From: Thermodesulfatator atlanticus DSM 21156 | Lineage (GTDB): Bacteria; Desulfobacterota; Thermodesulfobacteria; Thermodesulfobacteriales; Thermodesulfatatoraceae | Length of the DNA stretch: 32,000 bases | NCBI RefSeq assembly: GCF_000421585.1 | Contig: NZ_ATXH01000004.1 | Location: 55,926-87,925 of the forward strand | Direction of reading: 5' to 3' | Shown: one piece after another, positions 1-32,000 of the stretch | How positions within the stretch are numbered: position 1 is the first letter of the stretch | Layout: each line of letters starts with the position of its first letter | Translations under genes and position numbers: made by a program | The notes under the pieces: generated by a model | Seen by the model: the letters and a program-made list of their open reading frames with translations, nothing else | The model's database searches: none | What the model was told of the DNA's origin: nothing

Positions 1-119
1 GAAAAAGCACAAGCCAGGGCGGTTTCAAGGTCTTCAAGCACACAGGGACCTGCAATAAGAAGAGGGATTCCCCCACCTATTGAAAAATCTGCTATATTTA
101 CGCTGTTAACTTTTGGCAT
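1..119 (-). CDS. kdsA: KDO8P synthase / DAHP-synthase-family aldolase, N-terminal fragment (gene runs off the left edge)
   Basis: Reverse translation from the ATG at 119 gives MPKVNSVNIADFSIGGGIPLLLIAGPCVLEDLETALACAF. This matches the N-terminal iG.g.p..lIAGPCviE signature of KdsA, which is shared with type I-beta DAHP synthases. The frame stays open to position 1. Confidence 0.5.
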   Translation of the reverse strand, partial: MPKVNSVNIADFSIGGGIPLLIAGPCVLEDLETALACAF

Positions 120-158
120 CGTGTTTGTATTTTAGCTTAATTGTACCTTTACGCTACC

Positions 159-896
159 ATGAATTTTGAACTTAGAGACTACCGTACACGTATAAAAACT
201 AAAAATCTGGTCTCTTTCAGGGTGATTTTACACGAATCAGACCTTATGGTCCTTGCCGAAAGAGATCTTTCCTCAGAAACGCTGGCTCTTCTTTTTTCTC
301 TGCGCAAAGAGCTTGAAGACTACATTGCCAGAAGGCCTGAATTCCTCACTTCACTTACCCCGATTTCTCAGGACGAAAGCGCACCTTCTCTGGCAAGAAA
401 AATGATAAAGGCAGGAAAACTTGCGGGAACAGGACCCATGGCGGCGGTAGCAGGGGCCATTGCCCAGGAGATTGGAAAAACTTTACTTGACCAAGGCCTT
501 ACTTCGGAAATAGTGGTTGAAAACGGCGGAGATATCTTCCTTTCCCTAAAACGCGAAGCTACCGTGGCCATCTGGGCGGGAAAATCTCCTCTTTCAGGGA
601 AGCTGGCTTTAAGGATAAAAAAACACCTCATGCCCTGCGGGGTGTGTACCTCTTCTGGCACCGTTGGTCACAGTCTTAGCCTTGGCAAGGCGGATGCTAT
701 GTGTGTGATAGCCAAAGATACCGCTTTTGCAGATGCTGCGGCTACGGCCCTGGGGAACCTTATCCGGGAAGAAAAAGACTTTAAAAAGCTAAAGAAAGCC
801 CTGAAAAAATTACCCCAAATACTTGGGGTTGTCTGTATCTTAGGTGACAAACTTTTTGCCGCCGGAGAGGCCGTAGAATTTTCTTCCCTTAGCTAG
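159..896 (+). CDS. UPF0280 / ApbE-like protein (COG2122-type)
   Basis: Track ORF 141-896. The ATG at 159 (MNFELRDYRTRI...) is preferred over the TTG at 141. The GPMAAVAGAIAQEIG motif and overall layout are typical of UPF0280 family proteins. Confidence 0.7.
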   Translation: MNFELRDYRTRIKTKNLVSFRVILHESDLMVLAERDLSSETLALLFSLRKELEDYIARRPEFLTSLTPISQDESAPSLARKMIKAGKLAGTGPMAAVAGAIAQEIGKTLLDQGLTSEIVVENGGDIFLSLKREATVAIWAGKSPLSGKLALRIKKHLMPCGVCTSSGTVGHSLSLGKADAMCVIAKDTAFADAAATALGNLIREEKDFKKLKKALKKLPQILGVVCILGDKLFAAGEAVEFSSLS

Positions 897-903
897 TCTA
901 TTT

Positions 904-969
904 GTGAAAAATTTTTCCCAAAAAACAACCTAATTAGGAAAAATTTTTCACACCTGTCAATCAATTGAC
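904..969. promoter_or_regulatory. Two copies of the palindrome GAAAAATTTTTC inside a perfect 15-bp inverted repeat, plus a GTCAAT-ca-ATTGAC palindrome, upstream of the AAA+ regulator gene
   Basis: GTGAAAAATTTTTCC (904-918) and GGAAAAATTTTTCAC (937-951) are exact reverse complements. The core 12-mers at 906-917 and 938-949 are each self-complementary and lie 32 bp centre to centre. GTCAATCAATTGAC occupies 956-969. No T-tract follows, so this is not a classic terminator. Confidence 0.35.
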
Positions 970-996
970 TCAACTTTATTCATTATAACACCAAAA

Positions 997-2280
997 ATGC
1001 CAGAAATATGGCAAAATCTTTTGACAATTCAAACAAAAATTTTACAGACGATCGGCACATTTCTTGCAGATAACCATTATACAATGATTAATTTTGCATT
1101 ATTAGCTGGAGAAGAATTAGCAGGGCGCTATATTGGTCATATTTTGACCTTAGCAAAGTTGCACCAGGTCTCCCCAGAGAAAGCCCGTTTAATCGTATTG
1201 GTTGAACCTGCAAGACTTCCCCGAGATGAAATATCAAAGTTGGTCACTGAACTTGGTAAAAAGATAAAACGAGTTACCTTTCTGGCCATTAGCAAAAAAA
1301 GAACAACCCTTCCTATTAAAGCCCATTACTTCAAACGACCATTTACCGCAGAAAGGCTTATAAGCTTTGTTGAAGAATTATTTTCATGTCATCTCCCCTT
1401 AAGTACCGAGGAAAGGACCCAACCTTTTATTGGCGAAGACCCCAAAATAGCAAAGATTCGCGATTTTATTCCGACGCTTGCAGAAGTAACTTCACCGATA
1501 CTTCTCTGGGGAGCAAAAGGTGTTGGTAAAGAACTCCTTGCCCGTCATATCCACGGCTATCACGGCGGCAAGTTTATAAAGTTCTCTCCCCAGGCCCTGC
1601 CCGAAGAAATGATTGAACCAATTCTTTTTGGCTTTACAGGAAACGCACTTCCCAAAGTAAAGAGAAAAAAAGACGGCCTTTTTAAAAAGGCGGCTAACGG
1701 AATCCTTTACATAGAAAACCTCGATTTTTTGCCTCTTTCAGCCCAGCAAAAACTTCTCGGCTTTATTGAAGCGGGAATGTTTTATCCGCTGGGAGCTAAA
1801 GAACCGGTAAAAACATCTACCAAACTCATTGTTTCGCTTTCTAAAGCCCCTGAACAGGTCTTCAAAGAGCAAAAAATTTTGCGCGAAATATTTTTTCGTT
1901 TAATGGAATTTGCTATTTATCTACCGCCTTTAAGGGAACGGCTTATTGACCTTCCTCTTTTAGCACAGCACTTCTTAGAACACTATGCCTGGATATACCG
2001 CAAAGAGGTCCCGGAACTCTCAGAAAACTTTTTCAAACACCTGCTTCTTCATCCTTGGACAAAAAACATCGCCGAATTAGAAGAAGTCATCAAAGAGACT
2101 ATTATATGGGGAGAGGAAAAAGTCTTAGCTGAACATTTTAAGAAAAAACCCAAAATAAAATTCAAAATCAAGAATATCGAAAAAATCTTGGAAAAACTCT
2201 TTGAAAAAGAAAAGTCCGTTAAGGAACAAATTGAATCCAGCCGTAAGGATCAGGCTTCTCGCCGTACTGGATCCCGGTAA
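997..2280 (+). CDS. Sigma-54 activator (bEBP)-family AAA+ protein with degenerate catalytic motifs, a pseudo-receiver-like N-terminus and no C-terminal HTH
   Basis: The IGEDPKIAKIRDFI...ILLWGAKGVGKELLARHIH, GILYIENLDFL, FFRLMEFAIYLPPLRER..DLPLLAQHFL and W.KNIAELEEVI blocks align with the NtrC-type central domain. The GAFTGA loop reads FGFTGNA and Walker B DE reads EN. The C-terminus is a Lys/Glu-rich tail instead of a Fis-type HTH. The last ~60 nt overlap convergent ilvE. Confidence 0.7.
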   Translation: MPEIWQNLLTIQTKILQTIGTFLADNHYTMINFALLAGEELAGRYIGHILTLAKLHQVSPEKARLIVLVEPARLPRDEISKLVTELGKKIKRVTFLAISKKRTTLPIKAHYFKRPFTAERLISFVEELFSCHLPLSTEERTQPFIGEDPKIAKIRDFIPTLAEVTSPILLWGAKGVGKELLARHIHGYHGGKFIKFSPQALPEEMIEPILFGFTGNALPKVKRKKDGLFKKAANGILYIENLDFLPLSAQQKLLGFIEAGMFYPLGAKEPVKTSTKLIVSLSKAPEQVFKEQKILREIFFRLMEFAIYLPPLRERLIDLPLLAQHFLEHYAWIYRKEVPELSENFFKHLLLHPWTKNIAELEEVIKETIIWGEEKVLAEHFKKKPKIKFKIKNIEKILEKLFEKEKSVKEQIESSRKDQASRRTGSR

Positions 2281-3289
2281 GCTCGTCAAAAAGGCGTCTG
2301 GCAAGGGGGCCTGTTTTACCACCAGCAATTACGTATTCCTCGCCTTTATACGCTAACCAGCCAACCGGTGAAATAACCGCTGCCGTACCAGTACCAAAGC
2401 ATTCTTTGAGCCTTCCGGTACGGGCACCTTCAATGACTTCGTCGATGGTAATGCGCCTTTCAGTCACGTTAATTCCCCAGTCCTTTGCCATTTGAATGAC
2501 TGATTCCCGGGTAATCCCAGGAAGGATGGTTCCGGTTAAGGATGGGGTTACCAGTTCGTCTTCAAAATAAAAGAAGATATTCATGGTGCCCACTTCTTCC
2601 ACGTAGCGGCGCTCTACCGCGTCAAGCCAGAGAACCTGGGTATAGCCAAGCTTCATGGCTTCTTCTGAGGCAGCCAGACTTGCAGCGTAGTTACCACCGG
2701 TTTTGACATCCCCAACGCCACCAGGAGCTGCCCGAACGTATTTGTCAGTTACGTATATTTTTATGGGATTAAAGCCCTCGCGGTAGTAAGCTCCTACCGG
2801 GGAAAGGATAATAAAAAAGATGTACTCGCCACTTGGTTTTACACCCAAGAAGGCCTCCGTTCCCATCATTAACGGACGGATATAAAGGGCTGAACCTTTT
2901 TCTTTGGGAATCCAGGCTTTTTCAATATCAACCAGCTTTTTAAGGGCTTTCAGGACAAATTCTTCGTCTATCTCGGGCATGCACATACGGCGTGCAGAGC
3001 GATTCATGCGCGCCATGTTCCGATCTGGCCGAAAAAGCCTAATTTTTCCGTCAACGCCATAGTAAGCTTTAAGGCCTTCAAAAATGGTTTGACTATAATG
3101 GAAAACTACCGCCGCGGGATCAAGACAGATAGGCTCGTAGGGCTTAATTTGGGCGCTATGCCAGCCTTTTTCTTTTTGGTAGAGCATGTAAAACATGTGG
3201 TCAGTGAAGATGCGGCCAAAAGGAAGATCCCCTTCAAGCTCAAGCCTTTTTCTCTTTTCTTCGGGCAGTAAGTTGATCGTTATTTCCAT
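2219..3289 (-). CDS. ilvE: Branched-chain amino acid aminotransferase (class IV PLP enzyme)
   Basis: FGRIFTDHMF, FEGLKAY, ALYIRP, GGVGDVKTGGNY and the EVGTMNIFF...TILPGITR blocks are typical of the long-form BCAT. The track start at 3298 is a TTG, so the ATG at 3289 (MEITINLL) is preferred. Confidence 0.9.
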   Translation of the reverse strand: MEITINLLPEEKRKRLELEGDLPFGRIFTDHMFYMLYQKEKGWHSAQIKPYEPICLDPAAVVFHYSQTIFEGLKAYYGVDGKIRLFRPDRNMARMNRSARRMCMPEIDEEFVLKALKKLVDIEKAWIPKEKGSALYIRPLMMGTEAFLGVKPSGEYIFFIILSPVGAYYREGFNPIKIYVTDKYVRAAPGGVGDVKTGGNYAASLAASEEAMKLGYTQVLWLDAVERRYVEEVGTMNIFFYFEDELVTPSLTGTILPGITRESVIQMAKDWGINVTERRITIDEVIEGARTGRLKECFGTGTAAVISPVGWLAYKGEEYVIAGGKTGPLARRLFDELTGIQYGEKPDPYGWIQFVP

Positions 3290-3343
3290 TCTTGCCAAGT
3301 TCCTTAAGCTGGACTATCACTAAAACAAACTTCATTCTTTTTA

Positions 3344-4318
3344 ATGCAGGTATTTCCTATGTTCAAGTGGTTACGCCAAAAAGAAGAAAAAACCGCAAAA
3401 GACCAGGAAAAAAACCTCTGGGGCAAATTTCGAGAACGGCTCTCGCATACCCGAGAACGCCTGAAAGAAAGCCTTGAAGATGTCTTTGTTATTGAACGTG
3501 CGGTTGATGAAGAATTTTTCGAGGAATTAGAAGAAGCCCTTATCACCGCTGATATAAATATCGACACCATCAAGGCCCTGCTCACCCCCTTACGCATCAA
3601 AGTGTCTCAAGGGGAATTGCTTAAGTCTTCTGAGTTTAAAAAAGCCCTTAGAGCTGAGATGCTAAAGATCCTTTCTCTTGAACCCCCACCCTTTCCCCCT
3701 GAGGCACGACCCGCGGCCATTTTCGTGGTGGGAGTAAACGGAGTAGGGAAAACAACCTCCATTGCTAAGCTTGGCTTTCGGCTGAAAAACACTGGCTTTT
3801 CGGTAATGTTTGTAGCGGCAGACACCTTCCGGGCAGCAGCTATTGAGCAGCTTGAAAACTGGGGACAAAGGCTTGAAATACCTGTAATCAAACAAAAGCC
3901 CGGGGCCGATCCTGCTTCGGTTGTTTTTGAAGGCTTAAACGCTGCCAAAAGTCGCCAAATAGACGTAGCATTGATTGACACCGCGGGAAGGCTTCACACT
4001 AAATACAATCTTATGGAAGAACTCAAAAAAATGGCCCGGGTAGCAGGAAAAGCCATCCCTGGCGCCCCTCATTTAAACATGCTGGTGATAGATGCCACTA
4101 CCGGGCAAAATGCCGTAAGCCAGGTTAAATGGTTTAGCCAGGCACTTCCCGTCCATACCCTTATTATCACCAAAATGGACGGTACTGCCAAAGGGGGCAT
4201 AGCCTTAACCCTTGCCCATCTTTTCAAAATCCCCATTTCTTTTATCGGGCTCGGAGAAAAGCTCGAAGACTTGGAACCATTTGATCCAAAAGCCTTTGTG
4301 GACGCTATTTTGCCCTAA
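3344..4318 (+). CDS. ftsY: Signal recognition particle receptor FtsY
   Basis: SRP-GTPase NG domain: GVNGVGKTTSIAKLG (G1), DTAGRLH (G3), ITKMDGTAKGG (G4), IGLGEKLEDL. An alternative start lies at 3359. Confidence 0.92.
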   Translation: MQVFPMFKWLRQKEEKTAKDQEKNLWGKFRERLSHTRERLKESLEDVFVIERAVDEEFFEELEEALITADINIDTIKALLTPLRIKVSQGELLKSSEFKKALRAEMLKILSLEPPPFPPEARPAAIFVVGVNGVGKTTSIAKLGFRLKNTGFSVMFVAADTFRAAAIEQLENWGQRLEIPVIKQKPGADPASVVFEGLNAAKSRQIDVALIDTAGRLHTKYNLMEELKKMARVAGKAIPGAPHLNMLVIDATTGQNAVSQVKWFSQALPVHTLIITKMDGTAKGGIALTLAHLFKIPISFIGLGEKLEDLEPFDPKAFVDAILP

Positions 4319-4320
4319 CA

Positions 4321-4965
4321 ATGCCTGAGCTCAAAGGGATTTTACTCCTTGGCCCTACGGGAGTGGGAAAGTCTCCCCTGGGAGACCTTCTAGAAGAAAA
4401 AGGACTATATGGATACAGGTTTTTACATTTTGACTTTGGCCGAGAGCTTCGTGCCATTGCCAAAGGTGCTTTACGTGAAGACATTTTGCCTTCTGAACGC
4501 ATCTTCATTAGGAAGGTCTTAGAAGAAGGCCTTCTTTTTGAAGACGAACACTTCCCCCTTGTGGAAAAAATCTTCCTGGGTTTTTTAAAACACAAAGGCG
4601 CGCGCGATGAAATCCTGATAATGAACGGCCTGCCAAGGCATGTTGGCCAGGCCCAAAAACTCGCCTCCCGTGTTAACATTCCTTTGGTCCTGGTAATAGA
4701 AGCCTCTTTTGAGGAGATTCTTGAGCGCATCCACCGCAACACAGGAGGAGACCGCCAGGGCCGCGATGACGACTATATCGAACTTATTTACAAAAAATGG
4801 CAAACTTATAAAAACCGTACCCGACCTCTTCGTTCCTATTATCAAGCCCAAGGGGCAGAAGTTTTAAAAATTCTCGTGGGACGCTTTACAAAGCCGCATG
4901 AGACCTTATCTCTCTTAAAGGAACAACTTCCCTGCGAAAAATTTGTTGCTCTTTTTAAGGGTTAA
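4321..4965 (+). CDS. Adenylate-kinase-family nucleoside monophosphate kinase, atypical
   Basis: P-loop LLLGPTGVGKSPLG; NGLPRHVGQAQKL resembles the ADK GFPRT..QA motif; R...GRDDD......Y...T.PL..YY tail. There is no Zn-lid cysteine set. It starts 2 nt after the ftsY stop. Confidence 0.55.
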   Translation: MPELKGILLLGPTGVGKSPLGDLLEEKGLYGYRFLHFDFGRELRAIAKGALREDILPSERIFIRKVLEEGLLFEDEHFPLVEKIFLGFLKHKGARDEILIMNGLPRHVGQAQKLASRVNIPLVLVIEASFEEILERIHRNTGGDRQGRDDDYIELIYKKWQTYKNRTRPLRSYYQAQGAEVLKILVGRFTKPHETLSLLKEQLPCEKFVALFKG

Positions 4966-5033
4966 ACAAAATCCTATTTAAAAATCATACTAAATCGCTT
5001 AAATTAAAGAAAACTTCAACAGGAGGCCGGGGG

Positions 5034-8000
5034 ATGGAATATTACGTTGGGCTTGACGTAGGTTCTGGCACTGCCAAAGTAGCGGTTTTAAATGAAAAGC
5101 GGGAAATACTTTTTCACGCCTATGAAAAAACCCACGGGCAACCTGTAGAAACTGCGGAACGGCTGCTTGCCCAGGTAGAAGAAAAGTTTGGCGGAAAGCT
5201 CACTGGCCTTACCTGCACCGGTACCGCAGGGAAGACCATTTCGCAAATCCTTGGGGTTGCCTTTGTAAACGAGGTCATGGCCCATGCCCGAGCTGTTGAG
5301 CACTTTCATCCTGAAGCACGCACTATTATCGATATCGGCGGAGAAGACTCAAAGCTTGTTTTTATCTCCCACGAAGACGGGAAATTTCGCATCAAAGACT
5401 TTGCCCTTAATACCCTTTGCGCTGCGGGGACAGGGGCCTTTTTGGAACAACAGGCCGCGCGCCTTGGTTACACCATTCAGGAATTTAGCAAACTTGCCCT
5501 AAAGGCCGAAAACATCCCCCGGATCGCAGGGCGCTGCACTGTGTTTGCCAAGTCTGACATGATTCATCTCCAACAAGCCGCTGTCCCTGATCATGAAATC
5601 ATCGCAGGGCTTTGTTTTGCCATTGTGCGTAACCTAAAAAGCAACTTGGCCAAAGGGAAAAAAGTACTTCCTCCCATTGTTTTTCAAGGTGGAGTTGCCG
5701 CTAATTTTGGAGTGCGCCGCGCTATCAAAGAAGTCTTTAACCTCAAAGAGGGAGAGCTTATCATTCCAGAGTATCACTTTATCATGGGAGCCATTGGAGC
5801 TGCGCTTTACGGACTAGACGGCAAATTTGCCGCCGCATACCAGGGTTCAAATATCCTTAAGGAATACCTAAAGGAACGCAAACGCTCAGTTAAAAGGCTT
5901 CCAAAACTCGGACCTTATACCGTGAGGACCCCTAAGACCGAAACTTATTTCCCAAAAAACGCTTCCAAACTCAAAATTTACGTTGGGATTGACGTTGGTT
6001 CGGTAAGCACCAAGCTCGTAGCAATAAACGAAGAAGGAAAAGTTATTGCTAAAACCTATGCCCTGCACCACGGCAAACCTCTTGAAAGCGTTAAAAAAGG
6101 GCTCCTTGATCTTTATGGCAGACTTCCTAAAAACTTTGAAATCGAGGTCTTGGGCGTTGGCACCACGGGTTCCGGGCGCTATCTGGTAGGAGACTTTGTG
6201 GGGGCTGATGTAATTAGAAACGAAATCACCGCCCAGGCCAAGGCAGCTGCTTTTATAGATCCAGAAGTTGATACCATTATCGAAATAGGCGGTCAGGATT
6301 CAAAGTTTATTCGCCTTGAGAAAGGAACTATCGTTGACTTTACCATGAACAAAGCCTGTGCTGCAGGCACTGGCTCTTTTCTTGAAGAACAAGCGGTAAG
6401 GCTAAACGTACCCATTGAAGAATTTGGACTCTACGCTTTGAAATCTGAAGCCCCAGTGGAAATGGGAGAACGCTGCACGGTTTTTATGCAATCTGACCTT
6501 TTGCACTATCAGCAGCAGGGGCTTCCCAAAGAAGACCTCATCGCTGGGCTTTGTTATGCCATCGTGCACAACTATCTCAACAAGGTAGTTGAAGGCCGCA
6601 AAATCGGGGAAAAGATCTTTTACCAAGGGGCCACAGCCTTTAACGCAGGCATTGTGGCAGCCTTTGACAAGGTCCTTGGCAAGGAAATAATCGTCCCGCC
6701 GCATCATGAGGTAACCGGAGCCCTGGGAGCAGCGCTCCTTGCCAGGGAAGAAACCAAAGGAAAATCTTCTTTCCGTGGTTTTGACCTTTCGAAGGTCAAC
6801 TACAAAATCGAGACGTTTGAATGTCACGCCTGCCCAAACCGTTGTGAAATCAGAAAAGTTACCATAGAAGAAAGCAGGCCTTATTTTTACGGTGGACGTT
6901 GCGAAAAATACGAAGTTGACCACCGCAAACCCCCTGAAACCCTGCCTAATCTGGTCTCAGAGCGAGAAGCCAAGCTTCTTAGCTTTCTTGCTCAACGAGA
7001 TGATGCCAAGCGCGGTGAGATTGGATTACCACGCATGCTTTTCAATTTTGAAAGGCTCCCGTTTTTTGCCACTCTTCTTCAGGAACTGGGCTTTAAAGTG
7101 GTAGTATCTGACCCCACCAATAAAAAACTTATTAACGAAGGCTGTGAAATAGTAGCAGCAGAGACCTGTTTTCCGGTAAAGGTTGCCCACGGGCATGTTT
7201 TAAATCTTCTTGAAAAGGGCATAAAAAAGATCTTTGTGCCCTATATCGTTGATCTCCCTTCTGATCACCCAGCCCTTGGCTCTGGAAAAATTTGCCCTTA
7301 CGTGCAAAGTGTAGCAGCAGCTTTTGAGGCCTCTATAAACTTGAAAGAACACGGAGCTGAAATCCTGGCTCCGGTTTTCCACTTTGGCACCGGGGGTAAA
7401 GTCCTTGAGAAAGAAAAAAAAGAACTCGCGCGCCTTTTGGACGTTCCAGAAAGAAAGCTCAGAAAAGCCTGGGAGCAAGCGGAAGCTGCCCAAAAAGAAT
7501 TTGACTCCTGGCTTAAGAGCCGCGGGCGCGAAATACTTGCTAGTTTGAAACCAGACGAAGTGGCCTTGGTTATTGTTGGCCGTCCGTACAATGCCTTTGA
7601 CCCCGGCGCAAATCTTGCCATTCACAACAAGATAAGAAGCCTGGGAGTGCTTGGCATACCCGTAGATATGCTCCCTCTTCACGAAATAAAAGAACTTGAC
7701 GGCCTTGAAGATATGTACTGGCGCTACGGCCAAAGAATACTTCTTGCGGCACACTTTATTAGAAAACATCCCTCTCTTTATCCTATTTTCCTGACCAACT
7801 TTTCCTGTGGCCCGGACTCGTTCATTATCCACTTTTTTGAAGAACTTTTGGGAGGAAAACCCTTCCTTGAACTCGAAATAGACGAACATAGCGCCGATGC
7901 AGGGGTAGTTACCAGAATCGAGGCCTTTCTTGATAGTGTACGGGGAAAAAAGATTTCTCCAGAAAGACCTGTCAAGCCTCACAGGAAAAGAGTCAAGCCT

Positions 8001-9212
8001 GAAGACCAGCGGGTTATTTATCTTCCGTACATGTCTGACCACGTCTATGGACTTGCAGCGGTATTTCGTGCTTGCGGCGTGGATGCTGAGGTTCTCCCAG
8101 AGTCTGACGAAGAATCCCTTAAGCTCGGACGCCGTTACACTTCTGGCAAAGAGTGCTACCCCGCGGTGCTCACCACAGGCGATATGATAAAAATGCTTAA
8201 ACAGCCTGATTTTAACCCGAAACGTGCGGCCTTTTTTATGCCTTCTGGCTCAGGACCATGTCGTTTCGGCCAATATAACCGTCTTCACCGCAAAATACTC
8301 GACGAACTCGGTTATGAAGACGTGCCAATCTATTCGCCCACACAAAATTTCAAACTTTACCAAGAGCTTGGCATGATAGGAGGCGACTTCGTAAGGCTTT
8401 CCTGGAAAGTGTTGGTTTGTATCGATATTCTGGATAAGTTCTTACGCGAAATAAGACCTTATGAATTAAATCCCGGAGAGACTGAAAAGGTCTATCACGA
8501 GTGTCTTAAAAAACTCTGCAAAGCTGTAGAAGAGAGAAAAGATCTCTTGCGGGTGATGGAAGAGGCCCGTGAAGCCTTTAGCCAGATTCCTACAGAGGAC
8601 TTCGGACAAAAGCCTGTAGTGGGTATTGTGGGCGAAATCTATGTGCGCATGAATCGTTTTGCCAACGAAGACTTGATAAAAGTGCTTGAAGAGATGGGAG
8701 CGGAAGTCTGGCTTCCGCCTGTTTCTGAGTGGTTTTATTACATTAACTACACCTCAAAAAGATGGGCTAAGCGGCTTCGCAAATTCCGTGAACTCACCCG
8801 CCTTATTATAGAAAACCACGTGCAGGTGAAAGACGAACACCGGTTTGCAAGCCTGGTAAAAGATATTTTGCGCACAGCAGAAGACCCTTCCATTGACGAA
8901 ATACTTGGCCTTGCTCGCAAATACATAAACGACGAGTTTGAAGGCGAAGCTATTCTTTCTGTTGGGAAAAGTCTTGATTACCTCAAAAAAGGTGTAAACG
9001 GCATTATAAACGTTATCCCCTTTACCTGTATGCCGGGAACGGTGGTAGCCATGCTTCTCAAGCGGGTACGCGAAGAAAATGGCATGGTTCCTGTGCTCAC
9101 GGTTTCATGCGATGGGCAGCGCTCTATGGGAACGCGGATGAGGCTTGAGGCCTTTATGCACCAGGTAAAGGAACATTTTGCCGAACAAAAAGACAGGCGC
9201 AAGGCAGCCTAG
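5034..9212 (+). CDS. Fused protein with two BadF/BadG/BcrA/BcrD-type (2-hydroxyacyl-CoA dehydratase activator-like) ATPase modules plus large DUF2229/CoA-enzyme-activase-type C-terminal domains
   Basis: There are two acetate/sugar-kinase-fold repeats: YVGLDVGSGTAKVAV...DIGGEDSK...CAAGTGAFLE...RCTVFAKSD and YVGIDVGSVSTKLVA...EIGGQDSK...CAAGTGSFLE...RCTVFMQSD. These are followed by a Cys cluster CHACPNRC...C (6822-6902) and about 800 aa of the conserved C-terminal region. A strong SD (AGGAGG) precedes the ATG. Confidence 0.8.
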   Translation: MEYYVGLDVGSGTAKVAVLNEKREILFHAYEKTHGQPVETAERLLAQVEEKFGGKLTGLTCTGTAGKTISQILGVAFVNEVMAHARAVEHFHPEARTIIDIGGEDSKLVFISHEDGKFRIKDFALNTLCAAGTGAFLEQQAARLGYTIQEFSKLALKAENIPRIAGRCTVFAKSDMIHLQQAAVPDHEIIAGLCFAIVRNLKSNLAKGKKVLPPIVFQGGVAANFGVRRAIKEVFNLKEGELIIPEYHFIMGAIGAALYGLDGKFAAAYQGSNILKEYLKERKRSVKRLPKLGPYTVRTPKTETYFPKNASKLKIYVGIDVGSVSTKLVAINEEGKVIAKTYALHHGKPLESVKKGLLDLYGRLPKNFEIEVLGVGTTGSGRYLVGDFVGADVIRNEITAQAKAAAFIDPEVDTIIEIGGQDSKFIRLEKGTIVDFTMNKACAAGTGSFLEEQAVRLNVPIEEFGLYALKSEAPVEMGERCTVFMQSDLLHYQQQGLPKEDLIAGLCYAIVHNYLNKVVEGRKIGEKIFYQGATAFNAGIVAAFDKVLGKEIIVPPHHEVTGALGAALLAREETKGKSSFRGFDLSKVNYKIETFECHACPNRCEIRKVTIEESRPYFYGGRCEKYEVDHRKPPETLPNLVSEREAKLLSFLAQRDDAKRGEIGLPRMLFNFERLPFFATLLQELGFKVVVSDPTNKKLINEGCEIVAAETCFPVKVAHGHVLNLLEKGIKKIFVPYIVDLPSDHPALGSGKICPYVQSVAAAFEASINLKEHGAEILAPVFHFGTGGKVLEKEKKELARLLDVPERKLRKAWEQAEAAQKEFDSWLKSRGREILASLKPDEVALVIVGRPYNAFDPGANLAIHNKIRSLGVLGIPVDMLPLHEIKELDGLEDMYWRYGQRILLAAHFIRKHPSLYPIFLTNFSCGPDSFIIHFFEELLGGKPFLELEIDEHSADAGVVTRIEAFLDSVRGKKISPERPVKPHRKRVKPEDQRVIYLPYMSDHVYGLAAVFRACGVDAEVLPESDEESLKLGRRYTSGKECYPAVLTTGDMIKMLKQPDFNPKRAAFFMPSGSGPCRFGQYNRLHRKILDELGYEDVPIYSPTQNFKLYQELGMIGGDFVRLSWKVLVCIDILDKFLREIRPYELNPGETEKVYHECLKKLCKAVEERKDLLRVMEEAREAFSQIPTEDFGQKPVVGIVGEIYVRMNRFANEDLIKVLEEMGAEVWLPPVSEWFYYINYTSKRWAKRLRKFRELTRLIIENHVQVKDEHRFASLVKDILRTAEDPSIDEILGLARKYINDEFEGEAILSVGKSLDYLKKGVNGIINVIPFTCMPGTVVAMLLKRVREENGMVPVLTVSCDGQRSMGTRMRLEAFMHQVKEHFAEQKDRRKAA

Positions 9213-9268
9213 CAAACAAACGAAGGCATGCTATACTTGGCCAAAAGTCCGTCAAGGGAGAAAGTTAG

Positions 9269-9868
9269 GTGCGTATTAAACATTGGATGGTCAAAGACGT
9301 AATCACCATTTCGCCAGACGCCACCATTGAAGAAGCAGTGCAATTGATGAAAAAACATTCCATTCGTCATCTGCCCGTGATGGAAGACGATGAACTGGTA
9401 GGCCTGGTAACAGAAAGCAGCATCCGCCAGTACACCCTTCCTTCTCTTATGGAAACACTTCCTGTGCGAGAAGTAATGATTATCAATCCTGTCACCGTAG
9501 ATGCGGAAGCCACTATTGATGAGGCAGCCAAGTTGATACACCGTTACAAAATAGGCGGGCTTCCAGTAACCCACGGTGGCAAGCTGGTTGGTATCATAAC
9601 GGTGACTGATTTGCTAGAAGCTTTTATTGAGCTCATGGGCATTTTGCGCTCAAGTTCACGCATTGATGTTATTCCTGCGGAAAACAAAAGCTTCGAAGAG
9701 GTGCTTGACATTATTCGTCATCACGGCGGGCGCATTATTTCCGTGGGCATGGATGTCCATTCCTCAGGCGAAAAGATTTACTACATACGTCTTGAAAAGT
9801 GCCCTTTAGACCCTATTGCAGCTGCCCTTGAACTAGCAGGGCATCAAATTATTTCATTGGTGGAATAG
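9269..9868 (+). CDS. CBS-pair protein with C-terminal ACT-like domain (AcuB-like)
   Basis: There are two CBS motifs (VKDVITISPDATIEEAVQLMKKHSIRHLPV, VREVMIINPVTVDAEATIDEAAKLIHRYKIGGLPV). The ~70-aa tail (RIDVIPAENKSFEEVLDIIRHHGGRIISV) has an ACT-like pattern. GTG start, with GGGAG upstream. Confidence 0.75.
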   Translation: MRIKHWMVKDVITISPDATIEEAVQLMKKHSIRHLPVMEDDELVGLVTESSIRQYTLPSLMETLPVREVMIINPVTVDAEATIDEAAKLIHRYKIGGLPVTHGGKLVGIITVTDLLEAFIELMGILRSSSRIDVIPAENKSFEEVLDIIRHHGGRIISVGMDVHSSGEKIYYIRLEKCPLDPIAAALELAGHQIISLVE

Positions 9869-9876
9869 GAGGACAC

Positions 9877-11061
9877 ATGGCTTTTAAAGTAAAAAAGACC
9901 ATCGACGAAATCAATGAAAAGATCAAGCGTGGTGAGGCCGTAGTAGTTACTGCGGAAGAAATGGTAAAAATAGTAAAAGACGTAGGCCCAACGGAAGCCG
10001 CTGCCGAAGTTGACGTAGTGACCACGGGCACTTTTGCTCCCATGTGTTCCTCTGGAGCTTTTATAAACTTTGGACATTCCACCCCTGCCATCAAAGCCCA
10101 CCGTGTCTGGCTAAACGGTGTCCCGGCATATGCCGGCATTGCCGCGGTGGATATCTATATCGGCGCAACAGAGCCTTGCGAAGACGATCCTTTGAACAAG
10201 GTCTATCCTGGAGAATTCCGCTATGGTGGAGGCCACGTTATTCAAGATCTGGTTGCCGGAAAAACCGTATATTTACGTGCTACAGCGTATGGCACCCATT
10301 GCTATCCACGCAAATACCTAGAAAAAGAAATCACCTTAAAAGACCTCCCCTATGCCCTTTTATGTAATCCTCGTAATGCCTATCAAAATTACAACTGCGC
10401 TATTAACCTCTCCGACAAAACGATTTACACCTACATGGGCATCTTACGCCCTAAAGCGGGCAACGCGAACTATGCTACTTCTGGAGAGCTATCTCCCTTG
10501 TTTAAAGATCCCTATCTCCGTACCATCGGTGTGGGTACCCGCATTTTCCTTGGAGGCGGCGTAGGCTACGTAGCCTGGGCCGGAACCCAGTGTAATTTCA
10601 AAGTGCCGCGCACGGAAAAAGGCGCTCCTCTTTCGCCAGCAGCCACCCTTATGGTCTATGGCGATTTGAAACAAATGTCTTCTGAATGGCTGGTGGGAGT
10701 TAGCATCCTTGGCTATGGTTGCTCGCTGGCAGTGGGTGTAGGTGTGCCTATCCCAATCCTAAACGAAGAAGTCGCTGCCTTTGCCGGGCTTTCTGACGAA
10801 GAACTTTTTACGCAAGTAGTTGACTACGCCCACGACTATCCCAACGGAATCAAACGCTCCTACGGAACAGTAAGCTATGCCGAACTTAAAAGCGGTAAAA
10901 TAAAAGTCCTTGATAAGGAGATCCCTACGGTTCCGCTTTCAAGTATGGTCAAAGCGCGTAAAATCGCTAACATCTTAAAGACCTGGATAAAAGAAAAGAA
11001 CTTCTTGTTAACAGAGCCTCAAGCGCCGTTTCCAGGCACAGAGCTTTATCCGTTTCGTTAG
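9877..11061 (+). CDS. COG1900 / DUF39 homocysteine-biosynthesis (aspartate-semialdehyde sulfurtransferase-type) protein
   Basis: The N-terminus KKTIDEINEKIKRGEAVVVTAEEM, then VDVVTTGTF, NGVPAYAG.AAVDIYIGAT and GGGHVIQDLV are characteristic of the DUF39 family as I recall it. SD AGGAGG lies 5 nt upstream. Confidence 0.8.
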   Translation: MAFKVKKTIDEINEKIKRGEAVVVTAEEMVKIVKDVGPTEAAAEVDVVTTGTFAPMCSSGAFINFGHSTPAIKAHRVWLNGVPAYAGIAAVDIYIGATEPCEDDPLNKVYPGEFRYGGGHVIQDLVAGKTVYLRATAYGTHCYPRKYLEKEITLKDLPYALLCNPRNAYQNYNCAINLSDKTIYTYMGILRPKAGNANYATSGELSPLFKDPYLRTIGVGTRIFLGGGVGYVAWAGTQCNFKVPRTEKGAPLSPAATLMVYGDLKQMSSEWLVGVSILGYGCSLAVGVGVPIPILNEEVAAFAGLSDEELFTQVVDYAHDYPNGIKRSYGTVSYAELKSGKIKVLDKEIPTVPLSSMVKARKIANILKTWIKEKNFLLTEPQAPFPGTELYPFR

Positions 11062-11858
11062 TGAGTGAGCTTAAAGCCAAGTTAAAGCGGCTGGAAAACC
11101 TCTTAAAAGGCCTTGGCCAAGTTTCCGTAGCTCTTTCTGGGGGTCTTGATAGTGGTGTGTTGCTGTTGCTGGCCAAAGATTCTCTAGGCCGTAAAAACGT
11201 CTTGGCGCTCACCTGTGCTTCGGAAATAATGCCATCATCTGATCTTGCCCAGGCAAGGATGTTAGCCCTTAAGGCAGGCGTAAGACACCTTGTTTTGCCC
11301 TTTGACCACCTGGCTTTAGAAGCCTTTAAAATTAATCCTCCTGAACGCTGCTATTTTTGTAAGAAAGCTATGTTTTCTTTCTTCTTGGAAAAAAGCCCCT
11401 ACCCCCTTATCGACGGAAGCCAGGTAGATGACCTGAAAGAAGAAAGACCAGGACTTAAAGCGCTAAACGAGCTAAAAATACTCTCGCCCCTTAAAGAAGC
11501 CGGTTTAAACAAAAAAGATTTGCGTAAATTGGCTCGCTCCTACGGGTTAACTTCATATAAAAAAGCAGCTTCCCCATGTCTTGCCACGCGTTTTTTAACA
11601 GGTGAGCCCATAACCAAAGAAGGCCTGGCCAAAGTGGCAAAAGCTGAAGCTTATCTTAATGCCCTGGGGTTTTCCTTATGCCGCGTGCGCATAAAAGAAA
11701 ACCTGTGTATCATTCAGGTTTATCCCCAAGAAAGCGAAAAAATTCTAAGTTATCAACAGAATATCCTGGAAACATTTAAAAACATAGGATTTAAGAAGAT
11801 ATTAATTGACCTTGAAGGTTATAAACCCCCGCTTAAGCCTGGTTATTCCAGGTCGTAA
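11061..11858 (+). CDS. PP-loop ATP pyrophosphatase, LarE-like sulfur transferase (TIGR00268/COG1606 type), three-Cys variant
   Basis: SGGLDS PP-loop (11136-11153), CYFC (Cys97/Cys100, 11349-11360) and SPCLATRF (Cys173, 11577-11579). The GTG start shares one nt with the COG1900 TAG stop (TAGTG). Confidence 0.75.
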   Translation: MSELKAKLKRLENLLKGLGQVSVALSGGLDSGVLLLLAKDSLGRKNVLALTCASEIMPSSDLAQARMLALKAGVRHLVLPFDHLALEAFKINPPERCYFCKKAMFSFFLEKSPYPLIDGSQVDDLKEERPGLKALNELKILSPLKEAGLNKKDLRKLARSYGLTSYKKAASPCLATRFLTGEPITKEGLAKVAKAEAYLNALGFSLCRVRIKENLCIIQVYPQESEKILSYQQNILETFKNIGFKKILIDLEGYKPPLKPGYSRS

Positions 11859-12715
11859 GACCAGATGGGAAGGATGTCTTTTTTGTGTAATTCTTCTTCG
11901 ATAGAGGGTGGAAAATCGTGAGCTACAAAGATTTTAAAGACAGGAAGCCCTTCTTTTTCTGCAAGGGACTTACACAACTTTTCAAAACGCGAGATTTCTT
12001 TTTTAGAAGGTCTGACTTTGGCTTCGCCAAGGATAAGTACCCTTTCGCCATTGAGCTTGGCATAGCCGTAGATATTTAGCTGCCTTTCTTTCCCGCGGAC
12101 TTTGACGTACTTTCTTAACAGGCGATCTTCTACTTTTAATCCATATTTTGAAAGTATGCCTGGCAAGGCCTTATAAGCGCGGTTCTCAAGGGTGTAGCCC
12201 ACGGTATCAGAAAGCCCTTCTACACGTTCTTCCAGGCGGTCAAGCCTTTTAAGTGCCCCGCGCAATACTTCTTCGGTCTTCTTCTGGGCTTCGGCGAGCT
12301 CGTTAAGCCGCTCTTCGGTCTTCTTCTGGGCTTCGGCAAGCTCGTTAAGCCGCTCCTCGGTCTTCTTCTGGGCTTCTGCGAGTTCGTTGAGCCGCTCTTC
12401 GGTCTTCTTCTGGGCTTCTGCGAGTTCGTTGAGCCGCTCTTCGGTTCTCTTCTGGGCTTCAGCAAGCTCGTTTAGCCGCTTTTCGGTCTTCTTCTGGGCT
12501 TCGGCTAATTCGTTAATAGCCTGCCAAACACGACGGAAGTTTTCTTCTGTTCTTTCTGCAAAGGCTTCGAATCTCTTTTCAAAGGCCTCAAAATCTTTCT
12601 TGGTAAGACGCTCACCGAGTTCTTTGTCAATAAGGCCAAAAAACTCCGCAAGGGGTTCTCTCAGCTCAGGCGGGACTTTTTCAAGAATTTTCAGCAAACG
12701 GAGTTCGACATCCAT
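11843..12715 (-). CDS. Coiled-coil repeat protein with C-terminal PD-(D/E)xK-like (possibly DUF3782-like) domain
   Basis: Six consecutive 14-aa units (R)LNELAEAQKKTEE(R), each two heptads. The C-terminal ~130 aa carry LENRAY...QLNIYGYA...VLILGEAKVR, which resembles a restriction-endonuclease-fold E...D/N...ExK layout. The family name is recalled, not verified. Confidence 0.55.
   Translation of the reverse strand: MDVELRLLKILEKVPPELREPLAEFFGLIDKELGERLTKKDFEAFEKRFEAFAERTEENFRRVWQAINELAEAQKKTEKRLNELAEAQKRTEERLNELAEAQKKTEERLNELAEAQKKTEERLNELAEAQKKTEERLNELAEAQKKTEEVLRGALKRLDRLEERVEGLSDTVGYTLENRAYKALPGILSKYGLKVEDRLLRKYVKVRGKERQLNIYGYAKLNGERVLILGEAKVRPSKKEISRFEKLCKSLAEKEGLPVFKIFVAHDFPPSIEEELHKKDILPIWSYDLE
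12269..12520. repeat. Tandem repeat, 6 x 42 bp, in frame within the CDS 11843-12715
   Basis: Units at 12269, 12311, 12353, 12395, 12437 and 12479 (consensus CTCTTCGGTCTTCTTCTGGGCTTCGGCGAGCTCGTTAAGCCG on the + strand). Units 1/2 and 3/4 are near-identical pairs, and most differences are synonymous. Confidence 0.95.
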
Positions 12716-12740
12716 ATTCCAAAATTTAGCATAATTTGTT

Positions 12741-13958
12741 TTAAAGGGCTATTATTTTCAAAAATCTCTTTTTACCAACCCGCAGCACGTATTCTTTGCC
12801 CGCATCAAGGCTTATTTCCTCTGAAGAAACTTTTTCACCATTAAGGTGAATGCCTCCCTGAGAAATCAGCCTGCGTGCCTCTGAGGCGCTTTTTACCAGG
12901 CCCTGCTCTTTGAGAAAGCGCGGAAGATAAAGTTCTTTTGCTTCTGTCTTGACCTCTGGCATATCATCGGGCACACCGCCTTTGGCAAACACCTTTTCAA
13001 ACTCCTGGGCAGCCTTTTCAGCGGCGCGAGGGCTGTGATACCGGGCGACTATTTCTTTAGCAAGCTGCATCTTAAGGTCCTTGGGATTAATCTTCCCTTG
13101 AGCGGTTTCCTCTTTCCACCTGGCTATTTGTTCAAGGGGAACATCAGTTAAAAGTTCGTAATAGCGCCACATGAGCTCATCACTAATAGACATAATTTTG
13201 CCGAACATTTCTTGGGGAGGCTCGGTAATACCAACATAATTGCCGAGCGATTTGCTCATTTTCTGTACCCCGTCGAGACCCTCAAGAATAGGCACCGTAA
13301 TAATGACCTGGGGCTCTTGGCCGTATTCACGCTGGATATCGCGCCCTACAAGGAGGTTGAAAAGCTGGTCAGTGCCCCCAAGCTCTACATCAGCCTTAAG
13401 GGCTACAGAGTCGTAAGCCTGTATCAAAGGATAAATTAACTCGTGAATGCCAATGGGGCGGCCGGTTTCAAAACGTTTTTTGAAGTCTTCCCTTTCAAGG
13501 ATGCGCGCCACGGTGTATTTGGCGCACAAACGAATAAAATCTTCGGCATTGAACTTGGACATCCACTCGCTGTTAAAAACCACTTTGGTTTTAGCTTCAT
13601 CAAGGATTTTGAAAACCTGTTCAGCGTAAGTCTTGGCGTTTTCCAGAACCTGCTCACGGGTAAGGGGCGGACGTGTTTCTGAACGCCCAGAAGGATCACC
13701 GATCATCGCCGTAAAGTCACCAATAAGAAAATAAACTTCGTGGCCAAGGTCCTGAAAATGGCGCATCTTGCGCAGAAGAACCGTATGACCAAGATGAAGA
13801 TCAGGGGCCGTGGGGTCAAAACCCGCTTTTATCCGCAGGGGGGTGCCTGTTTCCTGAGAACGTTTAAGTTTTGCAAGGAGTTCTTTTTCCTCGATAATAT
13901 CAACGGTTCCGCGTTTAAGGTATTCAAGTTGCTCTTCAGGGGTCATTTTAGACGCCAT
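12741..13958 (-). CDS. tyrS: Tyrosyl-tRNA synthetase (with C-terminal S4 domain)
   Basis: HLGHTV (HIGH), KMSKSLGN (KMSKS), and an S4-like tail [21 protein letters not shown]. The start is set at 13958 (AGGAGGcaagaaATG, MASKMTPEE). The longer track ORF to 14078 would overlap hypE. Confidence 0.93.
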
Positions 13959-14019
13959 TTCTTGCCTCCTCGTTTGATTAGGCTTCCAAAAATAACGCAA
14001 GGAGGCGTAGGTGCAAGGA

Positions 14020-15021
14020 CTAACAAATACGTGGAAGGGGCTCACCACTAAGTGGAGGAACAGGGCGTTTTCCCCCAAAAGTTGTTTGTAGGTAAAGGCC
14101 TTGCGGCGAAGCCACCACCTCGCCTATTTCAGCGGCACCCTGGCATTCGTCAAACTGCCGTAAGAACCTGACTATCTCTCCTGAGAAGGAAGCCTCACAA
14201 ACCAGGACAAAACGCCCCTCAGAGGCCAGGTACAAGGGATCTAAGCCAAGGATTTCACACCCGGCCTTAACCTGTGGCCTTATGGGAATCTTTTCTTCAT
14301 AAAGGAAGATCCCCTTTTGCGAAGCCTGAGAGAATTCGTGAAGCACTGAAGCCAGGCCACCTCGGGTGGGATCGCGCATTACCCGCACGGCATCTTTGAA
14401 TTCTTTTAAAAGCGCAGCACATACGTGATTTAAGGCCTGGGAATCACTTTTTAAGCCTTCCAGGCCCAAATTTTCTCGTGCGGCAAGGACCGCAAGGCCA
14501 TGATCTGCAATAGGCCCAGAAACAATTACCTTATCGCCTTCTTTTATATGGCAGGGATCAAGAGAGACTCCCTGAGGTATTAACCCTATGCCTGTGGTGT
14601 TTATATAAACTTTATCTCCTTTGCCCCGGGGGACTACTTTGGTGTCTCCACAAACAATTTCTACCCCTGCCTTTTTAGCTGCCTCTGCCATAGAGGCGGC
14701 TATTTTTTTAAGTTCGTCAAGCAAAAGGCCTTCTTCAAGAATAAAGGCCGCTGAAAGATAAAGGGGCCGCGCCCCCACCATGGCCAGGTCGTTAACCGTG
14801 CCGTGGACCGCAAGGGAACCAATGTTTCCGCCAGGAAAAAAAATCGGATCAACTACAAAGCTGTCTGTGGTGAAGGCAAGGTTATTGCTTTCAAACGAAA
14901 GGACTGCACTATCAAGCAGAGGAACTTTTTTAAAACAAGCTAAAAAAACTTCCTTTATAAGGCGCTCGGTGGCCTTACCGCCGCTTCCATGTTCAAGGAG
15001 AATGATTTCGTCTATTCCCAT
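14020..15021 (-). CDS. hypE: Hydrogenase maturation protein HypE (carbamoyl dehydratase)
   Basis: PurM-superfamily fold with an N-terminal LEHGSGG motif and the diagnostic C-terminal ...PLPRIC. The start is set at the ATG 15021 ([15 protein letters not shown]). No other hyp genes are in the window. Confidence 0.85.
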
Positions 15022-16028
15022 ACGCCGTCTATCTTTGCCCCGCACTTAGGACAGGTGCCGTGCTCTGTTAAGCGAAAACTATGCACCATAAACCCGTAAC
15101 GTTCAATTAAAATTTCACCGCACTGCCAACAAAAAGTACTTTCACCTTCTTCGCCGGGCACGTTACCTGTGTAGACATACTTCAAGCCTACCTTTTTGCC
15201 AATCTCGTAGGCGCGTTTCAGGAGCTCCACCGGGGTAGCAGGGCGCGTAAGAAGTTGGTAGCGCGGATAAAAACGCGTTACGTGCCAAGGAGTCTCAGGA
15301 CCAAGCTCTTCCTTAATAAAAGTCGCTATTTCCGTAAGCTCCCCTGGATCGTCATTTTCACCAGGGATAATAAGGGTGGTTACCTCAAGCCAGACCCCTT
15401 GGTTTTTCAGGTGTTTTAAGGTTTCAAGCACAGGCTTAAGCCTCGCCTTGCAGTGTTTGCGGTAAAACTCATCACGAAAAGACTTAAGATCAATGTTTGC
15501 CGCATGCAAATCAGGATAAATCATATCAAGGGCCTCTTTGGTCATGTAACCATTTGAAACAAAGACGTTCCTTAACCCAGCCTTAGTAGCCAGCTTGGCA
15601 CAATCATAGGCAAATTCAAAAAAAACAGTTGGTTCGTTATAGGTGTAAGAAATTGTCTGGCAGGCAGTGGCAAGAGCAGCTTCAACCACGCCTTGGGCAG
15701 TAGCGTCTTCTCCTATAACCCTGCCTTCAATCCTGGGAAACTGGGAGATTTCATAGTTTTGACAAAAATCACATTGAAAATTACACCCTACGGTGCCGAT
15801 AGAAAAGCTTCTTGAGCCGGGCAAAAAATGAAAAAGGGGTTTTTTCTCTATAGGATCGACGTGTTTGGCGATAATTTTGCCGTAAACCAAAGAATAAAGA
15901 ATGCCATTTTCGTTGAAGCGCACGTGGCAGAGACCAAACTTACCCGGTGGAATCTGGCAAAAATGATTACAAAGCTTACACTTTACGTTCTTATCAGGGA
16001 GTTTCTCATAAAGTAAAGCCTCGCGCAT
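15012..16028 (-). CDS. amrS: Radical SAM enzyme, AmmeMemoRadiSam-system type (PFL-activase-like)
   Basis: N-terminal VKCKLCNHFCQIPPGKFGLCHVR, then the radical SAM triad GCNFQCDFCQN, and a C-terminal Cys ribbon FCWQCG...CPKCG. SD GGAGGGGG lies upstream. Confidence 0.8.
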   Translation of the reverse strand: MREALLYEKLPDKNVKCKLCNHFCQIPPGKFGLCHVRFNENGILYSLVYGKIIAKHVDPIEKKPLFHFLPGSRSFSIGTVGCNFQCDFCQNYEISQFPRIEGRVIGEDATAQGVVEAALATACQTISYTYNEPTVFFEFAYDCAKLATKAGLRNVFVSNGYMTKEALDMIYPDLHAANIDLKSFRDEFYRKHCKARLKPVLETLKHLKNQGVWLEVTTLIIPGENDDPGELTEIATFIKEELGPETPWHVTRFYPRYQLLTRPATPVELLKRAYEIGKKVGLKYVYTGNVPGEEGESTFCWQCGEILIERYGFMVHSFRLTEHGTCPKCGAKIDGVWE

Positions 16029-16093
16029 ATCCCCCTCCTATGTTGGGTTTCTTTTGTCACTAGGAGTACTTTTTATTTCAACATTGCTCTTTG

Positions 16094-16136
16094 GGATCCG
16101 TTCCTATTTTTCGACACAAAAAATGGGAACGGGTCC
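16094..16136 (+). other. Long imperfect palindrome / 18-bp stem hairpin in the divergent intergenic region
   Basis: GGATCCGTTCCTATTTTT (16094-16111) pairs with AAAAAATGGGAACGGGTCC (16119-16136) around a 7-nt loop CGACACA. The two non-Watson-Crick positions are G.U in a plus-strand RNA (T97-G133, T105-G125) but A.C on the other strand. Confidence 0.5.
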
Positions 16137-16179
16137 TAAATAACAAAATAGGCACGAGAAAGATTTTGTAAATTCACAT

Positions 16180-16207
16180 TAAAGCTTTAGCCCCAAAATT
16201 ACGAGAA
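16180..16207 (+). promoter_or_regulatory. Candidate sigma-28 (FliA)-type promoter for cheX
   Basis: TAAAGCTT (16180-16187), N12, then TACGAGAA (16200-16207), compared with the enteric consensus TAAAGTTT-N11-GCCGATAA. That is 7/8 in the -35 and 5/8 in the -10, including the CGA core. It ends 28 nt before the cheX ATG. Confidence 0.35.
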
Positions 16208-16235
16208 AAAAGAAAAAAGTACCCAGGGAGGCGAA

Positions 16236-16706
16236 ATGAGTAAGTCGCTCATTGTTGATGCGCTCGAAGCTTCGGTGACAGAAGTTATTTCCACTTTCAC
16301 CGGCCAAAAACCAGAAATTGGGAAAAGTTTTATCAGAAAAGAAATTGAATCGCTAGGGGAAGTTTCTGCAATTCTTGGGCTAACCGGCAAGGGCTTTACT
16401 GGTACTTTTGTGGTCACTTTTGAAAAAGAATGCCTTTTTGATATTGTAGCTGCGCTTTTTGGCACACGCCCTGAAACCATAAACGACGAAACCAGAGACG
16501 CCGCCGGAGAGATGGCCAATATGATATGCGGTGCCTTTAGGCGGCGCTTTGAAAAACAAGGTATCAGCCTTCAAAGCTCAACCCCTGCCATTGTGAGCGG
16601 GGAAAATCACACCCTGGATATCCTTTGTAAGTCACAAAGGCTTGTCATTCCCTTTTCCGTTAACGGGTCAAAATTATTCGTTGAGTTTTGTCTGGATAAA
16701 AAATAG
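16236..16706 (+). CDS. cheX: CheX-type chemotaxis phosphatase (CheC/CheX/FliY family)
   Basis: The size (156 aa), the N-terminal ...VTEVISTFTG layout and the AGEMANMICG motif are typical of CheX. SD GGGAGG lies upstream. Confidence 0.75.
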   Translation: MSKSLIVDALEASVTEVISTFTGQKPEIGKSFIRKEIESLGEVSAILGLTGKGFTGTFVVTFEKECLFDIVAALFGTRPETINDETRDAAGEMANMICGAFRRRFEKQGISLQSSTPAIVSGENHTLDILCKSQRLVIPFSVNGSKLFVEFCLDKK

Positions 16707-16753
16707 CCCTTTCATCTTGTTTTGGGCATATATGCCTTTTATGCTTTTCTTTC

Positions 16754-17254
16754 ATGAAAATTTTAGTATTAGGTGGTATTAAAAGCGGAAAAAGTAGCTT
16801 TTCCCTAAAACTTGCTGAAAAATATCCCCAGCCTAAAATATTTCTTGCCACTGCAGAGCCCTTTGACACGGAAATGGCTGCCAAAATAAAAAAACACCGC
16901 CAAGAGCGCGGGAAAAACTGGCAAACTATCGAAACCCCCTTAGAGCTTGCTACCGCTTTAAAAACTATCGAAAACCCCGGGGTGGTGGTGCTTGATTGTC
17001 TTACTGTCTGGCTGGGAAATCTTTTTTACCACCAAAAAAACCTTACTTGTTACGTCGAAGACTTGCTCACAGCACTAAAAACCATAAATTTCCCTTTAAT
17101 CATTGTCTCCAACGAAGTGGGCCTGGGACTTATGCCTGCTGAACACGAAACAAGAGTTTTTGCCGAAAATCTTGGGCTTCTTAATCAACGTGTGGCCAGA
17201 CTGTGTGATGAGGTTTTTTTGCTGGTGGCTGGCAATCCTCTCAAAATCAAATAA
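16754..17254 (+). CDS. cobU: Adenosylcobinamide kinase / adenosylcobinamide-phosphate guanylyltransferase
   Basis: MKILVLGGIKSGKSSFS P-loop, TAEPFDTEMAAKIKKHRQERGKNWQTIE (guanylyl-His region), and the VSNEVGLGLMP motif. Confidence 0.88.
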   Translation: MKILVLGGIKSGKSSFSLKLAEKYPQPKIFLATAEPFDTEMAAKIKKHRQERGKNWQTIETPLELATALKTIENPGVVVLDCLTVWLGNLFYHQKNLTCYVEDLLTALKTINFPLIIVSNEVGLGLMPAEHETRVFAENLGLLNQRVARLCDEVFLLVAGNPLKIK

Positions 17255-17330
17255 AAAGTTCTAGTCAGAAGCTCAACTAGTGTTAGAATAGCTGCCAAAT
17301 GTAAATTATTCTCAACTAATGGAGGTTGAT

Positions 17331-18431
17331 ATGCCAACACGTGAAGAAATAATGGAAGCCCTTAAAAAGGTCAAAGATCCGGAGCTTGGACGGAGCCTTC
17401 CTGACCTCGGCATGATTCGCGACGTAAAGATCGACGGAGACAAAGTCATCGTCACCGTAGCCCTTACCATTGCAGGCTGCCCAATGAAAAAGCGCATTTC
17501 CGACGATGTTAAAAAGGCTGTCTCTGAAGTGCCCGGAGTAAAAGAAGTTGAAGTTGAGTTAACCACCATGACTCCTGAAGAAAGGGAAAAAATATTTGGC
17601 AAAAAGAAACCAATCGACGAAAAAAAGGCCTTAAAAGACGTTCGTCACATTATTGCCGTGGCTAGTGGCAAGGGGGGCGTAGGGAAAACCACCGTAGCGG
17701 TAAATCTTGCGGTAGCCCTTGCCAAAAAGGGATATAAAGTTGGCATCCTTGATGCTGATATTTACGGGCCCAATGTCCCGCTGCTCATGGGTCTTGAAGG
17801 CGAAAGGCCCTTTACCAGAGACAATCTTCTTATTCCACCTGAACGTTACGGCATTAAAGTGATGTCTTTTGGTTTTTTGGCCCCTGAAGGCCAGGCTATT
17901 ATCTGGCGTGGGCCGTTAGTACACCGTGCGCTTTCAGAACTTGCCGAAGTAGTGGATTGGGGTGTGCTTGACTTCCTAGTGGTTGACCTTCCCCCTGGCA
18001 CAGGGGATGCCCCTTTAACCGTGGCTCAGGTCTTTCCTTTGCGCGGAGTTGTTATCGTGACCACCCCTCAAAAAGTAGCGATCTCTGACGTGGTGCGCTC
18101 GGTAGATATGTTTAACGAGCTTGGCACCCGCATCTTCGGGATCGTGGAAAATATGTCTTACCTAAAAACCATCGGCCCTGATGGCAAAGAACAAATAATC
18201 CCGGTTTTTGGCGAAGGTGGCGGTGAAAAACTTGCCCGGGATCTTCGCGTTCCGTTTCTTGGTAAAATCCCTCTTGACCCAGATATTGCCAAAAGTGGTG
18301 AGGTTGGAAAACCCGCAGCCCTTGACCCTGAAAGCGAGATAGGAAAAGCTTTTGCTGATATTGCCGAAAAAATCGTAAAGGCATCTCTTGAGTTTGAAAA
18401 AATGGGAAGCTGTGGACTTAAAAAGGCATGA
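17331..18431 (+). CDS. mrp: Mrp/NBP35/ApbC-family Fe-S cluster carrier ATPase with N-terminal DUF59 (MIP18-like) domain
   Basis: DUF59-like VKDPELGRSLPDLGMIRDVKIDG, deviant Walker A VASGKGGVGKTT, and the DLPPGTGD switch motif. The ATG at 17331 follows the GGAGG SD; the track start at 17319 contains that SD. Confidence 0.9.
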   Translation: MPTREEIMEALKKVKDPELGRSLPDLGMIRDVKIDGDKVIVTVALTIAGCPMKKRISDDVKKAVSEVPGVKEVEVELTTMTPEEREKIFGKKKPIDEKKALKDVRHIIAVASGKGGVGKTTVAVNLAVALAKKGYKVGILDADIYGPNVPLLMGLEGERPFTRDNLLIPPERYGIKVMSFGFLAPEGQAIIWRGPLVHRALSELAEVVDWGVLDFLVVDLPPGTGDAPLTVAQVFPLRGVVIVTTPQKVAISDVVRSVDMFNELGTRIFGIVENMSYLKTIGPDGKEQIIPVFGEGGGEKLARDLRVPFLGKIPLDPDIAKSGEVGKPAALDPESEIGKAFADIAEKIVKASLEFEKMGSCGLKKA

Positions 18432-19174
18432 TGACGGTTTACGAAAGACTCCTTGAAAAAGCGCTTTCCAAAGGCCGAGGCCGCATAGTAGCCGATGTAC
18501 GCATCGGCCTCGGCTATACCGCAGTAAAACTTGACAACGGAAACATTGGTCTTGCCTATACGATTATCGAAGGCAAAAAAAGCTGTAACGTCCTTGAACC
18601 AGAAGTAACTTTTGCTGGCAAGCCTGCTGATATCGTGGCCAAATATTTTCTATCTGCCAACAACATTGAAGCTGCCGTAGGGCTGGCCACCATAAATGCC
18701 ATCTTAAACACAGAACGAGACGACTATCTCTTTGAAGATCCTCTTACGCTTGCCAATATTTCTCCTGAAGACAAAGTAGCCATGGTTGGATTTTTTGAAC
18801 CCCTTGCAGCCCGCTTAAAAGGCAAAGTAGCGGAATTCTGGATCTTTGAACGCGAACCTGCAAGATTTACCGAGACCCTTAGAGAAGCTGACATGTTTGA
18901 CTATCTCCCTCAGGCAAGCGTAGCCATTGTCACGGCCGTAACCCTGATTAACAAAACCCTGGAAGAAATACTTGATTATCTTGGCAATGCCCGCGAAGTC
19001 ATACTTCTTGGAGGAAGCACCCCTCTTTTTCCTCAAGTTTTTCACGACTATCCCATAACTATCCTCTCAGGGCTTTTGACAAAAAATAACGAAATACTAA
19101 GGGTTGTAAGCGAAGCTAAAGGAATGAAGGCCTTTAAACCATTTGTAAAAAAGGTTAGTCTTAGGATCAAATGA
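18428..19174 (+). CDS. DUF4213 + DUF364 (Rossmann-like, putative metal-chelation) protein
   Basis: N-terminal VADVRIGLGYTAVKLDNGNIGLAYT (DUF4213 pattern), and C-terminal MVGFFEPL...VAIVTAVTLINKTLEEIL...VILLGGSTPLFP (DUF364 pattern). ATGA overlap with the mrp stop. Confidence 0.75.
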   Translation: MMTVYERLLEKALSKGRGRIVADVRIGLGYTAVKLDNGNIGLAYTIIEGKKSCNVLEPEVTFAGKPADIVAKYFLSANNIEAAVGLATINAILNTERDDYLFEDPLTLANISPEDKVAMVGFFEPLAARLKGKVAEFWIFEREPARFTETLREADMFDYLPQASVAIVTAVTLINKTLEEILDYLGNAREVILLGGSTPLFPQVFHDYPITILSGLLTKNNEILRVVSEAKGMKAFKPFVKKVSLRIK

Positions 19175-19473
19175 ACCTTCCAGAATTCACCTTAAAAGAA
19201 AAAATTGAACTTTTAGCAGGAATTATTCTTTGCATTCTTTTTAGTATCCGTTACTACCCTGAAAACCTAGAAAGAACCTTTTATGAGTCTTTTCGCTGGA
19301 TGTTTAGCTTCTTTGTCTATAGTGGTCTCATGGCTTACATGTTTCACGGCTTTTGCCGCAAGATCTTGAAACAGACATTTTCCCTGAAGACAGGGATAAA
19401 AATGACCATCTGGCTGGCCCTTTTGTCCGCCATTGTCCAGTCCATGCATGAAATGCTAAAGCATCAACCTTAA
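19171..19473 (+). CDS. Small integral membrane protein (about 3 TM), unknown function
   Basis: Three hydrophobic segments (LLAGIILCILFSI, MFSFFVYSGLMAYMF, MTIWLALLSAIV). ATGA overlap with the preceding gene. Its stop overlaps the stop of the convergent M16 gene. Confidence 0.5.
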   Translation: MNLPEFTLKEKIELLAGIILCILFSIRYYPENLERTFYESFRWMFSFFVYSGLMAYMFHGFCRKILKQTFSLKTGIKMTIWLALLSAIVQSMHEMLKHQP

Positions 19474-22109
19474 TCTTCTAAAGGCCCCACGGTAACCAAA
19501 ACATAAGGTTTGTTTTCAAGATATTTTTTAGCAACTTCTGAAATATCTTCCCATTCAACATTTTGGATTTTCTGGATATAACGCAAGCCATAATTATAAC
19601 CAAGCCCTAAAACTTCGTTTACGGCCTGATCCATAGCTTGCGACATGTTAGTTTGAAGGCCGGTAATATAGCGGCCCACCAACCAACGTTTGGCCCGTTT
19701 GATCTCTTCGTCGGTAACACCTTCTTGGTTAACCTTGGCAATTTCGCGCCAAAGCCCAGAAAGGGCTAACTTTTTCTTCGCAGGTTCTGTGGCAATGTAA
19801 AATCCTATACCACCGGTGTTGATACCCAAAGTAAGAAATGAGGTTACAGAGTATGCCAGGGCTTCCTCATCGCGCAGAGTTTTAAACAACCTGCCTCCCT
19901 GCCCGGCAAGCACAGCATTAAGTACTTCCATGGCATACCGGTCCTCGGAAAACATACTTGGCCCTCTAAAACCCAAAATCAAATGGACTTGCTCTCTGTC
20001 GATATTGATGGTTGAAAGCTTGGGTTCAAGAAGTGGCTCAGGCTCTTTATCTTCAGGAAGGGGCTTAGCTTCCTTTTGCCAGGTACCAAAATATTTTTCT
20101 AGAAGCGGCATAATTTTTTCAGGATCAACATCTCCTACGATGGAAAGAACGCCGCGAGATGGTGCAACATAATCTTCATAGGCCTTTTTAATGGCTTCCG
20201 CATGGAGATTTTCGATAACATCGCGAGAACCTAGGATATTTAAGCCGTAAGGATGTGGAGCAAAAAGTAAGCGATAAAATTCCCTGATAGCAAGCTGGAG
20301 GGGATCATCTTCCTGACGGGCTAAGGCAGCCAACAGCTCTGGCTTTAATTTTTCGAGCTCGGACTCAGAAAAGGCAGGCTTTTCAGCAACTTCCGCAAAA
20401 AGACTTAGTGCTTTTTCTAAATTTTCAGAAAGGAAGCTTCCCTTTAGGCCAAAGGTATTTCTTCCAGAAAATCCAGCAATTTCTCCCCCCATGGATTCCA
20501 CCAAAGTAGCCAGCATATCCGCTGATTTTTCAAGAGTGCCTTTAGTCCACAAAGAGGCAAGCGCGCGGAACAGGCCGTTTGTCTTTTCGGTTTCAAAACG
20601 TAAGCCTCCAGGAAAAACAAGGGCCATAGAAAAAGCAGGAACGTCTTTTTGGGGGGTAATAAGAACAGTTAAGCCGTTGGCAAGCTTCTTTTTGACCGTT
20701 GGGGAAACCCAATGTTCCATCCCAGGTGAAATCCCTGAGGCCTCCATTTCCGCTTCTTCAACAAGGACCTGTAAATCTTCTGGAGAAATAAGTTGAGAGA
20801 CATTTTGAGCCAAAAGCCCCGCTACTACTGCTTGAGGCGTAAAATACTTTTCGGCAACTTCTTTTATCTGGGCGGCGGTTACTTTTTTAATAGCCTCAAG
20901 GTACTTTTTGGCTTTAAGTGGATCCCCTGTAAGAATTTCAAAAGCGCCTAGTTTGCGCGCCTCTCCCTGCATGGTTTCACGACTATAGACGAAATCAGCA
21001 GCAACCATGGTCTTGGCTTTTTCAAGTTCTTCAGGGAGCACCGGGTCATATTTCAGACGAAAAATCTCAACCAGGGATTCTTTGATAGCTTCCCGCAAGT
21101 TCTCTGGTGGAGCGGTGCCAGCTACCTCAAAAAGCCCTGGGCCCTTGGGGGTAAAAGTGTAAGCGTAAATAGTGTGGACTATTCCCTTTTCACGGCGAAG
21201 TTGTTGATAAAGACGCGAAGACTCTCCTTGACCTAAAAGCACGGCAATGACATCCATTACCGGGGCTTCTGGTTTAAGGATACTCGGTCCGGGCAGGGCC
21301 AGATGAAAATAACCTTCTTTTACGTCTCTATCTAAAGTCACCAAGGCTGGTTCTTTCTTAGGAGGTTCTTGCGGAAAATTTACAACTTGAGGAGGAAGCT
21401 TTGGCTCGTTACCAAAGTAAGAGGCAATCTTGGCAAGGGCTTGCTCAGCGTTCACATCACCTACCACAACCACCGCCATATGCACTGGACGATATCTGCG
21501 GGCCATATAATCGAGAATATCTTTACGGGTGATGGCTTTTACCGTCTCAGGATAGCCAATAATTGGACGGCGATAGGGATATTTGAGATAGGCCTTTTGC
21601 ATGACAGCTTCTGCAAGAGCAAGAGCCGGCCGGTCATTTCTCATGCGCATTTCTTCAAGGACCACCTGCTTTTCACGTTCTAGCTCCTGCGGATCAAAAA
21701 TCGAATGAAAAATGGCATCTGAAAGGACATCAAGGGCGGTTTCTAATATCTCCCGCGGGCCTGTCACATAATAACAGGTATAATCGTAAGAGGTGAAAGC
21801 GTTAATGCTTCCGCCAAAACTTTCGATGGTGGAGGCAATTTCTCCGGGCTTACGCTTCTCGGTACCTTTGAAAATCATGTGTTCAATAAGGTGCGTAATA
21901 CCAGCTTCGCTGTCTTTCTCGTAGGCACTTCCAGCCTTTACCCACACTTGAACAGCCACTACCGGAGCACGGTGGTTCTCCTCGACTATAACGGTTAGAC
22001 CATTGCCTAGAACCGTTTTGTAAAGACCCGGAGCTATTTCCATAGCGCGAACCCCAGTTGAAAAAATTAAAAAAGAGAGGCCCAAAAGTAGCATCCATAT
22101 ATACCGCAT
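19470..22109 (-). CDS. Secreted double-module M16 (pitrilysin/insulinase) family zinc peptidase
   Basis: Signal peptide MRYIWMLLLGLSFLIFSTGVRA. HLIEHMIFKGT (the HxxEH zinc site) is in the first half, and a second M16-like half lacks HxxEH. SD GGAGG lies upstream. Confidence 0.85.
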   Translation of the reverse strand: MRYIWMLLLGLSFLIFSTGVRAMEIAPGLYKTVLGNGLTVIVEENHRAPVVAVQVWVKAGSAYEKDSEAGITHLIEHMIFKGTEKRKPGEIASTIESFGGSINAFTSYDYTCYYVTGPREILETALDVLSDAIFHSIFDPQELEREKQVVLEEMRMRNDRPALALAEAVMQKAYLKYPYRRPIIGYPETVKAITRKDILDYMARRYRPVHMAVVVVGDVNAEQALAKIASYFGNEPKLPPQVVNFPQEPPKKEPALVTLDRDVKEGYFHLALPGPSILKPEAPVMDVIAVLLGQGESSRLYQQLRREKGIVHTIYAYTFTPKGPGLFEVAGTAPPENLREAIKESLVEIFRLKYDPVLPEELEKAKTMVAADFVYSRETMQGEARKLGAFEILTGDPLKAKKYLEAIKKVTAAQIKEVAEKYFTPQAVVAGLLAQNVSQLISPEDLQVLVEEAEMEASGISPGMEHWVSPTVKKKLANGLTVLITPQKDVPAFSMALVFPGGLRFETEKTNGLFRALASLWTKGTLEKSADMLATLVESMGGEIAGFSGRNTFGLKGSFLSENLEKALSLFAEVAEKPAFSESELEKLKPELLAALARQEDDPLQLAIREFYRLLFAPHPYGLNILGSRDVIENLHAEAIKKAYEDYVAPSRGVLSIVGDVDPEKIMPLLEKYFGTWQKEAKPLPEDKEPEPLLEPKLSTINIDREQVHLILGFRGPSMFSEDRYAMEVLNAVLAGQGGRLFKTLRDEEALAYSVTSFLTLGINTGGIGFYIATEPAKKKLALSGLWREIAKVNQEGVTDEEIKRAKRWLVGRYITGLQTNMSQAMDQAVNEVLGLGYNYGLRYIQKIQNVEWEDISEVAKKYLENKPYVLVTVGPLED

Positions 22110-22320
22110 AACCGCCTCCTTTCTTTTGACAACTCAACTTTAATTTTCGGTTTTCTGCAAGATTATAGCAAGCAGGTAGAGTATTTTTTTTATTTTCGTA
22201 AAAAAATGCCAAGCTTTTTCTTTTCAAAAAGTTTGACAGTTTGATTCAATTTTGATAGGGGATGTTCTTGAATGTTTCGATATTTTTTAATCAAAATTTT
22301 TGTTAGGAGGGAGGGAATGC

Positions 22321-23487
22321 ATGTCTGACTTCAAAGAAGCAATCTCAAGGAGTTGGAAGGCTTTTGCTCAGTCAAACTGGTCTCCCATGATGGGTGGTAT
22401 CTTGCTCGCTATTTTTTGTGTTTTCTTAGAAGCATGGTATCGCCCCTGGGGAATTGTCGGAGGTCTTAGAAACTGGGCAGATTGGCTCTTTTACGGCATA
22501 GGTTTTTATGAAGACGCTCCCCCTCATCCTTTGGAGTTCTCATCATCTGTATTGAATATCGGATATATATGGGGAGCGATGATATCTGCCATGCTTGCTC
22601 GTGAATTCGGATTACGTTTTCCCCCAAAAATCGAGTACGTAAAAGCAATTGTTAGCGGTATTCTCATGGGTCTTGGTTCTGCCTTGGCCATGGGTTGTAA
22701 CGTTGGAGGATACTATGTAGCAATCCAAAATCTTGCAGCAAACGGCTTTTTAATGGCTATAGGGTTAACTTTTGGTGTTATCGTAGGAATTAAATATCTT
22801 TACTGGGAATTGGAACATTTCCCTTCAAGTGGCGGTTTTGAAATAAGTTTTCGAAAGATTAGCCCTTACATTGGCTTTCTATTGTTTGTGGGTCTTATTG
22901 TAGCTACTTATGCCTATTTCCGAAGCGATTTGGACAACGGCGAAGTCCTGGGTGGATGTCTAATAATTACCGCTGGCATTGGTTACGTCATTCACCGCAG
23001 TCGTTTCTGTATGGTCAATGGTTTCCGTGAACCCTTTATGACAGGCGAAGCCTCCATGGGTAAAGCCATTATGGTAAGCATCATTATTGGAGCCATTGGT
23101 GTATCTATCCTCAAGTATCAAGAAATCCGGCCGGAAATGATGTACGTGACCCCGACCTTTGGTTTGGGTGCCCTTTTGGGAGGCTTTATCTTTGGCGCAG
23201 CCATGGTTGTAGCTGGTGGGTGCGGCTCTGGTGCTCTTTGGCGTGTTGCTGAAGGCCAAATCAAGCTCTGGGTAGTTGCTTTCTTCTTCGCTTTGTCAAA
23301 CTCTCTTATACGTCACTATTTCGCAGAATATGACGTTATTGAAAACGGATACCTTGGTAAAGCCGTCTTTATGCCAGAGTACTTAGGCTATGGAGGAACA
23401 TTGTTTCTAATTACTCTTATTTGTGTCGTTTGGTACATCATTATCGATTGGAATGAAGATTCCAATAAGATGGTCATAGAAATGTAA
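22321..23487 (+). CDS. YeeE/YedE-family sulfur-compound (thiosulfate-type) transporter
   Basis: Multi-pass membrane protein with three conserved-Cys motifs: AMGCNVGG, SRFCMVNGFREP and AGGCGSGALW. The ATG at 22321 follows AGGAGGGAGGG; the track start at 22300 is a TTG inside the leader. Confidence 0.85.
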   Translation: MSDFKEAISRSWKAFAQSNWSPMMGGILLAIFCVFLEAWYRPWGIVGGLRNWADWLFYGIGFYEDAPPHPLEFSSSVLNIGYIWGAMISAMLAREFGLRFPPKIEYVKAIVSGILMGLGSALAMGCNVGGYYVAIQNLAANGFLMAIGLTFGVIVGIKYLYWELEHFPSSGGFEISFRKISPYIGFLLFVGLIVATYAYFRSDLDNGEVLGGCLIITAGIGYVIHRSRFCMVNGFREPFMTGEASMGKAIMVSIIIGAIGVSILKYQEIRPEMMYVTPTFGLGALLGGFIFGAAMVVAGGCGSGALWRVAEGQIKLWVVAFFFALSNSLIRHYFAEYDVIENGYLGKAVFMPEYLGYGGTLFLITLICVVWYIIIDWNEDSNKMVIEM

Positions 23488-23515
23488 ATAATAAAAACTA
23501 AAAGGAGGATAAGCT

Positions 23516-23776
23516 ATGTCTGATGTCAAAGTAGCCCCAGAAGGAATTACCCCAGATGTAACTCTTGATTGTAAGGGTCTTTCTTGTCCTATGCCTTTGC
23601 TTAAAACCAAAAAGGCTGTTCAGAAGATGAAACCTGGCCAGATCTTAGAAGTATTGGGGACTGACCCTGGTTCTAAGAACGACTTGCCTGGCTGGTGTGA
23701 AAGGGCTGGCCACGAGTTTCTTGGGGTCCGCGAAGAAGGAGGGTTCTTCCGCTTTTATATCAAAGTAGGCGGATAA
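23516..23776 (+). CDS. TusA-family sulfurtransferase
   Basis: LDCKGLSCPMPLLKTKKA (CPxP active site), ILEVLGTDPGSKNDLPGWCERAGHEF. SD AAGGAGG. Confidence 0.88.
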   Translation: MSDVKVAPEGITPDVTLDCKGLSCPMPLLKTKKAVQKMKPGQILEVLGTDPGSKNDLPGWCERAGHEFLGVREEGGFFRFYIKVGG

Positions 23777-23810
23777 CCACAGCTTCAATACAAAATTAGG
23801 AGGTGTTTTT

Positions 23811-24146
23811 ATGTCTAGCAGAGATCCGGACAAATTGGGCATTTTTGTAACCACGCCCCAGTATATGAACCACTTGATGAAAATAGTAGAAGCAGCCCAA
23901 AGGGCTGGCAAAAAAGTAAAAGTGTTTTTTACTTTCAAGGCGGTTCATTTAACCAAACAACCTGATTTTCCCAAGTTAGTACAAATGATCCCTGAAGAAG
24001 ACCTAGCCATCTGTGCAGATTCTTATACCTGCGAAGGTTTTGATCTTGAAACTGATATTCCAGGGGGCATGAAGCCTTCTCAGTTGCGCACACAGGCTTT
24101 TCACGGACAAATCTTGGAAGAATGTGGCGCATACTTAGTGCTTTAA
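23811..24146 (+). CDS. DsrE/DsrF-like small protein
   Basis: 111 aa. The KLGIFVTT beta-1 strand, an internal Cys pair ICADSYTCEGF and the tail QILEECGAYLVL fit a DsrE-fold layout. SD AGGAGG. The assignment rests on pattern only. Confidence 0.55.
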   Translation: MSSRDPDKLGIFVTTPQYMNHLMKIVEAAQRAGKKVKVFFTFKAVHLTKQPDFPKLVQMIPEEDLAICADSYTCEGFDLETDIPGGMKPSQLRTQAFHGQILEECGAYLVL

Positions 24147-24159
24147 AGGAGGGATAAAT

Positions 24160-24525
24160 ATGGAATCTTTAAAGATTTATTTTTTAGTAGCAAACAGAAT
24201 TTACATTACTGACTGTATTAGATCCACCCTGGGACAGTCAGTAGAAAACCACTATTCTCACTGTTGTGTGTTTTACAACAAAATGCCGCGTCTCACAGAC
24301 TATGTCAAAGAAAATATCGAATGGATTCGCGATATGGAAGGTGAAGTATATTGTGTGGTAGATACTATCGCAGACGAAGAAGCAAAAAAATACAACATTG
24401 AAGAAGCCGGACTCACTCCTATTACTCTCGAAGAACTAGCCCAAAAATTAAAAGAGGCAGACGTTGTTATTGGATACGGCATGCCCAAACAAAAGAAAGA
24501 TCCTCCACCAGCTTGTGCTGATTAA
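24160..24525 (+). CDS. Cys-rich conserved-hypothetical-type protein (121 aa) of the YeeE-TusA-DsrE operon
   Basis: SD AAGGAGGG lies 6 nt upstream. It has five Cys, including a vicinal HCCVF pair and a Cys three residues from the C-terminus on a Pro/Lys-rich tail (PKQKKDPPPACAD). I cannot name a family. Confidence 0.55.
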   Translation: MESLKIYFLVANRIYITDCIRSTLGQSVENHYSHCCVFYNKMPRLTDYVKENIEWIRDMEGEVYCVVDTIADEEAKKYNIEEAGLTPITLEELAQKLKEADVVIGYGMPKQKKDPPPACAD

Positions 24526-24547
24526 TTCCTAAGAGGAGGGATACGAA

Positions 24548-24727
24548 ATGAAGATTCTTCACGTATATCGTAACGAACCAACAGACGAAGTAAAAAAGTT
24601 AGTAGAAATTTTAAACGAGGGTAACGAAGCCCAAGAGTTTAAGCTTTATGAAGCAAAAGAAGATGCAGATTACGACAAATTAATTCAGCTGATATTTGAA
24701 GCTGACAAAACCATTAGCTGGTGGTAA
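24548..24727 (+). CDS. 59-aa ORF, not in the supplied track (below its length cutoff), last gene of the operon
   Basis: GAGGAGGGatacgaaATG, translating to MKILHVYRNEPTDEVKKLVEILNEGNEAQEFKLYEAKEDADYDKLIQLIFEADKTISWW, with TAA at 24725-24727. A hairpin terminator follows directly. Confidence 0.55.
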   Translation: MKILHVYRNEPTDEVKKLVEILNEGNEAQEFKLYEAKEDADYDKLIQLIFEADKTISWW

Positions 24728-24736
24728 AAGTCTAAC

Positions 24737-24766
24737 AGGAGCAGGCATTTGGCCTGCTCCTATTTG
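24737..24766 (+). terminator. Rho-independent-type terminator hairpin closing the YeeE operon
   Basis: AGGAGCAGGC (24737-24746), loop ATTTG, then GCCTGCTCCT (24752-24761), giving a perfect 10-bp stem. It is followed by ATTTGGCTATTTGG, a moderately T-rich run. Confidence 0.6.
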
Positions 24767-24897
24767 GCTATTTGGTCAAGTTTTTGAGACCACATAAAGA
24801 GCTTAAACAGTAAAAGCGCAAGCCCAATCCTCAAAACCCACATATACCACGGACTGTTTTTAAAATAATAGACTACAAACTTAAAAAATCGCTTCAC
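24760..24897 (-). CDS. Possible 45-aa membrane peptide coupled to hpt (speculative)
   Basis: The GTG overlaps the hpt TGA (GTGA). It translates to VKRFFKFVVYYFKNSPWYMWVLRIGLALLLFKLFMWSQKLDQIAK, with one hydrophobic helix. There is no independent SD and it is below the track cutoff. Confidence 0.2.
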   Translation of the reverse strand: MKRFFKFVVYYFKNSPWYMWVLRIGLALLLFKLFMWSQKLDQIAK

Positions 24898-25421
24898 GAG
24901 ACCCTCTCTATTTCATAAATTGCCGGAAGATGGCGATATTTTTCTGCAAAATCAAGCCCATACCCCACTAAAAAACCCTTGGGAACATAAAAACCGCGAT
25001 AATCAATCGAAATTTCTACCTCACGGCGCTCAGGCTTATCTATCAAACAACAAACTTTAACAGAACGGGGTTCATAACGGGGAAGTACTTTTAGATAATA
25101 ATCAAGCGTTATCCCGGTATCGATGATATCTTCAACGATTAAAACATCTTTGTCCTTTAATGATATTTCAACATCTTTGGTGATTTTTACTTCGCCAGAA
25201 GTGGCATCAGCGTATCCGTAACTTGCAAGCCTAACAAAGTCTATTTCAAGCTGTTCAAGGTGAACGGCTCGCACCAGATCAGCAAGAAAAATAAAGGCTC
25301 CCTTAAGAATTCCAATAAAAACCACCCTGCGCCCCTGATAATCTTTTGAAATATCCCGGGCAAGCTCTTTAATACGTTTGGCAATCTCTTCTTGAGAAAT
25401 AACAAGCTTTAACCTTTCCAT
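24894..25421 (-). CDS. hpt: Hypoxanthine(-guanine) phosphoribosyltransferase
   Basis: PRPP-binding motif VLIVEDIIDTGITL, then KVCCLIDKPERR, and the GYGLDFAEKYRHLP tail. Confidence 0.92.
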   Translation of the reverse strand: MERLKLVISQEEIAKRIKELARDISKDYQGRRVVFIGILKGAFIFLADLVRAVHLEQLEIDFVRLASYGYADATSGEVKITKDVEISLKDKDVLIVEDIIDTGITLDYYLKVLPRYEPRSVKVCCLIDKPERREVEISIDYRGFYVPKGFLVGYGLDFAEKYRHLPAIYEIERVS

Positions 25422-25525
25422 TTTTCCCTCCCACTCTGATGTGGATACCTCAGAGAACGGATTTTGGCAACGAAGAATTTCTTCTTGTTGGGAGTAAAGT
25501 CATGAATAGCCCAAGGGGATCCCTT

Positions 25526-25553
25526 CATTTTTCGTTCCGAAAAATAGGAACGG
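25526..25553 (-). other. Second copy of the ~28-nt motif seen at 16098-16125
   Basis: The minus strand reads CCGTTCCTATTTTTCGGAACGAAAAATG. The first 16 nt are identical to 16098-16113 and 25 of 28 positions match overall. It contains two mutually exclusive small hairpins: CGTTCC/GGAACG, and ATTTTTCG/CGAAAAAT. Confidence 0.45.
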
Positions 25554-25603
25554 TTACTAGAAAACGATGTCAACTAAAAATGCTTTCGGTAATGCCGAGA
25601 AAA

Positions 25604-26041
25604 CTACTTAAGTCTATGTGCTAGGTGATTGATAAGGGTTTGGGCCGCGTTTAGCACCCGACGGGCGTCTTCCTGGGTAAGGGATCCAAGCCCCAAATTA
25701 GTTTCAAGGAAAATATCTTCGTGGCTCGCAAGCCTTTTAAACAAATCAAGAAACTTAACGGCTTCTTTTACCGGACGCGGGGCCTGCTTCCCTTCAGGAA
25801 AATGAAGAAAAATTTTTTCAAGAGAAGGCTCAGCGATACGCTTTCCTGCCTTCTTTTCCATGGCTTTTAAGGCCTTGCGCGCTGCCTGCCAAGCCAGATG
25901 AGCCGAAATGTCAGGGTCCTTGGCAAGAAGTTCTTCAGCACGCTTTAAGTCTTTCAAAGATGTCTCGAGCCATGATGAAGGCTTCTGGGATTCAAGTACT
26001 GGTTCTTTAGTATTCCCTTTGCGTTTCAAAAAACTAAACAT
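25604..26041 (-). CDS. Hypothetical helical protein, last gene of the flagellar operon
   Basis: The start overlaps the upstream stop (GTGATG). The predicted all-helical sequence has a HEPN-reminiscent stretch (AHLAWQAARKALKAMEKK), but I see no convincing Rx4-6H motif. Confidence 0.45.
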   Translation of the reverse strand: MFSFLKRKGNTKEPVLESQKPSSWLETSLKDLKRAEELLAKDPDISAHLAWQAARKALKAMEKKAGKRIAEPSLEKIFLHFPEGKQAPRPVKEAVKFLDLFKRLASHEDIFLETNLGLGSLTQEDARRVLNAAQTLINHLAHRLK

Positions 26042-26895
26042 CACCCTCTAAGCCGTAACATCTGTCCAGGATATGCATCAAGGGTGTTAAGCTTTATGAT
26101 AACTTTATCTTCACAAGAGGAAAACATCTCATAAAGGGAAGAAAGAGCCTTACGAGCCTTTGCTAGGGCCTCATCGCGCGCAAAACTTATTTCTAGCAAA
26201 AGAAGCTTAGGACTCAAGTTAAAACGCGCTTCCAGGTAACCCAAACGAGAAAGAAAAAGCACCAACAAAAAGCTTCGCACACCCGGTTTAGCAAAAGCAA
26301 TTTCCCGGTCCTCATAAAGGTAGCTCCAGGAAACCCTATCTCCAAAAAGAAAAGGAATAACAAACTGGCCTTCCTGCCAGAGTTTCAGGAAGTGTTCTCT
26401 AATTTCAAGACGAAATTTTTTTGCATCTCCTTTTGTTTGTTTAGCAGAGCTATCTTTGCTCAAGGTTTTAAAAAAGTGGTCTACTAAGAAAAACAAAGCT
26501 TCTTTGGCCTTTTTAGGGGAAGCGCTTTGCCATTTAAAAATATCAAGCAGCTTAAAGTTTTGCTCTTCTTGGGGAAGAAGTTTGAGAAGTGTTTGTGACG
26601 TATGCTTTAAAAGGGGTTTTATGTCTTTTTCTCCTTTGGTTTCAATGGTTAAAACTAAAGGCGGGCCAAGGGAGGCTACTTTGAGCCTTATTACTTGGCC
26701 AGGCTTAAAAAGATTTTGGGGTAAATGTTCAGCCAGCATGGCCTCAAGCTTTTCGTTTCCCACAAAAAGCGTAAGCAACCTTCCTTCGATAGTTTCAACC
26801 CTCGCAGTAAAGGCGCGCCCAGGGGTGAGGATTTCTATTAGCCCCTGAGGGATATTGCGCAAAGAAATAGGCAAAGGGCCACGGATAGGATCCAT
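26041..26895 (-). CDS. Possible FliK-like flagellar hook-length control protein
   Basis: The C-terminal segment FLLVLFLSRLGYLEARFNLSPKLLLLEISFARDEALAKARKALSSLYEMF follows the L.L.P..LG.l.v.......l.v.f.a....r.al...L..L pattern of the FliK C-terminal domain. The flagellar operon context supports this. The match is weak and by eye. Confidence 0.4.
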   Translation of the reverse strand: MDPIRGPLPISLRNIPQGLIEILTPGRAFTARVETIEGRLLTLFVGNEKLEAMLAEHLPQNLFKPGQVIRLKVASLGPPLVLTIETKGEKDIKPLLKHTSQTLLKLLPQEEQNFKLLDIFKWQSASPKKAKEALFFLVDHFFKTLSKDSSAKQTKGDAKKFRLEIREHFLKLWQEGQFVIPFLFGDRVSWSYLYEDREIAFAKPGVRSFLLVLFLSRLGYLEARFNLSPKLLLLEISFARDEALAKARKALSSLYEMFSSCEDKVIIKLNTLDAYPGQMLRLRG

Positions 26896-26902
26896 TGTTT
26901 TT

Positions 26903-27286
26903 TTATTTTTTCTTTGAAACCGAAAGAATAAGGGCTACCTCGCCCTCTTGGAGCCCTGTTTCTTTGGCAATCTCTGCTACAGAAAGCCCTTTTTGGGCAA
27001 GTTTGCGTACTTTTTCTTTGATATCCTGAGAATCACTACGTGTGCTTTCCCAGGCGCTAGCCCCAGTCTCGAGAGCAGAAATAATTTTTTCAGAAATTTC
27101 TTGTTTTTTGGCAATGTTTTCTGAAAGCTTCTCACAAAGCTCGTTGGCAGTCTTTAAACGCTTTTCTATTTCATCAAAGGGTATCTTTTGCAGTCGTCTT
27201 ACCTGCAAATAAAGAAGCAGAATTAAAAACAAAAGCAACAGATCAAAAACAGCCTGTAATAAGAAAAAAAGATCTAAATCCAGCAT
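26903..27286 (-). CDS. Membrane-anchored protein with C-terminal HTH-like motif (DUF2802-like)
   Basis: N-terminal TM (FFLLQAVFDLLLLFLILLLYL), a coiled middle region, and a C-terminal KLAQKGLSVAEIAKETGLQEGEVALILSV. This resembles the DUF2802 tail found in flagellar/chemotaxis clusters. Confidence 0.5.
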   Translation of the reverse strand: MLDLDLFFLLQAVFDLLLLFLILLLYLQVRRLQKIPFDEIEKRLKTANELCEKLSENIAKKQEISEKIISALETGASAWESTRSDSQDIKEKVRKLAQKGLSVAEIAKETGLQEGEVALILSVSKKK

Positions 27287-27289
27287 AGG

Positions 27290-27475
27290 TTAAACTTTGA
27301 TGTCTATGTGTTTTCCTTTTCCTGGTAAAGATATTTTGGGCTTTTCTTTAGTTGTTTTTGTTTTAGCTTTCTTTTTGGACGACTGCTGCCTTTCGCGAGG
27401 CAAACGCTCTGAGGCGTTTTCCACCCGTAGGTAAGCTGGGGTAATAGCAAATGGAGCTTTTATGTCATCTGGCAT
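27290..27475 (-). CDS. 61-aa highly basic hypothetical protein
   Basis: It is tightly packed between operon genes, with 1 nt after the upstream stop and 3 nt before the next start. It has a Lys-rich centre (SSKKKAKTKTTKEKPK). I cannot name a family. Confidence 0.4.
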   Translation of the reverse strand: MPDDIKAPFAITPAYLRVENASERLPRERQQSSKKKAKTKTTKEKPKISLPGKGKHIDIKV

Positions 27476-27476
27476 G

Positions 27477-28346
27477 TCATTTTAAAACATAACCACTTAT
27501 TTTAATCTCTACAGGAACTACATCACCTATTTTCTTTTTTGTCAAATAATCCATAAACTCCCGCTCGATCACTTTGGCTCCCTTAGGGTTTTCCCAGAGG
27601 TAAAGAGGCACATTGCGAAGTAGTCGGTAAAGTTCTTCGCGGAAAAGGGCTTTATTTTTTTGTGCACGTAAATAATCTACTTCTTTGGCAAAATAAAGCA
27701 TGACTTTTGCTTTTACAAAGAGATACTCACCGGTTTCGCGGCGATAAGGGATAAGAAAATCCTTAAGAAAAAGAATCTTTCTTCCTTCCACCGCAATAGG
27801 TGAAGAAACAACCGGGGGTTCCGGTTCTTGCTCTTTCTTTTGGGGAACTTGAACCTTGGAAGGAGCCTTTTCTTTTTGAGGATAAAGCCCCACAGGTTGT
27901 TTCATTAATTGCATTAAGGTGAACACCCCTGCCCCCAAAAAAATTAAAGGGATCAAAATGGCTAAAATCCAGAAGACAAAAACAAGCTTACCCCGCGAGG
28001 GGGCTTCTGCTTCTGTTTCTTGCTCTTCTTGAGGCGCTTCGTCTTTTTCCTCCTTTTTGGAGTCTTCCTCTTGGGGTTCTTCTAAAGACTCTTCCTCTCC
28101 AAGGATACTTGCCAATGGGTCTTCAAAATCTTCTGGGGGACCTTCTTTTTTTTCTTGCTTTACCTCTTCGTCAGCATCTTTTTCTTCAGCGTCTTCACTT
28201 TCAGCTTCAGTCCCCTTTTTGGCTTCACTTTCTTCTGGTTCTTCTTTTTCTTCGCCTTCTTCCTCTTCTTCCACTAAAAGATCTGCCAGGGGATCTTTTT
28301 CTTCTTGGTCTTCATTTTTTTCTTTCTCTTTTTCCTCTTCTGCCAT
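27477..28346 (-). CDS. fliL: FliL-like flagellar basal-body-associated protein with a ~117-aa polyacidic N-terminal extension
   Basis: A single TM (LVFVFWILAILIPLIFLGAGVF) is followed by ILFLKDFLIPYR...YLFVKAKVMLYFA...FREELYRLLRNV...VEIKISGYVLK, which matches the FliL periplasmic domain pattern. Residues 1-117 are about 70% Glu/Asp/Lys. Confidence 0.6.
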   Translation of the reverse strand: MAEEEKEKEKNEDQEEKDPLADLLVEEEEEGEEKEEPEESEAKKGTEAESEDAEEKDADEEVKQEKKEGPPEDFEDPLASILGEEESLEEPQEEDSKKEEKDEAPQEEQETEAEAPSRGKLVFVFWILAILIPLIFLGAGVFTLMQLMKQPVGLYPQKEKAPSKVQVPQKKEQEPEPPVVSSPIAVEGRKILFLKDFLIPYRRETGEYLFVKAKVMLYFAKEVDYLRAQKNKALFREELYRLLRNVPLYLWENPKGAKVIEREFMDYLTKKKIGDVVPVEIKISGYVLK

Positions 28347-28350
28347 CTAA

Positions 28351-28728
28351 TTAGCCAAAAATCTTTTTTAGCTTTTCCTGTAAAGTTTCCGGAGTAAACG
28401 GTTTAACAATATACTGGCTTACTTTGTATTTAACAGCCTCGATAATATTTTCTTTCTGGGCCTCTGCCGTAACCATTAAAAACGGTAAATCCTTGAAACG
28501 CTCATCACTGCGAACCTTTTTGAGAAGTTCAATGCCGGTCATTTTGGGCATGTTCCAATCAGAAATAATGAGGTCTACTTTTTCTCCTTTATCAAGGATC
28601 TCCCAGGCGGTGGTGCCGTCATCAGCCTCAATGATGTTTTTAAAACCAAGCTGAAGCAAGATGTTCTTGATAATGCGGCGCATGGTGGCAAAGTCATCCA
28701 CTACCAGCACTTTCATGTTTGTATCCAT
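28351..28728 (-). CDS. cheY: Chemotaxis response regulator CheY
   Basis: Single REC domain with VVDDF, DLIISDWNMPKMTG (phospho-Asp), MVTAEA and VKPF. SD AGGAGGAGAGG. Confidence 0.92.
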   Translation of the reverse strand: MDTNMKVLVVDDFATMRRIIKNILLQLGFKNIIEADDGTTAWEILDKGEKVDLIISDWNMPKMTGIELLKKVRSDERFKDLPFLMVTAEAQKENIIEAVKYKVSQYIVKPFTPETLQEKLKKIFG

Positions 28729-28759
28729 AACCTCTCCTCCTTAACTGTTTCTTCGTTTT

Positions 28760-28786
28760 ATATCGGCCACCACCCTGTATTTCCTA
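28760..28786 (-). promoter_or_regulatory. Candidate sigma-28-type promoter between fliA and cheY
   Basis: The minus strand reads GCCGATAT (28767 to 28760), 7/8 against the GCCGATAA -10. The -35 region 11-12 nt upstream (TAGGAAAT/TTAGGAAA) is a poor match to TAAAGTTT. Confidence 0.3.
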
Positions 28787-29587
28787 AAGCTCTTCAAAGT
28801 AATCTTTGCCGATTTTTCCTTTGAGCTTGGCCCTTAAACGTTTGATCGCCTTGCTGTGTAATTGAGAAATGCGGCTTTCGGTGTAGCCAAGAATTTCGCC
28901 AATTTCGCGCATGGTAAGACCCTCATAGTAATAAAGGCTTAAGACCAATTTTTCTTTTTCTGGGAGATCATCAATAGCCTCAGCCAATAAATCACGAATT
29001 TCTTTTAGTTCGCAGTCTTCAAAAGGGTCTGGCTGGTCCGGGTCTTCGATCAGGTCAAAAATGTCTTCTTCATTAAGATCAGGCAGTTTTCTCTTAATGG
29101 TTTCAATATCGATGAAAGAGACATTTTTGGTCTCTTCAAGCATTTTGTGAAACTCTTCAATGCTTACTCCTAAGGCCTCAGCCACTTCCTCGTCTTCTGC
29201 TGGTCGTCCCAGTTGCTGCTCAAGCTCAAGGTAGGCCCTTTCTATCATGGTGGCCTTTTTACGCACTGATCGCGGCACCCAGTCCAGGGAGCGCAGCTCA
29301 TCAAGCATTGCCCCGCGGATACGAAATTCTGCAAAGGTCTTGAACTGGATATTGCGACTGGGGTCAAAACGGTTGATGGCATCTATGAGTCCCATCACCC
29401 CGGCACTAATTAGGTCGTTTATATCAACATTTGGTGGCAGACGCAGGGCAAGTCGTCCAGCTACATACTTTATAAGCGGCGCGTATTTGATAATAAGTTC
29501 GTTGCGCGTTTTTAAATCCATTTTTTCCGGAAACTCCTCCCTGAGTTCTTCGGAAACTTCTCTTGACAAGATTTGTTGGGTTTTCAT
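28784..29587 (-). CDS. fliA: Flagellar sigma factor FliA (sigma-28)
   Basis: Sigma-70 regions 2, 3 and 4: YAPLIKYVAGRL, LISAGVMGLIDAINRFDP, FKTFAEFRIRGAMLD, LSLYYYEGLTMREIGEILGYTESRISQLHSKAIKRLR. The ATG at 29587 overlaps the flhG stop (ATGA). Confidence 0.92.
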   Translation of the reverse strand: MKTQQILSREVSEELREEFPEKMDLKTRNELIIKYAPLIKYVAGRLALRLPPNVDINDLISAGVMGLIDAINRFDPSRNIQFKTFAEFRIRGAMLDELRSLDWVPRSVRKKATMIERAYLELEQQLGRPAEDEEVAEALGVSIEEFHKMLEETKNVSFIDIETIKRKLPDLNEEDIFDLIEDPDQPDPFEDCELKEIRDLLAEAIDDLPEKEKLVLSLYYYEGLTMREIGEILGYTESRISQLHSKAIKRLRAKLKGKIGKDYFEEL

Positions 29588-30420
29588 GCACACACCCCCA
29601 TGATTTTTCGTCCAAAAAATTGAATGCCACCCTCAAACGACGTCCTCTCAAGAGCCGCAAGTTGAAAAACTATTTCTCTTATGGCCTTGCTTGCCGGAGT
29701 GTTGGGATAAATTTCAAGCAGGGGCCTCTGAGCTCGAATTGCCTCTGAAACTTTTTGATCAAAGGGAATTCCGCCAAGAAAATTAAGCGAAATGCTGCCA
29801 AGAAATCTCTCAATCACCCTTAACAACTGGCGGTATATTTCAAGGGCCTGGGCCTTGTTTTTGACAAAATTAACCACCAAATGAAAACGTTTGATGTGAT
29901 GCTTCCTGAAAAGGACTTTTATGAGAGCATAGACGTCTGTTAAAGAGGTGGGCTCAGGCGTACAAATAAGCACCCGCTCCTGAGAAGCCAGGTTTAAGTA
30001 AAGCACGTTTTCGGAAATTCCTGCAGGGGTATCAAGAAAAACATAATCAAGACCAGCGGTAATACGGTCAAACTCCTCTAAAAGGACTAATTTTTGTGTT
30101 TCGGTAAGGTTGGTAAGTTTCACCAGGCCAGAGCTTGCAGGAAGGATTCTGAGCCCCCCCGGGCCACAAACAACTACGTCTTCAATGGCGCAACGACCAG
30201 CAAGTACGTCTCCGATATGAAAACGTGGGCTCAATCCAAACAAAACATCAACATTGGCAAGCCCCAAATCGCCATCAAAAAGAAGAACTTTCTTGTGACA
30301 ACTAAGGGCATACGCCACGTTAGCAGCAAGGGTGGTTTTCCCCACTCCCCCTTTGCCACTTGAAAAGGCAAATACCCTGGGACCTTCAAAACTATTTTTT
30401 TCTTTTTCAAGCGGTAACAT
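29584..30420 (-). CDS. flhG: MinD/ParA-family flagellar number regulator FlhG (FleN/YlxH)
   Basis: Deviant Walker A FSSGKGGVGKTTLAAN, with DGDLGLANVD. It sits between flhF and fliA. Confidence 0.88.
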   Translation of the reverse strand: MLPLEKEKNSFEGPRVFAFSSGKGGVGKTTLAANVAYALSCHKKVLLFDGDLGLANVDVLFGLSPRFHIGDVLAGRCAIEDVVVCGPGGLRILPASSGLVKLTNLTETQKLVLLEEFDRITAGLDYVFLDTPAGISENVLYLNLASQERVLICTPEPTSLTDVYALIKVLFRKHHIKRFHLVVNFVKNKAQALEIYRQLLRVIERFLGSISLNFLGGIPFDQKVSEAIRAQRPLLEIYPNTPASKAIREIVFQLAALERTSFEGGIQFFGRKIMGVCA

Positions 30421-31417
30421 GCCTTGCCTCCAATTCTAAATTCCGCAAAAGAAGTCCCAATAAACGTTTCGGAGTTAGTCTCTCAAAATCTTCTGGCACC
30501 CTATCGCCAGTGGAAATAAAACTCACCGGCGGAAGCCCTGGCAAAAAGAGACTGAATAAAGGCCCCCCTGAAGGAAGCCCCTCCACATGAGTCAAAATAA
30601 GAGATGCCACCGGAAGGTTTTTTAACCTTTGCCAAAGGGAAGGAAGAACAAAAGTAATCTCAGGGGCCCTTACCACCAAATGAAAAGAGACTTCTTCATC
30701 GTCAGCCAGCAAATCTTTTAAATAATACTCTGAAAAACCAGGACCAAAGGCAGGGGTGTCCACCAAAATAAAATCATAGGAAGCAAGCCTTTGTTTTTCC
30801 TTGGCAAATTCTTCCACGCGGGTGAAAAAAAGCGGTAGCTCAAGGAGCCCTGCAAAGCGGCTTATTTGTTCTTTGGCTCCCACCCGAACCGTATCAAGGG
30901 AAACCAGGGCAACTTTCTTGCCCGAGGCTGTAAGGCGTGCGGCAAGTTTTACAAGTGTGGTGGTCTTACCAACACCTGCCTGCCCAATAAAAACCATTGT
31001 TCGCGAAAGTTCTTTAGGGCCAATTTTTTGGGGCACCCTGTCACAGGCGTTTTTAAGAAAAGCCTCACGGCTTGCGTTGCCATTTCCTCCCAAAAGTTTA
31101 ATTACTCTTGCTGGCACTCCCTGTTGCAAAAAAATCTCTGCCCAAGAACCCCGTGGTTTGAGGCTTGCCTCAAGCCCAAGAACGATCTCTTTTAAGGACT
31201 CAATTTCACGCAACACCAGGGAAAAACCCTCTTTTTCCCGGGGCTTTATCTCTGGTTCAGGGGGCTCAAGGTCAATGGCTGCAGTTATCTCATAGAGCCA
31301 GCTGCGGCCTTCTTTCACCCGCCGGGTAGCAAGGATAACAGCGTCTTCTCCCAGGGCTTCTTTTACCTTGGCCAAAGCCTCAACTGATGTTTTGGCGCGA
31401 AATTTTTGTACCTTCAT
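30407..31417 (-). CDS. flhF: Flagellar SRP-type GTPase FlhF, with non-canonical G3/G4 motifs
   Basis: N-terminal MKVQKFRAKTSVEALAKVKEALGEDAVIL, G1 GQAGVGKTTTLVKLAA, DTVRVGAKEQ and the STGDRVPEDFE tail. G3 reads DTPAF and G4 reads THVE. ATGA overlap with the flhA stop. Confidence 0.85.
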   Translation of the reverse strand: MKVQKFRAKTSVEALAKVKEALGEDAVILATRRVKEGRSWLYEITAAIDLEPPEPEIKPREKEGFSLVLREIESLKEIVLGLEASLKPRGSWAEIFLQQGVPARVIKLLGGNGNASREAFLKNACDRVPQKIGPKELSRTMVFIGQAGVGKTTTLVKLAARLTASGKKVALVSLDTVRVGAKEQISRFAGLLELPLFFTRVEEFAKEKQRLASYDFILVDTPAFGPGFSEYYLKDLLADDEEVSFHLVVRAPEITFVLPSLWQRLKNLPVASLILTHVEGLPSGGPLFSLFLPGLPPVSFISTGDRVPEDFERLTPKRLLGLLLRNLELEARHVTA

Positions 31418-32000
31418 CAGGCAAGCCTCACTGTTTCATGGATTTCAACCTGCACCTGTGCTGGAATCTCTGCCTGTGAAATCACCGCAGCTTGCGGCAA
31501 TGAACGTTCAATTAGCCGACGCAGGTGCCGCCTTGAGACAGGTCCTGTTAGAAAAACCGGTGTAAAACCTCGCATTGCAAGCCTTTCCGCCGCTTGGGTG
31601 CAGGCAGCCACAATCCTGCTGCCGGTTCTGGGATCAAGGGTAAGAAAAGTTCCCTGGTCTGTTCGCTGAAGGGCCCTTCTTATGGCTTCTTCGATATCAT
31701 CGGCCACGGCAATAACATGGAGTTTCCCCTCTTCATCAAGATAGGGCTTGACAATCACCCTTGCCAGCCGCTGACGCACGTACTCCGTAAGAAGATCTGG
31801 GTCTTTGATATTTTGCCCATAGTCAGCAATGGTTTCCACGATAGTTAAGAGATCACGAATAGAAACTCGCTCACGGACTAAATTGTGCAATACCTTTTGC
31901 ACCACCCCAAGGTTCACGACGTTTAAGCATTCTTCCACAGCCTTGGGATAATGCTTGGCAAGGGCATCAAGTAAGCGTTGTACTTCCTGGCGTCCTAAAA
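31417..32000 (-). CDS. flhA: Flagellar export apparatus protein FlhA, C-terminal part (5' end outside the window)
   Basis: The frame is open to the window edge: LGRQEVQRLLDALAKHYPKAVEECLNVVNLGVVQKVLHNLVRERVSIRDLLTIVETIADY... This is the typical FlhA cytoplasmic domain. The track's M at 31938 is an internal GTG. Confidence 0.92.
   Translation of the reverse strand, partial: LGRQEVQRLLDALAKHYPKAVEECLNVVNLGVVQKVLHNLVRERVSIRDLLTIVETIADYGQNIKDPDLLTEYVRQRLARVIVKPYLDEEGKLHVIAVADDIEEAIRRALQRTDQGTFLTLDPRTGSRIVAACTQAAERLAMRGFTPVFLTGPVSRRHLRRLIERSLPQAAVISQAEIPAQVQVEIHETVRLA

Follow-up and report, generated by a model that had tools for sequence, protein, structure and literature searches.

A yedE/yeeE-tusA-dsrEFH type II operon in Thermodesulfatator atlanticus and its probable role in cytoplasmic sulfur relay

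Gene organization and flanking signals

The locus described here is a run of five genes (genes 1 to 5; Table 1) in a 32,000-nucleotide stretch of DNA from Thermodesulfatator atlanticus DSM 21156, hereafter referred to as the window. When the window was re-read, all five plus-strand ORFs between 22321 and 24727 were found where an earlier note on this DNA had placed them. The intergenic gaps are 28, 34, 13, and 22 nt, and GGAGG or AGGAGG precedes every start at the usual distance, in agreement with the spacing of 13-34 nt and the GGAGG-type SD sequences that had been claimed. The products of genes 1, 3, and 4 are exact RefSeq T. atlanticus proteins, and that of gene 5 matches a T. atlanticus protein at 100% identity. 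RefSeq still names the products of genes 3-5 “hypothetical”, and their relatives have been misnamed “peroxiredoxin” or “cobalamin B12-binding domain-containing protein”. The operon is preceded, at a distance of 11 kb, by a homocysteine sulfur-incorporation gene (PF01837).

Table 1. Coordinates of the genes and signals of the operon within the window.
Feature	Position	Strand	Remarks
-35 hexamer TTGACA	22233-22238	+	TTTGACA invariant in the window and 12 relatives; putative promoter element
Extended -10 TG-a-TAGGGG	22253-22261	+	17 nt past the -35; TT-TG-TA columns invariant in the 13-sequence alignment
Gene 1	22321-23487	+	388 aa; WP_022852788.1; RefSeq ATG start concordant
Gene 2	23516-23776	+	86 aa; TusA
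Gene 3	23811-24146	+	111 aa; WP_022852790.1; DsrE type II
Gene 4	24160-24525	+	121 aa; WP_022852791.1; DsrF type II
Gene 5	24548-24727	+	59 aa; DsrH type II, shortened DsrH/TusB-like
Hairpin, perfect 10-bp stem and 5-nt loop	24737-24761	+	AGGAGCAGGC/ATTTG/GCCTGCTCCT; closes the operon

The 211-nt leader (22110-22320) is a divergent intergenic region common to the operon and an M16 peptidase gene, and it is as AT-rich as had been noted: its GC content of 0.313, relative to 0.449 for the window, falls in the lowest 0.6% of 211-nt segments. It contains the -35 and extended -10 elements, around which the sequences of the window and 12 relatives are too diverged for alignment. With a predicted transcription start at about 22268, the 5' UTR would be ~50 nt long. 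This putative promoter was not flagged by a consensus promoter scan because its -10 element is non-consensus; it is newly noted here and, judging from sequence conservation, would define a five-gene transcription unit in Thermodesulfobacteria.

At the other end of the operon, the perfect hairpin sits at exactly the position reported earlier, between convergent genes (hpt ends at 24894). The 53-nt stretch that contains it folds at -24.5 kcal/mol (z = -4.9), and none of 200 shuffles was as stable. The tail 3' of the hairpin (AUUUGGCUAUUUGG) is U-poor, which explains why a consensus terminator scan did not flag the element, considered here a candidate terminator.

Identity of the five proteins

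Gene 1 encodes a member of the Sulf_transp superfamily (Pfam Sulf_transp, 1.1e-49, 170 bits vs. a cutoff of 27). The three YeeE cysteine motifs described in the earlier note were confirmed: all 69 orthologues conserve C126, C230, and C301, and these residues correspond in alignment to C293, C22, and C91 of StYeeE. The type, however, is YedE and not YeeE, and this topology is an addition of the present analysis. Specifically, the protein matches StYeeE (6LEO) at an E value of 2.4e-19 with its halves swapped, and it is collinear over residues 69-380 with the YedE/FdhT model NF033796, its best NCBIfam match, the cutoff of this selenium-associated model lying well above its score (120 vs. 350 bits). 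The swapped halves, together with scores far under the cutoffs of the NCBIfam TsuA equivalogs (89.5 vs. 645 and 103.7 vs. 400 bits), led to rejection of a YeeE/TsuA thiosulfate transporter. From its alignments, then, gene 1 is a YedE-type, not a YeeE/TsuA-type, membrane sulfur channel.

The TusA CPxP site ascribed to gene 2 was confirmed as Cys24 of a CPMP motif, invariant in 79 orthologues, and the match to Pfam TusA (PF01206) is far above the cutoff (4.8e-29, 100.4 bits vs. a gathering score of 28.6). The protein is 59-61% identical to Electronema TusA. It narrowly misses the NCBIfam TusA equivalog (62.8 vs. 78 bits) and falls under the YedF cutoff (54 vs. 79 bits); YeeD/TsuB was rejected as an identity at 17 bits vs. 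a cutoff of 147.5.

Gene 3 had been called DsrE-like, and its 61-62% identity to the Electronema DsrE orthologue upholds this, although the match to Pfam DsrE (PF02635) is sub-threshold (E 0.0024, 18.5 vs. 22.7 bits), a model touched by only 5 of 37 members of the gene 3 family. Its Cys68 is invariant in 37 homologues and in 80 loci (the best 80 of 369), shares a column with Electronema Cys67 (as numbered in PMC13293266), and falls on Cys78 of E. coli TusD in an hhalign alignment with weak statistics. A second invariant cysteine, Cys74, follows six residues later (C68-x5-C74).

Genes 4 and 5 are nameless by sequence, as had been stated, with no Pfam or NCBIfam model matching either above noise (TIGR03011, for TusB/DsrH, gave 12.6 vs. 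49.2 bits with gene 5). The profile and structure searches proposed earlier for genes 3-5 were productive for gene 4, but left gene 3 sub-threshold and gene 5 without a significant Foldseek match. For gene 4, an AF2 model was obtained (pLDDT 94.4, pTM 0.87), and its top five PDB matches in Foldseek (1jx7, 3mc3, 3pnx_B, 3pnx_A, and 2fb6; prob 1.00, TM ~0.6) all have the DsrE/DsrF/YchN fold, which the modeled protein clearly shares; 2HY5 was absent among the matches listed. The protein is 49% identical to its Electronema orthologue and is always encoded between genes 3 and 5 in the best 80 of 369 loci. Its C-terminal tail, PPPACAD, is modeled with low confidence and is probably flexible. The tail's Cys119 is invariant in 81 of 81 sequences, from a clade to which Thermodesulfobacteria, Dissulfuribacterales, and cable bacteria belong, and the neighboring residues vary. 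A helical insertion of ~9 residues (about 73-82) occurs only in the clade of Thermodesulfatator, Thermosulfurimonas, and Thermosulfuriphilus.

Gene 5 is 56-61% identical to its Electronema orthologue and belongs to a family that is 55-63 aa long throughout. Through matching N- and C-terminal blocks, it aligns to E. coli TusB at z 5.2 (0 of 2000 shuffles), and z exceeds 3 in 11 of 37 family members vs. 1 of 37 reversed controls; the family median is z 1.9. Values of z ~2 carry no weight, since even a control with reversed sequence scored z 2.4 against the gene 4 family. The resemblance to a TusB/DsrH protein with its middle deleted is suggestive only.

Relatives of gene 4 are encoded in 369 genome stretches, and the survey of gene order proposed earlier found tusA and genes 3-5 collinear in all 80 of the best 80 loci, where the contig permits. 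These loci include Candidatus Electronema sp. KV, PJ, and JM (49-62% identity), congeners that stand in for E. aureum GS in the identity comparison. Length-weighted identity to Electronema across genes 3-5 is ~55%, above the 40% at which DsrEFH type II subtypes are defined on concatenated sequences (PMC13293266). Adjacent and syntenic genes 3-5, their relatedness, the DsrE cysteine, and synteny with tusA and yeeE/yedE, which characterize DsrEFH type II, are all present. The gene content and order are also those of the ‘YTD’ cluster, as the earlier note had stated (a name attributed in PMC13293266 to its reference 20); the “DsrE-like + two hypotheticals” of that cluster are genes 3-5. The present analysis shows what the genes are, their orthology with those characterised in Electronema, which cysteines are conserved, a DsrE/F-like fold for gene 4, and an operon layout with a conserved putative promoter.

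A sulfur relay and its alternatives

The view that the cluster has no characterised function and contains two unknown proteins is outdated. The Electronema orthologues have been characterised in vitro and form DsrEFH type II, a stable 1:1:1 heterotrimer or heterohexamer (PMC13293266), and an independent structural assignment has also identified genes 3-5 as DsrEFH-like (PMC13047784). Sulfur transfer between TusA and DsrE was shown to be bidirectional and Cys67-dependent, while that from DsrEFH to DsrC was one-way. In vitro, TusA also loads DsrC directly, and the Cys67Ser variant still loads DsrC (PMC13293266), so the DsrEFH type II complex may not be required. The T. atlanticus operon is therefore a confirmed instance and not a discovery; the 2026 papers explain the cluster, and the species is tabulated as a carrier (PMC13293266, Table S5).

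Very probably, the five-gene unit represents in T. atlanticus the yedE/yeeE-tusA-dsrEFH type II operon (the former YTD cluster) and acts as a relay of persulfide sulfur in the cytoplasm, supplied through a membrane channel. The import-and-relay function proposed earlier agrees with a Sulf_transp protein, a TusA, and orthologues of DsrEFH type II. The YedE-type channel, with three invariant mid-membrane cysteines, would import reduced or sulfane sulfur across the inner membrane, and TusA would receive it as a persulfide on Cys24. By analogy with Electronema, DsrE would then accept the sulfur on Cys68 within a type II heterotrimer or hexamer of DsrE, DsrF, and DsrH, and this complex would pass it to DsrC. 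DsrC would feed the dissimilatory sulfite reductase system, with sulfane sulfur converted to sulfite and then sulfate in a putative oxidative use of reductive-type DsrAB, in T. atlanticus most plausibly as the oxidative branch of S0 disproportionation. We infer which species is transported, that DsrC/DsrAB are present and used in this genome, and which way the net flux runs in vivo. As the window is without dsr genes, the link to DsrC/DsrAB rests on T. atlanticus being a sulfate reducer.

A relay with more than one working cysteine is an unlikely elaboration, proposed tentatively, in which Cys119 of the DsrF tail would act as a swinging arm that delivers sulfur to DsrC by a second route. Such a tail would resemble the C-terminal arm of DsrC. 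DsrE Cys74 and DsrF Cys119 are newly noted as extra invariant cysteines; in PMC13293266, cysteines other than Cys67 were treated as non-specific. The same paper reports that polysulfide loads DsrF, that DsrE takes two sulfurs, and that the Cys67Ser complex loads DsrC but not TusA, all of which would also fit a second cysteine route.

The original YTD hypothesis holds that the cluster is a dedicated marker or machine for the disproportionation of S0, thiosulfate, or sulfite, and does not serve general sulfur oxidation or DsrC loading. It is compatible with the relay mechanism and differs in physiological scope alone. T. atlanticus itself disproportionates S0 (PMC13293266, Table S5), YTD proteins are more abundant in Desulfolithobacter during thiosulfate disproportionation, as is TusA in Dissulfuribacter under the same condition, and many carriers among the best 80 of 369 loci are named as disproportionators (Thermosulfurimonas, Caldimicrobium, Dissulfuribacterales, and Desulfocapsa). 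The association mentioned in the earlier note is weak: the cluster occurs in only 25 of 63 cultured disproportionators and in many non-disproportionating sulfate reducers, and its presence is independent of which sulfur species is disproportionated (PMC13293266). Moreover, T. indicus is a carrier yet did not grow by disproportionation, and cable bacteria and D. alkaliphilus use the cluster during sulfide oxidation. A scope confined to disproportionation is rather unlikely.

It is quite improbable that genes 3-5 encode, as argued in PMC13047784, a structural analogue and not a homologue of DsrEFH, which would handle the products (sulfite and sulfide) of a YeeE-YeeD-type system that takes up and decomposes thiosulfate, or help to convert polysulfide to sulfite, without loading DsrC. 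Profile searches of the PDB and 1.84 billion representatives did retrieve no type I protein, hhalign comparisons among the three families and with TusBCD were not significant (probabilities <3% for the type I links), and gene 1 has a thiosulfate channel, StYeeE, among its relatives. Gene 2, however, is TusA-like and not YeeD/TsuB, the active cysteine of gene 3 aligns with TusD Cys78, albeit weakly, and the termini of gene 5 match TusB beyond the reversed control. Thiosulfate did not persulfidate Electronema TusA, DsrEFH II, or DsrC, transfer to DsrC was seen in vitro with the Electronema proteins, and T. atlanticus does not grow on thiosulfate (PMC13293266, including Table S5).

A relay of the TusA-TusBCD type that served thiolation in biosynthesis (tRNA 2-thiouridine or molybdenum cofactor) or assimilatory sulfur uptake would place the operon outside dissimilatory metabolism. 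TusA is a known hub of biosynthetic sulfur, the E-F-H order mirrors tusD-C-B, gene 5 resembles TusB, and the PF01837 gene could be counted in its favor. This is nonetheless very improbable: tusE, mnmA, and moco genes do not adjoin the operon, genes 3-5 fail to reach the NCBIfam TusB, TusC, and TusD equivalogs, and cable bacteria and D. alkaliphilus express the cluster proteins at very high levels. Furthermore, reductive dsrAB occurs in 73.9% of the genomes that carry the cluster, and all carriers belong to sulfur-dissimilating lineages (PMC13293266), a pattern that the named carriers among the best 80 of 369 loci fit. Scarcely credible is a YedE-YedF-type module for selenium uptake or trafficking; YedE/FdhT is the best NCBIfam match of gene 1 and gene 2 matches YedF, but both scores are far under their cutoffs, the AIRS-domain protein encoded nearby scores as HypE (409 bits) and not SelD, and the partners are DsrEFH-like sulfur transferases with transfer demonstrated for the Electronema orthologues.

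If, as the persulfide relay implies, DsrEFH type II loads DsrC for oxidation, many “sulfate reducers”, T. atlanticus included, could oxidise or disproportionate sulfur via the same reductive-type Dsr enzymes, and the cluster would be relevant to the sulfur cycle; the argument for sulfur oxidation by such organisms is already in print.

Relation to known sulfur-transfer systems

In the YeeE/TsuA-YeeD/TsuB system of Spirochaeta thermophila (PDB 6LEO, 8J4C) and in E. coli YedE-YedF, too, a Sulf_transp channel in which three cysteines are conserved precedes a TusA-fold partner with a CPxP cysteine. Relative to YeeE, the half-domains of the T. atlanticus channel are swapped, in YedE order, and its partner scores as TusA and not YeeD. 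The two systems also differ in that thiosulfate is no sulfur donor for the Electronema orthologues and does not support growth of T. atlanticus.

Allochromatium vinosum DsrEFH (2HY5/2HYB) and E. coli TusBCD (2D1P), the type I complexes, are likewise built from three small paralogous subunits in the order E/D, F/C, H/B, of which the first has just one catalytic cysteine, set in an I-C-[AV]-x-[SA] context. By analogy, both types would carry sulfur from TusA to a DsrC/TusE-family protein, and the gene 4 model has the same DsrE/DsrF/YchN fold. Type II differs from type I in its identity of <30% (PMC13293266), in scores of genes 3-5 below the curated type I models (PF02635, TIGR03011), in an H subunit ~36 residues shorter, and in its association with a YedE-type channel and reductive-type, not oxidative-type, dsrAB.

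The closest known counterpart is DsrEFH type II, with TusA and YeeE/YedE, of Ca. Electronema aureum GS (Plum-Jensen et al. 2026, ISME J, PMC13293266), which has the same gene content, the same order (tusA-dsrE-dsrF-dsrH), matching subunit sizes (about 110, 115-121, and 57-59 aa), and a DsrF that also ends in a C-terminal PPPAC tail. T. atlanticus differs in being a thermophile that reduces sulfate and disproportionates S0 instead of oxidising sulfide, and in the helical insertion of its DsrF. Finally, yedE is divergent in Electronema and other Desulfobulbaceae, whereas in T. atlanticus it is co-directional and 28 nt upstream of tusA; with one conserved promoter, all five T. atlanticus genes look like one operon.

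Layout, conservation and neighbourhood of the operon

Five forward-strand ORFs make up the operon, separated by gaps of only 28, 34, 13 and 22 nt, and a GGAGG-type site lies 5' of each start codon. The ORFs lie exactly where the earlier note placed them; it had also described the Shine-Dalgarno sites, an AT-rich leader and a closing hairpin, all of which are present. The 211-nt region upstream of gene 1 has a GC content of 0.313 versus 0.449 for the window, placing it in the lowest 0.6% of windows of equal length, and the 53 nt around the hairpin fold with an energy of -24.5 kcal/mol (z = -4.9). No RNA family was found by Rfam in positions 21500-25500, leader included. The operon is a real feature, correctly delimited in the earlier note and already known.

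Features of the operon and its surroundings (window coordinates)
Feature	Position	Strand	Basis
Gene 1, YedE-type channel	22321-23487	+	ORF
Gene 2, TusA	23516-23776	+	ORF
Gene 3, DsrE type II	23811-24146	+	ORF
Gene 4, DsrF type II	24160-24525	+	ORF
Gene 5, DsrH type II	24548-24727	+	ORF
Conserved TTTGACA	22232-22238		upstream alignment
TTGACA hexamer	22233-22238		upstream alignment
TG of putative extended -10	22253-22254	+	upstream alignment
TAGGGG	22256-22261	+	upstream alignment
Hairpin AGGAGCAGGC-ATTTG-GCCTGCTCCT	24737-24761	+	read from sequence
Gene 3 C68-x5-C74 (AICADSYTCEG), residues 68-74	24012-24032
Gene 4 insertion, residues ~71-85	24370-24414
Gene 4 Cys119 (PPPACAD), residues 115-121	24502-24525
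Double M16 peptidase	19470-22109	-
Candidate sulfur-incorporation unit	9269-11858
CoA-enzyme activase-type ORF	5034-9212		ORF

Genes 1, 3 and 4 match exactly the T. atlanticus RefSeq proteins WP_022852788.1, WP_022852790.1 and WP_022852791.1, the latter two labelled "hypothetical protein", and for gene 5 there is a T. atlanticus protein with 100% identity. Several assemblies carry the same 20-kb neighbourhood. A genome scan for gene 4 relatives returned 369 stretches, and in the best 80 of these loci, wherever the contig was long enough, tusA and genes 3, 4 and 5 are collinear and co-directional, so that genes 4 and 5 are indeed syntenic with tusA and gene 3, a point the earlier note had proposed to check. 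In most of these 80 loci the yedE gene precedes them in the same orientation; in Desulfobulbaceae, three Ca. Electronema genomes included, it is divergent. The Electronema orthologues share 61-62% identity with gene 3, 49% with gene 4 and 56-61% with gene 5.

No dsr, apr, sat or qmo genes were found within the 32-kb window. The neighbours comprise a double M16 peptidase, hpt, HypE, an AmmeMemoRadiSam radical SAM enzyme, CheX, CobU, an Mrp/ApbC-type Fe-S carrier, a HEPN protein and flagellar genes. The AIRS-domain protein near the operon proved to be HypE rather than SelD, which removes the sole hint of a link to selenium. The peptidase, an 879-aa protein with two M16 modules resembling a fused YfmF/YfmH, is encoded divergently from the operon, with the AT-rich intergenic region common to both, and this adjacency recurs on assemblies with an identical gene 4. 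Some 11 kb upstream of the operon, a CBS-domain protein, a PF01837 homocysteine-biosynthesis sulfur-incorporation enzyme (2e-156) and a weak NAD_synthase (PF02540) match stand in a row, in what looks like a candidate assimilatory sulfur-incorporation unit. Another ORF, of 1392 aa, combines BcrAD_BadFG ATPase and DUF2229 domains and is of the CoA-enzyme activase type.

Channel, TusA and the proposed sulfur relay

By Pfam (1.1e-49) gene 1 encodes a member of the Sulf_transp family, a relative of StYeeE, the thiosulfate channel whose structure is 6LEO (E 2.4e-19). The match to StYeeE falls into two swapped pieces (gene 1 residues 216-326 to StYeeE 8-116; gene 1 residues 55-152 to StYeeE 225-319), whereas the YedE/FdhT model is collinear with gene 1 over residues 69-380; gene 1 is therefore YedE-type by topology, and a half-domain order opposite to that of StYeeE/TsuA means that the family includes circularly swapped topologies. 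Gene 1 nonetheless scores below every equivalog cutoff (YedE/FdhT, 120 versus 350; TsuA, 89-104 versus 400-645). The three cysteine motifs noticed earlier are confirmed: C126, C230 and C301 do not vary among 69 orthologues, and their counterparts in StYeeE are C293, C22 and C91. In Thermodesulfatator autotrophicus S606 (NZ_LSFI01000035.1; homologous locus L014, 4156-5319), tusA is immediately preceded by a yedE-like gene that shares 88% identity with gene 1; the entry for this strain in Table S5 of Plum-Jensen et al. (PMC13293266) reads "TusA-DsrEFH type II" and does not include YeeE. Gene 2 is TusA: it scores 100 bits (cutoff, 28.6), and its Cys24-Pro-Met-Pro is invariant, bearing out the CPxP site of the earlier note. 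An assignment to YeeD/TsuB was ruled out at 17 bits versus 147.5.

It is close to certain that the operon is yedE-tusA-dsrEFH type II, the current designation of the YTD cluster, and the earlier premise of an uncharacterised function is out of date. Working with Electronema aureum, Plum-Jensen et al. 2026 (PMC13293266) found that the three DsrEFH type II proteins co-purify 1:1:1, that TusA persulfidates DsrE at Cys67 in a bidirectional transfer abolished in the Cys67Ser variant, that transfer from the complex to DsrC is one-way, and that thiosulfate is no sulfur donor. In T. atlanticus, sulfur would accordingly enter via the gene 1 channel, pass to TusA Cys24, move on to DsrE Cys68 and finally reach DsrC, a relay well supported by orthology to the characterised proteins; the functional framing of the earlier note, as a sulfur relay, was sound.

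The same note had associated the cluster with sulfur disproportionation. Plum-Jensen et al., who detected the genes in 985 genomes, the majority of them with dsrAB of the reductive type, contend that the cluster is a marker of sulfur-oxidation capacity, not of disproportionation, and T. indicus carries it yet did not grow by disproportionation (Allioux et al. 2022, PMC9676032). The operon may serve the oxidation of sulfide or S0, the oxidative branch of disproportionation, or the two together; for the present host, a sulfate reducer that disproportionates S0 and does not use thiosulfate, the most plausible role is the supply of polysulfide or S0-derived sulfane sulfur to that oxidative branch.

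The type II DsrEFH subunits and their relation to type I

The Electronema sp. JM orthologue of gene 3 has 110 aa, with its LAICADS cysteine at position 67, as numbered in PMC13293266. Gene 3 Cys68 falls in this column and shows no variation across 37 homologues and the best 80 loci. Public names for the gene 3 orthologues P0054, P0070, P0075, P0084 and P0243 are "cobalamin B12-binding domain-containing protein", "peroxiredoxin" or "hypothetical protein"; as the B12-binding Pfam match reaches only E 0.018 here, such names look like over-annotation.

The structure predictions proposed earlier were informative for gene 4, whose model (pLDDT 94.4, pTM 0.87) retrieved DsrE/DsrF/YchN-fold proteins as all of its top five Foldseek PDB hits (1jx7, 3mc3, 3pnx chains A and B, 2fb6; probability 1.00, TM ~0.6), but not for gene 5, for which Foldseek gave no significant hit. 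An insertion of about nine residues in gene 4 (ADEEAKKYNIEE; predicted helix 73-82) occurs only in Thermodesulfatator, Thermosulfurimonas and Thermosulfuriphilus-type sequences; the orthologues of Caldimicrobium, Dissulfuribacterales and Desulfobulbaceae lack it.

Whether type II is homologous to type I (A. vinosum DsrEFH, E. coli TusBCD) or merely resembles it has been framed in print: an independent study (PMC13047784) makes the same structural assignment, but terms the complex a non-orthologous structural analogue, and both papers agree that profile searches fail to connect the two types. The profile searches suggested in the earlier note went the same way, with nothing related in the PDB for the gene 3, 4 and 5 families and type I proteins not reached. 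Comparisons by hhalign with single E. coli TusD, TusC and TusB sequences gave probabilities below 3%; the sole informative one, gene 3 against TusD, is statistically weak at that level and collinear, placing Cys68 on the catalytic Cys78. Among the three families themselves hhalign was not significant (best, gene 3 versus gene 5; E 5.8e-4, probability 29%).

Gene 5 (59 aa) aligns to E. coli TusB via two blocks, LHVYRNEP-TDEVKKLVEILNEGNE on the gene 5 side of the first and DYDKLIQL...ISW versus DYTDFVRL...MAW in the second, with some 36 intervening TusB residues absent. With permissive gaps the score reaches z = 5.2 (0/2000 shuffles), and the same test gave no signal against TusC or TusD. Across the gene 5 family the median z is 1.9, with z > 3 in 11 of 37 members versus one of 37 for a reversed-TusB control. 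As that control, when compared with the gene 4 family, attained z 2.4, the values for gene 3-TusD (z 2.0) and gene 4-TusC (z 2.1) were discarded. In an exhaustive HMM search of 1.84 billion representatives with the gene 5 family (293 matches, 150 listed), nearly all listed matches were of 54-64 aa, and the few longer ones align over at most 57 residues, so no bridge to the 95-aa DsrH/TusB appears among the matches listed. The gene 5-TusB alignment is suggestive of homology over analogy, short of proof. Three long DsrH type II proteins, P0269 (217 aa), P0395 (162 aa) and P0405 (131 aa, match 73-131), depart from the usual 55-63 aa and may be fusions (e.g., DsrF-DsrH) or gene-calling errors.

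The residual novelty lies in DsrE Cys74 and DsrF Cys119, both invariant in the best 80 loci and discussed in neither 2026 paper (PMC13293266, PMC13047784). Cys74 is at least 90% conserved in the wider set; the two homologues that diverge most (P0124, P0125) have Lys in its place. Cys119 is present in 81/81 sequences (the 80 closest loci and the window) amid varying residues (PPPACAD, APPQCA, PPPACSEE), in a C-terminal tail where pLDDT falls to 62-78. Among more distantly related gene 4 homologues about half (~19/35) lack this tail, which is therefore not essential to every type II complex. DsrF cysteines were treated as non-specific in PMC13293266; the Cys119 tail could explain DsrC loading by the published Cys67Ser complex.

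Putative promoter and transcription unit

In the upstream regions of the window and 12 relatives, the sequence has mostly diverged too far for alignment. Across this set TTTGACA is nonetheless invariant, and TT-TG-TA elements are conserved 17 nt past the TTGACA hexamer. The arrangement resembles a sigma-70 promoter whose -10 is of the extended kind, some 85 nt ahead of gene 1. A consensus promoter/terminator scan found no more sites than in shuffled sequence and missed both this putative promoter and the hairpin, the latter because it lacks a proper U-tract and lies between convergent genes. Given a candidate promoter upstream of gene 1, a single transcript of all five genes is implied in the T. 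atlanticus clade, whereas in Electronema co-transcription is of tusA-dsrEFH only.
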